Assembly (NCBI GenBank): GCA_035939315.1
Contig: DASZFZ010000050.1
Coordinates: forward strand, 3,370-67,369
Length of the DNA: 64,000 nucleotides
Source of the DNA: Solirubrobacteraceae bacterium
GTDB taxonomy: Bacteria; Actinomycetota; Thermoleophilia; Solirubrobacterales; Solirubrobacteraceae
Reading direction: 5' to 3'
Both the position numbers and the translations under genes were made by a program. The notes under the pieces were generated by a model. That model ran no database searches, was not told where the DNA came from, and saw only the letters and a program-made list of their open reading frames with translations. Of this stretch, positions 1-64,000 are shown piece after piece. Numbering within the stretch: position 1 is the first letter of the stretch; each line of letters opens with the position of its first letter.

Positions 1-711
1 TACCTCCGCGAATACGCGATCCTGAAGTCCGAAGGCAAGCCGTTCTTCCCGTACGCGGTCGCCAAGGACGCCGCCATGGCCTGCGTGGTGATGGCCGTGA
101 TCATCACGCTCTCGCTCGTGCTCGGCACCGAGCTCGGCTCCAAGGCCAACCCCACCACGACGACCTACGTGCCGCGCCCCGAGTGGTACTTCTTCTTCCT
201 CTTCGAGGTCCTGCGCATAATCAAGACGCCGAGCATCGTGCCGCTCGCGACGATCGGCGTGCCGACGCTGTGCATGATCCTGCTTTTCCTGCTGCCCTTC
301 TACGACCGCGGCCCCGAGCGCCGGCCCGAGCGCCGGCCGATCGCCACCATCTCCGGGATCGCGACGATCGCGATCATCGCCTACCTCACCTACTCGGGCG
401 CGCACACCGGGGCGCCCACCGCGATCGAAATGGCGACCCCGCCGGCCGTCAGGGAAGCCGGCGGCAAGCTGCTGGCCGAGTACGAAGAAGGACGCAAGGT
501 CGTCGCCCAGTCCGGCTGTCTGGCCTGCCACAAGCTCGGCGACAACGGCAACGCCGGGCCGGGGCCCGAACTGACGCACATCGCCGATCGCATCCCCCGT
601 CAGGCGATCGCCCGCACGCTCGTGAACCCGACGGCGCCGATGCCGTCCTTCAAGAACCTCCCGGCGAAGAAGTTCGAAGCGATCGTCAACTTCCTCTCGC
701 AGTTGAAGTAG
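1..711 (+). CDS. cytochrome b C-terminal (subunit IV-like) / mono-haem cytochrome c fusion of a menaquinol:cytochrome c reductase; 5' end outside window
   Basis: Frame 1 is open from nt 1 (YLREYAILKSEGKPFFPY...); the listed ORF 76..711 is its tail. PEWYFFFLFEVLR motif typical of cytochrome b / subunit IV. CxxCH haem site (GCLACHKLG) and APMPSF Met-ligand region. Confidence 0.75.
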   Translation, partial: YLREYAILKSEGKPFFPYAVAKDAAMACVVMAVIITLSLVLGTELGSKANPTTTTYVPRPEWYFFFLFEVLRIIKTPSIVPLATIGVPTLCMILLFLLPFYDRGPERRPERRPIATISGIATIAIIAYLTYSGAHTGAPTAIEMATPPAVREAGGKLLAEYEEGRKVVAQSGCLACHKLGDNGNAGPGPELTHIADRIPRQAIARTLVNPTAPMPSFKNLPAKKFEAIVNFLSQLK

Positions 712-718
712 CGGCGTC

Positions 719-1564
719 GTGACCGCGCGTCTGCGAGACGGCGCGCCTCTGGACGGGGCGGACAAGGGTCGCCTGGAGGCCGGCGAGGTGCGCGCCATGT
801 TCGACCGCATCGCCGGCGTCTACGACCTCCTCAACGGCGCCATGACCGCCGGCCTGCATCACCGCTGGCGCGCCCGCGCCGTCGACCTCGCCGGCGTCGC
901 CGCCGGCGCGCGCGTGCTCGACGTCGCCACCGGCACCGGCGACCTCGCGCTCGAGCTGGCCCGCCGCGTCGCCCCCGGCGGCGAGGTCGTGGGCGCCGAC
1001 TTCTCCGAGGGCATGCTCGACCGCGCCCGCGCCAAGGCCGAGCGCCATCCCGGGCCCGTGCGGCCGCGCTTCGAATGGGCCGACGCGACCGCGCTGCCCT
1101 ACGCCGAGGACAGCTTCGACGCCGCCACCGTCGGCTTCGGCGTGCGCAACTTCGACGACCTGCCGCGCGGGCTGGCCGAGATGGCGCGCGTCGTGCGCCC
1201 CGGTGGGCGCGTGGTCGTGCTCGAGATCACGACCCCCGCGCGCCCGCCGCTGTCGCTCTTCTACCGACTGTGGTTCGACCGTGTCGTGCCGGCGATCGGC
1301 CGCCTCGCCGGCCTGCTCGCCCGCCTGCGCGCGGGCGCCGGCGGAGCCGGGGGTGTCGACACGATCGGCCGCGCCTACAGCTACCTGCCCAACTCCGTCA
1401 AGCGCTTCCCCGCGCCGCCCGCGCTCGCGGCCGAGCTGCGACGCGCCGGCCTCGTCGACATCCGCTACCTGATCACCGCCGGGGGCATCGTCGCGATCCA
1501 CGTCGGCACCGTCCCGGGAGCGCCGCCGCGGACGTCGGTCGGGCATGATGAGCCTGGTGGGTAG
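719..1564 (+). CDS. ubiE: demethylmenaquinone / ubiquinone C-methyltransferase (UbiE/MenG family)
   Basis: FDRIAGVYDLLNGAMTAGLHHRWR and SAM-binding VLDVATGTGDLA motifs. GTG start 8 nt after the upstream stop. Next to a polyprenyl synthase. Confidence 0.85.
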   Translation: MTARLRDGAPLDGADKGRLEAGEVRAMFDRIAGVYDLLNGAMTAGLHHRWRARAVDLAGVAAGARVLDVATGTGDLALELARRVAPGGEVVGADFSEGMLDRARAKAERHPGPVRPRFEWADATALPYAEDSFDAATVGFGVRNFDDLPRGLAEMARVVRPGGRVVVLEITTPARPPLSLFYRLWFDRVVPAIGRLAGLLARLRAGAGGAGGVDTIGRAYSYLPNSVKRFPAPPALAAELRRAGLVDIRYLITAGGIVAIHVGTVPGAPPRTSVGHDEPGG

Positions 1565-2633
1565 CGCGGCGGCCAGCCCCCCGGCGGGTGAAGTCGACGG
1601 ACTCGAGGCGATCATGCGCCGCGGGGGCGCCGGCCTGCGCCGGCGCATGCGGCACGCCGAGCAGCACCTGGAGCGGGTCACCGCGCGGGCTGGCTCGCCG
1701 CTGGCCGCCCACGCCAACGCCACCGTCGTCGCCGGCGGCAAGCGCCTGCGCCCGCTGCTGGTGGTGCTCGCCGCCGAGTCCGCCGGCGGTCCGGTGGGCT
1801 CGCCGGCGGTGGGCGAGGTGGGTGGGCCCGCCAATCCTTCCGACGGCGAGCAGCGGCTCGTGCGCGCCGCGGTCGCCGTCGAGCTCGTCCACTCCGCGAC
1901 GCTCGTGCACGACGACGTGATCGACGGCGCGCGCCTGCGCCGCGGGCGCCCGACCGTCGCCGCCCAAGCCGGCCGCGAGGCCGCCGTGGCGACCGGCGAC
2001 CTGCTGTTCTCGCGCGCCTTCGCCGAGCTCGCCCGCAACGAGGACCCGGCGCAGCTGCGCGCGCTCTCCCAGGCCAGCTCGGCGCTCGCCCAGGGGGAGC
2101 TGCTGCAGCGCGAGGACGCCTATGCCGCGCACGTGCCCGTCGCGCGCTACCTCGAACGCTGCGAGCTGAAGACCGCCGCGCTGTTCGAGGCCGCCTGCCG
2201 GCTCGGCGCGCTGGTGGCCCGCGAAGGCTCGCCCGCGCTCGCCGACGCGCTCGGCGCGTTCGCCAGGCGCATCGGCCTGGCCTTCCAGATGCTCGACGAC
2301 GTGCTCGACGTCTCCGGGCCGGTCGAGCGCACCGGCAAGGCGCGCGGCACCGACCTGCTCGACGGCACCGTCACGCTGCCGCTGATCCTGGCCCGCGAGC
2401 GCGACCCGCGGCTCGCCGCCTTCGACCTCGGCGCGCTGCGCGGGCTCAGCGGCGCGCGCCGCGCGGAGGAGCTGTGCGAGCGCATCGCAGCCACCGGCGC
2501 GCTCGACGAGGCGCGCGAGCGGGCGCTCGCCGTGGTCGCCGAGGCCAAGGCGGCGTTGCCGGCGGTCCTCCCCGAAGGGCGCGCGGCCCTGCTGGAGCTG
2601 GTCGCCGACGCGGTCGTCGAGCGCTACCGCTGA
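1545..2633 (+). CDS. trans-polyprenyl diphosphate synthase (heptaprenyl/octaprenyl type, menaquinone side chain)
   Basis: Two Asp-rich motifs, LVHDDVIDG and FQMLDDVLD, plus GKRLRPLLVVL. Overlaps ubiE by 20 nt; the exact start is uncertain (alternative Met further in). Confidence 0.85.
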   Translation: MMSLVGSAAASPPAGEVDGLEAIMRRGGAGLRRRMRHAEQHLERVTARAGSPLAAHANATVVAGGKRLRPLLVVLAAESAGGPVGSPAVGEVGGPANPSDGEQRLVRAAVAVELVHSATLVHDDVIDGARLRRGRPTVAAQAGREAAVATGDLLFSRAFAELARNEDPAQLRALSQASSALAQGELLQREDAYAAHVPVARYLERCELKTAALFEAACRLGALVAREGSPALADALGAFARRIGLAFQMLDDVLDVSGPVERTGKARGTDLLDGTVTLPLILARERDPRLAAFDLGALRGLSGARRAEELCERIAATGALDEARERALAVVAEAKAALPAVLPEGRAALLELVADAVVERYR

Positions 2634-2698
2634 GCGGCGAGACCGTCCGCGTGGTGCCCGCGGCGCCGCGAGCGCCGGCGCGCGGCCCGGGCGCCACC

Positions 2699-2728
2699 TT
2701 GACAGGCCACCCTGGGAGCGACTAGCGT
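2699..2728 (+). promoter_or_regulatory. putative sigma-70-type promoter for the 2825 gene
   Basis: TTGACA (2699-2704), 18 nt spacer, TAGCGT (2723-2728, TAnnnT). A strong GGAGGGGG Shine-Dalgarno sits at 2812-2819, just before ATG 2825. Confidence 0.3.
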
Positions 2729-2824
2729 CCGCGGACGGCGCGGCATTGGGGGGTGTAGACGCGCCGTCCCTCCGCGTCATACGCAAGCGAAGCGCACAGC
2801 AGACACGACCACGGAGGGGGATCG

Positions 2825-3847
2825 ATGAGACGAGTCGGCGTATTTGGACTCGCCGTACTGGCGCTGGCCGCCATCGCGTTCGGCGGGGCGGCGAGCGCAT
2901 CCGCGCAGGCACCGGAATACGGGCGCTGCGTCAAGAAGGCCAAAGCGGAAGGCTCCGGCTACACCGGCGCCACATGCGCGAAAGAAGGCACCGGCAAGCA
3001 CGCGAAGTACGAATGGCTCGCGGGCCCCGGGCCGAACGCGGGGTTCAGCTGGGAAGGCAAAAGCATCTACTCGGAAAGGTACAGGCGCTGCCAGCGGGCG
3101 ATCTCCGAAGAAGAAGTCGCGCGCGAAGAGCGCCGCCGCGCGGAAGCCGCCGGCGAACCGGAAGCGGCGGAACTGATCAAACAGGCCGAAGCGCACGAAA
3201 CGGGCTCCAGGCAGTCCTACGAACTGGCCGGCAACCCCGGTCCGGCGCTCACCCGTGAACAGTGCGAAACCCTGATCGAAAGCGAATCCGCGCGGGCTCC
3301 GGCGGTCCTGCAGACCGTGCCCGTGGCGATCGGCAAGAAGAAGGTCTCCACGCGTGTGGCCTGCGGCGGCGTCAGCGCCACCGGCGAGCTGAGCGGCGCC
3401 AAAAGCGTCGCGGACGTGACGATCACGTTCAGCGAATGCGCTGTCAGGGGCACCGTGTGCCAGTCGCCCGGCGCTCAGGAAGGCGAAATCGTGAGCTCGG
3501 CGCTCGGCGGCGAACTCGGTGTCGTCAAGGTCGTCAAAGGCAAGACCAAGCTGGGGATCTCGCTCGCGCCCGCCGAAGAAACACCGTTCGCTAGCTTCGC
3601 CTGCGGCGAACAGAGCGTCGTCGTCTCCGGCTCGACGATTCGCGAAGTCGAATCGAACCACCTGAACAAAGTGGAACCCGTCCACTACAACCAGAGCCAG
3701 GGGGCCCAGAACCCGACGGGCTTCCTGGGAGCACCGCAGGACGTGCTCTCGAGCTCGATCGGCGGGGCTCCCGCCGAACAGACGGGGCTGAGCCTCAAAG
3801 CCCTCCAGAAGAACGAAGAAGCGGTCGAGCTGAACACGAGCGTGTAG
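2825..3847 (+). CDS. exported hypothetical protein, Cys-containing, no recognised domain
   Basis: Signal peptide MRRVGVFGLAVLALAAIAFGGAASASAQA. Strong SD. 34 GAA versus 3 GAG codons. C-terminal half resembles the 7685..8350 product. Confidence 0.75.
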   Translation: MRRVGVFGLAVLALAAIAFGGAASASAQAPEYGRCVKKAKAEGSGYTGATCAKEGTGKHAKYEWLAGPGPNAGFSWEGKSIYSERYRRCQRAISEEEVAREERRRAEAAGEPEAAELIKQAEAHETGSRQSYELAGNPGPALTREQCETLIESESARAPAVLQTVPVAIGKKKVSTRVACGGVSATGELSGAKSVADVTITFSECAVRGTVCQSPGAQEGEIVSSALGGELGVVKVVKGKTKLGISLAPAEETPFASFACGEQSVVVSGSTIREVESNHLNKVEPVHYNQSQGAQNPTGFLGAPQDVLSSSIGGAPAEQTGLSLKALQKNEEAVELNTSV

Positions 3848-3911
3848 CAGGCTCGCGCCGTCCCCTGCCATGGGGCGCTCGCACACCGCGGGCGCCCCGG
3901 GCTGGGAACGC

Positions 3912-4313
3912 CTAGAAGTCGCTCGGCAGGATCAGGTCCGCCTCGAGCGCACGCGCGAAGAACTCGATTTCCTCGGACATGTTCGCGTGCGTCATGCGGC
4001 GCAGGTCCCCGAGCAGCGCGCTCGAGCCGCGGTCCAGCTCGTCGTCCAGGCGTTCCACGGCGGCCTGGTCGAAGACGCCTTCGCGGCGGGACTCGCACTC
4101 CGGGCAGCGCAGCACGATCCGCCAGTGCCGCGGGCCCTCCTCGGACCAGTCGAGCGGGTACACCAGCTCGCCGGAGCAGTGGAAGCAGTTGTGCAGCTGG
4201 GCCGGCGCGCAGGCGCCCTCGCTCGCCTCGCGGGCGCCGTACACGGCCCCCGTGGGGGTCGCGCCGGACTGCTGCGGGCGGCGCTTGGTGTCTTGGTTCT
4301 TCTCGGAGTCCAT
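3912..4313 (-). CDS. hypothetical zinc-ribbon protein
   Basis: 133 aa ORF with paired Cys motifs CFHC ... CPEC. Coding-like GC3. Divergent from tatC. Confidence 0.55.
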   Translation of the reverse strand: MDSEKNQDTKRRPQQSGATPTGAVYGAREASEGACAPAQLHNCFHCSGELVYPLDWSEEGPRHWRIVLRCPECESRREGVFDQAAVERLDDELDRGSSALLGDLRRMTHANMSEEIEFFARALEADLILPSDF

Positions 4314-4477
4314 CTTCGTTCCCAGTCGTCATCGACGCGCGGAGCCGGGGCCTTTAGCGGCTGCGCGCGTGCTATCCCGAACGTTTATGTGGCGGACTAC
4401 CGAGCGCTCCGGGGCGCGCCCGCGCGGGCGCCGGCCGCGGTTGCCGAGGCCGGCTCGGTGGTAGCTTCATAAGGCCC

Positions 4478-5563
4478 ATGGCTACTGCGATCCGCATGGT
4501 CGGACACGAAGATCGGCTGACCCTCGTCGATCACCTGGAAGAGCTGCGCACGCGGCTGATCGTGAGCGTCGCCGTGCTGGCGGTCGCCTTCGGCATCTGC
4601 CTGTGGCAGAACCACGAGCTGCTGCACATCATGAACAAACCGCTGCAGACGGAGACAAAGCGACAGGTGGCGAACGGCGTCGGCACGGTCGGGCAGGCCA
4701 ACCTCGCCCAGCAGGGCCTCTTGAAAACCGCGCAGGACATGCAGGCGCTCGTCGGCCTGCTGGCCAAGCCCGGCAGCGGCCTCTCCAAGGGCGTGCGGGA
4801 GCAGCTGCCGCCGCTCAGCTCCGCGCTCAAGGCCGACGTGGCCAAGCTCCCGCGCAAGACCGTCGGCATCAGCCCGGTCACGACGGGCATCGCCGAGCCG
4901 TTCACGACGACGATCACGGTGACGCTCTACTTCGCGCTGATCGTCTCCCTGCCCGTGATCCTGTTCGAGCTCTACGGCTTCATCCTGCCGGCGCTCGAAC
5001 CGCACGAGCGGCGCATCGCGATGCCGCTGCTGAGCGCCGTCCCCTTCCTGTTCGCCGCTGGCGTCGCCTTCGGCTACTTCGTCGTGCTGCCCGCGGCCGT
5101 CCGCTTCTTCGCGAACTTCAACGCCAGCGACTTCAACGTGCTCGTCCAGGCCAGCCCGCTCTACAGCTTCGAGTCCACGATCCTGCTCGCGATGGGGCTC
5201 GTCTTCCAGGTGCCCGTGGTGGTGCTGGGCGCCACGCGCCTGGGCATCGTCACGCCCCGCCAGCTGCGCCGCGGGCGCCCGTTCGCGTTCGCCGCCTGCG
5301 CGGCCGTCGCCGCCTTCCTGCCCGGCGACGCGATCACGCTGCTGCTCGAGACGGTACCGCTGTATCTGCTCTACGAGATGAGTATCCTGATCGCAGCGCT
5401 CGTCGGGCGGGCCAACCGCGTTCGACCCGAGGAGGGAAGCGCAGCGACCGCAGGCCCGGGCCATCCTGGAGAGGGACCCGGGCCCCAACCACCGGAGCAC
5501 CCAGCGGACTCGACCGTGCAGGACCTGATAGACCACATCGACCCGAGGCTCTCGGGCAAGTAG
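4478..5563 (+). CDS. tatC: twin-arginine translocase subunit TatC (with extra loop and C-terminal tail)
   Basis: N-terminal LTLVDHLEELRTRLI signature and a six-TM pattern. About 100 aa longer than typical TatC: an insert after TM1 and a Pro/Gly-rich tail. Confidence 0.85.
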   Translation: MATAIRMVGHEDRLTLVDHLEELRTRLIVSVAVLAVAFGICLWQNHELLHIMNKPLQTETKRQVANGVGTVGQANLAQQGLLKTAQDMQALVGLLAKPGSGLSKGVREQLPPLSSALKADVAKLPRKTVGISPVTTGIAEPFTTTITVTLYFALIVSLPVILFELYGFILPALEPHERRIAMPLLSAVPFLFAAGVAFGYFVVLPAAVRFFANFNASDFNVLVQASPLYSFESTILLAMGLVFQVPVVVLGATRLGIVTPRQLRRGRPFAFAACAAVAAFLPGDAITLLLETVPLYLLYEMSILIAALVGRANRVRPEEGSAATAGPGHPGEGPGPQPPEHPADSTVQDLIDHIDPRLSGK

Positions 5564-5574
5564 GAGCCGAGCCG

Positions 5575-6354
5575 ATGCTGTTCGACCTCAGGGGCCGCGG
5601 GCGCCGCAGGGCCACGCGCGTGATCTACGGGGCCCTGGCCGTGCTGTTCGGCTCCGGGCTCGTGCTGTTCGGCGTCGGCGGCTTCGGCGGGACCGGCATC
5701 CTCTCGAGCCTCAGCAAAGAAGGCGGCGGGGGCGGGCCCAACTACTCCGCCCAGATCAGCAAGTACCGCAAGCTCACACAGAAGAACCCGAAGGACGCGA
5801 GCGCCTACGAAAACCTCGTCAAGAACATCCTGCACGAGGCCGCCGGCGAAGAATTCGTGTCCGCGACCACCGGCGTGGTCACGAGCAAGGGCAAGCAGCT
5901 CTACCGGGAAGCCTCGGAAGCGTGGCAGGGCTACACCGCGCTGAACCCGCCCAAGCTGAACATCGAACTCGCGCAGCTGATGGAGAACATCTACAGCGAA
6001 GCCGGCCTCAACGAACCCGCCAAGGAGGTCGAAATCCTGCAGCTGGCCGTGGCGGCCAAACCGAACAGCGCCTCGCTGACCGCGACGCTCGCGGAGTACG
6101 CCTACAAAGCGCACAACACCCGCGTCGGCGACCTCGCCTCCGAAAAGGCCGTCTCGCTGGTGGCGCCGGGCGAACGCAAGCGCCTCGAGAACGAGCTCGC
6201 CGAAGTCAAGGCCAACCCGTCCGGCGAAAAGACCTACACGACGACCACCGACGGCAAAACCTTCACGGGCAAGCTGAACAAGGAAGGCAAGATCGAAGCC
6301 CATGAAGTCCCGACGAGCTCCACGAGCAAGTCGACGACGACCAAGAAGAAATAG
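5575..6354 (+). CDS. membrane-anchored hypothetical protein, helical ectodomain, Lys/Thr-rich tail
   Basis: ATG at 5575 preceded by AGGAG (5562-5566). It is the last 259 codons of track ORF 4603..6354. N-terminus is RGRGRRRATRVIYGALAVLFGSGLVLFGVGG (Arg cluster plus TM). 17 GAA versus 6 GAG. Confidence 0.65.
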   Translation: MLFDLRGRGRRRATRVIYGALAVLFGSGLVLFGVGGFGGTGILSSLSKEGGGGGPNYSAQISKYRKLTQKNPKDASAYENLVKNILHEAAGEEFVSATTGVVTSKGKQLYREASEAWQGYTALNPPKLNIELAQLMENIYSEAGLNEPAKEVEILQLAVAAKPNSASLTATLAEYAYKAHNTRVGDLASEKAVSLVAPGERKRLENELAEVKANPSGEKTYTTTTDGKTFTGKLNKEGKIEAHEVPTSSTSKSTTTKKK

Positions 6355-6372
6355 CGCGGGGCGGGGGCACCC

Positions 6373-7239
6373 GTGGGCGACGCACCATCGCGCTACACGG
6401 CCCGCCTGCTGATCGGCTGCCCCGACCGGCCCGGGATCGTCGCCGCCGTCTCCGGCTTCCTGTTCGAGCAGGGCGCCAACATCGTCTCCTCCAACCAGTA
6501 CTCGACCGACCCGAGCGGCGGGCGCTTCTTCCTGCGCACCGAGTTCTTCCTGCCCGACGGCCACGAGCGCGACGCGTTCGCGGCGGCCTTCGCCGGGGCG
6601 GTCGCGCGCCGCCTGGAGATGGACTGGGAGATCCGCTGGTGGGGCGAGCGCCAGCGGCTCGCGATCCTCGTCTCGCGCTACGACCACTGCCTGCAGGAGC
6701 TGCTGTGGCGCTGGCGGCGCGGCGAGCTCGACGCCGAGATCGTGACCGTCATCTCCAACCACCCCGAGCTCGAGCCCGAGGCGCTCGCCGCCGGCGTCCC
6801 CTTCCACCACGTGCCCGTCGAGAAGGGGCGCAAAGAGGACGCCGAGGCGGCGATGCTCGAGCTGCTCGCCGGCCGCGCCGAGCTGCTCGTGCTCGCCCGC
6901 TACATGCAGATCCTCAGCGGCGAGTTCCTGGAGCGCGCCGGCATGCCGGCGATCAACATCCACCACTCGTTCCTGCCCGCCTTCGCCGGCGCCGACCCCT
7001 ACCGGCGCGCGCACGAGCGCGGCGTCAAGCTGATCGGCGCCACCGCCCACTACGTCACCGAGGTGCTCGACGACGGCCCGATCATCGACCAGGACGTCGT
7101 GCGCGTCGACCACCACCAGACGGTCGCCGACCTCGAGCGCGTCGGGCGCGACATGGAGCGGCTCGTGCTCGCCCGTGCCGTGGCGCTGCACCTCGACGAG
7201 CGCGTGATCGTCGACGGGCGGCGCACGATCGTGTTCTAG
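6373..7239 (+). CDS. purU: formyltetrahydrofolate deformylase
   Basis: N-terminal ACT domain ([26 protein letters not shown]) plus formyltransferase core ([34 protein letters not shown]). Confidence 0.9.
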
Positions 7240-7332
7240 GGGAGGCGGATGGGCGGGGCCGCGCCGCTGCGGCGACGCCAGCGGTTGGCCGGCGGCGTCC
7301 GCGGCGGGCGCTCCCCGCACGCTCCGCTCGGA

Positions 7333-7338
7333 TAGAAT
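7333..7338 (+). promoter_or_regulatory. possible -10 element (TAGAAT) for tRNA-Lys
   Basis: TAGAAT lies 42 nt upstream of the tRNA 5' end. I see no convincing -35. Confidence 0.25.
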
Positions 7339-7379
7339 GAGCGCTTCCGGGCCGTCCGCAAGGTCGGCCCTGCTCGTTC

Positions 7380-7452
7380 GGGCCGTTAGCTCAACCGGCA
7401 GAGCAGGGGCCTCTTAAGCCCAAGGTTGCAGGTTCGATTCCTGCACGGCCCA
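7380..7452 (+). tRNA. tRNA-Lys (anticodon CTT)
   Basis: Hand-folded cloverleaf. Acceptor GGGCCGT/ACGGCCC, D arm GCTC..GAGC, anticodon loop CTCTTAA, T arm GCAGG-TTCGATT-CCTGC, discriminator A. CCA is not encoded. Confidence 0.9.
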
Positions 7453-7684
7453 CTAGCGGTTTCCACGCGGCTACGCGGCAACCGGGCGGACCCTGTCCCA
7501 CTACCGCCAGAGCGACGGCTGCCCTCCTGTGCGCTGTGAGGGCTTCCCGATATTAGAAACAGTTCCATACGTTTCTTGACATAGGGGCCCCCGAGGCCAC
7601 ACTTAAAACGCGCGACCGAGTCCGTCTCGCGCGCGTCGTGTCAAGGCGCGACGCGGTCATCTGACAACGACAAGGGGGAGCATC

Positions 7685-8350
7685 ATGCGACGTTTGCCGT
7701 ACGTTGCCGTAACGCTGCTCGTGGCAGCTTCGATACTGGCGATTGCCACGACGGCGGCCTTCGCCATATTAGGAGAAGAGACAACCGAAACATCGGAGGG
7801 CGCGCCACTGCAGAAAGACACATGGACACTTGAAGCGCCGTCCGCGTTCGAAGGGTCGGTCGTATCCACCGAACAGGAAATCGAATTCGCGCCGACCAGC
7901 AAAAAATTAGAGGACTATCACCGTATGCTGAAGGGCGTCAAATGCAAAAATCCGCTCCTCGGCACCGCGACCGGCGAGAGCTTAGGCGACGCGGCGGGCA
8001 TCGTCTTACAGTTAGGCGAACTGCACTGGGTCGATGCCAACTTGGCGCTGATCTTATGGAACCCGGTGCATCTGGAATGCTTATACTCCAGCGGTACCGT
8101 CTTATTAATCGTTAGCGGTGCGAACCTTGGCAAGGTATCGCCCACGAACTCCAAGACGAAGAGATTCTCGCTGGAACTCAAGGGCAGCAAAGGGAAACAG
8201 ACCAACGTCACTGAATACGAAAACAACTCCGGCGAAAAAGTCATTCCAAAGCTGGAAGCCTCGTCGAGCCTGGGCTCGGAAGGCGCTGCCTCCGAAAACG
8301 ACAGTAGCGACATCTCGCTCGAAACCGAAAGAGAAACGGAATTGACGTAG
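7685..8350 (+). CDS. exported hypothetical protein in a low-GC islet; distant paralogue of the 2825..3847 product
   Basis: SD GGGGGAG before the ATG. Signal peptide MRRLPYVAVTLLVAASILAIATTAAFA. Nine in-frame TTA Leu codons and 20 GAA versus 4 GAG. About 47-50% GC in two hand-counted 60-nt lines. Confidence 0.7.
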   Translation: MRRLPYVAVTLLVAASILAIATTAAFAILGEETTETSEGAPLQKDTWTLEAPSAFEGSVVSTEQEIEFAPTSKKLEDYHRMLKGVKCKNPLLGTATGESLGDAAGIVLQLGELHWVDANLALILWNPVHLECLYSSGTVLLIVSGANLGKVSPTNSKTKRFSLELKGSKGKQTNVTEYENNSGEKVIPKLEASSSLGSEGAASENDSSDISLETERETELT

Positions 8351-8390
8351 ACCGAGGCGTTTCTCCGGTCAGCTTATCGATAGGTCTCGC

Positions 8391-8424
8391 GGAGTCCGAC
8401 GGCCACACGTGGCCGTCGGACTCC
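8391..8424. terminator. bidirectional stem-loop between convergent genes
   Basis: GGAGTCCGACGGCCAC-AC-GTGGCCGTCGGACTCC, 16-nt complementary arms. Lies between the stops at 8350 (+) and 8455 (-). Confidence 0.7.
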
Positions 8425-8454
8425 ACCATGCCCAAGGGTGGCTAGGTGACGCCC

Positions 8455-9591
8455 TCACCCCGCACCCAGCGCCCCATAAACCGCCTCGACCAGCGCCCGG
8501 TTGCGCGGGTCCTGCCACTGCGGGCCGCCGCGGTTCATGACGTAGGCGAAGGCCACCCGCGCGTCCGGGTCGGCGAAGGCGAGCGAGCCGCCCGCGCCGA
8601 AGTGGCCGAAGCCGCGCGCGCCCGGCCCGAGCGGGCGCTCCGGCTGGGTCAGCTGGAAGCCCAGGCCGAAGCGCGAGGGGCGCCCCAGCACGCGGTCGAT
8701 GCCGGCGGAGGCCTCGGCGGTCGCCTCGCGCAGGATCTCCGGCGCGAGCGGCCCCGCGTGCGGGTCGAGCAGCGCGTCGTACACGCGCGCGAGCGAGCGC
8801 GCGTCCGCGTGCAGGTTGGCCGACGGCAGCTCCGCGTCCTGCCAGGCGGCCGTGTTGACCGTCCCGAGCCCGGTCGCGCCCGGCGGGTTCAGGTAGGCCC
8901 GCTCGTACAGGTGGGGATCGACGTGGGCGCGTCCCTCGCGCTGCACCCGCCTGGGCAGGGCCGCGTCGAACACGTACTCGGCCCGCCGCGCGCGGCGGGG
9001 CGGCGGGAGCCCGAAGCTGACCTCCGCGCCCAGCGGCTCGGCGAGCTCGCGCGACATGAACGAGCCGATCGACTCGCCGGCGACCCGGCGCACGAGCTCG
9101 CCGGCGAGGAAGCCGAACGTGTGCACGTGGTAGCCGTGGTCGCTGCCGGGCTCCCACCAGGGCTGCTGTGCGGCCAGCGCGTCGCTCACCCGCGCCCAGT
9201 CGTACAGCGCGCCGTCGGGCAGCTGCGCCTCGATCGCCGCCAGCCCCGCGCGATGGCCGAGCAGCTGGCGCACCGTCACCTCCTCCTTGCCCGCCTGCGC
9301 GAACCGCGGCCAGCGCTCCGCGACCCTTTCCTCGAGTCCGAGCAGGCCGCGCGAGACGAGCATCAGCACGCACGTGCCGGCCAGCGCCTTGCCGACCGAG
9401 AAGCAGTTCACGAGCGTGTCCTCGCGCCAGCCGCGCGTGCGCGCCCCGTCGCTGTGCCCGCACCACAGGTCGACGACCGGACGGCCCTCGACGCGCACGG
9501 CCACGGCCGCCCCGAGCTCCCCGCGGCTTGCGAGGTTCTCCTCCAGCGCTTCGCGCACCGCCGCGAAGCGCGCGTCGCAGGTTCCCTGCAC
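8455..9591 (-). CDS. serine hydrolase, class C beta-lactamase / esterase family
   Basis: SxxK motif in NCFSVGKALAG. Family-typical length and GYHVHTFGFLAGELV region. Confidence 0.8.
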   Translation of the reverse strand: MQGTCDARFAAVREALEENLASRGELGAAVAVRVEGRPVVDLWCGHSDGARTRGWREDTLVNCFSVGKALAGTCVLMLVSRGLLGLEERVAERWPRFAQAGKEEVTVRQLLGHRAGLAAIEAQLPDGALYDWARVSDALAAQQPWWEPGSDHGYHVHTFGFLAGELVRRVAGESIGSFMSRELAEPLGAEVSFGLPPPRRARRAEYVFDAALPRRVQREGRAHVDPHLYERAYLNPPGATGLGTVNTAAWQDAELPSANLHADARSLARVYDALLDPHAGPLAPEILREATAEASAGIDRVLGRPSRFGLGFQLTQPERPLGPGARGFGHFGAGGSLAFADPDARVAFAYVMNRGGPQWQDPRNRALVEAVYGALGAG

Positions 9592-9813
9592 CCGGTCCCC
9601 GTGAGCCTCGATGCCTGGAACCTACACCGCGACCCCGGCCGGCGCCGAGCGAGATGTGGGCGCGCCGGCGGCCGGGGAGCGTCGCCGTGATCAATCATCA
9701 CAATACCAGTTGAAAATCTGCGCAATATGTCCTACGGTGGCGCTCGTCGGCCGGGAGCCCGGTCGGCCGCAGGATCAAGACCATCGACAGGCAAGCACGA
9801 AAGGACTCCCACG

Positions 9814-11061
9814 ATGCTCCACATCACCTCCTCATATGCGCCGCGCAGCGGCATGCAGCGAACGCTGCAGCTCGCGATCGGCGCGCTCTCGATCGTGATC
9901 GGCGCGGCCGCGCTCGCGCTCACGGGAGTCGCCGCGGCGCAGGCGGCTCCGACGGCGCCGCCGCCCGTCACGATCCTCACGTCCAGCCCGTCCGCCGGCC
10001 ACGGCGACTTCTTCATCTCGCCCTTCGGCGACCAGAGCGCGTACGCCAACGGCCCCGAGATCCTCAGCCCCGGCGGCAACGTCGTGTGGTTTCACCCGGT
10101 GCCCGCGGGCGAGGAGGCCTCGGACTTCCGCGAGCAGCTCTACGACGGCCAGCCGGTGCTGACCTGGTGGCAGGGCACCGGCCTCGGCGGCCTCTCGCAG
10201 GGCACCGACTACGTCTACAACGAGCGCTTCCAGCAGATCGCCGCGGTCAACGCCGGCAACGGGCTCAGCGCCGACGGCCACGAGTTCCTGATCACCCCGT
10301 GGAACACCGCCCTGATCCTCTCCTACACGACCGCCACCGCCAACCTCACCTCGATCGGCGGGCCCGCCGACCAGACGGTCATCGACGGCGTCGTGCAGGA
10401 GATCGACATCGCCACCGGCAGGGTCCTGTTCCAGTGGAACAGCGCCGACCACGTCCCCTACAGCCAGAGCGAGCAGCCGCTGCCGGCCTCGCCCAGCACG
10501 CCGTGGGACTGGTTCCACATCAACGCCGTCAAGCTCGACACCGACGGCAACCTGCTGATCGACGCGCGCGACACGTGGACGACCTACAAGGTCAACCGCT
10601 TCAACGGCGAGATCATCTGGCAGCTCGGCGGCAAGGACTCGAGCTTCACCGAGCAGGCCGCCCCCGGCCAGACGCTCGACAGCGCGGGCGAGATCTTCGC
10701 CTGGCAGCACGACCCGCAGCCGCTCGGCAACGACGTGTACACGTTCTTCGACAACGACTCCTCGGGCACGCCGCTGCTCCCCTTCAGCCGCGCCGTGACG
10801 GTCAGGCTGAACCCGCTCGACCACACCGCCACGCTGATCAAGTCCGACGACCAGCCCGAGGGGCTGTCGGCGCCCTCGCAGGGCAACGCCCAGACGACGC
10901 CCTCTGGCAACCTGGTGGTCGGCTGGGGCGCGCTGCCCTACTTCTCGGAGTTCGGCCCCTCCGGCCAGCTGCTGTTCAACGCCCAGCTCCCGGCGGGCGT
11001 GAACACGTACCGGGCCTACCAGGAGCCGTTCCCCGGCTTCCCGCCGCCGTTCTTCGAGTAG
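9814..11061 (+). CDS. exported arylsulfotransferase (ASST)-like beta-propeller protein
   Basis: ATG 9814 preceded by GAAAGGA. Signal/TM segment LAIGALSIVIGAAALALTGVAAAQA. HEFLITPWNTALILSY and WDWFHINAVKLDTDGNLLIDARDTW resemble ASST family motifs. An alternative start is at 9853. Confidence 0.65.
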   Translation: MLHITSSYAPRSGMQRTLQLAIGALSIVIGAAALALTGVAAAQAAPTAPPPVTILTSSPSAGHGDFFISPFGDQSAYANGPEILSPGGNVVWFHPVPAGEEASDFREQLYDGQPVLTWWQGTGLGGLSQGTDYVYNERFQQIAAVNAGNGLSADGHEFLITPWNTALILSYTTATANLTSIGGPADQTVIDGVVQEIDIATGRVLFQWNSADHVPYSQSEQPLPASPSTPWDWFHINAVKLDTDGNLLIDARDTWTTYKVNRFNGEIIWQLGGKDSSFTEQAAPGQTLDSAGEIFAWQHDPQPLGNDVYTFFDNDSSGTPLLPFSRAVTVRLNPLDHTATLIKSDDQPEGLSAPSQGNAQTTPSGNLVVGWGALPYFSEFGPSGQLLFNAQLPAGVNTYRAYQEPFPGFPPPFFE

Positions 11062-11090
11062 GCGGGCCGGTCGGCGGCATCTGAGCACAC

Positions 11091-11121
11091 GGGGCCCGGG
11101 CGCGATCCGCGTCCGGGCCCC
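11091..11121. terminator. bidirectional GC-rich stem-loop between convergent genes
   Basis: GGGGCCCGGGCGCG-ATC-CGCGTCCGGGCCCC, about a 14-bp stem. Lies between the stops at 11061 (+) and 11125 (-). Confidence 0.7.
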
Positions 11122-11124
11122 CGC

Positions 11125-12036
11125 TCAGGGCGCGCCCCCGCCGAAGCCCGGCAGCGTCGCCGGCGAACCCGGCTGTTCGACGGTCGTCGTCTGCTGGGCC
11201 CAGGTCACCGAGAACGCGCCGGCGGGCGAGCTGCTGGGCGACGGCGTCGCGAGCGTCAACGTGCGGGTGGGAGCCACGCGCACGCCCGCCCGGCCGCGAC
11301 GGCCGCCGAGCGTGCGCTGTTGCAGTTCGAGCGCGCCCGTCAGCCAGCCCGGGTCCTCGATCGGCCCGGTGCGATCGCCGACGCTCGCCGTGGCGCTCGA
11401 GAACGCGACCTGGCCGAAGTCGGCGAGCGGCAGGATCGCGCACGTGTCCTGGCCGACGCAGGCCGAGGGCGCCTCGACGATCCACTCGGCCGAGGAGGCG
11501 TCGATCACCGGCCGGCGTCTGGTCGTCTGGAAGCGCCGGCCGCTCGTGAGGTCGCGGATTCGCAGCGTGACGTCCTGGCCGGCGACCGAGACCGAGGCGA
11601 GCATCCGGTCGCCCGGGCGCACGCGCAGGCCGAGGTTGACCGGGCCCGCCGGGAGCAGCTCGAACCAGCCGCGGTAGGAGGCGGCGCCCGCCCGCGTGCA
11701 GTCGGCGTCGGTGCCGACCTGCTCGAGCGCGTGCGAGTGCTCGTTGTAGCCGCCGAGCCCGACCCACACGGCCGAGAACGCTTCGTGGCCGGCGCGACAG
11801 GTGGTGGCGGGCACGGTCCACGAGCCGGAGATGCCGTCGAAGTGCGAGCCGGCGGCGGCGGGGACGGCGACGTAGCCCGCCCAGTTGGTGCTGATGCTCG
11901 CCTGCGCCGAGGCGGCGGAGCTCGTGGGCGCGGCGGCCGCGAGGCCCGCGAGCGCCGCGGCCAGCCACGCGGCGGCCCTGGGCGCCCGGCCTCGATCGGC
12001 GCTCCGCCGTGCTGTTCGAGCGATGCCCATCCGCAC
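11125..12036 (-). CDS. secreted glutamic peptidase G1 (eqolisin, formerly A4) family protein
   Basis: Signal peptide, then SISTNWAGYVA, GISGSWTVP, AVWVGLGGY, LEQVGTD and SSAEWIVEAP motifs, which match the G1 family as I recall it. Confidence 0.6.
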   Translation of the reverse strand: MRMGIARTARRSADRGRAPRAAAWLAAALAGLAAAAPTSSAASAQASISTNWAGYVAVPAAAGSHFDGISGSWTVPATTCRAGHEAFSAVWVGLGGYNEHSHALEQVGTDADCTRAGAASYRGWFELLPAGPVNLGLRVRPGDRMLASVSVAGQDVTLRIRDLTSGRRFQTTRRRPVIDASSAEWIVEAPSACVGQDTCAILPLADFGQVAFSSATASVGDRTGPIEDPGWLTGALELQQRTLGGRRGRAGVRVAPTRTLTLATPSPSSSPAGAFSVTWAQQTTTVEQPGSPATLPGFGGGAP

Positions 12037-12096
12037 AGACGATCGCGCAGACGCCTTAAACCTTCCTGATGGCCGCGTAAGAGGATGCTCGGCGCG

Positions 12097-14313
<2,217 letters not shown>

Positions 14314-14317
<4 letters not shown>

Positions 14318-15693
14318 GCGGCGTAGCGCTCGCCGGCGTAGTTCATGAACTTCGGGTACTCCTTCTGGAAGGTCAGCGTGACTTTGCCGACGGCGCCGTT
14401 GCGGTGCTTGGCGATGATCAGGTCGGCCTCGCCCGGGCGTTCGGACTCCTCGTCGTAGTACTCCTCGCGGTAGATGAACATCACCAGGTCGGAGTCCTGC
14501 TCGAGGTTCCCCGACTCGCGCAGGTCCGACAGCTGCGGCTTCTTGTCGGGGCGCTGCTCGACCGCGCGGCTCAGCTGCGAGAGCGCGATCACCGGCACGC
14601 CGAGCTCGCGCGCGAGGATCTTCAGGCCGCGGCTGAGCTCGCCGACCGCGGTCACGCGGCTGTCGTAGCGGCTGTCCGTGCGCATCAGCTGGAGGTAGTC
14701 GATGATGATCAGCCCCAGGCCGCCCTCGCACTGGCTGTGCAGCCGCCGCGCCTTGGCGCGGATCTCGAGCATGCCCACGTCGCTGGAGTCGTCCACCCAC
14801 AGCGGCGCCTGCGAGAGGCGCTCGCTGGCCTTCAGGATCTTCGGCCAGCGCTGCTCGGCGACGCGGCCCTTGCGCAGCTCCTCGCCCTTGATGCGCGCCT
14901 GCGAGGCCACGAAGCGCTGCGCGAGCTCCGCCTCGGCCATCTCCAGCGAGAACAGCGCGACCGGCTTGCCGTGCTCGACGGCCGCGTTCTCGGCGATGTT
15001 GCAGACGAGCGCGCTCTTGCCCATCGCCGGGCGGGCCGCGATGATGATCAGGTTCCCCGCCTGGAAGCCGCCGGTGATCTCGTCCAGGTCCTTGAAGCCC
15101 GACGGCGTGCCGGTCAGCGCCGTGCCCTCGAGCGAGAGCCGGTGCAGCTTGTCGAGCTCCTCGTGCAGCACGTCTTCGATCGCGCGGAAGTCCTGCTGGC
15201 GGTCGTCGCGGGCGACCTCCAGCATCGCCTTCTCGGCCTGCTCGACGAGCTCGCGCGGAGGCGCGTCGTGGCCGAGCACGCTCTCCTGGATCTCGTAGGT
15301 GCTCCGCAGCAGCCTGCGCAGCAGCGCGTTCTCGCGCACGATCTGGGCGTAGCGGCGGGCGTGGCCGGCGGCCGGCACCACGCCCGTCAGCTCGTCGACG
15401 GTCGCCGCGCCGCCGATCTGCTCGAGCTTGCCGACCTGGCGCAGCCGGTCGATCACCGTCAGCACGTCGACCGGCTCGCTTTCGTTGTAGAGCGAGAGCA
15501 TGGCCTCGTAGACGATCCCGTGGCGCTCGCGGTAGAAGTCCTCCGGGCGCAGCCCCTCCTCGATCACGAGCGCGTACAGCGAGCGGTCCGACAGCAGGAT
15601 CGCGCCGAGCACCGACTGCTCGGCGTCGAGGTTGTGCGGCGGGGCGATGAGCCCGGCGGGCGGGGAGCCGTTGGCTGTCGAGACGGCGCTCAT
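14314..15693 (-). CDS. dnaB: replicative DNA helicase DnaB
   Basis: PPHNLDAEQSVLGAILL N-terminal signature, Walker A ARPAMGKSA, IIIDYLQLM. ATG 15693 is chosen over the upstream TTG 15747 by N-terminal length; the start is uncertain. Confidence 0.9.
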
Positions 15694-15777
15694 CGGTTGG
15701 GGCAGTGTAGGCGTCGCCGCGCGCGCGCCCGCCGGCGGTTTCCGCAAATCGCGGGGGGAAAAGATCGCGCGCGCATG

Positions 15778-15795
15778 TGCGAACGCATGTTCGCA
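15778..15795. other. small hairpin between rplI and dnaB
   Basis: TGCGAAC-GCAT-GTTCGCA (7-bp stem) in the 84-138 nt rplI-dnaB spacer. Function unknown. Confidence 0.3.
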
Positions 15796-15831
15796 GCCGG
15801 GCCGGGCGGAAGCGGGGGGAGCGCCGGAGCG

Positions 15832-16284
15832 CTAGTTCTTGGCGACGACCATGGTCTTGACCGTGGCGGTCACGCCATCGACCACCTCGACCACGACCAT
15901 GTAGGTGCCGACGTTCTTGATCGGCTCCGGCAGGTGCACGCCGCGTTTGTCGATCCGCAGGCCGCGCGCTTCACGGATCGCGCCGGCGATGTCCTGGGCG
16001 GTGACCGAGCCGAACAGGCGCCCGTCGGCGCCCGCCTGCTGCGGGATCGTGAGCACGGTGCGGTTGAGCAGGTTCACGTTCTCCTGCGCGCGCTCCACGG
16101 CCTCGCGCGCGGCGCGCTCGGCCGCCGCCTGGCGCTGGCGCACCGTTTCGATCGCGCCTTTGGTCGCCGGCTGGGCGAGCCTGTGCGGGATCAGGTAGTT
16201 GCGCAGGTAGCCCTTGGAGACCTCGACGACGGCGCCCTGCTCGCCGAGCGTGTCCACGTCCTTGAGGAGGATCGCCTCCGGCAT
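15832..16284 (-). CDS. rplI: 50S ribosomal protein L9
   Basis: ILLKDVDTLGEQGAVVEVSKGYLRNYLIP signature; 150 aa. Confidence 0.95.
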   Translation of the reverse strand: MPEAILLKDVDTLGEQGAVVEVSKGYLRNYLIPHRLAQPATKGAIETVRQRQAAAERAAREAVERAQENVNLLNRTVLTIPQQAGADGRLFGSVTAQDIAGAIREARGLRIDKRGVHLPEPIKNVGTYMVVVEVVDGVTATVKTMVVAKN

Positions 16285-16300
16285 CGTCGCCCCGATCCGC

Positions 16301-16627
16301 CTAGCGTTCGCGGTCGCCGCGGTCGCGGCCGCCGCGCGGGCTGTCCTCGCGGCCGCCCTCGTTGACGTAGGGCAGCAGGGCCAGCTCGCGCGCGCGCTTG
16401 ACGGCTCGCGCGATCTGCACCTGGTGGCGCCGGCAGGAGCCGGTTATCCGCCGCGAGCGGATCTTGCCCTTCTCGGAGATGAACTTGCGCAGCGAGCCGA
16501 CGTCCTTGTAGTCGACCTGCTCGACTTTGTCGCGGCAGTACTGGCAGGGCTTGCGCCGGCCGCTGCCGGGCCCGCCCTTCTTGTCGCGCCGGCGCACCGG
16601 CTTGCCGCGACCGCGTGCCTGGGCCAT
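16301..16627 (-). CDS. rpsR: 30S ribosomal protein S18 (with Arg/Gly-rich C-terminal tail)
   Basis: ATG at 16627. [36 protein letters not shown] is the S18 core. It is the last 108 codons of track ORF 16301..17119. Confidence 0.9.
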
Positions 16628-16737
16628 CAGCGCGCCCCCGTTCGCTCGGGGCCGGTGGGCGTGGCTGCGGGACGGCCGCGGCCGCGCCTGAATGGGATGG
16701 AGTGCACTGGACTGGCTACCTCTTCGCTGTGGGCTGA

Positions 16738-17208
16738 CTAGAACGGGATGTCGTCGTCGCCGGCGCCGCCGGCGACCGGTGCGGGCTGGTAGTCCCCTTC
16801 GTCGACCGGGACGCCACTGCCCGTCGCGGCTCCGTTGCCGGAGAACCCGCCTGTCCCCGAGCCTTCCTCGCGCGAGCCCAGGAACTGCACCGAGTCGGCA
16901 ATGATATCGATCGCCTGGCGCTTTGTCCCGTCCTGGGCCTCCCACTCGCGCCACTCCAGGCGGCCGTCGATCGCGACGGGCCGTCCCTTGGACAGGTAGC
17001 GGGCGGCGTTCTCGCCCTGCGCGCCCCACACGGTGACGTTGAAGTAGTTGGGCTTGTCCTCCCATTCGCCGGTGCTGTTGTTCTTGCGCCGGGTGTTGCA
17101 CGCGACGCGCAGGCTGCACACCGAGTTGCCGCTGGGCAGCGATCGCAGCTCCGGGTCGGCGGTCAGGTTCCCGGTCAGCACTACCCGGTTGATGTTGGTG
17201 GCGGCCAC
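16738..17208 (-). CDS. ssb: single-stranded DNA-binding protein
   Basis: GTG start with AAGGAAG SD. OB-fold N-terminus [16 protein letters not shown]. Gly-rich linker and acidic DDDIPF tip. Confidence 0.95.
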
Positions 17209-17324
17209 GGCACTCTTCCTTTCAGCTTGCCCCGCGTCGGGAGCCGGATCTGGACGGTCTTCGAGCCTTCGAGTCTAGAGCGGCCGGCGCGGGAGGATCG
17301 GGCGGACGCCGCGGCCGACCCCGC

Positions 17325-18023
17325 TCATTGCGAGGTTCCCTGCGCCCGCTCGCTGCGGCGGGCCCGCGGCGAGGTCCGGAACACCTCGTCCCAGTAGGGC
17401 GCCGAGATGCCGAAGCCGCGCGTGTCGTCCTGGAAGTGGTGGCGCATGTGGCGCTCGCGCAGCATCCTGCCGAGCGGGCCGCGCGGGCGGAAGTGGTGCA
17501 GGTAGTAGTGCGTCATGTCGTACACGAGGTAGCCCGCGAAGAACCCGGCACCGAGCGCCGGCGCGTCGTGCGCGCCGGCGGCCAGGTAGATCAGGCCGAA
17601 GACGGCCGCGCCGAGCGGCACGCTGACCGCCGGCGGCATCACCAGGCGCAGCGGGTCGTTCGGATGGTCGTGGTGGACGCCGTGGATGATCCAGTGCAGG
17701 CGCGCGCCGAGCCCGCCCTCCGGCTCGAAGTGGAACACGAGCCGGTGCAGCCAGTACTCGAACAGCGTCCACAGCGCGTAGCCGCCGAGCGCCAGCGCCA
17801 GCGCCGCCAGCACGCCGATGCTGGAGAGGCTCCAGGCCGAGAGCCCGACGATCGCGGGCGCGAAGATGAGCACCGGGATCGCCGGGTGCACGCGCGAGAG
17901 CGCGTCCAGCAGCTTCGAGTCGAACATCGGCGGCGAGGCGCGCAGCACGTCGGTGCGCACCCTCGCCTGCGGCGACGGCGCCCGCGAGCGGTCGGTCATG
18001 TCCTCGGCATCGGCCCAGCGCAT
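17325..18023 (-). CDS. fatty acid hydroxylase superfamily membrane protein (FA2H/Scs7-like di-iron His-box enzyme)
   Basis: His boxes HRLVFH, HGVHHDHPNDPLRLVMPP, HYYLHHF and HMRHHF, with several TM segments. Starts 12 nt after the rpsF stop. Confidence 0.7.
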   Translation of the reverse strand: MRWADAEDMTDRSRAPSPQARVRTDVLRASPPMFDSKLLDALSRVHPAIPVLIFAPAIVGLSAWSLSSIGVLAALALALGGYALWTLFEYWLHRLVFHFEPEGGLGARLHWIIHGVHHDHPNDPLRLVMPPAVSVPLGAAVFGLIYLAAGAHDAPALGAGFFAGYLVYDMTHYYLHHFRPRGPLGRMLRERHMRHHFQDDTRGFGISAPYWDEVFRTSPRARRSERAQGTSQ

Positions 18024-18035
18024 GGGCCGATGTTA

Positions 18036-18440
18036 TTACGCCGCGGCCGCGGCCGCGGCCGCGGGCTCGGCCTCGGCGCGCGGCTCGCTCTCCGCGCGGC
18101 GCGCGGCCGAGCCGGGCCGCATGTCGGGCGCCTCGGGCACGCCCGGCTTCAGCTTGATCAGGCGAAAGCGCAGCACGCCGTCGGTGATTCTCAGCGTGCG
18201 GTCGAGCTCGCTCAGCAGGGCCTTCTCGCCGACGTGGAACTGCAGCAGGTGGTACTCGCCGCTGGCCTTGCGCTCGATCGGGTAGGCGAGCGGGCGCTCG
18301 CCCCACTCGTCGTTGCGCAGCAGCTCGCCCTGGCCCTCGATGGCGGCGCGCGCGTCGGCGACGATCTTCGCGCGCGCGTCCTGCTCCAGCTGCGGGTCGA
18401 GCACCAGCACGAGATCGTATGTGGGGTTGGCCTTGGACAT
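18036..18440 (-). CDS. rpsF: 30S ribosomal protein S6 (poly-Ala C-terminal tail)
   Basis: ATG at 18440. YDLVLVLDPQL...GEYHLLQF S6 core. It is the last 134 codons of track ORF 18036..19724. Confidence 0.9.
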   Translation of the reverse strand: MSKANPTYDLVLVLDPQLEQDARAKIVADARAAIEGQGELLRNDEWGERPLAYPIERKASGEYHLLQFHVGEKALLSELDRTLRITDGVLRFRLIKLKPGVPEAPDMRPGSAARRAESEPRAEAEPAAAAAAAA

Positions 18441-18486
18441 CGGAGTGACCGCACAGAATAGCGAGTCGGGCGTTCTGGCCCCCGGC

Positions 18487-18553
18487 GGCGCATGCGCCAC
18501 CCGGTGGGGGCGCACATGTGCGCCCCCGGGAGACGGCCGCATGCGGCCGTCTC
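18487..18553. repeat. three adjacent perfect palindromes, each centred on CATG
   Basis: GGCGCATGCGCC (18487-18498), GGGGGCGCACATGTGCGCCCCC (18506-18527) and GAGACGGCCGCATGCGGCCGTCTC (18530-18553). They lie between the otsA stop (18566) and the rpsF start (18440). Confidence 0.8.
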
Positions 18554-18565
18554 GCCCACCGCCGC

Positions 18566-20038
18566 TCAGTGGCTCGCGCCCTTCGCCCGGATGTCCGCCA
18601 GCTGCTCGTCGATCCAGTCGCCCGGGTCGCGCGAGGTGACGATCTCGGACAGCCCGCGGGCGCGGCGGCGGCGCTCGCGGTCGTCCATCGTCAGCGCCGC
18701 GTAGATCGAGTTGGCCAGCTCCTGGATGTCGAAGGGGTTGACCGACAGGGCGTACTCGCCGAGCTCCTCGTGGGCGCCCGTGTTCTCCGAGAGGATCGAG
18801 ACGCCCTCGCGCTCGTTGACGATCGGGCCCTCCTTGGCGACCAGGTTCATGCCGTCGAACATCGCGTTGACGAGCAGCACGTCGTAGTGCTTGTAGGCGG
18901 CCACCGCCTCCTCGAGGTCGTCGCGCAGCTTCAGCTGGATCGGCATCCAGTCGGGCGTGCCGTGGCGGTGGTTGACGACCGCCACGAGCGCCTCGATGCG
19001 CTCCAGGTACTCGGCGTACTGCGGCACGTCGGTGCGGGAGGGCATCAGCTGCGCGATGAACGTGACGCGCTCGGTGAACTCCGGGTGCTCCTCCAGGAAC
19101 AGGTCGAAGGCGGAGAAGCCGCGCAGCACGTTCTTGGAGAGGTCGGCGCGGTCGACGCGCAGGATCAGGAAGTCGCGCCGGCGGCGCAGCAGCTGCTCCT
19201 CGAACTCGCGCACGCGCGTGCTCTGCGCGATCTGGCGCGTGGCGCGGTGGTCGATCGGCAGCGGGTAGGCGCGCACCCACACCTCCCGCTCCCCTCCCGG
19301 CGCCTGCACGACGCCGCGCTCGAAGTCGACCTCGAGCTCCATCAGGTCGCGACAGCACTGCAGGAAGTTGTGCCGGTAGGAGCGCGTGTGAAAGCCGATG
19401 ATGTCGTTGGCCAGCAGGCCCGTGTAGATCTCCTCGCGGATGCGCGTGGGCAGCACCCGCCACGCGTCCGGCTGGGTCCACGGGATGTGGACGAAGTGGT
19501 GCAGGAACACGTCCGGGCGGGCGCGGCGCACGAGATCCGGGAGCGTGTAGAGGTGGTAGTCGTGGACCATCACGACCGGCTCGGCCTCGCCCTCGATCTG
19601 CTCGACGACCGCGCGCGCGAGATCCTCGTTGACGACGTTGTAGCCGAACTCGAACGCCTCGATCTCCTCGCGGCGGATGTCGGGAGCGTTGGAGAGGTCC
19701 CACAGGTAGTGCTGGATGAACCACAGCATCGGGTTGGCGAACACGTTGTAGAAGCGGTCGTAGGCATCGGGGTCGCTGACCACCAGGCGCACCTGGTACT
19801 CGCCCCCGCCGGGGGCGCGCACGGGGAAGGCGCCGCCGTCGTGCTCGCGCGAGACGGCCACGTCGTGCTCGCTCATCGCCGAGGCGATCCAGATTGCGTC
19901 GCGGTGCGAGGCCAGGCCGGTGAGCGCCGTCACCAGCCCCCCGGAGCCGCGCTGGACCTCGCCGTTCGCGTGAAACGTGACGGGCCCACGGTTGCTGACC
20001 AGCACGAGCGGGGCCCGCTGTGCCGGCTCCTCGGTCAT
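18566..20038 (-). CDS. otsA: alpha,alpha-trehalose-phosphate synthase (GT20)
   Basis: ATG at 20038 overlaps the upstream stop (ATGA). LVLVSNRGP, GGLVTAL, WVHDYHL-like VMVHDYHLYTLP and LVNAMFDGMNLVAKE motifs. Confidence 0.85.
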   Translation of the reverse strand: MTEEPAQRAPLVLVSNRGPVTFHANGEVQRGSGGLVTALTGLASHRDAIWIASAMSEHDVAVSREHDGGAFPVRAPGGGEYQVRLVVSDPDAYDRFYNVFANPMLWFIQHYLWDLSNAPDIRREEIEAFEFGYNVVNEDLARAVVEQIEGEAEPVVMVHDYHLYTLPDLVRRARPDVFLHHFVHIPWTQPDAWRVLPTRIREEIYTGLLANDIIGFHTRSYRHNFLQCCRDLMELEVDFERGVVQAPGGEREVWVRAYPLPIDHRATRQIAQSTRVREFEEQLLRRRRDFLILRVDRADLSKNVLRGFSAFDLFLEEHPEFTERVTFIAQLMPSRTDVPQYAEYLERIEALVAVVNHRHGTPDWMPIQLKLRDDLEEAVAAYKHYDVLLVNAMFDGMNLVAKEGPIVNEREGVSILSENTGAHEELGEYALSVNPFDIQELANSIYAALTMDDRERRRRARGLSEIVTSRDPGDWIDEQLADIRAKGASH

Positions 20039-21270
20039 GTCTGCAGCAGGTTGTTGAAGATCTTGAGGTAATCGCGCAGGTAGCGCGGCGTGAGGAAATG
20101 CTGGCGCACGTGCTCCTTGCCGCGGCGCCCGAGCGTGCGCCCCAGTTCGGGGTCGCGCAGGAAGTCGACCGTGCGCTGGGCGCACTGCTCGACGCTCGAG
20201 ACCAGATAGCCGGTGACCCCGTCTTCGATCTGCAGCGGAATGCCGCCGACGTCGCCGCCGACGAACGGCCGCGCCTTCCAGATCGCCTCCGAGACGGTCA
20301 GCCCGAAGCCCTCGCGCGTGGACTTCTGGACCAGCACGTCGGAGTGCGACTGGAAGGCGTTGACCTCGATCGCGCCGACGTTGTTGAAGTTGTTGAGGAT
20401 GTGGATGTCGGGGTCGCCGTCGGCGTGGGCGATCGTGGAGTTGAAGAAGTCCCAGCCCACGGGGTCGTCGCTGGCCATCGAGCCGACCAGCGCGAGCTGC
20501 ACCTCGGGGATCGACTCGCGCACCTGGCGGTAGGCGTCGATCACCCCGAGCGGGTCCTTCCAGGGGTCGAAGCGCGAGACCTGGCACATCAGCGGCCGGT
20601 CGACGTCGATGCCGAACTGTCCGCACACGAAGGCCCCGTCTTCGGGCGAGAGCGCCATGTTCTTCGGCGTCAGCGGGTCGATCGCCGGCGGCACGACGTT
20701 GACGGTGCCCCCCATCCCCTGCGGCACGTACTCGCGCATGTGAAACAGCGACTGCGGATAGTGCTCCAGGTAGGGCAGCAGGCGCGCGATCGTGTCCGGG
20801 TTGGGCGTCGAGAGGTCGATGTGGCAGCGCCACACCCAGCCCTTGGCCTTCTCCGGCACCAGCTGACACAGCGCGGCCGGCTGCGGGTCGTGCACCAGGC
20901 ACACGTCCCAGCCGCCGCTCAGCTCGCGCGCGTTGTGCTCGTTGTAGCGCAGCCACGTGGCCCACTGCTCCTCGTCGAGGTCCTGGGGGGCGCCCTGGAG
21001 CGCGTTGTGCATCAGCTTGGTCGCGTTGAAGAACTCTTCGCGCCCGTAGATGACCTCCCACTCGCAATCCAGGCCCACGTCGCGCATCAGCGGCACGAGC
21101 GTGTAGAGGATCTCCGAGACGCCGCCGCCGAAGGCCGTGGCGGACAGGTGCACCACGCGCTTGCCCTGCAGCGGCTCGGCCAGCTCGCGGATTTCGGCGA
21201 TCAGCTCGCGCCCGCAGATGTGCGTGTAGTCGGCGAGCGTCTTGTGGGCTACCGCGACGGGCTGGAGCAC
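20035..21270 (-). CDS. treT: GT4 trehalose glycosyltransferring synthase (TreT-like)
   Basis: Close end-to-end resemblance to archaeal TreT as I recall it: VHLSATAFGGGVSEILYTLVPLMRDVGL, FFNATKLMHNALQG, LVHDPQPAAL, WRCHIDLS, QVSRFDPWKDP, EGFGLTVSEA. Confidence 0.75.
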   Translation of the reverse strand: MLQPVAVAHKTLADYTHICGRELIAEIRELAEPLQGKRVVHLSATAFGGGVSEILYTLVPLMRDVGLDCEWEVIYGREEFFNATKLMHNALQGAPQDLDEEQWATWLRYNEHNARELSGGWDVCLVHDPQPAALCQLVPEKAKGWVWRCHIDLSTPNPDTIARLLPYLEHYPQSLFHMREYVPQGMGGTVNVVPPAIDPLTPKNMALSPEDGAFVCGQFGIDVDRPLMCQVSRFDPWKDPLGVIDAYRQVRESIPEVQLALVGSMASDDPVGWDFFNSTIAHADGDPDIHILNNFNNVGAIEVNAFQSHSDVLVQKSTREGFGLTVSEAIWKARPFVGGDVGGIPLQIEDGVTGYLVSSVEQCAQRTVDFLRDPELGRTLGRRGKEHVRQHFLTPRYLRDYLKIFNNLLQT

Positions 21271-21335
21271 GCGCCGGCACGATATCTGAACGGACGGCCG
21301 GCGGGACCGGGGAGCCGGCGGGCGGACTATGGTCT

Positions 21336-23192
21336 ATGGCCATGCTCAACGGGCGCCTGTACCGAGCGGCATTCCTTCCGTCCCTGCTGGCCCTGGCGAT
21401 CGCGGCCTTCTCGCTGAGCTCGGGGCCGAGCCCGGACACCACGACGCTGGCCCCCGACGCCTTCGAAGGGGCGCCCGCGTTCGCCGAACTGCAGGCGCTC
21501 GCGTCGCGCTTCCCGCTGCGGCGCCCCGGCAGCGCCGGCGACCGGCGGCTGGCCGGCTACGTGGCGCAGAAGCTGGAAGCGCCCGCGGGCGCGGGGGCGC
21601 CCGGCGAAGGCCGGGCCGGCGGCTTCTCAGTGCACACCTACAGCCGGGCCGGCCAGACGATCGACGGCGAACGCACGCTGAGGACCGTCGTGGCGCAGCG
21701 GCCGGGCTCGACCGGCGCCCCGCCGATCCTGATCGTGGCCCACCGCGACGCGGCCGGCGCGGGCGGGTCCTCGTCGGTGGCCGAACTGTCGGCGACCGCC
21801 GCGCTGCTCGAGCTCGCGCGCGTGCTCTCGGCGCGCGAGACCAAGCGCGCGATCGTGCTCGTCTCGACCAGCGGCGGCAGCGGGGGGGACGCCGGCGCCG
21901 CCCAGCTCGTCGCCGACCCGGCCGCGTTCGGGCTGCACGGGCCCTTCGACGCGGCGCTCGTGATCGGCGACGTCGCGAGCGCGCGCACGAGCCCGCCGCT
22001 GGTGGTCCCCTACTCGACCGGCCTCGGCTCGGCGCCGCTGGAGCTGCAGCGCACCGTCGCCGCCGCGATCGACCAGGAGGTGGGCGTGCCGGCGGGCTCG
22101 CCGAGCACGTTCGGCCAGCTGGCCCACCTGGCGTTCCCGCTGACGGTCGGCGAACAGGGGCCGCTGAACGCCGGCGGGCTGCCGGCCGTGCTCGTCCAGG
22201 CCTCCGGCGAACGCGGGCCGCGGCCCGGCGAGGCGGTGAGCGCCGGACGGCTCGAAGCGTTCGGCCGCGCGCTGCTGAGCGCGGTGGACGCGCTGGACGG
22301 CGCGCCGAACGTGCCGGCGGCGACGCAGACGGGCCTGGAACTGCAGCGCAAGACGATGCCGATGTGGGCGCTGCGCCTGCTCGTCGGCACGCTGCTGCTG
22401 CCGCTGCTCGTCGCGGGCCTCGACGCGCTCGCGTGCGCGCGGCGCAGGCGAGCGCCGATCGGCCGGTGGGCGCTGTGGACGCTCAGCTGCGCGCTGCCGT
22501 TCCTCGCCTGCGCGGTCTTCGCGTACGCGCTGGGCTGGCTGGGCGTGCTCGGCGCCACTCCGCCCGGGCCGGCGCTGCCGAGCGCGCTGCCGCTCGACGG
22601 CCGCGCGCTCACCGCGATCGCGGCGGTCGCGCTGGCGTTCGCGCTCAGCTGGCTGCTGCGCGGGTCGCTCGTGCGCCGCCTGCGCTGGGCGCCGGGCGAG
22701 GACGCCGAGACGGGATCGGTGGCGATCGTGCTCGTGCTGCTCGCGCTCGCCTTCCTGGCGTGGCTCGTGAACCCGTTCACGGCGCTGCTGGCGCTGCCCG
22801 CCATGCACCTGTGGCTCGCGCTGTGGTGGCCCGGGCGCCTCGGCCTGGCCGAGCCGCCGCGGCGGGCGCTCGCGCTGGGGATGGTCGCGGTCGGGCTCGC
22901 GCCCGCCGCGCTGCTGGTCGCCTTCTACGCGCACCAGCTCGGCCTGGGCGTCGGCGGGGTCGCCTGGATGGGCGTGCAGCTGCTCGCCGGCGGCTACGTC
23001 GGCTTCTGGGCGGCGCTGCTGTGGAGCGGCGCCCTCGGCTGCGCCGCGGCGGCCGCGATCCTCGCCGCCAGGCGCGCGCCGCGGGCCGCGGCGGCGACCG
23101 CGGCGGGGTCCGTCGAGGTGAGCATCCGCGGGCCCCTCAGCTACGCCGGCCCCGGTTCGCTGGGTGGGACGGAGTCGGCTCTGCGACGATAG
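21336..23192 (+). CDS. membrane protein: N-terminal M28-peptidase-like ectodomain plus C-terminal polytopic domain
   Basis: ILIVAHRDAAGAGGSSSVAELSATAALLELARVL fits the M28 scaffold. The usual GAxDxxSG Asp and the Glu-Glu pair look substituted. The C-terminal ~280 aa are multi-TM. Confidence 0.6.
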   Translation: MAMLNGRLYRAAFLPSLLALAIAAFSLSSGPSPDTTTLAPDAFEGAPAFAELQALASRFPLRRPGSAGDRRLAGYVAQKLEAPAGAGAPGEGRAGGFSVHTYSRAGQTIDGERTLRTVVAQRPGSTGAPPILIVAHRDAAGAGGSSSVAELSATAALLELARVLSARETKRAIVLVSTSGGSGGDAGAAQLVADPAAFGLHGPFDAALVIGDVASARTSPPLVVPYSTGLGSAPLELQRTVAAAIDQEVGVPAGSPSTFGQLAHLAFPLTVGEQGPLNAGGLPAVLVQASGERGPRPGEAVSAGRLEAFGRALLSAVDALDGAPNVPAATQTGLELQRKTMPMWALRLLVGTLLLPLLVAGLDALACARRRRAPIGRWALWTLSCALPFLACAVFAYALGWLGVLGATPPGPALPSALPLDGRALTAIAAVALAFALSWLLRGSLVRRLRWAPGEDAETGSVAIVLVLLALAFLAWLVNPFTALLALPAMHLWLALWWPGRLGLAEPPRRALALGMVAVGLAPAALLVAFYAHQLGLGVGGVAWMGVQLLAGGYVGFWAALLWSGALGCAAAAAILAARRAPRAAAATAAGSVEVSIRGPLSYAGPGSLGGTESALRR

Positions 23193-24074
23193 GTGACGAT
23201 GAAGCAGCTGCTCAGCACGACCGCGCCGGGTGGCGCACTGGGCCCCGGCTACCGGCGCCGGAGCGCCTCGCGGCGCGCCGCGCGCGCCGTGGCGATCGTG
23301 CTGGTCGCGGTCGGCTGTCTCGCCCTGGCCGACGCGCTCGTGACGCTGGTGTGGCAGGAGCCGATCTCGGCGCTGTACGCGAGCATCAGGCAGCACGACC
23401 TGGGCTCGAGCCTGCGCGGCGTCGAACGCGCGCCGCCGAGCCCGGCCGAGCGCCACACGCTCGCGAGCCTCTCCGACGAGCGCGCCCGCATCGCCTTCCT
23501 GGCGCGCGAACTGGAACGCCGCTCGCACAACGGCGCCGCCGTCGGGCGAATCATGATCCCGCGCGTCGGCGCCGACTACGTGATGGTCAAGGGCACCGAC
23601 ACCGCCGACCTGATCAGCGGCCCCGGGATCTACCCGGAAACGAGCTTCCCCGGGATCCCGGGGACGACGGCGGTCGCCGGGCACCGCACCACCTACCTGG
23701 CGCCGTTTCGCGAAATCAACTTCCTGAAGCCGGGCAACCACATCCTGCTGTACATGCCCTACGCGCACTTCACCTACACCGTCACGGGGCAGCGCGTCGT
23801 GTGGCCGTCGGACGTCGGCGCGGCCGTCTCGCAGGTCGGCTACAGCCGGCTCGTGCTGTCCGCCTGCACGCCCGTGTTCAGCGCCGAAAAACGGCTGCTC
23901 GTGTACGCGCGGCTGACGCGCACGGTGCCGGTGGGCGCCGCCCGCACGCTGCCCGGCGGGGCGACGCCGGTGCCGATCGAAGCGACGCCGCGCCGGGCGC
24001 TCGCCGCCGGGCGCCGCTCACCGCCAGCGATGCTCGTATCCCTCGAGCCGCACGGCGTCTCCGCGCTCGTCTGA
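23193..24074 (+). CDS. sortase (class E-like transpeptidase)
   Basis: N-terminal TM anchor, AVAGHRTT His motif, LVLSACTP Cys motif, LLVYARL Arg. GTG 23193 directly follows the upstream TAG; an ATG alternative is at 23199. Confidence 0.8.
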   Translation: MTMKQLLSTTAPGGALGPGYRRRSASRRAARAVAIVLVAVGCLALADALVTLVWQEPISALYASIRQHDLGSSLRGVERAPPSPAERHTLASLSDERARIAFLARELERRSHNGAAVGRIMIPRVGADYVMVKGTDTADLISGPGIYPETSFPGIPGTTAVAGHRTTYLAPFREINFLKPGNHILLYMPYAHFTYTVTGQRVVWPSDVGAAVSQVGYSRLVLSACTPVFSAEKRLLVYARLTRTVPVGAARTLPGGATPVPIEATPRRALAAGRRSPPAMLVSLEPHGVSALV

Positions 24075-24938
24075 GAAGCGCGCCTGCGGCGCGCCGGCGC
24101 GCACCTCGCCGATCCAGCTGGGCGCCTGGCAGCCCGCGTCTCGCAGGGCCCGCTCGACCGCCGCGCGCCGCGCGGGCGCCACGCAGAAGCACAGCTCGTA
24201 GTCTTCGCCGCCGCCGGCCGCCAGCCGCGCGGGGTCGCGGCCGAGCTCGGCGGCGACCTCGCGGACGCCGTCGTGCAGCGGCAGCGCTTGCAGGCTCAGC
24301 TCGAGCCGCACGCCGCTCGCGCGGGCGAGGTGGGCGGCGTCGGCGGCGAGCCCGTCGGAGACGTCGATCATCGCGTGCACGCCGGCGCGCGCGAGCGCCC
24401 TGCCCTCGCGCAGCCGCGGCAGCGGCGCCCGCGCCCGGGCGAGCGCCGGCGCGGCCGCGGGCGTGGCGCCGGCGCGTCCCTCGAACACCGCCAGCGCGGC
24501 GGCGCCGGCGCCGAGGCTGCCGGTCACCCCGACCAGATCGTCGACCTCGGCGCCGTCCCGGCGCACCGGCGCGGAGGGCTCCTCGCACCAGCCGACGGCC
24601 GTCACCGCGACCGTCAGCACGGGCGCGCCGACCACGTCGCCGCCGGCGATCGCGGCGCCGGTCCGCAACGCGAGCTCGTCGGCCGCTCGCACCAGCGCGA
24701 GCGCGTCGGCCTCCTCGAAGCCGCGCGGGAGCCCCAGCACGATGTACGCCTCGCCGGGCTCGACGCCCATCGCGGCGAGATCCGAGAGCGCCCCGGCGAG
24801 CGCGCGGTGGCCCACCTCCTCGGGCGTCGCCCAGCCCTCGCCGAGGCGGAAGTGGACTCCCTCGACCATCGCGTCGACCGAGGTCACGCACACCGCGCGG
24901 GCGCGCACGACGGCCGCGTCGTCGCCGCCGCCGAGCAC
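24018..24938 (-). CDS. thiL: thiamine-monophosphate kinase
   Basis: GGGDDAAV, VTSVDAMVEGVHF and GGDVV motifs of the AIR-synthase-like fold. The coordinates are the minimal GTG-started ORF. Conservation continues upstream (see findings). Confidence 0.85.
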   Translation of the reverse strand: MLGGGDDAAVVRARAVCVTSVDAMVEGVHFRLGEGWATPEEVGHRALAGALSDLAAMGVEPGEAYIVLGLPRGFEEADALALVRAADELALRTGAAIAGGDVVGAPVLTVAVTAVGWCEEPSAPVRRDGAEVDDLVGVTGSLGAGAAALAVFEGRAGATPAAAPALARARAPLPRLREGRALARAGVHAMIDVSDGLAADAAHLARASGVRLELSLQALPLHDGVREVAAELGRDPARLAAGGGEDYELCFCVAPARRAAVERALRDAGCQAPSWIGEVRAGAPQARFSDERGDAVRLEGYEHRWR

Positions 24939-24999
24939 CAGCCGCTCGGCCGAGAGGGGGCTGCGAAGCCCGGCCGCGATCGCGTCGATCAGGGAGCGC

Positions 25000-25218
25000 T
25001 CAGCGATGCCGGTAGACGATCCTCGCGCGATCGAGGTCGTAGGGCGAGAGCTCGCAGCGAACCCGGTCGCCCGGAAGGATGCGAATCCGGAAGCGGCGCA
25101 TCTTGCCCGCCACGTGCCCGAGGACGATGTGGTCGTTGTCGAGCTTGACGCGGAACATCGCGTTGGGCAGGGCCTCGATCACCTCGCCCTCGAATTCGAC
25201 CTTGTCCTCCTTCGGCAT
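25000..25218 (-). CDS. infA: translation initiation factor IF-1
   Basis: [53 protein letters not shown], 72 aa. An alternative ATG lies 6 nt upstream. Confidence 0.95.
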
Positions 25219-25246
25219 GCGCATCAAACTACCAGCGCGCGTGCGC

Positions 25247-27442
25247 TCAGGGTGTTGCCGCGCCGCCCGTGCCGGCGCCGCCGGTGGGGCTCGGCGCCCC
25301 GCCGGGCGCCGGCGTCTGCGGTTCGCGGCCCGGGACGGCGGGCGTTTCCGTGTGCCGCGGCGCTTCCTGAGCCGGCGGCGGGGCTTCCTGAACTTCGAGG
25401 ACGGCGCGTTCGCTCTGATGATGAGTCGGGGCCGCGTGCTTGGCGTGGCCCTGCGAATGCGCAGGCGCCTGGGCGCCTTCCGCACCGAGCTGGGTCTCGC
25501 CGGTGGTCGCGAAGTGCCCGTAGAACGGCCGGTACTGGATCTGTTCCCTGGGCGTCGGGAATTCGGCGCACGGCTGGCCTTCGGTGACCGCGCTCATGTA
25601 CGTTTTCCAGATCGCCGCCGGCAGCGCGCCGCCCTGCTGCGGTTCGCCCTGCACGTCGGTCATCGGGATGCGTTTGTTCGGGTAGCCCATCCACACGACC
25701 GTCGTGTAGTTGGGCGTGTAGCCGTCGAGCCAGGCGTCCACGAGTTCGCTGGTCGTGCCCGTCTTGGCCGCCGTGGGGCAGTCGATCGCCGAGCGCACGG
25801 CGGTGCCCTCGAGCACGTTCTGGTGCAGGATGCTCGTCTCCTCGGCCACGACCGCTTCGCTCAGCACGCGCACGCGGTGCGGCTGGCCCCAGCTTTCGTC
25901 GACGTGCCCGTCGGGGAACACGACCTTGGTGATCGCGATCGGCGTGTTGCGGTAGCCGCCGTCGGCGAGCGTCGCGTACACGACCGCCATTTCCAGCGGG
26001 GTGACGCCGAGCGTGAGTCCCCCGATCGCTTCCGCGGGGAAGCTCGAGAGGTGTGTTTTGACGCCCATCGCGTACGCCGTCTTGGTGATCGTTTCCTCGC
26101 CGAGGTCGGCGGCCAGCTGCGCGTACACGGTGTTGTCGGAGGTGAGCGTCGCCTGCACCAGGTTGATCGACCGGTTCAGCGAGGTGCCCTCGAAGGTGTG
26201 CACTTCGTATTCCGGGTAGCCCGTCAGCCAGCCGGCCTGCAGCGTGTGCGAGTCGTAGTAGGTGCTGTTCGGGTCGATCCCGCGCGAGAGCGCGTCCGCC
26301 AGGTCGATCGCCTTGAACGTGGAGCCCGGCTGGCGGTGTCCGTCGGCGGCCAGGTTGTACTGCGACTGCTGGTAGCTCTCGGACTCGGCCATCGCTTCGA
26401 TGTCGCCGTTGTGCGGGTTCAGCGTCACGATCGCCGAGGCCGGGTCGCCGGCTTCGTCGAGCACTTCCGCGATCGCTTTGCGTGCGAGCCGCTGCTTGTT
26501 CAGGTCGATCGTGGTGTAGACCTTCAGGCCGCCCTGTTCGACGGTCTTGGCGCCGTAGCGTTCGATCAGCTGCTGGCGCACGTATTCGAAGAAGAAGAGT
26601 TCGCTGCGTTCGGAGTAGAAGTAGCCGCGGTGCAGCTCCAGCGGGGCGCGCTCGGCCGTCCGCGCCTGCGCCCGGCCGATGTAGTGCAGTTCGGCCATCT
26701 TCGCGAGCACCTCGTTGCGCCGTTCCCTGGCGGCGGTCGGGTACAGCAGCGGGTTGTACTGCGAGGGCGCCTGGGGCAGGCCGGCCAGCAGCGCCGACTG
26801 CGCGAGGTTCAGCTGGGAGACCGGCTTGTCGAAGTAGACGCGCGAGGCGGCCTGCACGCCGATCATCGTCTGGCCGCCGACGGTGCCGTAGTCGACGTCG
26901 TTGAGGTAGCTGTTGAGGATCGAGTGCTTGCTGTGGCGTTCGTTGTATTCGATCGCGAGCTTGGCCTCCGCGATCTTCTGCCTGAGCGTGTGCTCGTCGC
27001 CGCCCAGGTACAGGTTGCGCACGAGCTGCATGGTGATCGTCGAGGCCCCCTGCAGCGCCTGCCCGTGCACCAGGTCCTTGACGGCGGCGCGGAAGATGCC
27101 GGTCAGGTCGATGCCGTCGTCTTTGTAGAAGCGCTGGTCCTCGATCGCGACCGTGCCGTTGCGCAGGTCGGCGGGAATTTCGCTCCAGCCCACCGGGGTG
27201 CGCAGTTCGTCGGACTGGATCGAGCCGAGGCGCCTGCCGTCGGCGGCGAACACCTGCGAGGTGCCGCCGCCGATCGTCGCGTGTCGCGCGCTCAGGCCGG
27301 CCGTGTCGTGCACGACGTGCATGACGTAGCCGACGGCGGCGATCACGCCGATCACGAGCGACGCCGCGAGCACGATCAGGGCGACGACGAGGACGCGCGA
27401 CGCACCCCGGCTGCGACGGCGCTTTCGAGCTTGCCCAGACAT
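25247..27442 (-). CDS. class A penicillin-binding protein (transglycosylase/transpeptidase, PBP1A type)
   Basis: TM anchor, GT51 motifs [14 protein letters not shown] and [12 protein letters not shown], transpeptidase STFK (PGSTFKAI), Pro/Ala-rich tail. Confidence 0.9.
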
Positions 27443-27495
27443 GGCAGGACCCCTCAGGTTACCGTGCCGGCTGTGCTTTTCTGCCGCCTACGAGC

Positions 27496-29001
27496 GTGCG
27501 GGCCTCTACGCTCGATCCCAGCGCCATGAGCTCCGACACAGCCCAGCTCGAGATCGCGGAGACCACGGGCGAGCTCGCGGGTCAGGGCCGCCCGGCCCTC
27601 CCGGCCGCCCGCGGGGAGCCGCCCGTCCGGCGCACGCCGCGCGGCACGGCCCGTGCCTGGATCGCGCGGCTGCGCGCCGACCCCGCGCGGATGGCGGCCG
27701 TGCGCGACAGCTGGCGGATGCTGTGGTGCTCGCGGCTGCTCGTGTGGTGCGCCGGCGTCGGCACGATCGTGGCGTTCGGCTACGGGCCCGTGCGCAAAGC
27801 CTTCAACCCGCCCGGGGTCACGAGCGGCTTCGGCTGGCTCGGCAACCTGCTGGCCGCGCCCGCGGCGCGCTGGGACTCGGACTGGTACCTGGTGATCGCG
27901 CGCGCGGGCTACCAGCTGCACGCCGGCTCGGGCACGCTCGCCCGCGCCGCCTACTACCCGCTGTATCCGCTCGGCCTGCGCGCGATCTCGTGGCTGGGCG
28001 CGCCGCCGGTGCTGGCGGGCGTGCTGCTGTCCACGTGCGCCTTCGCGCTCGCCCTCTACGGCATCCATCGGCTGACGACGCTCGAGCTGGCGGGCCGCGG
28101 CCGCCGGGCGCTGGCGGGCGCGAGCCCGTCGCGCGCCGCGCGGCTGGCCGTCGCGGCGATGGCCTTCGCGCCGATGGCGCTGTTCTTCTCGGCGGTCTAC
28201 TCCGAGTCGCTGTACCTGGCGCTGTCGGTCGGGCTGTTCTGGAGCGCCCGCCAGGGGCGCTGGCGCTGGGTGGGGCTGCTCGGGGCGCTCGCCGGCGCGA
28301 CTCGCAACACGGGCCTCGTGCTGCTCGCGCCCGCGCTGCTGATCTACCTGTACGGGCCGCGCGAGGACCGCGAGCCCGACCGCCCGCTCGACGGCGCCGC
28401 GGCCGGCTGGCGCCGGCGGCTGCGTCCGCGCTACCGCGTCAGGCGCGACGCGCTGTGGCTGGCGCTGGTGCCCGCCGGCGCGCTGCTCTACGGCCTGTAC
28501 CTGGGGTTGGCCGGCGGCGATCCGCTCGCGCCGCTGCACGCGGAGGAAGTCTGGGGCCGGCACCTGACGGGGCCGGCGGTCGGCGTCTGGGACGGGCTGC
28601 GGGCGGCCTTCGACGGCGCCCGCCAGCTGCTGTCGGGCCAGCGCCACCACGTTTACTTCACGGCCGGCGAAGGCAGCCCGCTGGTGAGCGCGGGGCACAA
28701 CCTGCTCGACCTCGCCTTCCTGGTCGCGTTCGTGCCGGCGATCGTGGGGGTGCTGCGGCGGCTGCCGCTCGCCTACGGCGTGTATGCGCTCGCGGCCGCC
28801 TGCCTGCCGCTGTCCGACCCGGTCGGCGCCCAACCACTGATGTCGCTGCCGCGCTTCCTCGTGCCGCTGTTCCCGCTGGCGATCTGGCTGGGGGCGTGGC
28901 TGGCCGAGCGCCCGCGGCTGGTGCGCCCGACGCTCGCGCTCTCGGGGGCGCTGATGGCGCTGTTCGTAGCCCAGTTCGCCACCTGGCACTGGGTCGCATG
29001 A
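27496..29001 (+). CDS. polytopic GT-C-type glycosyltransferase, PIG-V / mannosyltransferase-2-like
   Basis: ARWDSDWYLVIARAGY and YYPLYPL motifs as I recall for the PIG-V-like family. More than 10 predicted TM segments. The start may be ATG 27526. Confidence 0.55.
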   Translation: MRASTLDPSAMSSDTAQLEIAETTGELAGQGRPALPAARGEPPVRRTPRGTARAWIARLRADPARMAAVRDSWRMLWCSRLLVWCAGVGTIVAFGYGPVRKAFNPPGVTSGFGWLGNLLAAPAARWDSDWYLVIARAGYQLHAGSGTLARAAYYPLYPLGLRAISWLGAPPVLAGVLLSTCAFALALYGIHRLTTLELAGRGRRALAGASPSRAARLAVAAMAFAPMALFFSAVYSESLYLALSVGLFWSARQGRWRWVGLLGALAGATRNTGLVLLAPALLIYLYGPREDREPDRPLDGAAAGWRRRLRPRYRVRRDALWLALVPAGALLYGLYLGLAGGDPLAPLHAEEVWGRHLTGPAVGVWDGLRAAFDGARQLLSGQRHHVYFTAGEGSPLVSAGHNLLDLAFLVAFVPAIVGVLRRLPLAYGVYALAAACLPLSDPVGAQPLMSLPRFLVPLFPLAIWLGAWLAERPRLVRPTLALSGALMALFVAQFATWHWVA

Positions 29002-29861
29002 GCGTCGTGGACGAGCCGCGGGCGAGCGAGCGGGCGCTCTCGCCGACGACGGGCTGGCCCCCGTGGAGCGCCTTCGCGGCGCTGGTCGCGGGGATCGCGC
29101 TCGCGCTCGTGGGCGGCCTGCTCGTCGACATCCCCGCGCTCGCGCTCGGCGCCACGATCACGAGCTCGCACACGCCCGGAGGGGTCACGATCGCCGACAC
29201 GGTCGTGCAGGACCTCGGCTTCGTCGGCGTGGCCGTGTTCTTCGCCCAGCTCGGCGGGCGGGGCGTGAGCGCCTGGCAGTTCGGGCTGCGCCGCCCGGCC
29301 GGGGGCTGGTGGCGCGCGGCGGGCCTCGTGCTGACGCTGCTCGTCGCGTTCATCGTGCTGAGCGCGATCTGGGGGGCGCTCGTGCACCCCGAAGAAGAGA
29401 AGATCCTGGAAACGCTCGGCTCCAAGGAAGGCGCGCCGCTGCTGATCCTGAGCGCCGGCCTGACGTGCGTGGTGGCGCCGATCTGCGAGGAGTTCCTGTT
29501 CCGCGGCTACATCTTCACGGCGCTGCGCAACTGGCGGGGCACGCTGCCGGCGGCGCTCGTCACGGCCGTGCTGTTCGGCGGCGTGCACGCGGGCTCGGCG
29601 CCGGCGCTCGACCTCGTGCCGCTCGCCGCGCTCGGCTTCGGCCTGTGCCTGCTCTACCGCTACTCGGGCTCGCTGTATCCGTGCGTCGTGGCCCACTGCC
29701 TGAACAACTGCCTGGCGTTCGCGAGCCTCGAGAAGTGGGGCTGGCAGGCGCCGGTGCTGGTGCTCGGCGCCCTCGCCGCGATCGCGGCCGTGGTCCTCGC
29801 CTGCAAGCGCGTTGGCGTGATTGTGCCCGAGCCGGGGCTGGCGCCGCCGCCGGCCGCGTAG
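28998..29861 (+). CDS. CPBP family intramembrane glutamic endopeptidase (CAAX protease/Abi)
   Basis: ATG 28998 overlaps the upstream stop (ATGA). APICEEFLFRGYIF motif 1, FGGVH motif, VVAHCLNN motif. It is the last 287 codons of track ORF 27441..29861. Confidence 0.8.
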   Translation: MSVVDEPRASERALSPTTGWPPWSAFAALVAGIALALVGGLLVDIPALALGATITSSHTPGGVTIADTVVQDLGFVGVAVFFAQLGGRGVSAWQFGLRRPAGGWWRAAGLVLTLLVAFIVLSAIWGALVHPEEEKILETLGSKEGAPLLILSAGLTCVVAPICEEFLFRGYIFTALRNWRGTLPAALVTAVLFGGVHAGSAPALDLVPLAALGFGLCLLYRYSGSLYPCVVAHCLNNCLAFASLEKWGWQAPVLVLGALAAIAAVVLACKRVGVIVPEPGLAPPPAA

Positions 29862-29870
29862 GATCTGCGC

Positions 29871-30950
29871 GTGGGCGGCGGCTCGACAGGACACCCGCAG
29901 GCGGCGGCCGCGCGAGGCCCGGCCCGGCGTCCTCGCCGCGGGGCCCTCGCGATCTGCGTGGCGCTCGCGCTGGGCGCCGGCATCGCCGTGCCCGGCGGCG
30001 CGATCGCCGCGGCGAGCCCGGCGGCGCCCGTGAGCGAAGCGCCCGCGCCGGCCGGCGCGCCGAGCGCCACGCCGGCGGCGGGCGCGCTGCGCCTGAGCGT
30101 CAGCGGCGCCGGCGGCACGCCGCGCTTCGCGCTGCTCGGGCGGCGCATCACGATCCGCGGCAGCGTCACGCCGTACGTGGCGGGCCAGCAGGTGCAGCTG
30201 AGCTTCGACCTGGACGGGCGCGCGGCGGGCGTGCGCGTGGCCGGCGTGCTGCCCGGGCCGCACGGCACGGGCCGCTTCGCGGTCGCCTTCGCCAGCCGCT
30301 ACGGAGGCCTGCTGCGCGTCCGCGCGGCCCACGCCGCGAGCGCCCAGCAGGCGGCGTTCGCCGCCAGCGCGCCCGAGCTTCGCTACGTCGACCCGAACGT
30401 CGGCTTCGGCGCGCGCGGGCAGTCGGTGCGGCTGCTGCAATCCGAGCTGTCTGCGCTGCACTACGCGGTCCCGCTGAGCGGCGTGTTCGACGAAGCCACC
30501 GGGCGGGCGCTCGTCGCCTACCGCAAGGTGACGGGCCTCGAACGGGTCGCGGCGGCGGGCGCGCGCGTGTTCGAGCTGCTGGCGCGCGGCGCCGGCGCCT
30601 TCCACGTGCGCTACCCGGGCGACGGGCGCCACGTCGAGGCCGACCTCGCCGAGCAGGTGCTGGCCGAGATCGAACCGGGCGGGCGGGTGTACCGGATCTA
30701 CACGACCAGCTCGGGCAAGCCCTCGACGCCGACGGTGCTCGGACGCTTTCGCGTTTACCTGAAGACGCCCGGCGAAAACAGCGAGGGGATGGTCGACTCC
30801 AACTACTTCATCCGCGGCTACGCGATCCACGGCTACGCGGAAGTACCGACGTACGCAGCCAGCCACGGGTGCCTGCGGGTGCCGATCCCGGATGCGCCGG
30901 CGATCTACGCGTGGGTGCGCGAAGGCACGCCGGTCGACGTCTACGAATAG
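29871..30950 (+). CDS. L,D-transpeptidase with peptidoglycan-binding domain
   Basis: PG_binding-like GQSVRLLQSELSALHY...FDEATGRALVAYRK. YkuD catalytic YAIHGYAEVPTYAASHGCLRVP. Signal-like N-terminus. Confidence 0.85.
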   Translation: MGGGSTGHPQAAAARGPARRPRRGALAICVALALGAGIAVPGGAIAAASPAAPVSEAPAPAGAPSATPAAGALRLSVSGAGGTPRFALLGRRITIRGSVTPYVAGQQVQLSFDLDGRAAGVRVAGVLPGPHGTGRFAVAFASRYGGLLRVRAAHAASAQQAAFAASAPELRYVDPNVGFGARGQSVRLLQSELSALHYAVPLSGVFDEATGRALVAYRKVTGLERVAAAGARVFELLARGAGAFHVRYPGDGRHVEADLAEQVLAEIEPGGRVYRIYTTSSGKPSTPTVLGRFRVYLKTPGENSEGMVDSNYFIRGYAIHGYAEVPTYAASHGCLRVPIPDAPAIYAWVREGTPVDVYE

Positions 30951-30952
30951 GG

Positions 30953-31300
30953 CTAGACGCGCACGAGCACCGCGCGCGAGAGGTAGCCCACGCCGAAGCC
31001 GTAGATGGCGAGCGCGAGCAGCAGCTTGACGCCGCGCACGACCCATTCGCTGCTGGAGCTCGAGATCACGCCCGCGAACGGCGAGGTCAGCTTTTCCGAG
31101 GCTTCTTCGAGCGTCTTGTGCAGGCCGCTCTCGTGGGCGCTCGGAGCGCTCGGGGTGGACGAGCCGTGGACGATCTCCTGCGTCTGGTGGGCCGAGGCGC
31201 TCTTGGACTGGTTGACGACGAAGATCGCGAAGGAGGCGAGCACGATCACGCAGATCGCCAGCGAGGCGAGTCGGATCAGGCGCACGAGCGGACGAACCAT
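30953..31300 (-). CDS. small two-TM hypothetical membrane protein
   Basis: ATG 31300 within track ORF 30953..31450. Hydrophobic segments at both ends. No clear SD. Confidence 0.4.
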   Translation of the reverse strand: MVRPLVRLIRLASLAICVIVLASFAIFVVNQSKSASAHQTQEIVHGSSTPSAPSAHESGLHKTLEEASEKLTSPFAGVISSSSSEWVVRGVKLLLALAIYGFGVGYLSRAVLVRV

Positions 31301-31346
31301 GGTCTGAGAGGATCGAAAGAAGCGCGCCGCTAGATTAGGCTGCGGC

Positions 31347-31937
31347 GTGCAGGCTGTAGACAAAGATACGAGCGCGCGAGGACGGGCCCGCGCGCGGCTG
31401 GTGGCGGAGCTGCGCGAGCACGCGCTGGTGATCGGCGAGGTCACGCTCACGAGCGGCGCGCTCGCCCAGTACTACGTGGACGCCAAGCGCGCGATCCTGC
31501 GGCCCGAGGGGTTCACGGCGCTCGCCGAGCTGCTCGCGGCGCAGGCCTGCGAGTGGGAGGCGACGGCCGTCGGCGGGATGACGATGGGCGCCGACGCGGT
31601 CGCCTGCGCGGCGCTGGCCGGCGGGGCGCCGGTGAAGGGGTTCTTCGTGCGCAAGGACGCCAAGGCCCACGGCCTGCAGCGGCGCATCGAGGGGCCGTTG
31701 CTCGGCCCGCACGACAGCTGCCTGGTGGTCGAGGACGTGGTCACCACGGGCGGCTCGACGCTCGCGGCGATCGCGGCGCTGCGGCAGGAGGGCCATCGAA
31801 TCTGCGGGGTCGTGAGCGTGCTCGACCGGCTCGCGGGCGCCGGCGCGGCGATCGAACGCGAGGCCGGCGCGCCGTATGTCGCGCTGAGCACGATCGACGA
31901 GGTGTATCCCGAGCGGCCCGACCGGGACGGGGCCTGA
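31347..31937 (+). CDS. pyrE: orotate phosphoribosyltransferase
   Basis: FTLTSG-like VTLTSGALAQYYVD and PRPP-binding CLVVEDVVTTGGS. Confidence 0.9.
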   Translation: MQAVDKDTSARGRARARLVAELREHALVIGEVTLTSGALAQYYVDAKRAILRPEGFTALAELLAAQACEWEATAVGGMTMGADAVACAALAGGAPVKGFFVRKDAKAHGLQRRIEGPLLGPHDSCLVVEDVVTTGGSTLAAIAALRQEGHRICGVVSVLDRLAGAGAAIEREAGAPYVALSTIDEVYPERPDRDGA

Positions 31938-31942
31938 GCGCC

Positions 31943-32467
31943 GTGTCGCGGGCCGACGGCGGCGAGGCGGGAGACCCGGGCCGGCTCGTGATCCGCGAGG
32001 CCGGTCCCGAGGACGTCACGTTGCTGCTCGGCCTGTTCAAAGAGCTCGCCGCCTACGAGCGGCTCGAGCACGAGCTGCGCGCGAGCGAGGCACAGCTGCG
32101 CCAGGCGCTGTTCGGCGAGCGCCCGGCCGCCGAGGCGCTGATCGCCGAGCTCGACGGCGAGGTCGCGGGCTATGCGCTGTTCTTCCCGACCTTCTCGACC
32201 TTCCTGGCGAGCCCGGGAGTGTGGCTCGAGGACCTGTTCGTGCGCCCGGCCTGCCGTCGCGCGGGCGTCGGGCGGGCGCTGCTCGCGGCGGTCGCGGCGC
32301 GCGTGCACGAGCGCGGCGGCGAACGCCTGGAGTGGGCGGCGCTCGACTGGAACGAGCTCGCGCTCGGCTTCTACCGGGGCATCGGCGCGCAGCAGATGAA
32401 CGAGTGGATCACCCACCGGCTGGTCGGGCAGTCGCTGGCGAGCCTCGCGGACGAGGCGCGGCGGTAG
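31943..32467 (+). CDS. GNAT family N-acetyltransferase
   Basis: GTG 31943, 5 nt after the pyrE stop. LEDLFVRPACRRAGVGRALLAAV acetyl-CoA motif. It is the last 174 codons of track ORF 31553..32467. Confidence 0.8.
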   Translation: MSRADGGEAGDPGRLVIREAGPEDVTLLLGLFKELAAYERLEHELRASEAQLRQALFGERPAAEALIAELDGEVAGYALFFPTFSTFLASPGVWLEDLFVRPACRRAGVGRALLAAVAARVHERGGERLEWAALDWNELALGFYRGIGAQQMNEWITHRLVGQSLASLADEARR

Positions 32468-32509
32468 CCTTCTTGGGCGGCCGCGGGCCGATCTGCCCGC
32501 CGACGCGAC

Positions 32510-32581
32510 GCCCTCGTAGTCCAACGGATAAGACGACCGCCTCCTAAGCGGTAAATCCAGGTTCGACTCCTGGCGGGGGCA
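32510..32581 (+). tRNA. tRNA-Arg (anticodon CCT)
   Basis: Hand-folded. Acceptor GCCCTCG/CGGGGGC (one G-U), anticodon arm ACCGC-CTCCTAA-GCGGT, T arm CCAGG-TTCGACT-CCTGG, discriminator A. No encoded CCA. Confidence 0.85.
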
Positions 32582-32663
32582 TGGGCAGTGCTCAGGCGCT
32601 CGCTGCAAGCGTCGCTGTGATGACGCGCTCTCGCCCGTCGGCGGAGACGAGTGCCACGGCGTA

Positions 32664-32724
32664 GCCCTCGTCGAATGCACGGGCCATCCTCCTAAGCGGT
32701 AATCCAGTTCGACTCTTGGAGCAC
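32664..32724 (+). pseudogene. degenerate copy of tRNA-Arg(CCT)
   Basis: GCCCTCGT... then CCTCCTAAGCGGTAA-TCCA-GTTCGACTCTTGG matches the genuine tRNA (CCTCCTAAGCGGTAAATCCAGGTTCGACTCCTGG). The D arm is scrambled and the acceptor 3' end is lost. Confidence 0.75.
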
Positions 32725-32750
32725 GGCGACGGCGTTAATCTGCCGTCGCC
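32725..32750 (-). terminator. stem-loop overlapping the stop codon of the nuclease gene
   Basis: GGCGACGGC-GTTAATCT-GCCGTCGCC, 9-bp stem. The TAA stop (complement of 32735-32737) is in the loop. Confidence 0.6.
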
Positions 32751-33805
32751 GTTTCCTTGGCAGCTAGGTCTGCTTGCTCATCCTGGGTCGCTTCCAGCCG
32801 CTCGGCCTCGTCCCAAAGCGAGCGACCGGTCGGCAATCTCCAGAACCAGGGGCCATGCACCCCGGTCGGCTTGAACCCCAGCTCATCGAGTAGACGCCAG
32901 ATGATCAGGCTGGGCGAGGATTCCTCGGCGTTGCGCTCCCATCGAAGCGCCTTCCGGCTGGACTTCCCGGTCCAGATTGCGCGGCCGCAAGACGGCTCCT
33001 GCTGTAGCAGTACCTCTATAGCCCTCTGCTGCTCCTCGGGAAATCTATCCGTGATCAGCGTCAGCTCTGTGCCGGGAGCCACCGCACTGTGATCGTTGAG
33101 GAGCGCTACCGTCTGGCGTTTCTTCTTTTTCGTCTCGCGCTGCTCTTCCATCTCGGCTCGGCGTCGCCGGCGCACGAGGTAGTCCTTCGCTTGGGGGGGA
33201 GGTAGCACCTGTCGAGCGTTGAGGACGGCCTGTCCTTCGCCAACGCGCCTCGCAACGATCTGGATACAGGCGATGTCCAGGCCGACTTCATTGAGCCAGA
33301 GGACGACGCTGCTCACGGAGGCGCCGAAGCTGGACGCTAGAAGACACACGCGGACCAGGCCAAGCTCGCTGTCCTCAAGCGAGGGAGCGTGCTCGATGAC
33401 CGCGCTGCGCGCAGCAGACGCATCTGTGTGCGCATAGCGCGAGTGCATCTCGATCACGTCCTCCACCGTGAGGTTCGCGCAATAGGCGGCGTACTTCAGT
33501 GCCTGCAGGTCGGTGGTATCACCGGCCTCTCCTCGCTTTAGCTCCGCAACGAGAAGATGGCCTTCCTTGTCGAGCATCAGCACGTCGAGGCGGTCTGCGA
33601 TTCGCTGCTCGCGCAGCTCCCACTGGTCGAACTCGGTCGTGATCAGCATCAAGTCTGGGCCGATCATCTCCGGATACCTCTCAACCCAGCTTTGAAGATC
33701 CTTGCGCTCCAGCAACTTCAACTCAGTGAGCGAGGACTCGCCTACCGGTTCTGCCTCCCGGCTGTGCAGATCGATCAGAAGCGCGTATTCCTCAAGGCCG
33801 GGCAT
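32735..33805 (-). CDS. PD-(D/E)xK (NucS/DUF91-like) nuclease fused to a Trp-rich C-terminal module (possibly RAMA-like DNA reader)
   Basis: RLDVLMLDKEGHLLVAELKRGEAGDTTDLQALKYAAY gives D...ExK...QxxxY. Central RRRRRAEMEEQRETKKKKR linker. The C-terminal ~110 aa hold AIWTGK..LRWERN..SPSLIIWRLL..GPWFWRLPTGRSLWDEA. Confidence 0.7.
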   Translation of the reverse strand: MPGLEEYALLIDLHSREAEPVGESSLTELKLLERKDLQSWVERYPEMIGPDLMLITTEFDQWELREQRIADRLDVLMLDKEGHLLVAELKRGEAGDTTDLQALKYAAYCANLTVEDVIEMHSRYAHTDASAARSAVIEHAPSLEDSELGLVRVCLLASSFGASVSSVVLWLNEVGLDIACIQIVARRVGEGQAVLNARQVLPPPQAKDYLVRRRRRAEMEEQRETKKKKRQTVALLNDHSAVAPGTELTLITDRFPEEQQRAIEVLLQQEPSCGRAIWTGKSSRKALRWERNAEESSPSLIIWRLLDELGFKPTGVHGPWFWRLPTGRSLWDEAERLEATQDEQADLAAKETATAD

Positions 33806-33903
33806 TGACCGTCGTAGCGTCCCACAAATCTGGACGACGTTTGCGTCTCAAACCAACTGCGCGAACAGCACGCCGTGTGCGCCATCGCGGCACGCTGGTC
33901 GAT

Positions 33904-33929
33904 ATCCAGGTTTGACTCTTGGCGGGGCA
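33904..33929 (+). repeat. fragment of tRNA-Arg 3' end (att-like direct repeat)
   Basis: ATCCAGGTTTGACTCTTGGCGGGGCA versus tRNA ATCCAGGTTCGACTCCTGGCGGGGGCA. It shares the CTCTTGG variant with the 32664-32724 copy. Confidence 0.7.
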
Positions 33930-33962
33930 CAGGAGGGGATGCCAACGGGCGCATGAACGAGG

Positions 33963-33968
33963 CATAAT
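33963..33968 (+). promoter_or_regulatory. -10 element (CATAAT) giving a probable leaderless transcript for the MNT gene
   Basis: CATAAT ends 6 nt before the A of ATG 33975, and there is no SD. The same 13-mer GCATAATGGACAC recurs upstream of ftsH (62288-62300). Confidence 0.45.
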
Positions 33969-33974
33969 GGACAC

Positions 33975-34526
33975 ATGAGCGCCCTGGGCCTGCTAGCGCG
34001 AGATGTCGGGGTCGACGAGCGAACGCTACGCCGCGCTGTGGCGGCCGGCACGCTTCGCGGGAGCCGCACTAGTCCCCGCAAGCTGGAGCTGGCTCTGAGC
34101 GAGCGCGAGTATGTCCGTCGCTCGTGGGGGCTGATCTCGATGCTGCGGGCGGGGCTTCGGACCGAACGCAATGTCCACCTTGCGGTGCTGTTCGGCTCGA
34201 CCGCGCAGGGCATCGACACACCGGAGAGCGACATCGATCTGCTCGTAGATCTGCGCGACGACACCTTGGCGCGAACCTTGGACCTGAAGGCAAAGCTAGC
34301 CGGACTGATGGGACGTCCGGTCGACCTGGTCGCGCTCGCCGATGTCGAGACGGAGCCATCGCTCCTCGCGCAGATCGTGCGCGATGGCCGAGTGCTGGTC
34401 GATCGCAACGGCGCATGGGGAGCTCTTCGCGCGCGAGAGGGTCAGCTGCGACGCCGGGGCGAGCAGGTTGACGCCCGTAGGGCCAAGAGCGCGCTGGCGG
34501 CGATCGACAGCATGCTTTCAACCTGA
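33975..34526 (+). CDS. nucleotidyltransferase (MNT-type antitoxin-like) with ~65 aa N-terminal extension
   Basis: LFGSTAQGIDTPESDIDLLVDL is the GS-x10-DxD minimal NTase motif. Followed 9 nt later by a HEPN-motif gene. Confidence 0.75.
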   Translation: MSALGLLARDVGVDERTLRRAVAAGTLRGSRTSPRKLELALSEREYVRRSWGLISMLRAGLRTERNVHLAVLFGSTAQGIDTPESDIDLLVDLRDDTLARTLDLKAKLAGLMGRPVDLVALADVETEPSLLAQIVRDGRVLVDRNGAWGALRAREGQLRRRGEQVDARRAKSALAAIDSMLST

Positions 34527-34535
34527 GGATCGGAC

Positions 34536-35069
34536 TTGTCGAGCGAGCCGCGCAAGGCGGAGCAAAAGCGCTGGCGGAGTCAGATAGTCAACCATCTCGC
34601 AGATTTCCCGCGCCAATTCGCCGCGCTTGAGCACGCGATGGCAGCGTTCGGCGGCGACTTCGATCTCCGTCAGTTCAAGCAGGCGTTCAACACGACAGAA
34701 GACATTGACGCCTACAACCGCGTGCAGTCGGTCGAGCGTGCCTTGGGCCGGGTGCAGAACTTCGTCGCGGACCTGGCCCGAGCTGGCGTCAAGCTCGCGC
34801 TGCTCCCGCCGGCGCCGGACAGGCATGCCTCGCCCGCGCACCAAGCATTCGTGTCTCTCCGTGAGGCGAGGGTGATCAGCGGACAGCTCTCCCGGCGGCT
34901 GATACGTGCGCAGGAGGCCAGGACTGCGGTAGAGCACGGCTACATCCAGGCCTCCGCAGGCCAGGTCCACCAGGCCGCTGAGCTCATCCGCGACAGCGCC
35001 CGCGATTTCATCGGGCCATACCGAAACTGGATCGAGACGTACCTCACCGAGGAGAATCGAGGCCAGTAG
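34536..35069 (+). CDS. HEPN-like protein (putative toxin partner of the MNT)
   Basis: Rx4H motif in QEARTAVEHGY near the C-terminal third. All-helical composition. Position immediately downstream of an MNT gene. Confidence 0.6.
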   Translation: MSSEPRKAEQKRWRSQIVNHLADFPRQFAALEHAMAAFGGDFDLRQFKQAFNTTEDIDAYNRVQSVERALGRVQNFVADLARAGVKLALLPPAPDRHASPAHQAFVSLREARVISGQLSRRLIRAQEARTAVEHGYIQASAGQVHQAAELIRDSARDFIGPYRNWIETYLTEENRGQ

Positions 35070-35193
35070 GGCCGACCCTCCCCCGCGCCGTGCGGACCGC
35101 TAGCGTGTCGCCAGCCACCAGCCGCCGCCCGCCAAGCGATGCCCGCGCGGCGGCCCATCAGCGGCCCATTTCTCGAACCCAGGGGGACCACGC

Positions 35194-35646
35194 ATGACCG
35201 CACCGCGCTCGACAAGCCTCGCCCTAGCCCTGGCCTGCGCGGCCCTGCTCGCGGGCTGCGGCTCCGGCGGCTCCAACACCACCGGCACGACCGGCTCCAC
35301 GGCGAGCACCCAGGGGTCGACGAGCACGGCGAGCTCCACGAGCACGTCCGCGCCGACGACGTCGAGCGCCCCCAACTCCACCACCTCGACCCAGCCCACG
35401 ACGCCCGCGCTGGGTGCCTCTGCCGCGGCTCAGTACGCCTCCGTCTGCAAGGCGATCATCAAAAGCGCCCCGTCGCTGTCGGCGACCGTGAAGGGAAAGG
35501 TGGAAGGCATCTGCGCCAAAGCCGCCAAAGGCGACGAGGCTGGCGCCCGCGCGGCCGCGAAAGAAGTGTGCGTGGAAGTCATCGACGCCTCGCCGATCCC
35601 CACGGCCGCCAAGCGGCGGGCGCTGGCGGAGTGCAAAGCGACGTGA
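35194..35646 (+). CDS. lipoprotein with Ser/Thr-rich linker
   Basis: Lipobox LLAGCGS after the signal peptide, a long S/T tract, and a Cys-containing helical C-terminus. Confidence 0.75.
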   Translation: MTAPRSTSLALALACAALLAGCGSGGSNTTGTTGSTASTQGSTSTASSTSTSAPTTSSAPNSTTSTQPTTPALGASAAAQYASVCKAIIKSAPSLSATVKGKVEGICAKAAKGDEAGARAAAKEVCVEVIDASPIPTAAKRRALAECKAT

Positions 35647-35702
35647 GCCGCTGAGCGGGCGCGCCGCCCGGGCTGCGGGCACGGCACGGAGGCCGTTCCC
35701 GT

Positions 35703-36386
35703 CTACGCCTCCGTCGCCGCGTCCTGCTCGTCGCCGTCGGGCGCCTCGTCGTCGTCCTCGTCCTCGTCGTCCTCCTCGCCCGCGTACAGCGACTCGCGGG
35801 CGAGCTCGCGGCCCTTGGCGTCGAACAGCTTGATCTCCAGCAGGTCGTGGCGGTAGTCGTCCGGGGCGATCAGCGTGAAGCGCTCGTCGAGGAGCACGCA
35901 CTGGTCGACGGCCAGGTCGGCGAGCTCGGCGGTGGCGATCGCGCCGGAGGGCACCAGCGGGCGCCCCCAGACGAGCGTCATGCTCGCCACCGCGCCCGCC
36001 TCCCCGCGCCAGCCGCCGATCACCTCGTCGCACAGGTCGAGCTTCCAGTCGGGGTTGTTCTCGGCGGTCTCTTCGGTGAAGTCGACGTGGGCGGAGAAGT
36101 CGCTCGGCTCCTCCCCCTCGCCGGCCGACCGGAAGCGCACGTAGCCGTAGAGCTCGTAGCCGCCCTCGGTCAGGACGGTGGCGGGCACGTAGGTGTGCCC
36201 GTGCCAGCCGCGGTCCGGATACCAGTAGATCGGGCCGGGCTCGCCGAGGTCCTCGCCGTCGGTGTCCAGGCGCAGGGCGGCGCTCAGGAACTCCTGGCCC
36301 AGGCGCTCGGCCCAGCGGCCGTAGGGCAGCTCCTCCTGCGGCGGCTCGGCCGCAAAGCGCGGTACGAAGCGTTGCTCGGGGGGCAC
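35703..36386 (-). CDS. hypothetical protein with poly-acidic C-terminal tail
   Basis: GTG 36386, 11 nt after the galT stop. It is the last 227 codons of track ORF 35703..36983. Tail is EEDDEDEDDDEAPDGDEQD. No domain recognised. Confidence 0.5.
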   Translation of the reverse strand: MPPEQRFVPRFAAEPPQEELPYGRWAERLGQEFLSAALRLDTDGEDLGEPGPIYWYPDRGWHGHTYVPATVLTEGGYELYGYVRFRSAGEGEEPSDFSAHVDFTEETAENNPDWKLDLCDEVIGGWRGEAGAVASMTLVWGRPLVPSGAIATAELADLAVDQCVLLDERFTLIAPDDYRHDLLEIKLFDAKGRELARESLYAGEEDDEDEDDDEAPDGDEQDAATEA

Positions 36387-36397
36387 TGGCCGGCAGC

Positions 36398-37414
36398 CTA
36401 GCCGCCGGCCTGGCGCAGCGCCGCGGCGGCGCGCTCGGGCTCGACGATGTTGAGGTTCAGGTCGGTCGAGAGCTCGAGCCCGGCGAGGTGGGTGAGCCGG
36501 GGCATCACGTCGACGCGCCAGCAGAAGTCCTCGGCGCCGCGCGGCGCGGTGCGGATCCACAGGTTCAGCGGCGGGCTCGAGCCCAGGTGGCTCGCCAGGC
36601 GGCGCAGGCCGTCGTGCAGCAGCGCGGCGCCCGTGGGCCCGTCGTCCTCGAAGCGCGCCCGGGGGGTGCGCGGGGCGAGCATCAGCTGGAAGGGCAGCCG
36701 CGAGGCGTAGGGGGCGATCAGCACGGCCTCCTCGTCGATCGCGACGACGCGCTCGCGCCGGCGCACCTCCTCGGCCACGAGGTCGCCGAGCAGGTTCTGC
36801 CCCATCGTCCTCGTCGTGTACGCGCTCGCGCGCTCGCGCTCGCGGGCGACGGTCGCGGGCACGAAGTCCAGCGCGTAGAGCTGGGCGTGGGTGTGGGGCA
36901 GCGAGGCGCCCGCCTCGCGGCGCTCGTTGACGATCAGCTGCAGGTAGGCGCTGGCGGCGTGCGCGCGCATCCGCTCGCGCCACACCTCGACGGCCGCGAC
37001 CACCTGCTCGACGGGCAGCTCGGCCAGCGAGAGCACCGACTGCGGTCCGTTCACGATCACCTCGTGCGCGCCGTGGGCGGGCAGCGAGGAGAACAGCTCG
37101 GGCGCCGAGCGCGGGCCGCCGAGCTCGACCGCGGCGGGCCGGCCCGCGCCGTTCGCGTCCCCTTCGGTCAGCGCCGGATACAGGTTCGGCACGACCCGCA
37201 CGGTCCAGCCCGGCGAGTCGGGCGGCCCGCCGCCGGGGCGCACGGCGTAGAGCTCCGGCGGAGTGCGGGCCTCGTGGCCCTCGGCGAAGGGATCCTGCTC
37301 GGGGTCGATCGGCGCGGGCGGCTCGCAGCGCGGCTCGCCGCCGGGGCGCGTCGAGCGCTCCCCCGCGACGATCGTGCGGTGCCCGCTGAGCGGGTCGATG
37401 CGCAGCTCCTGCAA
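36398..37414 (-). CDS. galT: galactose-1-phosphate uridylyltransferase (HIT superfamily)
   Basis: TTG 37414, 2 nt after the upstream stop. ELRIDPLSG, VVPNLYPAL, and HxHxQ active site LPHTHAQLYAL. Confidence 0.8.
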   Translation of the reverse strand: MQELRIDPLSGHRTIVAGERSTRPGGEPRCEPPAPIDPEQDPFAEGHEARTPPELYAVRPGGGPPDSPGWTVRVVPNLYPALTEGDANGAGRPAAVELGGPRSAPELFSSLPAHGAHEVIVNGPQSVLSLAELPVEQVVAAVEVWRERMRAHAASAYLQLIVNERREAGASLPHTHAQLYALDFVPATVARERERASAYTTRTMGQNLLGDLVAEEVRRRERVVAIDEEAVLIAPYASRLPFQLMLAPRTPRARFEDDGPTGAALLHDGLRRLASHLGSSPPLNLWIRTAPRGAEDFCWRVDVMPRLTHLAGLELSTDLNLNIVEPERAAAALRQAGG

Positions 37415-37416
37415 GC

Positions 37417-38010
37417 TCAGGCGTCCAGTGCGTAGCGCTCGACGGCCGCTTCCAGCTTGGCGACGCTGGGGTAGGCGCCCTGGTGGATGAACTCGCCGCC
37501 GTCGCGGCCCAGGAACACGGTCACGGGCGTGAAGGCGGAGTCGGTGATCGCGAGCCCCGCCTGGCCGCTGTGGTCGTAGTAGCTCGGGTAGCTGACCGGG
37601 AAGGAGCGCAGGAACGAGAGCGCTTCGGCGCGGTCGCTCTCGTCGGAGTCGATGCCGATGAACGCGACCTGGCGCCCGCGCGAGATGGAGACACGCTGGA
37701 AGATCGGAAACTCCGAGCGGCACGGTTCGCAATCGGAGGCCCACTTGTTGATCACGACCGGCGTGCCGCGCAGCGCGGCCAGGCGCGCGCGCAGCGCCGG
37801 CAGGCCGCCGCCGAGCAGCTCGTCGGCCTGCGCGTGCAGCGCGGCGAGCGGCGCGGGGGACCCCGCCAGACGGGCCTGCGCCTGCGCGGGCGTGAGCGCC
37901 GCCGGCGCCAGCGTCTTCGGCGTCGAGTCGGCGAGCTGCACGAGGCCGACCGCGACCAGCGCCAGCGCGGCCGCGGCGAGGGCCGCGATCGACACGGTCT
38001 TCGCGCTCAT
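37417..38010 (-). CDS. membrane-anchored thioredoxin-like (TlpA/ResA/redoxin family) thiol:disulfide oxidoreductase
   Basis: ATG 38010. TM anchor IAALAAAALALVAVGLV. CxxC in INKWASDCEPCRSEFP. Confidence 0.8.
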   Translation of the reverse strand: MSAKTVSIAALAAAALALVAVGLVQLADSTPKTLAPAALTPAQAQARLAGSPAPLAALHAQADELLGGGLPALRARLAALRGTPVVINKWASDCEPCRSEFPIFQRVSISRGRQVAFIGIDSDESDRAEALSFLRSFPVSYPSYYDHSGQAGLAITDSAFTPVTVFLGRDGGEFIHQGAYPSVAKLEAAVERYALDA

Positions 38011-38201
38011 CGGCGTAAGGGTCGCAGATGGGTGGTCGCGGGTGCTCACTTCAATCGCGCCCGCGCTTGCTATATCCTGGGGACACGTCGAAGCCGGGTC
38101 GCCGCGAGCGCCCGGCAGAGGGCGCCCGAGGGGTGCCGCATCCGCGCCGTGTCGAGACCTCTCGTCTCGACGGCGGCTCTGTCTCGAAGTCCACAGCCTC
38201 A

Positions 38202-40931
38202 ATGGCCGAGTCCACCTCAGTGGCCCTCGCGGCCACGACCATTCCGAGTTCCGCTGAGATCGCACGAGCGGAGAAGTTCGTGCGCGAGCGTTTCGTGCAC
38301 GAGGGCGAGGACCCGCAGGTCGCGCTCGCGCCCGGGACGCCGCGCCGGCGCGCGCTCGACGGGGCGCTCGCCGAGCTGACGGAGGACCCCAAGCGCAAAA
38401 GCCCCTCGACGGCCTGGCGGCGCGAGTTCTCGCTGCTGCTGGGGCTCGAGCGGCTGCTCTCGGAGGAGGAGCCGAAGCTGATCGACGGGACCGTGCTCTC
38501 GGCCCACCAGGTCGACGCGCTCTCGGGCACGCTGACGGCGCTGCTGGCCGAGGCGCAGCGCAGCGCCCCCAACGGCGGCGCCGGCGGCTCCGCCTCGCCG
38601 GAGCTGCTGGCCTCGGCGGACATCCTCGGCCCCGACGGCGCGGCGGCCGGCAACGGCGCCGGGATCGCGCCCGCCGAGAGCCCCCAGGAGGAGGCGGACG
38701 CGGGCGAGGACGAGGAGGACGACGAGGACGAGCTCGACGAGGAGGACGAGGATCTCGGCCCGGTCCAGCGCGCCGCTCCCGACGAGGAGGACGACGAGGA
38801 CGAGCTCGACGAGGAGGACTTCGGCGAGGCCGACGAGGAGGACGAGCCGGAGGAGGACGAGCTCCAGGCCGAGTCCGACGAGGAGCCGCGCGACTGGGTC
38901 GACGAGGAGGACGACGAGGAGACGCTCGCCGAGCAGCCGGAGGACCCCAACGCGGCCAAGCGCTTCTGGTTCGAGCACGCCACCGGTGCGGGCAAGACCG
39001 TGGCGGCGCTCGGCTTCGTCGAGGCCTCGCACACCGGCGGCGTGCTGATCCTCACGCACCGGCGCAACCTCGTCGACCAGTTCCTAGGCGAGCTCAGAGA
39101 CCGGGGCTACTCGACGCGCATCAGCCGCCCGCTGCTGAAGGGCGAGGACTCGACCAAGGGCCCGGTGACGGTCGAGACCTACCAGTGGTTCGTGCGCAAC
39201 GCCGGCAAGATCTCGAGCGCCTACACGATCGTCATCTGCGACGAGGCGCACACCGCGCTGGGCGAGAAGACGAGCGGCGCGATCCGCAACTGGACTGGGC
39301 CGATCTTCATCGGCATGACCGCCACGGGCGCGCTGATCGCCAGGCACGTCACCGACCTGTTCCCGACGCAGACCTCGCGCTTCGACCTCGCCCAGGCGGC
39401 CCGCCGGGGCGTGATCGCGCCGCTTCGCTGCGTGCGCATCTCGCCTGGCGTGGGCGTGCGCACGATCGCCAAGGTGCCGCTGCGGCGCGGCGAGGTGGAC
39501 ACCGAGTTCGACCAGGACGAGCTCGCGAAACTGCTCGACCAGCAGCCCTTCAACCTGGCCGTCGCCAACCTCTACAAGACGCGCTTCAACGGCGTGCCCG
39601 GGGTCGTGTACGCGGCCGGCGTGCGCCACGCCTACAACCTCGCCGAAGCGTTTCGCGCGGAGGGCATCAAGGCGGAAGGCGTGTCCGGGGAGACGCCCAA
39701 GCGCGAGCTCGTGGAGATCCTCGCCCGCTACGAGCGCGGCGACATCGACGTGCTGATCAACGCGCAACTGCTGGCCGAGGGCTGGAACAGCCCGCGGGCG
39801 ACGGTCTGCGTGCACCTCGCGCCGACGGCCTCCAAGCGCATCTACCAGCAGCGGGTGGGCCGCGTGACGCGCCGCCATCCCGGCAAGGAGGCCGGCCTGG
39901 TCGTCGACTTCGTGCACCCCGCGACCAAGCACGACGACCCGGTCGTGACGCTCCACTCGCTGCTCGACAGGGATGTTTATAGGGGGGGAGCGATCGTGGT
40001 GGGCCCCGTACGCCGCGGGCGCGGGCGCAGGATGCGCGTGGAGCGCCGGGTTCTGCCGGTGTGCGCCGAGGAGGAGCGCCGCTTCCAGGTCTTCGAGCGC
40101 GAGCTGTGGCGGATCGCGGTCGAGCACCTCGACTACGGCGAGCAACACCTGTGGGCGGCGCTGGCGGGCGCGCGCGTGGCGCCCAACGGCTGGCGGCGCG
40201 CGCGCGCGATGCTGCACTTCGACCGCACCGGCGAGCTCAAGAGCCGCTTCCTGATCACGGCCGTCAAGCGCAACAACAACGCCCAGCTGCGGCTGCGCGC
40301 GCTCAGCGACATCGCGGCGCTGCGCGACCCCGACACGTTCGACGAGGCCGTCGACATCATCGGCGGCTGGCCGCGGGAGGAGCGCAAGGAGGCCACCAAG
40401 ATCATGCTGCGCGCGCTGGTGGAGCGGCGCATCGGCCGCCGCGACCAGGCCAACGCGTGGATCTGGCGGCTCGCCGAGTACACGCGCGACGTGCACGAGG
40501 AGTACGCCGTGCAGCGCTGGCCCGAGACCAAGCGCCTGCTCGGCCTGCTCGTCAACTCGGCGGGCGGCGCGCACGCGCGCAACGCGCGCCGGCTGATCCA
40601 CGCGGCGCGCAAGCAGGACCGGCGGCTGGCGGCGGCGCTGCTGGCGGCGGCGCTCGCGCACACGCCCGAGGCCGAGGAGGCGTTGCGGGGCGCGCGCACG
40701 CGCATGGCGCGCAAGCCGCCGGCGCTCGCGCGGGAGCTGCTGCGCAACTTCCCCAAGCGCCGCGCGCGCGGCGCCAGGCGCCGGCGCAAGGGCGCCAAGG
40801 GGTCCGAGGGCAGCCAGAACGGGGTGCCCGCCGACGGGCGGGTCGTGGCCGTCGGCGGCGCGGGCGAGCTCGTCGCCCGGGACGCCGCCGTGCGCGACGA
40901 GCACGACGACGAGGTCGCGGCGCTCGACTGA
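38202..40931 (+). CDS. SF2 DEAD/DEAH-box (type III restriction res-like) helicase with acidic insert and uncharacterised C-terminal region
   Basis: Walker A HATGAGKT, motif II VICDEAH, motif VI QQRVGRVTRR. A D/E-rich insert precedes the core. About 330 aa lie C-terminal to the core with no motif I recognise. Confidence 0.8.
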   Translation: MAESTSVALAATTIPSSAEIARAEKFVRERFVHEGEDPQVALAPGTPRRRALDGALAELTEDPKRKSPSTAWRREFSLLLGLERLLSEEEPKLIDGTVLSAHQVDALSGTLTALLAEAQRSAPNGGAGGSASPELLASADILGPDGAAAGNGAGIAPAESPQEEADAGEDEEDDEDELDEEDEDLGPVQRAAPDEEDDEDELDEEDFGEADEEDEPEEDELQAESDEEPRDWVDEEDDEETLAEQPEDPNAAKRFWFEHATGAGKTVAALGFVEASHTGGVLILTHRRNLVDQFLGELRDRGYSTRISRPLLKGEDSTKGPVTVETYQWFVRNAGKISSAYTIVICDEAHTALGEKTSGAIRNWTGPIFIGMTATGALIARHVTDLFPTQTSRFDLAQAARRGVIAPLRCVRISPGVGVRTIAKVPLRRGEVDTEFDQDELAKLLDQQPFNLAVANLYKTRFNGVPGVVYAAGVRHAYNLAEAFRAEGIKAEGVSGETPKRELVEILARYERGDIDVLINAQLLAEGWNSPRATVCVHLAPTASKRIYQQRVGRVTRRHPGKEAGLVVDFVHPATKHDDPVVTLHSLLDRDVYRGGAIVVGPVRRGRGRRMRVERRVLPVCAEEERRFQVFERELWRIAVEHLDYGEQHLWAALAGARVAPNGWRRARAMLHFDRTGELKSRFLITAVKRNNNAQLRLRALSDIAALRDPDTFDEAVDIIGGWPREERKEATKIMLRALVERRIGRRDQANAWIWRLAEYTRDVHEEYAVQRWPETKRLLGLLVNSAGGAHARNARRLIHAARKQDRRLAAALLAAALAHTPEAEEALRGARTRMARKPPALARELLRNFPKRRARGARRRRKGAKGSEGSQNGVPADGRVVAVGGAGELVARDAAVRDEHDDEVAALD
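38709..38819 (+). repeat. in-frame 39-nt direct repeat (72-nt period) inside the helicase acidic insert
   Basis: GACGAGGAGGACGACGAGGACGAGCTCGACGAGGAGGAC occurs at 38709-38747 and 38781-38819. A partial third copy starts at 38901. It encodes DEEDDEDELDEED. Confidence 0.85.
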
Positions 40932-40959
40932 CAGCTCGCGCGGCTGTGGCCCGCGCCGC

Positions 40960-41799
40960 TCAGCCGAGCTCTTGCAGGTGCACCTCGCCGGCGCCGATCT
41001 CGGTCTGCCCTCCGCCCTCCAGGGCGACGATCAGCCGGCCGGCGCCGTCGATGCCCTGAGCGCGCCCGCGCCCGCCGGCCCAGGCGACCTCGCGTCCCTT
41101 CAGCGCATCGCGGGCACGCCAGGACTCGAGCGTGCGCTGGGCGGGCTCGGCCAGGCGCCGCGCGAGCGCCGCGAGCAGCCCGGCGAGCGTCCGCTCGATC
41201 TCCTCGGGCGCCAGGCCGAGCGTCGCCGCGGGCAGGCCGCTCGTGGGCGGGCCGGCCCCCGCGGGTTTCGGCGAGCGCAGCTCGGGCGACAGCTCCTCCA
41301 GGCGCACGGCGACGTTGACGCCGACGCCGAGCACCACCCAGCCCTCCTGGGGGCGCCCCTCGATCAGGATGCCGGCGAGCTTGGCCAGCGGCGCCCGCCC
41401 GCCCGCCGCGTCCGGCCGCGCCTCACCGGGCCGCGCGCGGGCGAGCACGATGTCGTTGGGCCACTTGACGAGCGCCTGCTCGCCGATCGCGTCGCACACC
41501 GCCACCGCCGCCGCGAGCGGCAGCAGCGGCGGTGGCCGATCGGAGATCGCCCAGCGCAGCAGCAGCGACATCAGCAGCGAGCTGCGCGGGGGCGCCGACC
41601 AGCGCCGGCCCTGGCGCCCCCGGCCGGCGGTCTGCTCGTCGGCGGTCACGAGCGTCCCGTGGGGCGCGCCGGCGAGCGCCAGCTCGCGCGCGCGCTCGTT
41701 GGTCGAGTCGGTCCGGCGCAGGTGCACGCGCGGGCGGCCGAGGGCGAGCGGCGCCTCGTGGCCTTCGGTGAGCTTCTCGAGCGCGGGCGGCGCGCTCAC
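40960..41799 (-). CDS. birA: biotin--[acetyl-CoA-carboxylase] ligase
   Basis: GRGRQGRRWSAPP signature, KWPNDI. GTG start overlaps the upstream stop (GTGA). Confidence 0.9.
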   Translation of the reverse strand: MSAPPALEKLTEGHEAPLALGRPRVHLRRTDSTNERARELALAGAPHGTLVTADEQTAGRGRQGRRWSAPPRSSLLMSLLLRWAISDRPPPLLPLAAAVAVCDAIGEQALVKWPNDIVLARARPGEARPDAAGGRAPLAKLAGILIEGRPQEGWVVLGVGVNVAVRLEELSPELRSPKPAGAGPPTSGLPAATLGLAPEEIERTLAGLLAALARRLAEPAQRTLESWRARDALKGREVAWAGGRGRAQGIDGAGRLIVALEGGGQTEIGAGEVHLQELG

Positions 41800-42635
41800 A
41801 CGGCGCGCACGGTCAGCTCGTCGTCCGCGCCGGCGCCGAGCATCTCGGCGGCCGAGCCGCGGTTGACCGCGAGCGCGACCATGCGGGTGGCGTCCTCGTA
41901 GATCAGCAGTTCGCCGGGCGTCACCTCGGCGAAGGTCGCGGCGTAGCGCGCGGTGCGCAGCGCGCCGCCGTGGCTGACCGTGAGCGTGTCTCCGAGCCTC
42001 GCGCCGAGCTCGGTGAGCTGCTCGTGGGCGGCGTCGAGGATGAGGTTGCCGAAGGTGTCGCTGCGCAGCACGTGCACGGTGAGCGCGTCGCCGCTGCGGT
42101 GCGCGGTGGGCAGCCCGAAACGACGCAGCTGCTCGATCTGCAGCGGCTCGCCCACCGCCGTCAGCGGCTCTCCCGCCGCCAGCGCCGCGGCGACGGGCGC
42201 GAAGATGTCGCGGCCGTGGAAGGTGCGGGAGACGGGCTCCAGGCGCTCGGGCGAGCGGCCGATGTCGACCGCCTCGGCGACGCCCCCGAAACGCTCGGCG
42301 GCGGGCATCAGCAGGCCGTTGTCGGGCCCGACGAACGTGCGCTCCTGCTCCACGGTGCGGATCGCGACCGAGCGGCGCGCATGCCGGCCGACGGCGCTGA
42401 CGCCCGGGTCCACGACCGCCAAGTGCACCCCTACGGGCAGGAACGTGACGGCGGAGCGCAGCACGATCGCCCCGGAGCGCACGTCGTGGCGCGGGATCGA
42501 GTGCGTCAGGTCGATCACGCGCGCCTCCGGGCAGCGCCGGGCGATCACACCGTGGCAGACGCCCACGAACTCGTCGAGCAGCCCGTAGTCGGAGAGGAAG
42601 GTGATTACGGGAGGATGTTCTCTATGTTCGAGCAT
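41796..42635 (-). CDS. SAM hydroxide adenosyltransferase / SAM hydrolase family protein (DUF62, chlorinase-fluorinase fold)
   Basis: ATG 42635. ITFLSDYGLLDEFVGVCHGVI N-terminal signature and FHGRDIFAPVAA motif. Confidence 0.75.
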   Translation of the reverse strand: MLEHREHPPVITFLSDYGLLDEFVGVCHGVIARRCPEARVIDLTHSIPRHDVRSGAIVLRSAVTFLPVGVHLAVVDPGVSAVGRHARRSVAIRTVEQERTFVGPDNGLLMPAAERFGGVAEAVDIGRSPERLEPVSRTFHGRDIFAPVAAALAAGEPLTAVGEPLQIEQLRRFGLPTAHRSGDALTVHVLRSDTFGNLILDAAHEQLTELGARLGDTLTVSHGGALRTARYAATFAEVTPGELLIYEDATRMVALAVNRGSAAEMLGAGADDELTVRAV

Positions 42636-44151
42636 CGTGTGGCTGTCGGGTCGCGTCTGCCAGCAACGCGTCGACCATGCCGTCGACGTCGTGGCGGGCG
42701 GCCTCGACGTGCGGCTCCATGCCATGCGCGCGAAGCGTGGCAGTCGTGACCGGACCGATCGAGACGATACGCGTATCTGCGGACAACGGGGCGTTGCCCG
42801 CGGCCTGCATGAAGTAATCGACGGTGGACGAAGAGGTGAACGTGACGTAGTCGGCTCGCCGGACTGCGCTCAGCATCTGGGACGGCAGCGGCTCGGCGAC
42901 GGTCTCGTACAACGCGAGCACGTCCACCTGCGCGCCGCGCTCGCGCAGCGCGTCGGGCAGCACGTCGCGCGCCGTCAGGGCGCGGGCGATCAACGCCCGC
43001 TGCACGGGCAGGCCGGCGAGCGCATCGACGAGGGACTCGGCGACGAACCGCTCGGGCACGACGTCGGCGATGACGCCGTGCTCGGCCAGCGCGCGCGCGG
43101 TGCCCGGGCCGATCGCGGCGATCCGCGCGTGCGCGAGCGCGCGCGCGTCCCCGCGCGGGTGCACGCCGTCGTCGAGGCGCTCGAACAGCTCGTGGACGCC
43201 GTTGGCGCTGGTCAGGCAGACGAGGTCGTAGGGGGTCGGGTCCAGCGTCGGGTGGGCGGGGTCCGCGATCGCCTGCACGCGGATCACGGGCGCCTCGATC
43301 ACGCTCGCGCCCAGCGCGCCCAGGCGCGCGGCCAGGCCGCTGGCCTGGGCGCGGGCGCGCGTGACGGCCACGCTGAGGCCGCGCAGCGGCCGCGGTCCCA
43401 ACCACGCGAGCTCGCCCGCCAGCGCCGCCACCGGCCCGACGACGGTGATCGAGGGCGCGCGCACCTGCTGCTCGCGCGCCGTCCGCGCGATCGTCGCGAG
43501 CGTGCCCGCGACCGTGCGCTGGGCGGGCAGCGTGCCCGCTTCGACGATCGCGACCGGTTCGTCGGCGGGGCGCCCGGCGGCCACGAGCGCGGAGGCGATC
43601 TGCTCCAGCCGGCGCACGCCCATGTACAGCACGAGCGTCCCGGGGAACGCCGCGAGCGCCCGCCAGTCGATCGGCTGCTCGGGCTGCTCGCCCGCCTCCG
43701 GCTCCTCGCGCGTCTGCCCGGTGACGAGCGCGACGGCGCGGGCGAGCCCGCGGTGGGTCACCGGGATGCCCGCGTAGGCGCTCGCCGCGACGCCAGCGGT
43801 CACGCCGGGGACGACCTCGAAGGGGATGCCGGCGGCGCGCAGCGCGAGCGCCTCCTCGCCGCCGCGGCCGAACACGAACGGGTCGCCGCCCTTCAGCCGC
43901 ACGACCGTCTTGCCCGCCTGCGCGCGCGCCACGATCAGCGCCTCGGTCTGCTCCTGGGGCACCGACGGGCCGCCGCCCTCCTTGCCCACGAACAGCAGCT
44001 CGGCGTCCGCGCGCGCGCCCGCGAACGCGGAGTCGGGGATCAGACGGTCGTACAGGATCACGTCGGCCTGCCCCACCAGCTCCAGCGCGCGCGCGGTCAT
44101 CAGCCCCGGGTCCCCGGGGCCGGCGCCGACGAGGTAGACCTTGCCGCTCAA
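42622..44151 (-). CDS. bifunctional uroporphyrinogen-III C-methyltransferase / uroporphyrinogen-III synthase
   Basis: TTG 44151 overlaps the hemC stop (TTGA). SUMT motifs VYLVGAGPGDPGLMT and GGDPFVFGRGGEE. The C-terminal half is HemD-like. Confidence 0.85.
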   Translation of the reverse strand: MSGKVYLVGAGPGDPGLMTARALELVGQADVILYDRLIPDSAFAGARADAELLFVGKEGGGPSVPQEQTEALIVARAQAGKTVVRLKGGDPFVFGRGGEEALALRAAGIPFEVVPGVTAGVAASAYAGIPVTHRGLARAVALVTGQTREEPEAGEQPEQPIDWRALAAFPGTLVLYMGVRRLEQIASALVAAGRPADEPVAIVEAGTLPAQRTVAGTLATIARTAREQQVRAPSITVVGPVAALAGELAWLGPRPLRGLSVAVTRARAQASGLAARLGALGASVIEAPVIRVQAIADPAHPTLDPTPYDLVCLTSANGVHELFERLDDGVHPRGDARALAHARIAAIGPGTARALAEHGVIADVVPERFVAESLVDALAGLPVQRALIARALTARDVLPDALRERGAQVDVLALYETVAEPLPSQMLSAVRRADYVTFTSSSTVDYFMQAAGNAPLSADTRIVSIGPVTTATLRAHGMEPHVEAARHDVDGMVDALLADATRQPHDART

Positions 44152-45047
44152 GCGCCGGCCATCTCCTCGGCCTGCGCCAGCAGCTCGCCGGCGCCGACGG
44201 CGCGCAGCCGCTCGGCGACGCGCACCCCGACCGCCTCGGCGTCGTAGAAGCCTCCCATCAGCTCGTCGGCGACCCACTGCGAGCCGTCGGGCAGCCCGAC
44301 CCAGGCGCGCAGGAACAGGCAGCCGCAGCCGGGCGCCTCGGCGTGGGCGCCGAGGGGCGTGTGGCAGCTCGCGCCGAGCTCGCGGGCGAGCGCGCGCTCG
44401 GCGAGCAGGCAGGCGAAGGCGTCGCCGTCGGTGATCGCCTGCGCGCGGGCGCGCGTGCGCTCGTCCTCGGCGCGGCCCTCAAGCGCGACGATGCCCTGGC
44501 CGGGGGCGGGGACGAATTGCTCGCCGGCGAGCATCGCCCCCACGCGCGACTCCAGGCCCAGGCGATGCAGGCCCGCGCGCGCGAGCACGACCGCGTCGAG
44601 CCGCTCGGCGGGGTCGTCGAGCTTGCGCAGGCGGGTGTCGACGTTGCCGCGGACGGGCACCACCTCGAGGTCCGCGCGCGCGGCGAGCAGCTGGGCGCGC
44701 CTGCGCAGGCTGCTCGTGCCCACGCGCGCGCCGGGCGCGAGCGCGGCGAGGGCGGACGCCCCGCACAGCGCGTCCTCGGCGGGCGCCCGCGCGGGGGCGC
44801 CGAGCAGCGCGAGCCCGTCGGCCGGCTCGCCGGGGACGTCCTTGGCCGAGTGCACCGCGAGGTCGATCTCGCCGGCCAGCAGCGCCTGCTCGAGCTCGGC
44901 CACCCAACGCGACTTGTCCTGCGGCGCGGACGCGTCACGGTCGCCGCGGGTCTGGATCGGCACGATCTCGCAGTCGCCGAGCAGCCCGGCGACCAGCTCG
45001 GTCTGCGCGAGCGCGAGCGCGCTCGCTCGCGTCCCGAGCCGGATCAA
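44148..45047 (-). CDS. hemC: hydroxymethylbilane synthase (porphobilinogen deaminase)
   Basis: IRLGTRASALALAQ, AVHSAKDVP, RGNVDTRL. TTG start overlaps the hemA stop. Confidence 0.9.
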   Translation of the reverse strand: MIRLGTRASALALAQTELVAGLLGDCEIVPIQTRGDRDASAPQDKSRWVAELEQALLAGEIDLAVHSAKDVPGEPADGLALLGAPARAPAEDALCGASALAALAPGARVGTSSLRRRAQLLAARADLEVVPVRGNVDTRLRKLDDPAERLDAVVLARAGLHRLGLESRVGAMLAGEQFVPAPGQGIVALEGRAEDERTRARAQAITDGDAFACLLAERALARELGASCHTPLGAHAEAPGCGCLFLRAWVGLPDGSQWVADELMGGFYDAEAVGVRVAERLRAVGAGELLAQAEEMAGA

Positions 45048-46420
45048 CGCGGTCGACGCTTGCGCAGGGTGCGGACTTCCGCGAGCTCGGACGAGCTTGC
45101 CTGCGTCTGCTGCTCCTGCGCGGCCGCATCGTCGCGCAGCGCGAACAGCTCGCGCACCAGCTCGAGACTCGCGTGCCCGCCCGTGCCCGGATGGGCGCGG
45201 TCCTCGCCGAGGCCGCGCAGGCGGATCGTGGGCTCGTGCAGCAGGCGGCCCATGACGGCGCGGGCGATCGCCTCGACGCGCGCGACGTCCCGTGGCGAGG
45301 CGGTCTCCCAGCGGCCCGAGTTCTCGGCCAGCACGTGCTCGACGATCTCCTCGCCGTGCGCGCGCAGCGCGCGGATCGTCGGCAGCGCGTCGAGCTGCCC
45401 GAGCCAGCGCGCGAAGCGCTGGATCTCCTCCTCGACGATCTCCATCGCCCGCGGGATCTCCTGCGCGCGGGTCGAGAAGTTGCGCTCGACCACCGCCTGC
45501 AGGTCGTCGATGTCGTACAGGCTCACGCCGTCGAGCTCCGCGCAGGCGGGGTCGATGTCACGCGGCACGGCGATGTCGATCATCAGCAGGACCCGCCCGC
45601 CCCGCCGCTCGCGCTGGGCCATCACGAGCTCGAGCTCCTCGCGCCCGACGATCGGGTGCGGAGAGGCGGTCGAGGACACGACGATGTCGGCGTGGACCAG
45701 CTGCTCGGGGAGTTTGTCCAGGCCCACGACCGAGCCGCCGAAGCGCTGCGCGAGGCTGAGCGCGCGGTCGGCGTGGCGGTTGGCGACGAAGATCGTGCCG
45801 GCGCCCTGCTCGGCCAGCGCGCGCGCGGTCAGCTCGCTCGTCTCGCCGGCGCCGAGGATCACGACGTTCCTGTCCTCGAGGCTGCCGAGCACGCTCAGCG
45901 CCAGGTCGACCGCCACCGACGGGACGCTCACGCGGCTCGCGCCGATCTCGGTCTCCGAGCGCACGCGCTTGCCGGCCGTGAGCGCCGCCGCGAACAGCCG
46001 GTTGGAGAGCGGGCCGGTGGTGCCGGCGCGCATCGCCGCTTCGTGCGCGCGCCTGACCTGGCCCTGGACCTCGGCCTCGCCGAGGATCATCGACTCCAGG
46101 CTGCAGGTCACGCGGTAGAGCTGGCGGGCCGCCTCGCAGTTGCGCGGCGAGTAGATCGCCTCGGCGAGCTCGGTCGGGCGGATCTCGGCGCGGCGCGCGA
46201 GCAGGCCGAGCACGTCGGCCTCGGCGCGCACGGCGTCGCCGACGACGAGGTACACCTCGGTGCGGTTGCAGGTCGAGATCACGACCGCCTCGCGCACCTC
46301 GGCGGTCGCCGTCGCCTGGCGCCCGAACTCGCTCGCTTCCTGCTCGCCGAAGGCCAGCCGTTCGCGCACGGCCACCGGCGCGGTCTTGTGCGAGATGCCC
46401 AGCACGAGCAGCTCGCTCAT
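45044..46420 (-). CDS. hemA: glutamyl-tRNA reductase
   Basis: LLVLGISHKTAPVAVRERLAF, STCNRTEVY, NAD-binding VVILGAGETS. Confidence 0.95.
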   Translation of the reverse strand: MSELLVLGISHKTAPVAVRERLAFGEQEASEFGRQATATAEVREAVVISTCNRTEVYLVVGDAVRAEADVLGLLARRAEIRPTELAEAIYSPRNCEAARQLYRVTCSLESMILGEAEVQGQVRRAHEAAMRAGTTGPLSNRLFAAALTAGKRVRSETEIGASRVSVPSVAVDLALSVLGSLEDRNVVILGAGETSELTARALAEQGAGTIFVANRHADRALSLAQRFGGSVVGLDKLPEQLVHADIVVSSTASPHPIVGREELELVMAQRERRGGRVLLMIDIAVPRDIDPACAELDGVSLYDIDDLQAVVERNFSTRAQEIPRAMEIVEEEIQRFARWLGQLDALPTIRALRAHGEEIVEHVLAENSGRWETASPRDVARVEAIARAVMGRLLHEPTIRLRGLGEDRAHPGTGGHASLELVRELFALRDDAAAQEQQTQASSSELAEVRTLRKRRPR

Positions 46421-46710
46421 GCCGGCGTGGACTCCCGCGGCTCGCCGCCCAGGCTCTGCGCGCCGTCCGCCAGCCGCGCGCGCGCCGCCGCGTCTTCCTC
46501 GCCGTTGCGCGCCCGCTCCCCGTCCGGGGAGGACGCGGCCATGCCCAGCAGCTCGCCGAGCTCGCCCTCGATGCGGCTCAGGCGTATCGCCATGATCGAG
46601 ACGTACACGAGCACGAGCACGAACAGCACGATGTAGGCGCCGGCGACGTACTTGCCGGCGGTGTGCAGCGGCAGCGCCGGGACCTCGGCGAGCAGCGCCG
46701 CGGCGATCAC
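46417..46710 (-). CDS. small single-TM protein in the CcmD position (heme exporter protein D-like), long soluble tail
   Basis: GTG 46710 overlaps the ccmC stop (GTGA), and its stop overlaps the hemA ATG. One TM (YVAGAYIVLFVLVLVYVSIMAI). The assignment is by position only. Confidence 0.45.
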   Translation of the reverse strand: MIAAALLAEVPALPLHTAGKYVAGAYIVLFVLVLVYVSIMAIRLSRIEGELGELLGMAASSPDGERARNGEEDAAARARLADGAQSLGGEPRESTPA

Positions 46711-47513
46711 AGGGCCGTCCTTGCGGCGCCGGCCGACATTTGGCCGACGGGCAGCGGCGCCGGCGCCGCGCTGCGCGTGCGCGGCACGGAGCTCTCGCCG
46801 GCCAGCTGGCGGCGCAGCGCCCGCACCTGCGCGCGCGCGTGCTTGGCCGTGAGCTCGTACTTGCAGAGCGTCGCGAACAGCAGCGCGATCGCGACGACCG
46901 AGACGAGCAGCGTGAAGGCCATCGAGCCCGGCAGGTTGTTGGTGCTGGAGAACACGCGCGGGTGCAGGTAGGCGGTCGAGAGGTTGACGGCCGCGTAGTT
47001 GAGCGGCACGAACGCCCCCGCGGTGATCGCGAACACCGAGGCGTAGCGCGCCTGGCGCTCGCGGTCTTCGATCGCGAAGCGCAGCGGCTGGTAGGTCGCG
47101 TACAGCAGGAAGATGATCAGGAACGAGACGAGCGTCGGCTCGCTCCACACCCACCAGTGCCCCCACGAGCCCTTCGCCCAGATCGAGCCGGTGATCAGCG
47201 TGCCGAGCGCGAAGATCAGGCTCATGTGGATGACCACGTAGGAGCGCATGTCCCAGCGCGGGTCGCGCGTGCGCAGGTGCTGGATCGCGAGCAGGCCGCC
47301 GAGCACGAAGCCGCACAGCGCGACGATCGCCAGCGGCACGTGCACGTAGAAGATCTTCTGCAGGAAGCCCTGTTCTTCTTCCAGCGGCGCGTAGAAGAAC
47401 ACGAGCCCGAGCGCCAGCGCCATCGCGACCACGGTCGCGATGCTGAGCGTGCGCAGGCCCCTGCCGTAGGTGACCGGTCTTGTTGCGGAAGGGAGTCCTG
47501 GGCGCTCCATCAA
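46707..47513 (-). CDS. ccmC: heme exporter protein C (CcmC, WWD family)
   Basis: Trp-rich motif WAKGSWGHWWVWSEPTL, six TM segments, flanked by ccmB. The start is TTG 47513 or ATG 47510. Confidence 0.8.
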   Translation of the reverse strand: MMERPGLPSATRPVTYGRGLRTLSIATVVAMALALGLVFFYAPLEEEQGFLQKIFYVHVPLAIVALCGFVLGGLLAIQHLRTRDPRWDMRSYVVIHMSLIFALGTLITGSIWAKGSWGHWWVWSEPTLVSFLIIFLLYATYQPLRFAIEDRERQARYASVFAITAGAFVPLNYAAVNLSTAYLHPRVFSSTNNLPGSMAFTLLVSVVAIALLFATLCKYELTAKHARAQVRALRRQLAGESSVPRTRSAAPAPLPVGQMSAGAARTAL

Positions 47514-48256
47514 TCCTCCAGGAGGAAGTCGAAGACGGCGTAGGCGATCAGCCCGAACACCAGATCATAGAGCCCGAGCGTGAGCAGCCAGCGCAATGCC
47601 GGCGCGCCCACGTGCGCCTGCACGAACAGCGGCGAGCTCGCGCGCGCGGCGCCGATCACGACCGGCACGAACAGCGGCAGCGCCAGCAGCGGCCCCAGCA
47701 GGTCCCGCGCGCGGGTCTGGACCGCGAGCGCCGCGACGAGCGTGCCGATCACCGCCACGCCCACGTCGGCCAGCGCGAGCGTCGCGATCAGGCCGGGCAG
47801 GGCGGGGCCGAGCGGCGTCCCGAGCAGCAGCAGCCCGAAGGCGGGCACGGCGATCAGCTCCAGCACGGCCAGGTAGGCCAGCAGCGTGAGCGCCTTGGCG
47901 AGGAACATCGCGCTGCGGTCGACGGGCGCCAGCAGGAAGGCGTCGAAGCCGCCCTGGTCGGCGTCGACCACGAACAGCCGGTTGACGCCGAGGATCGCGG
48001 CGAACAGCAGCGTCACCCACAGCGTGCCGGCCGCCAGGTCGCCTTCGACGCTGCCGCGGTTGAGCGCGAAGTGGAACACGACGAACGTGCTGAGCGCGAA
48101 CAGCGACATGCCGGGGACCGACTCGAGCGTGCGCAGCTCGACCAGCAGCTCCTTGCGCAGCAGCGCCGCGACGGTCCGCCACAGCCCCGGCGGGCGCGGC
48201 CCGGGCGTCCGCGGCGCGGGGGCATCGGACGCGCTCGCGGTCGCCGGGGGGCTCAC
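47510..48256 (-). CDS. ccmB: heme exporter protein B (CcmB, ABC permease)
   Basis: Polytopic 248 aa protein between ccmA and ccmC, with a CcmB-like LRKELLVELRTLES N-terminal region. GTGA overlap with ccmA. Confidence 0.7.
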   Translation of the reverse strand: MSPPATASASDAPAPRTPGPRPPGLWRTVAALLRKELLVELRTLESVPGMSLFALSTFVVFHFALNRGSVEGDLAAGTLWVTLLFAAILGVNRLFVVDADQGGFDAFLLAPVDRSAMFLAKALTLLAYLAVLELIAVPAFGLLLLGTPLGPALPGLIATLALADVGVAVIGTLVAALAVQTRARDLLGPLLALPLFVPVVIGAARASSPLFVQAHVGAPALRWLLTLGLYDLVFGLIAYAVFDFLLED

Positions 48257-48930
48257 CGGTAGAGCCCCCCGATCTCCTCACTGCTGACGTTCGCGGCCGC
48301 ATCGAGCAGCGCGCGCCTGCCCGCGCGCAGGCCGAGCACGACGTCGGCCTCGGCCAGGCCCCCGCTGGGGTCGTGGCTGCAGATCACGCGCGTGCGCTCG
48401 GAGGTTGCTCCGATCAGCGGCGCCACGAGCTCCACCGCGGCCGGATCGAGGTTCGCGTAGGGCTCGTCGAGCAGCAGCAGCTCGGGGTCGTGCAGCACGC
48501 ACCGCGCCACCGCCACGCGCTGGACCATGCCGCGCGAGAGCTCGCGCAGCGGCTCGTCGCCGCGCGCCTCCATCGCCACGTCCGCCAGCACTTCCTCCAC
48601 GCGCGGCTCGGCGACCCCGTGCAGGCGCGCGTGGAAGCGCAGGTTCTCGCGCGCGGTCAGCTCGCGGTAGAGCAGCGGCTCGTGCGTGAGCACCCCCAGC
48701 CGCCCGCGCACCTGCCAGCCCTGTCCCGGCAGCTCGCTGTCGAGCACGCGCACGCTGCCGGCGTGCGGGCGCAGCAGCGTCGCCAGCACGCGCAGCAGGG
48801 TCGTCTTGCCGGCGCCGTTGGGGCCGAACACGACCAGCGTCTGCCCGCGCTCCAGCGTGAAGGCGACGTCGCTCAGCGCCTCGCGCTCGCCGAACAGTCG
48901 AGTGAGCCCCTCGACCTCGAGCGCGGCCAT
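48253..48930 (-). CDS. ccmA: heme ABC exporter ATP-binding protein CcmA
   Basis: ATG 48930. Walker A GPNGAGKTT, signature LSRGMVQR, Walker B LLLLDEP. Confidence 0.8.
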   Translation of the reverse strand: MAALEVEGLTRLFGEREALSDVAFTLERGQTLVVFGPNGAGKTTLLRVLATLLRPHAGSVRVLDSELPGQGWQVRGRLGVLTHEPLLYRELTARENLRFHARLHGVAEPRVEEVLADVAMEARGDEPLRELSRGMVQRVAVARCVLHDPELLLLDEPYANLDPAAVELVAPLIGATSERTRVICSHDPSGGLAEADVVLGLRAGRRALLDAAANVSSEEIGGLYR

Positions 48931-49130
48931 GCGGGCATCGTATCCGCAAGCGCCTGGCCGGGCGGGGCCGCGCCCTCCGCGCGCGCGTGCGCCAAATTGG
49001 CCAACCGGCGCCGCGAAGTTTGGACGGCGCCGCCGCCGCGGCACGCAACTATGACTATGTCAGTTCTGTTTTTTAGGACGCGACACACATCCTGGACTTT
49101 GGTCCGAAACGGCGCACAGAGGTTTGCACG

Positions 49131-49289
49131 ATGAAACACAGAGATTGGCCCCCGGAGCCGCCGGCGGCCGCCGAGACCGTCGTCCGGGCGGTCAGAGAGC
49201 TCGACGCGAGCACCGAGGACCAGCGCGACGCGCTGCTATACGACCTCGTCAGCACCGCCTGGGGCTGCATCTGGGCGCTGGACCAGTGA
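49131..49289 (+). CDS. candidate 52-codon small ORF (hypothetical)
   Basis: ATG preceded by AGAGG 7 nt upstream. High GC3 after the first codons. Lies in the 374-nt spacer between ccmA and sirC. Not in the track (under 60 aa). Confidence 0.25.
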   Translation: MKHRDWPPEPPAAAETVVRAVRELDASTEDQRDALLYDLVSTAWGCIWALDQ

Positions 49290-49304
49290 CGCGCTGAACG
49301 CGGG

Positions 49305-50054
49305 TCAGACGCGCAGCGCGTGCGCGTCCTGTGCGCGGGCGATCAGCTCGCGCACGGCCTGCTCTCCGTCCGGGCCGCGCTCGAGCAGCGCGATCGGGTC
49401 GGGGTCGCCGCCGACGATGCCCTCGAAGAACTCCTTGCGCTCCTGGTAGGTCGGCAGCGTGCCCTTGGCCCAGCCGCGCGCCTCGTTGAGCAGCACCGCC
49501 AGGCGCGCGTAGGAGACGCCGAACTGGGCTTCGATCTCGCGCTTCATGCGCTTGGCGAGCGCCGGCGAGGCGCCGGCCGTGGAGATCGCGATCGCCAGCG
49601 GTCCCATGCGCACGATCGCCGGCAGGATGAAGTTGCACAGCGGCGGCACGTCGACGACGTTGACGAGCATCGCGCGGGCCTCGGCGTCCTCGTAGACGGC
49701 GATGTTGACGTCCGTGTCGTCGGTCGCGGCGATCGCCATGAACGCGCCCTCCAGGTCGGCGGCGCCCGCGTACTCGCGCCGCTCCCAGGCGATCGAGCCC
49801 TCGCGCGCGTGCTGCTCGAGCGCCGGCTCGGCGGCCGGCGCGATCAGCGTCACGTTGGCGTCGCACGCGAGCAGGCCCTCGACCTTCTCCAGGCCGATCT
49901 CGCCGCCGCCGATCACCACGCAGCGCCGGCCGCTGAGCTTCAGGCAGGCGATGTAGAAGGGGGTGTCGAGCATCCCCCGCACACAGCTCTGGTCGCAGAT
50001 GCCGCGGCGCAGCTGGCACACGCACTCCTTGCCGGCATACGCTTGGGCGGGCAT
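49305..50054 (-). CDS. precorrin-2 dehydrogenase / sirohydrochlorin ferrochelatase (siroheme synthase N-terminal-domain type)
   Basis: [23 protein letters not shown] Rossmann motif and SirC/Met8-like length. An alternative start at ATG 49973 would remove a Cys-rich 27-aa leader. Confidence 0.75.
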
Positions 50055-50057
50055 GGA

Positions 50058-51350
50058 CTAAGGGTAGCCCGCCGGTGACGTGGGCAGGTGACGCACGAGT
50101 CTCTTCGCGAGCTCTCGCTCGGCGTGCTCGAAGGCCGGCGCCATCAGCTCGATCGCTGCGTGCGTGAGCCCTGCCCACGCCGCCTGCTCTCGCCAGCGCT
50201 CCGTGCCGTCCAGTACCTCGCTGACGACGCCGAGCGCCTCTTGGCGTGAGAGGCGGAAGCAATCGGCTACCTGCAAGGCGGTGTCGATGCTTGCCACGGC
50301 GCTTCGCTCGTCGATCGCGGTTGCGAGCAGCTTCGTATCGCCTTCGGGGTTCGGGTTCAGGTCGAACGCCGGGGACAGCGTCCAGCCGGCGCTGCTCGTG
50401 CGAAGGAAACCGTGGTTTCGCAGGTGGTCGTCGGTGTTTGAGATCAGCACCGTGAACACGATCCTGCGCCACAGCTCCCGCAGGTCCTCGGCCGCGCGAG
50501 CCGAGCGCTCTTCGATCGCCTCGGCGATTTCGAGGTAGCTGCCCCGATCTCCGTCACGGGCGCTCAACAGCGTCATCGCGCTCGCATATCCGACACGCCG
50601 GTCCCCCTGGCGGTCGAAGCGCCGCACGACGAGCACCGGGCGCTTGGCGATCGTGTGCAGCTCGTGCGCCGGAACGCTCAGTCCGGCTCGCCGCGCGAGC
50701 TCGAGCGCGACCGCCTCCCATCTGATCACGTCCCACGCGTCGCGCTCGTAGGATGGGAACTTCGCGATCGAGATCCTGCCTTTGGCGTCGAGCGCATGGG
50801 CCTTCGGTCGGGCGCCGCCGAGCGAGCTCGACCCGTGCAGGAGGAGCCGCAGGTCCTCAGCGCTGGGCTCGTCGCGTTCCAGCTCCTCCGCCGCGTGCAG
50901 CAACCGCGGCAGGTCGACCAGGTGAGGCACTCCGTGGACCTCGGGGGACAGGTACTCGTCGTGGCCCGTCCCCTGGAAGCGAAGCGCTCCCTGCCGCAGG
51001 TCGTCGCGGACGCCGAGCAGGAAGTCGAGCTCCGAGAGGCTGCGGGGCGCGCGTTCCTCCTCGCGAGCGCGGTGCTGCTCGGCACGGAGCACGAGGGCCC
51101 GCCCCCAACTGTCAGGGGCGCAGTCGCTGAACGCGCCGAACAGCGCCTGGCCCACGGCTGTCTGCTGCTGGCCCTCGAAGTCACCGAGCGCCGGGTCCAG
51201 CTCGTAGCCGTCGGGGCGGCGGAGGTATTCGGGGAGGTACGAGAACGTCGCCGACTCGCTGCGACCGTGCCGGTGGGTCCAAAGCCGTCCGGCGGGGACG
51301 TCCTCGCCGGCGATCTGGACGCTCACGCGGATCGGCTGCTGCTCAGCCAT
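50058..51350 (-). CDS. hipA: HipA family serine/threonine kinase toxin
   Basis: SSLGGARPKA, VLISNTDDHLRNHGFL catalytic motif, and N-terminal coupling domain. Overlaps hipB by 8 nt. Confidence 0.9.
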   Translation of the reverse strand: MAEQQPIRVSVQIAGEDVPAGRLWTHRHGRSESATFSYLPEYLRRPDGYELDPALGDFEGQQQTAVGQALFGAFSDCAPDSWGRALVLRAEQHRAREEERAPRSLSELDFLLGVRDDLRQGALRFQGTGHDEYLSPEVHGVPHLVDLPRLLHAAEELERDEPSAEDLRLLLHGSSSLGGARPKAHALDAKGRISIAKFPSYERDAWDVIRWEAVALELARRAGLSVPAHELHTIAKRPVLVVRRFDRQGDRRVGYASAMTLLSARDGDRGSYLEIAEAIEERSARAAEDLRELWRRIVFTVLISNTDDHLRNHGFLRTSSAGWTLSPAFDLNPNPEGDTKLLATAIDERSAVASIDTALQVADCFRLSRQEALGVVSEVLDGTERWREQAAWAGLTHAAIELMAPAFEHAERELAKRLVRHLPTSPAGYP

Positions 51351-51681
51351 CGGCGCTCAACCGCTTTGACCTGACGCGCTCGGGAAGCTCTTGCTCGGCG
51401 CGCAGACGCCCGATGTCGCTGTTGAAGGGGTCGAGCGCGTCGGTCACGAGCCGCGCGACTCCGAGCGCGCGGAGGATCCGCAGCACGTTCTCGAGGCTCG
51501 CGCCCCCCTCGCCCGCCTCCAGCCGCCTGACGACGCCCAGGGAGACCCCGGCGCGCTCGGCGACTTGCGCTTGGGTCAGGCCACGGAGGCGGCGCCATCG
51601 AGACGCGCTGTCGCCGACTTCGCCGATCGACCGGCGGACAGCCAGAGGCGTGAAATCGCGCGAGCGTCTCTTAGAATCCAT
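51343..51681 (-). CDS. hipB: HipB-like XRE-family HTH antitoxin
   Basis: LRGLTQAQVAERAGVSLGVVRRLEAG helix-turn-helix, directly upstream of hipA. Confidence 0.85.
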   Translation of the reverse strand: MDSKRRSRDFTPLAVRRSIGEVGDSASRWRRLRGLTQAQVAERAGVSLGVVRRLEAGEGGASLENVLRILRALGVARLVTDALDPFNSDIGRLRAEQELPERVRSKRLSADG

Positions 51682-51697
51682 ATAGAGACAATTATCG

Positions 51698-51717
51698 CAT
51701 ATAAAGATCTATATATG
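51698..51717. promoter_or_regulatory. imperfect 20-bp palindrome centred on GATC in the AT-rich hipBA promoter region (candidate HipB operator)
   Basis: CATATAAAGATCTATATATG, 18 of 20 positions self-complementary. On the coding strand, TTCATA-17 nt-GATAAT promoter-like hexamers overlap it. Confidence 0.5.
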
Positions 51718-51741
51718 AATTCTTATTGCTTCCAGGGGGCG

Positions 51742-53316
51742 CTAGGCTCGCGGCAGGCCGCGTCCGAACGCGCGCGCGCCGACGCGCACGAGCGAGAGGG
51801 CGCCCTCTCGCCAGGCGCGCTCGTGGTCGGCTTCGCGGCTCGAGCGCAGCTTGGCGACGGTGCGCAGCGCGCGGGCGCTGGTGTCGTCGTAGGGGCCCCA
51901 CCACAGGCCGCGCACGCGCGGCGGGTCCCACGTGATCAGCTTCTCCTGGGCGCACGCGCGCAGGCCCGCCTGCCCGAGCGTGCGCCCGAGGCCGCCTCCG
52001 GCGGCGGCGCCCCACGGCCCGCGCGAGACCGTCGGCCCGGGGAGGTGGTCGTTCAGCCACACCATCCCGGCGTGCAGCGCGCGCGCGATGCGCAGCCCCT
52101 GGTAGCGGTCGGCCGTCCAGATCGACGCGCCCAGGCCGTAGTCGCCGCGGTTGGCCGCGCGGATCGCCTCGTCGATCGAGTCGACCGGGCTCACGACCAG
52201 CACCGGCCCGTCGATCGGCTCGCGCGCGATGCGCATGTCCTCGCTCACGCCGCTCAGCACGGCCGGCGCGTAGAAGCTGCCCGCCTCGCAGCCGGGCGGG
52301 TGCACGGGGCCGCCGCAGTGAAGGCGCGCGCCCTCGGCGACGGCCTCCTCGACGAGCTCGTGCACGTGCGCGGCGCGCCTTGGCGAGGCCAGCGGGCCGA
52401 GCTGCACGCGGGCGTCGGCCGGATCGCCGACCGTCACCCGCTGCGCGGCCGCCACCAGCGCGGCGAGGAAGCGCTCGTGGACCTCGCGGGCCACGTACAC
52501 GCGCTCGATCGCGCCGCGCGCCTGGCCGGCGCCCGCGCAGCCCGCCCACAGCGCGCCGGCGACGGCGCGGCGCAGGTGCGCGTCGGCGAGCACCAGCATC
52601 GCGTCCTTGCCGCCGAGCTCCACGGTCACCTCCTTCTCGCCCGAGACGCAGGCGCGCGCGACCACGCGCCCTACGGCCGGCGAGCCCGTGAACAGCACCT
52701 TCTGGACCTGCCCCTGGGCCAGCGCGACGCCCACGTCGGCGTCGCCGTGGACGACCCGCACGAGTCCCTCCGGCAGCCCGGCGCGCGCGAGCACGCGTGC
52801 GATCCGCTCGCCCGCCAGGCAGGCGCGCGCAGCGGGCTTGAAGACGACGCCGTTGCCCGCCAGCAGGGCCCCGGCGATCTGGCCGAGGGGCTGGGCGAAG
52901 GGGGCGCTGCCGGCGCCGATCACGCCGACGACGCCGTAGGGCTCATAGGCGATGCTCGCGCGCTTCAGCGGCGCCAGCGAGCGCGTCACGGACACCCTCC
53001 TGGATCCCAGCTGCCGCGCCCCGTCCTCGGCGATCCAGCGCAGCGCGTCGATGCTGGCGAGCAGCTCGAGCGCCGCGACCTCGGCGCGCGGGCGGCCCTG
53101 CTCGCGGCCGAGCGCCTCGCGCAGCTCGTCGAAGTCGTCGATCACCGCCTGGGCCATGCGCGCCATGTAGCGCGCGCGGTCCTGCAGGCGCAGCAGCGCC
53201 CACAGCGGCTGCACCTTGGCGACCGCCTCGACGACCTCGCCGACGCGCTCGGGCGGCGTCGGCGTGACGCTGCCGAGCACGGCGCCGGTGGCGGGGTCGC
53301 GCGCCGTCAGGCTCAT
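51742..53316 (-). CDS. NAD(P)-dependent aldehyde dehydrogenase family protein (with ~60 aa C-terminal extension)
   Basis: VTVELGGKDAMLV (ELGGK), FTGSPAVGR, and catalytic Cys region GAGQARGAIERVYV-like. Confidence 0.8.
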   Translation of the reverse strand: MSLTARDPATGAVLGSVTPTPPERVGEVVEAVAKVQPLWALLRLQDRARYMARMAQAVIDDFDELREALGREQGRPRAEVAALELLASIDALRWIAEDGARQLGSRRVSVTRSLAPLKRASIAYEPYGVVGVIGAGSAPFAQPLGQIAGALLAGNGVVFKPAARACLAGERIARVLARAGLPEGLVRVVHGDADVGVALAQGQVQKVLFTGSPAVGRVVARACVSGEKEVTVELGGKDAMLVLADAHLRRAVAGALWAGCAGAGQARGAIERVYVAREVHERFLAALVAAAQRVTVGDPADARVQLGPLASPRRAAHVHELVEEAVAEGARLHCGGPVHPPGCEAGSFYAPAVLSGVSEDMRIAREPIDGPVLVVSPVDSIDEAIRAANRGDYGLGASIWTADRYQGLRIARALHAGMVWLNDHLPGPTVSRGPWGAAAGGGLGRTLGQAGLRACAQEKLITWDPPRVRGLWWGPYDDTSARALRTVAKLRSSREADHERAWREGALSLVRVGARAFGRGLPRA

Positions 53317-53325
53317 CCCCCGCGA

Positions 53326-54654
53326 TTATTCACGATCGGCCCCACGGGCCCGGCGAATTTCCGCCAGGCGCGCCGCGAGCCGCGCCTCGGCCTCGTCGGG
53401 CTCGTAGAAGCGCGCGCCCTCCACGCCGCCCGGCAGCAGCTGCTGGGAGGAGAGATGGCCAGGGTGGGAGTGCGGGTTGTCATAGCCGCCGACGTCCTGC
53501 CCCGGGCGGGGGCCCGAGCGCAGCCAGGTGGGCGCGGGCGCGGCGCCGTGCTCGCGCACGTGGCGCTGCGCCGCTCCCAGCGCGCGCCCGGCGGCGTTCG
53601 ACTTGGGCGCGAGCGCCAGGTAGATGGCGGTCTGCGCGAGCGCGTAGCGCGCCTCGGGCAGGCCCACGTGCTCGACCGCCTGGGCCGCCGCGGTCGCCAC
53701 GCCGAGCGCGGCCGGGTCGGCGTTGCCGACGTCCTCGGAGGCCAGGATGATCATGCGCCGGACGATGAAGCGCGGGTCCTCGCCGCCCTCGAGCATCGCC
53801 GCCAGGTAGTAGAGCGAGGCGTCCGGGTCCGAGCCGCGCGTCGCCTTGATCCAGGCCGAGATGTAGTCGTAGTGGCGGTCGCCGCGTTTGTCGTAGAGGA
53901 CCGCGCGACGTTGCAGCGCGTCCTCGGCGCGCGCGAGCGTCACGCGAGGCTCGCCGAGCTGCGCGGCGGTCTGCGCGGCGAGCTCGAGCGCGCCGAGCGC
54001 GGTGCGCGCGTCGCCTTCGCTGCGCGCCGCCAGGAACGCGCCCGCGGCGTCCTCGACCTCGACCGCGAGCGCCTCGGCGGCGCGGCGCAGCACCGTCTCG
54101 ATCTCCTGCGGGGACAGAGCCTGCAGCGCGTACACGCGCAGGCGCGAGAGCAGCGCGCCGTTCACCTCGAACGCGGGGTTCTCGGTGGTGGCGCCGATCA
54201 GCGTCACGAGCCCCTCCTCGACGGCCGGCAGCAGGGCGTCCTGCTGGGCCTTGTTGAAGCGGTGGATCTCGTCGAGGAACAGCACGGTCGCGCCCGCGCC
54301 GGTGTCGCGGCGGTGGGCGGCGCGCTCGATCACCGCGCGCACCTCGGCGCGCCCGGCGGCCACCGCGCTCAGCTCCTCGAAGGCTCCGCCCGAGCGCTCG
54401 GCGACGATCCGCGCGAGCGTCGTCTTGCCCGAGCCGGGCGGCCCGTAGAGCACCATCGAGTGGGCGTGGCCCTGCTCGATCGCCGTGCGCAGCGCCGAGC
54501 CGGGCGCGAGCAGGTGTGACTGGCCGACGAAGTCGGCGAGCCCGCGCGGGCGCATGCGAACCGCCAGCGGCGCGCGCTCCGGGGTCTGCGCGGCGCCGGC
54601 TCGCCCGGGTCCCGCGGAGGCGACGTCTGAGACCTCGTCGAACAGGGAATCCAC
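53326..54654 (-). CDS. rarA: replication-associated recombination protein A (AAA+ ATPase RarA/MgsA)
   Basis: MRPRGLADFVGQSHLL, Walker A GPPGSGKTT, FLDEIHRFNKAQQD, C-terminal MgsA domain. The GTG 54654 start is chosen because upstream codons are low-complexity; it is uncertain. Confidence 0.85.
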   Translation of the reverse strand: MDSLFDEVSDVASAGPGRAGAAQTPERAPLAVRMRPRGLADFVGQSHLLAPGSALRTAIEQGHAHSMVLYGPPGSGKTTLARIVAERSGGAFEELSAVAAGRAEVRAVIERAAHRRDTGAGATVLFLDEIHRFNKAQQDALLPAVEEGLVTLIGATTENPAFEVNGALLSRLRVYALQALSPQEIETVLRRAAEALAVEVEDAAGAFLAARSEGDARTALGALELAAQTAAQLGEPRVTLARAEDALQRRAVLYDKRGDRHYDYISAWIKATRGSDPDASLYYLAAMLEGGEDPRFIVRRMIILASEDVGNADPAALGVATAAAQAVEHVGLPEARYALAQTAIYLALAPKSNAAGRALGAAQRHVREHGAAPAPTWLRSGPRPGQDVGGYDNPHSHPGHLSSQQLLPGGVEGARFYEPDEAEARLAARLAEIRRARGADRE

Positions 54655-54786
54655 GGAAGTAGTATCAATGGTAGGAGAAACGCCCAATTTGCGGTCTCGG
54701 AGGTCGACAGGGCCCCGCGTCGAAGCAATAGCTTCCACGCAGCGGGCGTTTTCGACCCGGGGATCAAGCAGGAGAGAACATCGAAG

Positions 54787-55764
54787 ATGAGCGCCAGCGC
54801 GGCTGAGGTTCTGCCATCCGGAGGGGGAGCTCTGGAATTCCTGGACCTGGGCGGGGAGGTCGCGGCGCGCTCCCCGCTGCAGCTGTTCTGGCGGCGCCTG
54901 CGCCAGGATCGCGTGGCGCTCGCCTCGCTTTCGTTCATCGTGTTTCTGATCGTCATCGCGCTCGCGGCGCCGCTGGTCGTGAGCATCCTCGGGCTGCCGG
55001 GCCCGAACGTGCAGAACCTGACCCTCACGAACTCCTTCGGCTCGCCGCTCGGGCCGAGCCTCGCGCACCCCTTCGGCGTCGACTCGCTCGGCGAGGACGT
55101 GGCCTCGCGCGTGATCTACGGCACGCGGGTGGCCCTCGAGGTCGGCATCATCGGCACCGGCATCTCGACCGTGTTCGGCGTCGTCGGCGGCCTCCTGGCC
55201 GGCTTCTACCGCGGCTGGGTCGACATGCTGCTGTCGCGCTCGGCCGACGTCGTGCTGTCGATCCCGATCCTGTTCCTGGGGCTGGGGATCGGCGACGCCT
55301 GCGCCGTGCACGGCTGCGTCAAAGGCGTGATCCAGCCTGGCCTGGGGACCATAGTCTTCGTCGTGGTCTTGGCCAACTCCCCATATGTCTTTCGCATCAT
55401 TCGTGGTCTCGTACTATCTATGCGCGAGCGCGAGTTCGTCGAGGCCTCCCGGGCGCTCGGAGCGTCTGACCGGCGAATCATGTTCCGTGAGATCCTGCCC
55501 AACCTGACGGCGCCGATCATCGTCTACGCGAGCGTGCTCGTGCCCACGAACATCCTGCTGGAGGCGTCGCTGTCGTTCCTCGGCGTGGGCATTCGTCCGC
55601 CGACGGCCAGCTGGGGCCAGATGATCTCCTCGGCGGCGCCGATCTTCAACACCGCATGGTGGTACTTCTTCTTCCCCGGCCTGGCGCTCCTGCTCACGGT
55701 GCTGGCCTTCAATCTGCTGGGCGACGGGCTGCAGGACGCCCTGAACCCGAGGAACGCCCGATGA
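54787..55764 (+). CDS. peptide/nickel ABC transporter permease (DppC/OppC type)
   Basis: Six TM segments, EAA-like loop EFVEASRALGASDRRIMFREILPN. Confidence 0.85.
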   Translation: MSASAAEVLPSGGGALEFLDLGGEVAARSPLQLFWRRLRQDRVALASLSFIVFLIVIALAAPLVVSILGLPGPNVQNLTLTNSFGSPLGPSLAHPFGVDSLGEDVASRVIYGTRVALEVGIIGTGISTVFGVVGGLLAGFYRGWVDMLLSRSADVVLSIPILFLGLGIGDACAVHGCVKGVIQPGLGTIVFVVVLANSPYVFRIIRGLVLSMREREFVEASRALGASDRRIMFREILPNLTAPIIVYASVLVPTNILLEASLSFLGVGIRPPTASWGQMISSAAPIFNTAWWYFFFPGLALLLTVLAFNLLGDGLQDALNPRNAR

Positions 55765-55798
55765 GGGCGAATCGGTACACGACAGAGGAGGCGTCCCA

Positions 55799-57592
55799 AT
55801 GAGGTCGATCAGAACGGTCGCGGCCGCGACGCTGGCGGCGGCGCTCGTGCTGGGCCTTGCCGCTTGCGGTTCGAGCGGCAGTGGCAGCTCGAGCACCACC
55901 GCGAACGTCGCGAGCGCTTTGAGCACGGGCGGGTTCCAGAGCCCGGTCACGGAGTCGCTGACGGGAGGCAAACGCGGCGGCACGCTGACGGTGCTCCAGG
56001 AAACCGACTTCGAACACCTGGATCCGGGCATCAGCTACTACGCGCTCGACTACGAGGTCGTGTTCGCGACGCAGCGGCCGCTGTACTCGAACAAGCCCAA
56101 CTCGGTCGAACCGACGCCCGACATGGCCTCCGGCTCGCCGGAAATCTCATCCGACAACAAGACCGTGACCGTGCACCTCAAGGAAGGGATCCACTTCAGC
56201 CCGCCGGTCAACCGCGAAGTGGTAGCCGAAGACGTCGCCTACGCGATCGAGCGCGGCGCCAACCCGAACGTCGCGAACCCCTACCTGCACTCCTACTTCA
56301 ACTCGGTCGAAGGCGTGCCGACGGCCAACGGCGGCCCGATCAAGGGCATCGAAACGCCCAACAAGCACGAGATCGTCTTCCACTTGACCGAACCGAAGGG
56401 TCAGCTCGTGGCGGACGCGCTGGTGTTGCCGCTGACCGCGGCCGTGCCCAAGGAATACGCCGAAAAGTACGACAAGAACAAACCGTCCAACTACGCCGCG
56501 TACGAGATCGCCACCGGCCCGTACATGCTGAAGAACGACAGCGAAGGCAAAGTGCTCGGCATCGGCTACATCCCGGGCAAGTCGGCGACGCTCGTGCGCA
56601 ACCCCAACTGGAACGCGAGCACCGACTTCCGGCCCGCCTACCTGAACGAAATCGACATCAAGATCGGCGGCACGCAGGCCGTCATCGGCCGGCAGGTGCT
56701 CGAAGGCACGAACGTCGTCGAGAACGAACCGCCGGCGCAGTCGATCGTGCAGCTGGCGGCCACCAGCTACAAGAACGGCCTCGGCATCTCGCCGGGCGCC
56801 GGCGCCCACTACATCGGCATCAACAACAAGGTCGGCCCGTTCTCGAACGTCGACCTGCGCAAGGCGCTGTGGGCGGCGCTCGACCGCAAGGCGATGGACC
56901 GCGAGCGCGGCGGCGAACTGGTGACGACCGTGGCCACGCACTTCCTGTACCCGACGATCAACGGCTTCGAAGACTCGGGCGGCGTCGCGGGGCCGAAGGT
57001 GCCTTACAACGAACACCCCGAAGGCGACATGGCGCTCGCCGAAAAATACGTCAAGGAAGCCGGCTACCCGAGCGGCAAGTACACCGGCACCAAGCCGGTG
57101 ACGATCGTCGGCTCGAGCAGCCCGCCGGCCAAGGAAGACGCCGAAATCGTCAACCAGACGATGAAAAACCTCGGCTTCGTGACGAAATTCTCGGTCGTCG
57201 AACAGTCGACGATGTACGCGAAGTACTGCAACGTCCCCAAAGAAGAGATCGAAGTGTGCCCGAGCGTCGGCTGGATCGCCGACTTCTCCGACCCGCAGAC
57301 GGTGCTCAACATCACCTTCAACGGGAAATACATCGAACCGACGGGCAACGTCAACTGGGGCCAGACCGACGTGCCGAAGATCAACGCGGCGATGGCGGCG
57401 GCCGAACTGGTGAAAGGCAAGGAAGCGCGCGGCAAGGCGTGGGCCAAGATCGACGAAGAACTCGTCGAAGACGCCGCCGCGATCCCGTTCGACTGGGACA
57501 AGGAGCCGCGCATCGAGGGCAACGACGTCCACGGTGTGCAGCAGCTGTGGAACGAAGGCAACTGGGACTACAGCTGGACGTCGCTCAAGTAG
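55799..57592 (+). CDS. ABC transporter substrate-binding lipoprotein, family 5 (peptide/oligopeptide)
   Basis: Lipobox LGLAACGS. Family-5 length and motifs (GIHFSPPVNREVVAEDV, GPYML). 34 GAA versus 10 GAG codons. Confidence 0.85.
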   Translation: MRSIRTVAAATLAAALVLGLAACGSSGSGSSSTTANVASALSTGGFQSPVTESLTGGKRGGTLTVLQETDFEHLDPGISYYALDYEVVFATQRPLYSNKPNSVEPTPDMASGSPEISSDNKTVTVHLKEGIHFSPPVNREVVAEDVAYAIERGANPNVANPYLHSYFNSVEGVPTANGGPIKGIETPNKHEIVFHLTEPKGQLVADALVLPLTAAVPKEYAEKYDKNKPSNYAAYEIATGPYMLKNDSEGKVLGIGYIPGKSATLVRNPNWNASTDFRPAYLNEIDIKIGGTQAVIGRQVLEGTNVVENEPPAQSIVQLAATSYKNGLGISPGAGAHYIGINNKVGPFSNVDLRKALWAALDRKAMDRERGGELVTTVATHFLYPTINGFEDSGGVAGPKVPYNEHPEGDMALAEKYVKEAGYPSGKYTGTKPVTIVGSSSPPAKEDAEIVNQTMKNLGFVTKFSVVEQSTMYAKYCNVPKEEIEVCPSVGWIADFSDPQTVLNITFNGKYIEPTGNVNWGQTDVPKINAAMAAAELVKGKEARGKAWAKIDEELVEDAAAIPFDWDKEPRIEGNDVHGVQQLWNEGNWDYSWTSLK

Positions 57593-57604
57593 GCGAGTGA
57601 CGGT

Positions 57605-57636
57605 GGCCCGGGCTCCGCACGCGCGGCGCCCGGGCC
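57605..57636 (+). terminator. intra-operon GC-rich stem-loop after the binding-protein gene (attenuator/stabiliser)
   Basis: GGCCCGGGC...GCCCGGGCC outer 9 bp plus an inner 4 bp, 13 nt after the stop codon. Confidence 0.5.
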
Positions 57637-57720
57637 GGTCTCCCTCTCGCCAAGACCTGGTCCCGACACGGCAGCGATGACAGCAAGCACCCGTCCACCC
57701 GCAGCGGACGCGCGGACACG

Positions 57721-58680
57721 ATGATCCGCTACATCGTCCGCCGCCTGCTGTGGGGGGCGCTGCTGCTCGTGATCGTCGCGGCGCTGATGTTCGTGCTGTT
57801 CCGCGTGCTGCCGACCGGCAACCCGGCGCTGCTGCGCGCCGGGCGCGACCCGCAGCCGAAACTGGTGAAGGAGATCGAACACGTCCTCGGCCTCGGCAAA
57901 CCGCTGACGACGCAGCTGTGGGACTACCTGAAGGAAGTCTTCCTGCACTTCCAGTTCGGCTACAGCTACTACAGCCAGGAGTCGGTGCGCGGGCTGATCG
58001 GCGAACGCATCTCGGCGACGCTGTCGCTGACCGTCGGGGCGGCCGTGCTGTGGATCGTGGCCGGCCTCAGCGTCGGCGTGATCTCCGCGCTGCGCCGCCA
58101 CACGCGCATGGATCGCGCGGCGATGGGCACCGCCCTGTTCCTGATCTCGATGCCGGAATTCTGGCTTGGCCTGGTGCTGCTGTACCTGCTCGCCGACGAC
58201 ATCGGCCTGGTCAAGGTGCTGCCGGGGGCCGGCAGCTACGTCGGCCTCACGAGCGACCCGTGGAAATGGTTCACCTCGCTGATCCTCCCGTGGATCGTGC
58301 TGGCCTCCGGCTCGGCGGCCGTGTTCGCGCGGTTGATGCGGGGCACGCTCAGCGAGACGATGCGCGAAGACTACATCCGCACGGCGCGCGCCAAGGGCCT
58401 GCGCGAGCGAGCGGTCGTGCGCCAGGGCGTGCGCGCGGCGATCAACCCGATCGTCACCCTCTTCGGCCTGGAAGTCGGGGTGCTGCTCGGCGGCTCGATC
58501 CTCGTCGAAGTCGTCTTCAACATCCCCGGGGTCGGCGAGCTCAGCTACAAAGCGATCCAGTCCTCGGACTTCCCGGTGATCCAGGGCACGGTGCTGCTGG
58601 CGGCGTTCTTCATCATCCTCGCGAACATCGTCGTCGACGTCGCCTACGCGTACCTGGACCCGAGGGTGCGCTACTCGTGA
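57721..58680 (+). CDS. peptide/nickel ABC transporter permease (DppB/OppB type)
   Basis: MIRYIVRRLLWGALLLVIV N-terminus typical of the family. EAA loop EDYIRTARAKGLRERAV. Confidence 0.85.
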   Translation: MIRYIVRRLLWGALLLVIVAALMFVLFRVLPTGNPALLRAGRDPQPKLVKEIEHVLGLGKPLTTQLWDYLKEVFLHFQFGYSYYSQESVRGLIGERISATLSLTVGAAVLWIVAGLSVGVISALRRHTRMDRAAMGTALFLISMPEFWLGLVLLYLLADDIGLVKVLPGAGSYVGLTSDPWKWFTSLILPWIVLASGSAAVFARLMRGTLSETMREDYIRTARAKGLRERAVVRQGVRAAINPIVTLFGLEVGVLLGGSILVEVVFNIPGVGELSYKAIQSSDFPVIQGTVLLAAFFIILANIVVDVAYAYLDPRVRYS

Positions 58681-59768
58681 GCGCCGCCGCATCCTCCCCG
58701 CGGGGGGAGCCGCTGCTGCGCGTCGAGGACCTGCGCGTGGAGTTCCCGACCGAGGACGGCGTCGTGCACGCCGTCGACGGCATCACCTACCAGGTCCACG
58801 CCGGGCGCACGCTCGGCATCGTCGGCGAGTCCGGCTCGGGCAAGACCGTCTCCTCGTTGACGACGCTCGGGCTGACGCGCCGGCAGGGCGCGCGCGTCAG
58901 CGGCAAGATCCTGTTCGAAGGGCACGACCTCGTGACGCTGCCCGAAGACCAGCTGCGCGCGATCCGCGGCAACCAGATCGCGATGATCTTCCAAGACCCG
59001 CTGTCCTCGCTGCACCCCCTCTACAAGGTCGGCGCACAGCTGATCGGCGCGGTGCGCGCCCACCACCCCGAGGCCTCCAAGGCCAAGGCGCGCGAGCGCG
59101 CCGTCGAGCTGCTCGGGCTGGTGGGGATCCCGGACCCGGCACGGCGCGTGGACGAGTACCCGCACGAGTTCTCCGGCGGCATGCGCCAGCGCGCGATGAT
59201 CGCGATGGCGCTCGCCAACGAGCCCAGGCTGCTGATCGCCGACGAGCCGACGACGGCGCTCGACGTGACCGTCCAGGCGCAGATCCTGGCGCTGATGGAA
59301 CGCCTGCAGCACGAGCTCGGGATGGCGATCCTGATCATCACCCACGATCTCGGCGTGGTCGCCGAGATGGCCGACGACATCGCCGTGATGTACGCGGGGC
59401 GGATCGTCGAGACGGCCTCGGCGGCGCGGCTGTTCGCGGCGCCCGAACACCCCTACACGTGGGGGCTGTTGAAGTCGATCCCGCGGCTGGAGGGCGCGCG
59501 CGAGGAGGATCTCGTGCCGATCCCGGGCACGCCGCCGAGCCTCATCAGCCCGCCCGCGGGCTGCCACTTCCACCCCCGCTGCCGCTACGTCCAGCCGGAG
59601 CACAAGCGCATCGACCCGCGGCTCGAGCCGGTGCCCGACGAACCCGACCAGCACGTGGCGTGCCTGCTGGAGGTGAGCGTGCGGCGGCGCATCTGGGGCC
59701 TGCTCAGCGCCGGGCGGACCCCCGAGGAAGCGCTCGCAGCGGTCGGCCTGCTGGAGACGCAGGCGTGA
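58677..59768 (+). CDS. peptide ABC transporter ATP-binding protein (OppD/DppD type)
   Basis: GTG 58677 overlaps the upstream stop (GTGA). Walker A GESGSGKT, signature FSGGMRQR, Walker B LLIADEPTTALD, C-terminal Cys-containing oligopeptide domain. Confidence 0.9.
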   Translation: MSAAASSPRGEPLLRVEDLRVEFPTEDGVVHAVDGITYQVHAGRTLGIVGESGSGKTVSSLTTLGLTRRQGARVSGKILFEGHDLVTLPEDQLRAIRGNQIAMIFQDPLSSLHPLYKVGAQLIGAVRAHHPEASKAKARERAVELLGLVGIPDPARRVDEYPHEFSGGMRQRAMIAMALANEPRLLIADEPTTALDVTVQAQILALMERLQHELGMAILIITHDLGVVAEMADDIAVMYAGRIVETASAARLFAAPEHPYTWGLLKSIPRLEGAREEDLVPIPGTPPSLISPPAGCHFHPRCRYVQPEHKRIDPRLEPVPDEPDQHVACLLEVSVRRRIWGLLSAGRTPEEALAAVGLLETQA

Positions 59769-60814
59769 GCGCGGCCGCCGCGGAGCCGCTCGTGCGCGTG
59801 CGCGGGCTGACCAAGCACTTCCCGATCACCCGTGGGATCATCCTCCAGCGCCAGATCGGCGCGGTCAAGGCGGTCGACGGCGTCGACCTCGACATCCACA
59901 GGGGCGAGACGCTCGGGATCGTCGGGGAGACGGGCTGCGGCAAGAGCACGACCGCGCGGCTGCTGATGCGCCTGCTCGAGGCGACCGCCGGGGAGATCCA
60001 CTTCGAGGGGCGCGAGATCACGCGCCTGAAGGGCTCGGCGCTGAAGGGCATGCGCCGCGACGTGCAGATGATCTTCCAGGACCCGCAGTCCTCGCTGAAC
60101 CCGCGCAAGACGATCGGCTCGATCATCGGCGAGCCGTTCGCGATCCACAAGCTGCTGCCCGACAGGGGCGAGCGCCGGCGCGAGGTGCAGCGCCTGATGG
60201 AGACGGTCGGGCTGAACCCGGAGCACTACAACCGCTACCCGCACGAGTTCTCCGGCGGCCAGCGCCAGCGCATCGGCGTCGCGCGCGCGCTCGCGCTGAA
60301 CCCCAAGCTGCTGATCGCCGACGAGCCCGTGTCGGCGCTCGACGTCTCGATCCAGGCGCAGGTGCTGAACCTGCTGCGCGACCTGCAGCGGCGGCTCGGC
60401 CTGACCGTCGTGTTCATCGCCCACGACCTGTCGGTCGTGCGCCACATGTGCGATCGCGTAGCCGTCATGTACCTCGGCAAGATCGTGGAGATCGGGCCCA
60501 ACGAGCCGCTGTACGCGACCCCGCGCCACCCCTACACGGGCGCGCTGCTGGCGGCCGTGCCGGTCGCCGACCCGTCCTTCCACGGCAGCGAGCGGCGCCT
60601 CTTGAGCGGCGACGTGCCGAGCCCCGCCAACCCGCCGAGCGCCTGCCGCTTTCACACCCGCTGCCCCAAGGCCCAGCCGCTGTGCTCAGAGCGCGAGCCG
60701 CCGCTGGAGGACAAGGGCGCCTCGATCGACGGGCAGGCCGGCACGATCGCCGCCTGCCACTTCCCGCTCAGCCACGAGGAGGCCGTGACGATGGGCGTAC
60801 GATCTGCGCGATGA
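59765..60814 (+). CDS. peptide ABC transporter ATP-binding protein (OppF/DppF type)
   Basis: GTG 59765 overlaps the upstream stop (GTGA). Walker A GETGCGKST, FSGGQRQR, LLIADEPVSALD. Confidence 0.9.
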   Translation: MSAAAAEPLVRVRGLTKHFPITRGIILQRQIGAVKAVDGVDLDIHRGETLGIVGETGCGKSTTARLLMRLLEATAGEIHFEGREITRLKGSALKGMRRDVQMIFQDPQSSLNPRKTIGSIIGEPFAIHKLLPDRGERRREVQRLMETVGLNPEHYNRYPHEFSGGQRQRIGVARALALNPKLLIADEPVSALDVSIQAQVLNLLRDLQRRLGLTVVFIAHDLSVVRHMCDRVAVMYLGKIVEIGPNEPLYATPRHPYTGALLAAVPVADPSFHGSERRLLSGDVPSPANPPSACRFHTRCPKAQPLCSEREPPLEDKGASIDGQAGTIAACHFPLSHEEAVTMGVRSAR

Positions 60815-62211
60815 GCGCGCAGCAGGGCGGTTCGCCCGATCGAACGCAGGGCGAGAGCGGCGGCTCAGAGGCGCAGGAGCTGCTCGCGCGGCTGATCCGC
60901 TTCAACACCGTCAACCCGCCCGGCGACGAGCGCCCGGCGCAGGAGTTCCTGGCCGAGCACCTGCGCGCGGCGGGCTTCGAGTGCGAGCTGCTCGGCGCCG
61001 AGCCGGGCCGCCCGAACCTCGTGGCGCGCCTGCGCGCGGCGGGGAGTCCGGCGGGCGAGGGCCCGACGCTGTGCTATCTCGGCCACGTCGACACCGTGCT
61101 CGCCAACCCGGCGGAGTGGACGCACGATCCGTGGTCGGCGGACGTCGCCGACGGCTTCATGTGGGGGCGCGGCGCGCTCGACATGAAGTCGCAGGTCGCC
61201 GCCGAGATCGCCGCCGCCGCGTCGCTGGCGCGCTCCGGATGGCGGCCCGAGCGCGGCGAGCTGCTGATCGTGGCGGTCGTGGACGAGGAGACGGGCGGCG
61301 CGCTGGGGGCCGAGTGGATCACCCGCGAGCACCCCGAGAAGGTCCGCTGCGACCTCTTGATCAACGAGGGCGGCGGGGGGGTCTTCGAGTACGCCGGCAA
61401 GCGCTGCTACGGCGTGTGCTGTGCCGAGAAGGGCGTGTTCCGCTTCGTCGTGCGCACCGAGGGCGTCGCGGGGCACGCGTCGATGCCCGGCATGGGCGAG
61501 AACGCGCTGCTGAAGATGGGCCCGGTGCTCGAGCGCTTCGCGGCGCGCCAGCCCTCCTACCGGCCGACCGAGGAGGCGCTCGCGTTCCTGCGCGGGATCG
61601 GCGAGGACGCCGATGACCCGCAGGGGGCGGTCGCGCGCCTGCGCGCCGCCGACCCGCGGCTGGCGACCATGTTCGAGCCGATGCTCGGCGTGACGTTCAC
61701 GCCGACGCGCATCAGCGCCTCGGAGAAGATCAACGTGATCCCCAGCAGCGCCGAGCTGCGGGTCGACTGCCGCGTCCCCCCCGGGCTCGGGGAGGAGCAG
61801 GTGCGCGAGGGCATCGCCGAGGTGCTCGGCGGCGAGGGCGCGCAGGCGGCGCTCGTCGAGGGCGAGTCCCGGGGGGCGCCGCCGTGGCGCATCGAGTTCA
61901 CCGAGCGGGTCGTCGGCAACCGCTCGCCCGTGAGCTCGCCGCTGATGGACGAGCTCTCGCGCTGGATCTCAGAGCGCGACCCGGGCGCGCAGGTGGTGCC
62001 CGTCGCGCTGCCCGGTTTCACCGACTCGCGCCACTTCCGGCTGGCGTTCCCCGACTGCGTCGCCTACGGCTTCTTCCCGCACCGCCACCAGCCGATGCTC
62101 GCGAGCGCCCCGCTGGTCCACGGCGCCGACGAGCGCATCGACGTGCGCGACCTGGCGTTCGCGAGCGAGCTGTACCGGGACCTGGCGCTGCGCCTGCTCG
62201 GCGGAGGCTGA
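60811..62211 (+). CDS. M20/M25/M40 family metallopeptidase (dipeptidase/deacylase-like)
   Basis: ATG 60811 overlaps the oppF-type stop (ATGA). LGHVDTVLANPAEW, GRGALDMK, VVDEETGG metal-ligand motifs. Confidence 0.8.
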   Translation: MSAQQGGSPDRTQGESGGSEAQELLARLIRFNTVNPPGDERPAQEFLAEHLRAAGFECELLGAEPGRPNLVARLRAAGSPAGEGPTLCYLGHVDTVLANPAEWTHDPWSADVADGFMWGRGALDMKSQVAAEIAAAASLARSGWRPERGELLIVAVVDEETGGALGAEWITREHPEKVRCDLLINEGGGGVFEYAGKRCYGVCCAEKGVFRFVVRTEGVAGHASMPGMGENALLKMGPVLERFAARQPSYRPTEEALAFLRGIGEDADDPQGAVARLRAADPRLATMFEPMLGVTFTPTRISASEKINVIPSSAELRVDCRVPPGLGEEQVREGIAEVLGGEGAQAALVEGESRGAPPWRIEFTERVVGNRSPVSSPLMDELSRWISERDPGAQVVPVALPGFTDSRHFRLAFPDCVAYGFFPHRHQPMLASAPLVHGADERIDVRDLAFASELYRDLALRLLGGG

Positions 62212-62265
62212 GCCGGTCCGCCGCCGGGTCGCGATCGGCGTACGCGAGGCGGCGGATTGCGGGGC

Positions 62266-62294
62266 TCGACAAGCGGCCCTCCAACCCGCATAAT
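62266..62294 (+). promoter_or_regulatory. sigma-70-type promoter upstream of ftsH
   Basis: TCGACA (62266-62271), 17 nt spacer, CATAAT (62289-62294). Confidence 0.5.
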
Positions 62295-62301
62295 GGACAC
62301 G

Positions 62302-62343
62302 ATGCCAAGGATGGTATGTGCGCTGGAGGGGGGCCCAGCTTGA
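62302..62343 (+). CDS. candidate leaderless 13-codon upstream ORF (MPRMVCALEGGPA)
   Basis: The ATG lies 8 nt after the -10 hexamer. Its TGA stop (62341-62343) overlaps an in-frame ftsH TTG (62340-62342) as TTGA. Confidence 0.2.
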   Translation: MPRMVCALEGGPA

Positions 62344-64000
62344 GCCTGCTCGCGACCACGGCCCTCCCCCAGGGCTCGACCGCCGGAACCCGTGCGCCCG
62401 CCGCGACGAGCACGGGCCACGCCGGGAGCGCGACGCCGGCGAGCGGCGCGTCGAGCGCCGCCCACGGGCTGGCCGCGCACGCCGCGACGCACCTGGCGCA
62501 CCCGGTCGTGACGACCGTGCACGCGCCGCCCGTCGTGACGGCGGGACCCTCGTTCGCCCAGGAAGTCCAGAACTTCGCCGTCAACTGGGAGCCGGTGATC
62601 GCGATCCTGTTCTTCACGGCGCTGATCTTCATGATGTGGCGGATGCTGAAGGTGATGCCGCGGGTCAAGCCGCAGCGCATCAAGCCCGCCTCCGAGCAAT
62701 CGGTCACCTTCAAGGACATCGCGGGCGTGGACGACGCCAAGGGCGAGCTGCAGGAGCTCGTCGAGTTCCTGCGCGAACCCAAGTCCTTCCGGGCGCTCGG
62801 CGCGAAGGTGCCGAAGGGGATCCTGCTGCACGGGCCGCCGGGCACCGGCAAGACGCTGCTCGCGAAGGCCGTCGCGAACGAGTCGGGCGCGCAGTTCTTC
62901 GCGCAGTCGGCGGCCTCGTTCGTGGAGATGTTCGCGGGCCTCGGCGCGGCCCGCATCAGGCGCCTGTTCGCGGTCGCGCGCAAGCACGAACCGGCGATCA
63001 TCTTCATCGACGAGCTCGACGCGGTCGGCGGGCGCCGCGGCATGGACATCTCGGGCGAGAAGGACCAGACGCTCAACCAGCTGCTGGTGGAGATGGACGG
63101 CTTCGCCTCGACCGGCCGGGTGGTCGTGATCGCCGCCTCGAACCTGCTCGACAAGCTCGACCCGGCGCTGCTGCGCCCGGGACGCTTCGACCGGCAGGTG
63201 TTCGTCGCGCCCCCGGACGTCGACGGGCGTGTGGGCGTGCTCGAAGTGCACACGCGCGACAAGCCGATGGAGGACGTCGACCTGGGCCTGGTCGCCCAGC
63301 AGACGAGCGGGCTGACGGGCGCGGACCTCGCGAACATCTGCAACGAGGCGGCGATCTTCGCGACCAGGCGCGGCGCGAAGGCGATCGGGATGGTGGACTT
63401 CGACTCGGCGCTCGAGCGGGTGATCGCGGGAGTCCAGTCAAAGCGCGTGCTGAACGCCCACGAGAAGCGCGTGGTCGCCTTCCACGAGGCCGGCCACGCG
63501 CTGTGCGGCGAGCTGCTGCCGTCGGTCGACCGCGTGCACAAGATCTCGATCGTCCCCCGCGGGCGGGCGCTCGGCTTCACGCTGAACCTGCCCGACGAGG
63601 ACCGCTACCTGAAGACGCGCGAGGAGCTGCTCGACTACATGACCGTGCTGATGGGCGGGCGGGTCGCCGAGCAGGTCGTGTTCGGCGCGATCACGACGGG
63701 CGCCTCGGACGACCTCAAACGGGTGGCCGACATCTCCCACTCGATGGTTCACGACTATGCGATGGGCACCGCCGGCGTGGGGCGCTCGCCCGACGGCGAC
63801 GTGCGCCTGTCCGAGCGCACGCTGCGGCTGCGCGACGAGGAGCGCCAGGACCTGATCGAGGAGGCCAGGCGCGCCGCCCAGAAACTGATCGTCGCGCACC
63901 GCAAGCACCTGGACGCGCTGGCCGAAGAGCTGCTCGAACGCGAGGTGCTGGAGCGCGACTCGATCGACCGGATCATGGCGGGCGTGCCGCGCATGCGCCG
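62316..64000 (+). CDS. ftsH: ATP-dependent zinc metalloprotease FtsH, 3' end outside window
   Basis: Not in the track because no stop is reached. Hand translation gives FKDIAGVDDAKGELQELVEFL, Walker A GPPGTGKT, IIFIDELDA, SRH region and HEAGHAL zinc site. The start is ATG 62316 or TTG 62340. Confidence 0.9.
   Translation, partial: MCAGGGPSLSLLATTALPQGSTAGTRAPAATSTGHAGSATPASGASSAAHGLAAHAATHLAHPVVTTVHAPPVVTAGPSFAQEVQNFAVNWEPVIAILFFTALIFMMWRMLKVMPRVKPQRIKPASEQSVTFKDIAGVDDAKGELQELVEFLREPKSFRALGAKVPKGILLHGPPGTGKTLLAKAVANESGAQFFAQSAASFVEMFAGLGAARIRRLFAVARKHEPAIIFIDELDAVGGRRGMDISGEKDQTLNQLLVEMDGFASTGRVVVIAASNLLDKLDPALLRPGRFDRQVFVAPPDVDGRVGVLEVHTRDKPMEDVDLGLVAQQTSGLTGADLANICNEAAIFATRRGAKAIGMVDFDSALERVIAGVQSKRVLNAHEKRVVAFHEAGHALCGELLPSVDRVHKISIVPRGRALGFTLNLPDEDRYLKTREELLDYMTVLMGGRVAEQVVFGAITTGASDDLKRVADISHSMVHDYAMGTAGVGRSPDGDVRLSERTLRLRDEERQDLIEEARRAAQKLIVAHRKHLDALAEELLEREVLERDSIDRIMAGVPRMR

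Follow-up and report, generated by a model that had tools for sequence, protein, structure and literature searches.

A probable decayed accretion islet at the tRNA-Arg(CCT) gene of an uncultured Solirubrobacteraceae bacterium

How did a patch of about 2.5 kb of foreign DNA come to lie directly behind an intact tRNA-Arg(CCT) gene in the chromosome of an uncultured soil Solirubrobacteraceae bacterium? In our assessment, positions 32582-35085 of the 64,000-nucleotide stretch of DNA analysed here (the window) are very probably a decayed, integrase-less islet that grew by tandem accretion at an attachment site within the tRNA gene. The islet differs in composition from the chromosome on both sides (GC 0.643, against 0.751 in the left flank and 0.734 in the right), as an earlier reading made from the sequence alone had noticed; that reading had also placed the intact tRNA correctly (Table 1). 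On the left, the genes run YkuD-pyrE-GNAT-tRNA, and on the right the conserved order lipoprotein-p227-GalT-redoxin follows. The sole further contig of the same species that was found (L002) carries an identical islet, and no same-species contig with a different islet, which would indicate strain polymorphism, turned up; the metagenome scan gave relatives with a GNAT identity of at most 80%. A tblastn search with the lineage's integrase and a scan for its catalytic motif detected no integrase in the 64-kb window, and the islet is therefore a remnant rather than a functional element.

Table 1. Features of the islet and its borders (window coordinates)
Feature	Position	Strand	Basis
Intact tRNA-Arg(CCT)	32510-32581	+	ARAGORN; Rfam tRNA 61.8 bits
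Attachment-site identity segment of the lineage (tRNA 3' part)	~32540-32581	+	anticodon stem to 3' end
Cassette X remnant: last 31 codons and stop of a small gene	32592-32687	-	84-90% nucleotide identity to relatives
Copy 2, decayed attachment-site repeat covering tRNA positions 31-64	32688-32724 (aligned part 32688-32719)	+	alignment
Inverted repeat GGCGACGGCG / TGCCGTCGCC spanning the nuclease stop codon	32725-32750	-	read from sequence
NucS-like PD-(D/E)XK nuclease, 356 aa, homologue of PADLOC PDC-S11 ('Madara')	32735-33805	-	profile match
Copy 3, decayed and truncated attachment-site repeat covering tRNA positions ~46-69	33904-33930	+	22/24 identity
Promoter-like site ATGCCA-18-CATAAT	33939-33968	+	sigma-70-like
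MntA-like nucleotidyltransferase antitoxin, 183 aa	33975-34526	+	NCBIfam, Pfam, GSX10DXD motif
HepT-type HEPN RNase toxin, 177 aa	34536-35069	+	motif, predicted structure
Start of conserved chromosomal flank (upstream region of lipoprotein gene); right islet border	35085-35193	+	alignment, 10 loci
Lipoprotein gene, chromosomal flank	35194-35646

Two decayed repeats of the tRNA 3' end

The segments of the islet are separated by two repeats, copies 2 and 3, that are real and derived from the tRNA: their local alignment scores against it are 49 and 38, far above chance: the best of the window's 2,064 other pieces of 120 nt reaches 24, and the best of 500 shuffles of the tRNA reaches 32. The repeats seen by eye in the sequence-only reading thus hold under a formal alignment test. 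Copy 2 matches the tRNA at 31 identical positions, with one substitution and two 1-nt gaps (deletions in the copy), and has lost the acceptor 3' strand, its final nucleotides (about 8) being absent. Its left end falls at the same tRNA position as the start of the repeats in relatives. This copy had been described as a near full-length tRNA lying behind an 82-nt spacer, but it comprises no more than a piece of the attachment site from the tRNA 3' part, joined to what is left of a gene. No tRNA is called here by Rfam or ARAGORN, and we rejected the full-length reading because the apparent 5' part of the copy, GCCCTCGT, is coding sequence, the reverse complement of D-E-G codons. The supposed spacer and this apparent 5' part are instead the end of a small minus-strand gene belonging to a cassette that we call X, and they illustrate how a tRNA-like "pseudogene" can be misread if it partly consists of leftover coding sequence.

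The translation of the X remnant is MARAFDEGYAVALVSADGRERVITATLAASA followed by a stop codon, and 29 of its 31 residues are the same as at the C-terminal end of a 79-aa protein of one relative (L025); nucleotide identity is 84-90% over about 95 nt to this and five other loci (L034, L055, L016, L042, and L036). In L025 the cassette is complete, between attachment-site repeats at 5359-5401 and 6175-6217, and by alignment about 670 bp of this two-gene cassette of about 0.77 kb is gone from the window, with about 100 nt left. Truncation through a microhomology deletion between GCC(C/T)TCGTCGA repeats, as in L034, was considered and rejected, since the junction does not agree with it. Copy 2 is probably the right-end repeat of X.

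Copy 3, previously given as a 26-nt copy of the tRNA 3' end at 33904-33929, was borne out: over 33904-33927, 22 of 24 nucleotides are identical to tRNA positions 46-69, and 0 such matches are expected (100 shuffles). Its damage consists of two substitutions, one missing G in a G-run, and the absence of the first nucleotides (about 15); a fragment in a relative (L038, 5511-5534) shares both its left end and its missing G. Shuffled sequence resembles element arms at least as closely as the stretch preceding copy 3 does. The earlier claim that the two copies share variants, and are hence related to each other, stands in part. A C-to-T change in the T stem, GACTCCTGG to GACTCTTGG, is common to both copies, in register, and present in no relative, whereas CCATC was rejected as a shared derived variant, being out of register (13 nt before ATCCAG in copy 2, 17 nt in copy 3). 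The one C-to-T change in common suggests a relationship between copies 2 and 3.

At the outer right border, where the islet meets the conserved flank, an alignment of the region upstream of the lipoprotein gene at 10 loci revealed no attachment-site remnant. The faintly tRNA-like stretch TTCTCGAACCCAGGGGGACC, between the HEPN stop codon and the lipoprotein gene, was considered as a hidden remnant and rejected; since it is conserved before that gene in all relatives, it is the upstream or ribosome-binding region of the gene.

The locus in relatives and the growth of the islet

Across about 100 related Solirubrobacteraceae loci, tRNA-Arg(CCT) is an integration hot spot. The DNA between the syntenic flanks ranges from 0.22 kb, in an essentially empty site (L052), to more than 8.5 kb, and the cargo is almost never common to two genomes. 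Empty sites and alternative cargo, which the sequence-only reading had suggested looking for, thus both exist, the cargo differing in nearly all loci, and the arrangement of the window does not recur in distant relatives. Solirubrobacteraceae genomes contain 79 stretches with an exact match to the 42-nt 3' part of the tRNA. About 30 of these are 3'-only copies, and 3'-only copies in relatives start at tRNA position 28-33. Exact direct repeats of this part, 42-45 nt long, are often arranged in arrays of up to 4 copies. A tyrosine integrase, for which the earlier reading had suggested a search, is present in some relatives: as a 434-aa protein in L056, L062, and L046, as a remnant in L025, and in L111 within an intact 6-kb element, flanked on one side by the tRNA and on the other by a repeat that is 100% identical. 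Cassettes consisting of an MNT gene plus partner have repeats on both sides in two relatives (L025 and L079).

Repeats of this kind might instead have arisen through local duplication of the tRNA, by tandem duplication or slippage, followed by decay without any recombinase, the genes between them having been inserted otherwise. The window, which has no integrase, and the MNT-HEPN homologues inserted elsewhere without tRNA sequences would fit such an origin, but local duplication would also copy the tRNA 5' half and upstream DNA, neither of which is seen. Copy 2, moreover, starts exactly where the repeats of relatives start, its supposed 5' tRNA part being coding sequence, and in L111 the tRNA and a repeat of the same segment enclose a complete integrase-bearing element. 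We regard local duplication as highly improbable.

Under accretion, the tyrosine integrase of the lineage would recombine an identity segment of about 42-45 bp, from the anticodon stem to the tRNA 3' end, an extent indicated by the repeats in relatives; that the integrase uses this segment we infer from one complete element. Each integration would restore the tRNA and displace the earlier 3' end outwards as a direct repeat, so repeated integrations would yield an array. Three segments would have survived in the window: about 100 nt of X with copy 2, the nuclease gene with copy 3, and the MntA-HepT genes abutting the conserved flank. Later deletions would have removed the integrase or integrases, most of X, and the outermost repeat, and probably also a neighbouring Bax1-I gene. 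With both remaining repeats so damaged that they are unlikely to serve as substrates, the islet would now be fixed. Neither integration nor excision was directly observed.

The core of the original proposal, that serial integrations at the tRNA left scars and that the integrases were lost while defence or addiction cargo remained, is retained here. Its two cassettes become three segments, the first being X shrunk to about 100 nt, and the closure of the MNT/HEPN segment by an attL/attR pair falls away, this segment having a repeat at its left end only. Arrival of the MNT/HEPN genes by tRNA-directed integration can only be inferred because their closest homologues (62-73% identity) lie in other genomes in unrelated contexts, with no tRNA sequence nearby, and the module may have arrived by another route.

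Alternatively, the short repeat-bounded segments could be complete integrase-less cassettes that the integrase of a co-resident element moves in trans, at any attachment-site copy, in the manner of an integron-type platform or of cis-mobilizable elements. Complete repeat-to-repeat intervals in relatives lack an integrase in 37 of 39 cases, the other two carrying an integrase or its remnant, and 12 of the first 28 are no longer than 1.5 kb; however, the 8-kb tiles are biased to short intervals, and integrase-bearing elements seldom fit one tile. X follows the identity segment without a gap in three places, behind the tRNA itself in both the window and L016 and behind the third repeat in L025, and X and MNT/HEPN stand in one order in the window and in another in L025, but no repeat stands before X in 4 of 7 genomes. 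Both arms of many short segments keep motifs, CCTGCAAAT-like after the core and ACAAAT/ATAGAT with a small hairpin before it, whereas the nuclease gene and MNT-HEPN share no flanking DNA with homologues elsewhere, and the repeats of the window itself are damaged. X is 84-91% identical between genomes, compared with 77-82% for pyrE-GNAT, a difference that purifying selection alone could explain. Weighing these points, we consider movement in trans unlikely, and equally doubt the more specific form in which tRNA-Arg(CCT) in Solirubrobacteraceae is a cassette platform, with units of 0.7-1.5 kb and one or two genes, bounded by repeats, carrying arm motifs, and served in trans by the integrase of an occasional larger element. 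If this were true, defence and toxin-antitoxin genes would be exchanged at a tRNA gene in an integron-like manner, and the window would be a decayed array. As for accretion followed by loss, it requires that integrases be lost very frequently (2 of 39 intervals have one or its remnant), unless another process acts.

A Madara-type nuclease and an MntA-HepT module

The lone minus-strand nuclease gene noted earlier was confirmed. PADLOC PDC-S11 profiles match residues 12-244 of its 356-aa product with E values of 5.6e-54 to 2.2e-25, the match to the NucS family is weak, and 38 homologues show no variation at residues D74, D79, E88, and K90. Homologues sit in defence islands; DNA homology to them covers the ORF only, and no conserved DNA flanks that would define a mobile unit were found around them. 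An AlphaFold2 model has a mean pLDDT of 67.9, with the N-terminal nuclease domain poorly modelled, below 50, and a confident C-terminal part (about residues 230-345). A structural assignment was attempted and set aside, the whole-model Foldseek search of the PDB giving no meaningful match. The inverted repeat at the nuclease stop codon is possibly a transcript-end hairpin, to judge from its sequence; it is absent from the terminator scan list. PDC-S11 has recently been named Madara, a modification-dependent restriction nuclease, and the one Madara protein reported to restrict phages whose DNA is modified is that of E. coli ECOR34 (bioRxiv 10.64898/2026.09.05.749240). Like Madara, the nuclease of the window is a single-gene system located among defence genes, with an N-terminal NucS-like PD-(D/E)XK domain and a strong PDC-S11 match, and its family membership suggests that it probably cuts modified phage DNA. 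Madara is reported to have an EVE-like C-terminal fold; the profile match of our nuclease ends at residue 244 and leaves residues 245-356 outside its coverage, and the structure search gave no assignment of its C-terminal domain to that fold.

The MNT/HEPN pair expected after copy 3 is indeed there, and it is an MntA-HepT type VII toxin-antitoxin module. The first protein scores 66.1 bits against NCBIfam MntA_antitoxin (cut-off 60), matches Polbeta and NTP_transf_2 in Pfam, and contains the GSX10DXD motif (as defined in PMC7641770) as GSTAQGIDTPESDID. The second does not reach the Pfam or NCBIfam sequence cut-offs (its NCBIfam HepT match is sub-threshold), and a sequence-profile search of the PDB with it gave no match, so the predicted structure was needed. 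Its HEPN motif, RTAVEHGY, is invariant in 22 homologues at R129-x4-H134-x-Y136, and its AlphaFold2 model (pLDDT 90.4) finds HepT (6m6u, 7ae8, 5yep) and YutE (1ylm) as best Foldseek PDB matches, with probability 1.00 and TM scores of 0.7-0.8 (target). The module resembles MntA-HepT as described (PMC7641770) in having the MNT gene upstream of the HEPN gene, here with a 9-nt gap, and in the motifs GSX10DXD and RX4HXY of the two proteins; the predicted fold of its HEPN protein also matches solved HepT structures. It differs in that its MntA is longer at the N-terminus by about 55 aa, an extension that is conserved in the L025 homologue and is possibly a DNA-binding domain, in that its HepT has 177 aa and lies under the Pfam and NCBIfam sequence cut-offs, and in a conserved promoter of the leaderless type. 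This promoter is the sole sigma-70-like site in 32400-35300; 6 nt separate the end of its -10 box from the MNT start codon, as would be expected if the transcript were leaderless, and ACATAATGGACACATG is kept before homologous modules in unrelated genomic contexts (L087, L088, and L089). Around the MNT-HEPN homologues no conserved DNA flanks were found, homology being confined to promoter and ORFs. By family membership, HepT would act as a toxic RNase, neutralised when MntA adenylylates the tyrosine in its RX4HXY motif, and toxicity paired with neutralisation would favour keeping the DNA of the islet.

Relation to known islands

As a genomic island, the islet is of a type already well known. 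Tandem accretion together with deletion at tRNA sites, which also gives rise to cis-mobilizable elements (CIMEs), was modelled by Pavlovic et al. (2004; reviewed in PMC5704250), and the islet shares with such islands an intact tRNA as one boundary, successive segments set apart by direct repeats of the tRNA 3' end, the loss of integration genes through decay, a composition unlike that of the flanks, and variable occupancy among relatives. It differs from them in its tiny segments (0.1-1.3 kb, with one or two genes each), in repeats so damaged that cis-mobilisation is unlikely, in showing no conjugation or mobilisation genes, and in its host, an uncultured Solirubrobacteraceae bacterium. The tycheposon islands of Prochlorococcus (bioRxiv 10.1101/2020.12.28.424599) are likewise strewn with additional partial tRNAs and with what is left of degenerated elements, with newcomers pushing older elements further in; there the cargo is nutrient-acquisition genes, here defence and toxin-antitoxin genes, and the lineage of the window is a different one with high GC; we claim no relationship. 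An integron, for its part, is defined by an intI integrase with its attI site and by cassettes closed by attC hairpins; the window has no integrase, and its repeats are tRNA 3' ends rather than attC sites.

These results leave the accepted account of the formation of tRNA-linked islands unchanged. What they add is that a single tRNA gene serves as a hot spot throughout its lineage, a poorly studied family of uncultured soil actinobacteria, where a high share of repeat-bounded intervals (37/39) is without an integrase, and that a Madara/PDC-S11-type nuclease and a leaderless MntA-HepT module can now be placed in the setting of a tRNA hot spot. At tRNA-Arg(CCT), small defence and toxin-antitoxin modules accumulate between decaying attachment-site repeats.

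Decayed repeats and the remnant of a small cassette

The window, which matches a contig (76.5 kb) from JGI metagenome 3300037491, has a GC content of about 72%, and the islet at 32582-35085 stands at 0.643 compared with 0.751 and 0.734 in the 5 kb leftward and rightward of it. The gene layout proposed in the sequence-only reading agrees with the three ORFs found here, and its claim of a GC content below that of the flanks is borne out by these values. Two decayed repeats of the 3' part of tRNA-Arg(CCT) lie on the same strand as the tRNA: in local alignments, copy 2 (32688-32719) pairs with tRNA positions 31-64 with 31 identities, one substitution, and two 1-nt gaps, and copy 3 (33904-33927) pairs with positions 46-69 with 22/24 identities. 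Formal alignment, which that reading had suggested, gives scores of 49 and 38, respectively, against null maxima of 24 (2,064 further 120-nt pieces from both strands of the window) and 32 (the islet against 500 shuffled tRNA sequences). A pattern search allowing up to three mismatches returned the tRNA and copy 3 as sole matches, with none expected by chance. Copies 2 and 3 have in common a C-to-T change at tRNA position 60 that is in no repeat seen among relatives; because such a coincidence has a chance of a few per cent by our own simple count, the change weakly suggests a common origin, for example, from related elements with the same site variant. Separately, copy 3 and older repeat copies of several genomes are one G short in the GGGGG run close to the 3' end of the tRNA (see table); recurrent loss within the homopolymer, an older allele, or, in nanopore-based genomes, assembly error could account for this.

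Copy 2 had been taken for a decayed near full-length tRNA (32664-32724) preceded by an 82-nt spacer, and both descriptions have to be revised. Window positions 32590-32683 are 84-90% identical to six relatives (L025, L034, L055, L016, L042, and L036), in which the matching sequence forms the 3' end of a minus-strand gene for a 79-aa protein, followed by an 85-aa gene. In L025, these two genes make up a 773-bp unit, cassette X, located exactly between tRNA-derived repeats; the 85-aa gene has a weak DUF7718 match and the 79-aa protein has no family match. In a multiple alignment, the window retains just the first ~100 nt of X and then jumps to about 5-10 nt from the repeat core, and the minus strand of the retained part translates to MARAFDEGYAVALVSADGRERVITATLAASA and a stop, matching the end of the L025 protein at 29/31 residues. 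The "spacer" is thus the end of the 79-aa gene, and the string that had lent copy 2 its full-length look, GCCCTCGT, codes for D-E-G on the opposite strand, which rules out a near full-length tRNA since the apparent 5' half is coding sequence of the X gene. Because the sequence in front of it encodes the end of this gene, copy 2 is, as read from these alignments, only a 3' attachment-site fragment, most probably the repeat at the right end of X. Cassette X may be a small toxin-antitoxin-like pair; it shows 84-91% nucleotide identity between genomes whose pyrE-GNAT genes share 77-82%.

Coordinates of features in the window and in loci from relatives or homologue-bearing genomes (L-numbers)
Feature	Location	Remarks
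tRNA-Lys(CTT)	window 7380-7453	second tRNA gene of the window
tRNA-Arg(CCT)	window 32510-32581	found by both ARAGORN and Rfam
Cassette X remnant	window 32592-32687	minus-strand coding
Copy 2	window 32688-32719	feature to 32724
Nuclease gene	window 32735-33805 (-)	356 aa
Copy 3	window 33904-33930	
MNT gene	window 33975-34526 (+)	183 aa; N-terminal extension 33975-34140
HEPN gene	window 34536-35069 (+)	177 aa
Lipoprotein gene	window 35194-35646	right flank
Cassette X	L025 5412-5893	equivalents in L016, L034, L036, L042
Repeats bounding cassette X	L025 5359-5401 and 6175-6217	
Repeats without one G of GGGGG	window 33921-33930; L038 5511-5534; L067 7057-7094; L074 4043-4082; L079 4257-4295	
Similar ~35-nt sequences before repeats	L079 2100-2133 and 4222-4256	
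Region of the nuclease homologue near tRNA-Thr(CGT)	L007 7387-12250	homologue 78% identical; with two methyltransferase genes

The tRNA-Arg(CCT) locus in relatives

When one genome per species was searched with the final 42 nt of the tRNA, 79 stretches were returned, with about 55 full tRNAs and about 30 3'-only copies starting at tRNA position 28-33. Almost all of the related loci are from metagenome-assembled genomes of Solirubrobacteraceae. Repeat arrays are common, with four copies in L025, the tRNA plus three in L067, and the tRNA plus two in each of L014, L047, and L079. Contigs CAVQNS010000007.1, CAVYZV010000005.1, and CAWCCZ010000003.1 are examples from Solirubrobacteraceae genomes that carry more than one repeat. 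Synteny is kept on both sides of the locus, with YkuD-pyrE-GNAT-tRNA to the left and lipoprotein-p227-GalT-redoxin to the right. A second scan, of the GNAT protein against metagenome contigs, added loci in which 10 kb downstream could be viewed; across loci, the tRNA and the right flank are separated by as little as 218 nt in L052, essentially an empty site, and by more than 8.5 kb in L130. When 114 ORFs (3 of the window and 111 of the relatives' segments) were compared all against all, only ten small clusters resulted, so cargo is almost never common to two genomes. The comparison of this locus that the earlier reading had proposed therefore supplies both an empty site and differing cargo, and tRNA-Arg(CCT) is, judged from sequence comparison, an integration hot spot across the lineage.

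The relatives' cargo mixes conflict genes with ordinary accessory genes. Toxin-antitoxin or defence-type cargo includes HipA, PIN, DUF2442/DUF4160, RiboL-PSP HEPN, Fic, Schlafen/AlbA_2, NERD, SNF2 helicases matching ZorD/DpdE profiles, a Pycsar-cyclase-like protein, and AAA_16 ATPases; the ordinary accessory genes include MFS transporters, P450, a sensor kinase together with an ABC transporter, and transposases. In L079, the ~35 nt before both repeat copies (GTGATTRCGGGCGATWCGGC and onward) are nearly identical, and thus both neighbouring segments end in the same arm sequence. The contig L050 (CAJCHW010000052.1), titled 'Chlamydiae bacterium', has the Solirubrobacteraceae synteny YkuD-pyrE-tRNA-Arg(CCT)...GalT and an identical 42-nt tRNA 3' part, and is probably mis-binned.

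Nuclease and MNT/HEPN genes of the islet

The nuclease gene product has no match in Pfam, matches five PDC-S11 profiles of PADLOC (best E 5.6e-54, residues 12-244), and has a weak NucS match; D74, D79, E88, and K90 are unchanged in 38 homologues. PDC-S11 has been renamed "Madara" in a 2026 preprint, which describes a NucS-like PD-(D/E)XK nuclease joined to an EVE-like domain and reports its restriction of T4-like phages whose cytosines are modified (bioRxiv 10.64898/2026.09.05.749240). The C-terminal domain of the window nuclease was not assignable from an AlphaFold2 model and Foldseek search. Homologues with 74-78% identity sit among CBASS, AbiE, restriction-modification, and GmrSD genes, and one, in L007, is located 540 nt downstream of tRNA-Thr(CGT) with two DNA methyltransferase genes after it; this is a second setting next to a tRNA for the gene family.

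The MNT protein scores above the cut-off of the NCBIfam MntA model and has GSX10DXD. More than 450 homologues were found for the HEPN protein, many with the JGI label YutE/DUF86. R129-x4-H134-x-Y136 is invariant in 22 homologues and is the counterpart of RX4HXY, the motif that is adenylylated at its tyrosine in the characterised system (PMC7641770). The best PDB matches of the HEPN structure model (pLDDT 90.4) are HepT toxins. MNT homologues in L025, L079, L091, L093, L104, and L110 are 41-48% identical to that of the window, and repeats flank the gene and its partner at both ends in L025 and L079. An N-terminal extension of ~55 residues (beginning MSALGLLARDVGVDERTLRRAV), kept in the L025, L087, L088, and L089 homologues, looks like a helix-turn-helix and is unusual compared with MntA antitoxins of <150 aa (PMC7641770).

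The region's sole sigma-70-like site has a -10 box ending 6 nt ahead of the MNT start codon, and the conservation of ACATAATGGACACATG ahead of homologous modules in unrelated contexts (L087-L089) supports a leaderless MNT transcript. No tRNA or tRNA fragment was found near these three modules. The DNA that they have in common with the window starts only ~30 nt ahead of the start codon and ends at the HEPN stop, which places copy 3 outside the module.

Right border, integrases, and formation of the islet

The conserved stretch that precedes the lipoprotein gene starts near 35085, ~15 nt past the HEPN stop, and no repeat remnant was found at this border next to the conserved flank. Just before the lipoprotein gene, eight relatives (L031, L034, L058, L061, L072, L096, L097, and L107) carry a Bax1-I family membrane-protein gene that is absent from the window (35070-35193 compared). 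This gene is far better conserved among them (81-95% amino acid identity) than the adjoining lipoprotein is relative to the window's (37-76%). We may reasonably infer that one deletion took both the Bax1-I gene and the outermost repeat.

The islet was first described as integrase-less, and indeed neither an integrase homologue nor a catalytic-motif match was found in the window; the cognate tyrosine integrase that the same description had proposed to look for is present, though rarely, in relatives. A 434-aa tyrosine recombinase is encoded downstream of the tRNA in L056 and L062 (with a partial view in L046), and in L111 a homologue with Phage_integrase, SAM-like, and central domains lies inside a 6-kb segment, apparently an intact element, whose ends are the tRNA and a 100% identical repeat. 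In genome tiles, the only integrase trace among 28 complete repeat-to-repeat intervals (0.68-5.2 kb) is a 151-aa remnant adjoining a repeat in L025, and among 11 further intervals in 10-kb metagenome views only that of L111 has an integrase. Such intervals leave room for integrase-less mini-cassettes mobilised in trans in this lineage, a reading that we consider improbable; the interval evidence on which it draws is indirect and is biased by the 8-kb tiles.

Tandem accretion through site-specific integration at the tRNA, with subsequent deletion, is the best-supported account of the islet; this model has been described for ICE/IME/CIME tandems (PMC5704250) and for tycheposon islands. If the tRNA were the sole integration target, the MNT-HEPN segment would be oldest and X youngest, but the order of integrations is not fixed since distal repeats may also be targets. 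Because the integrase, one defining feature of a functional island, is missing, the islet is best described as a decayed remnant. Every component of it belongs to a known kind, and the one unusual observation is of the lineage rather than of the window: there, intervals bounded by repeats as a rule have no integrase.
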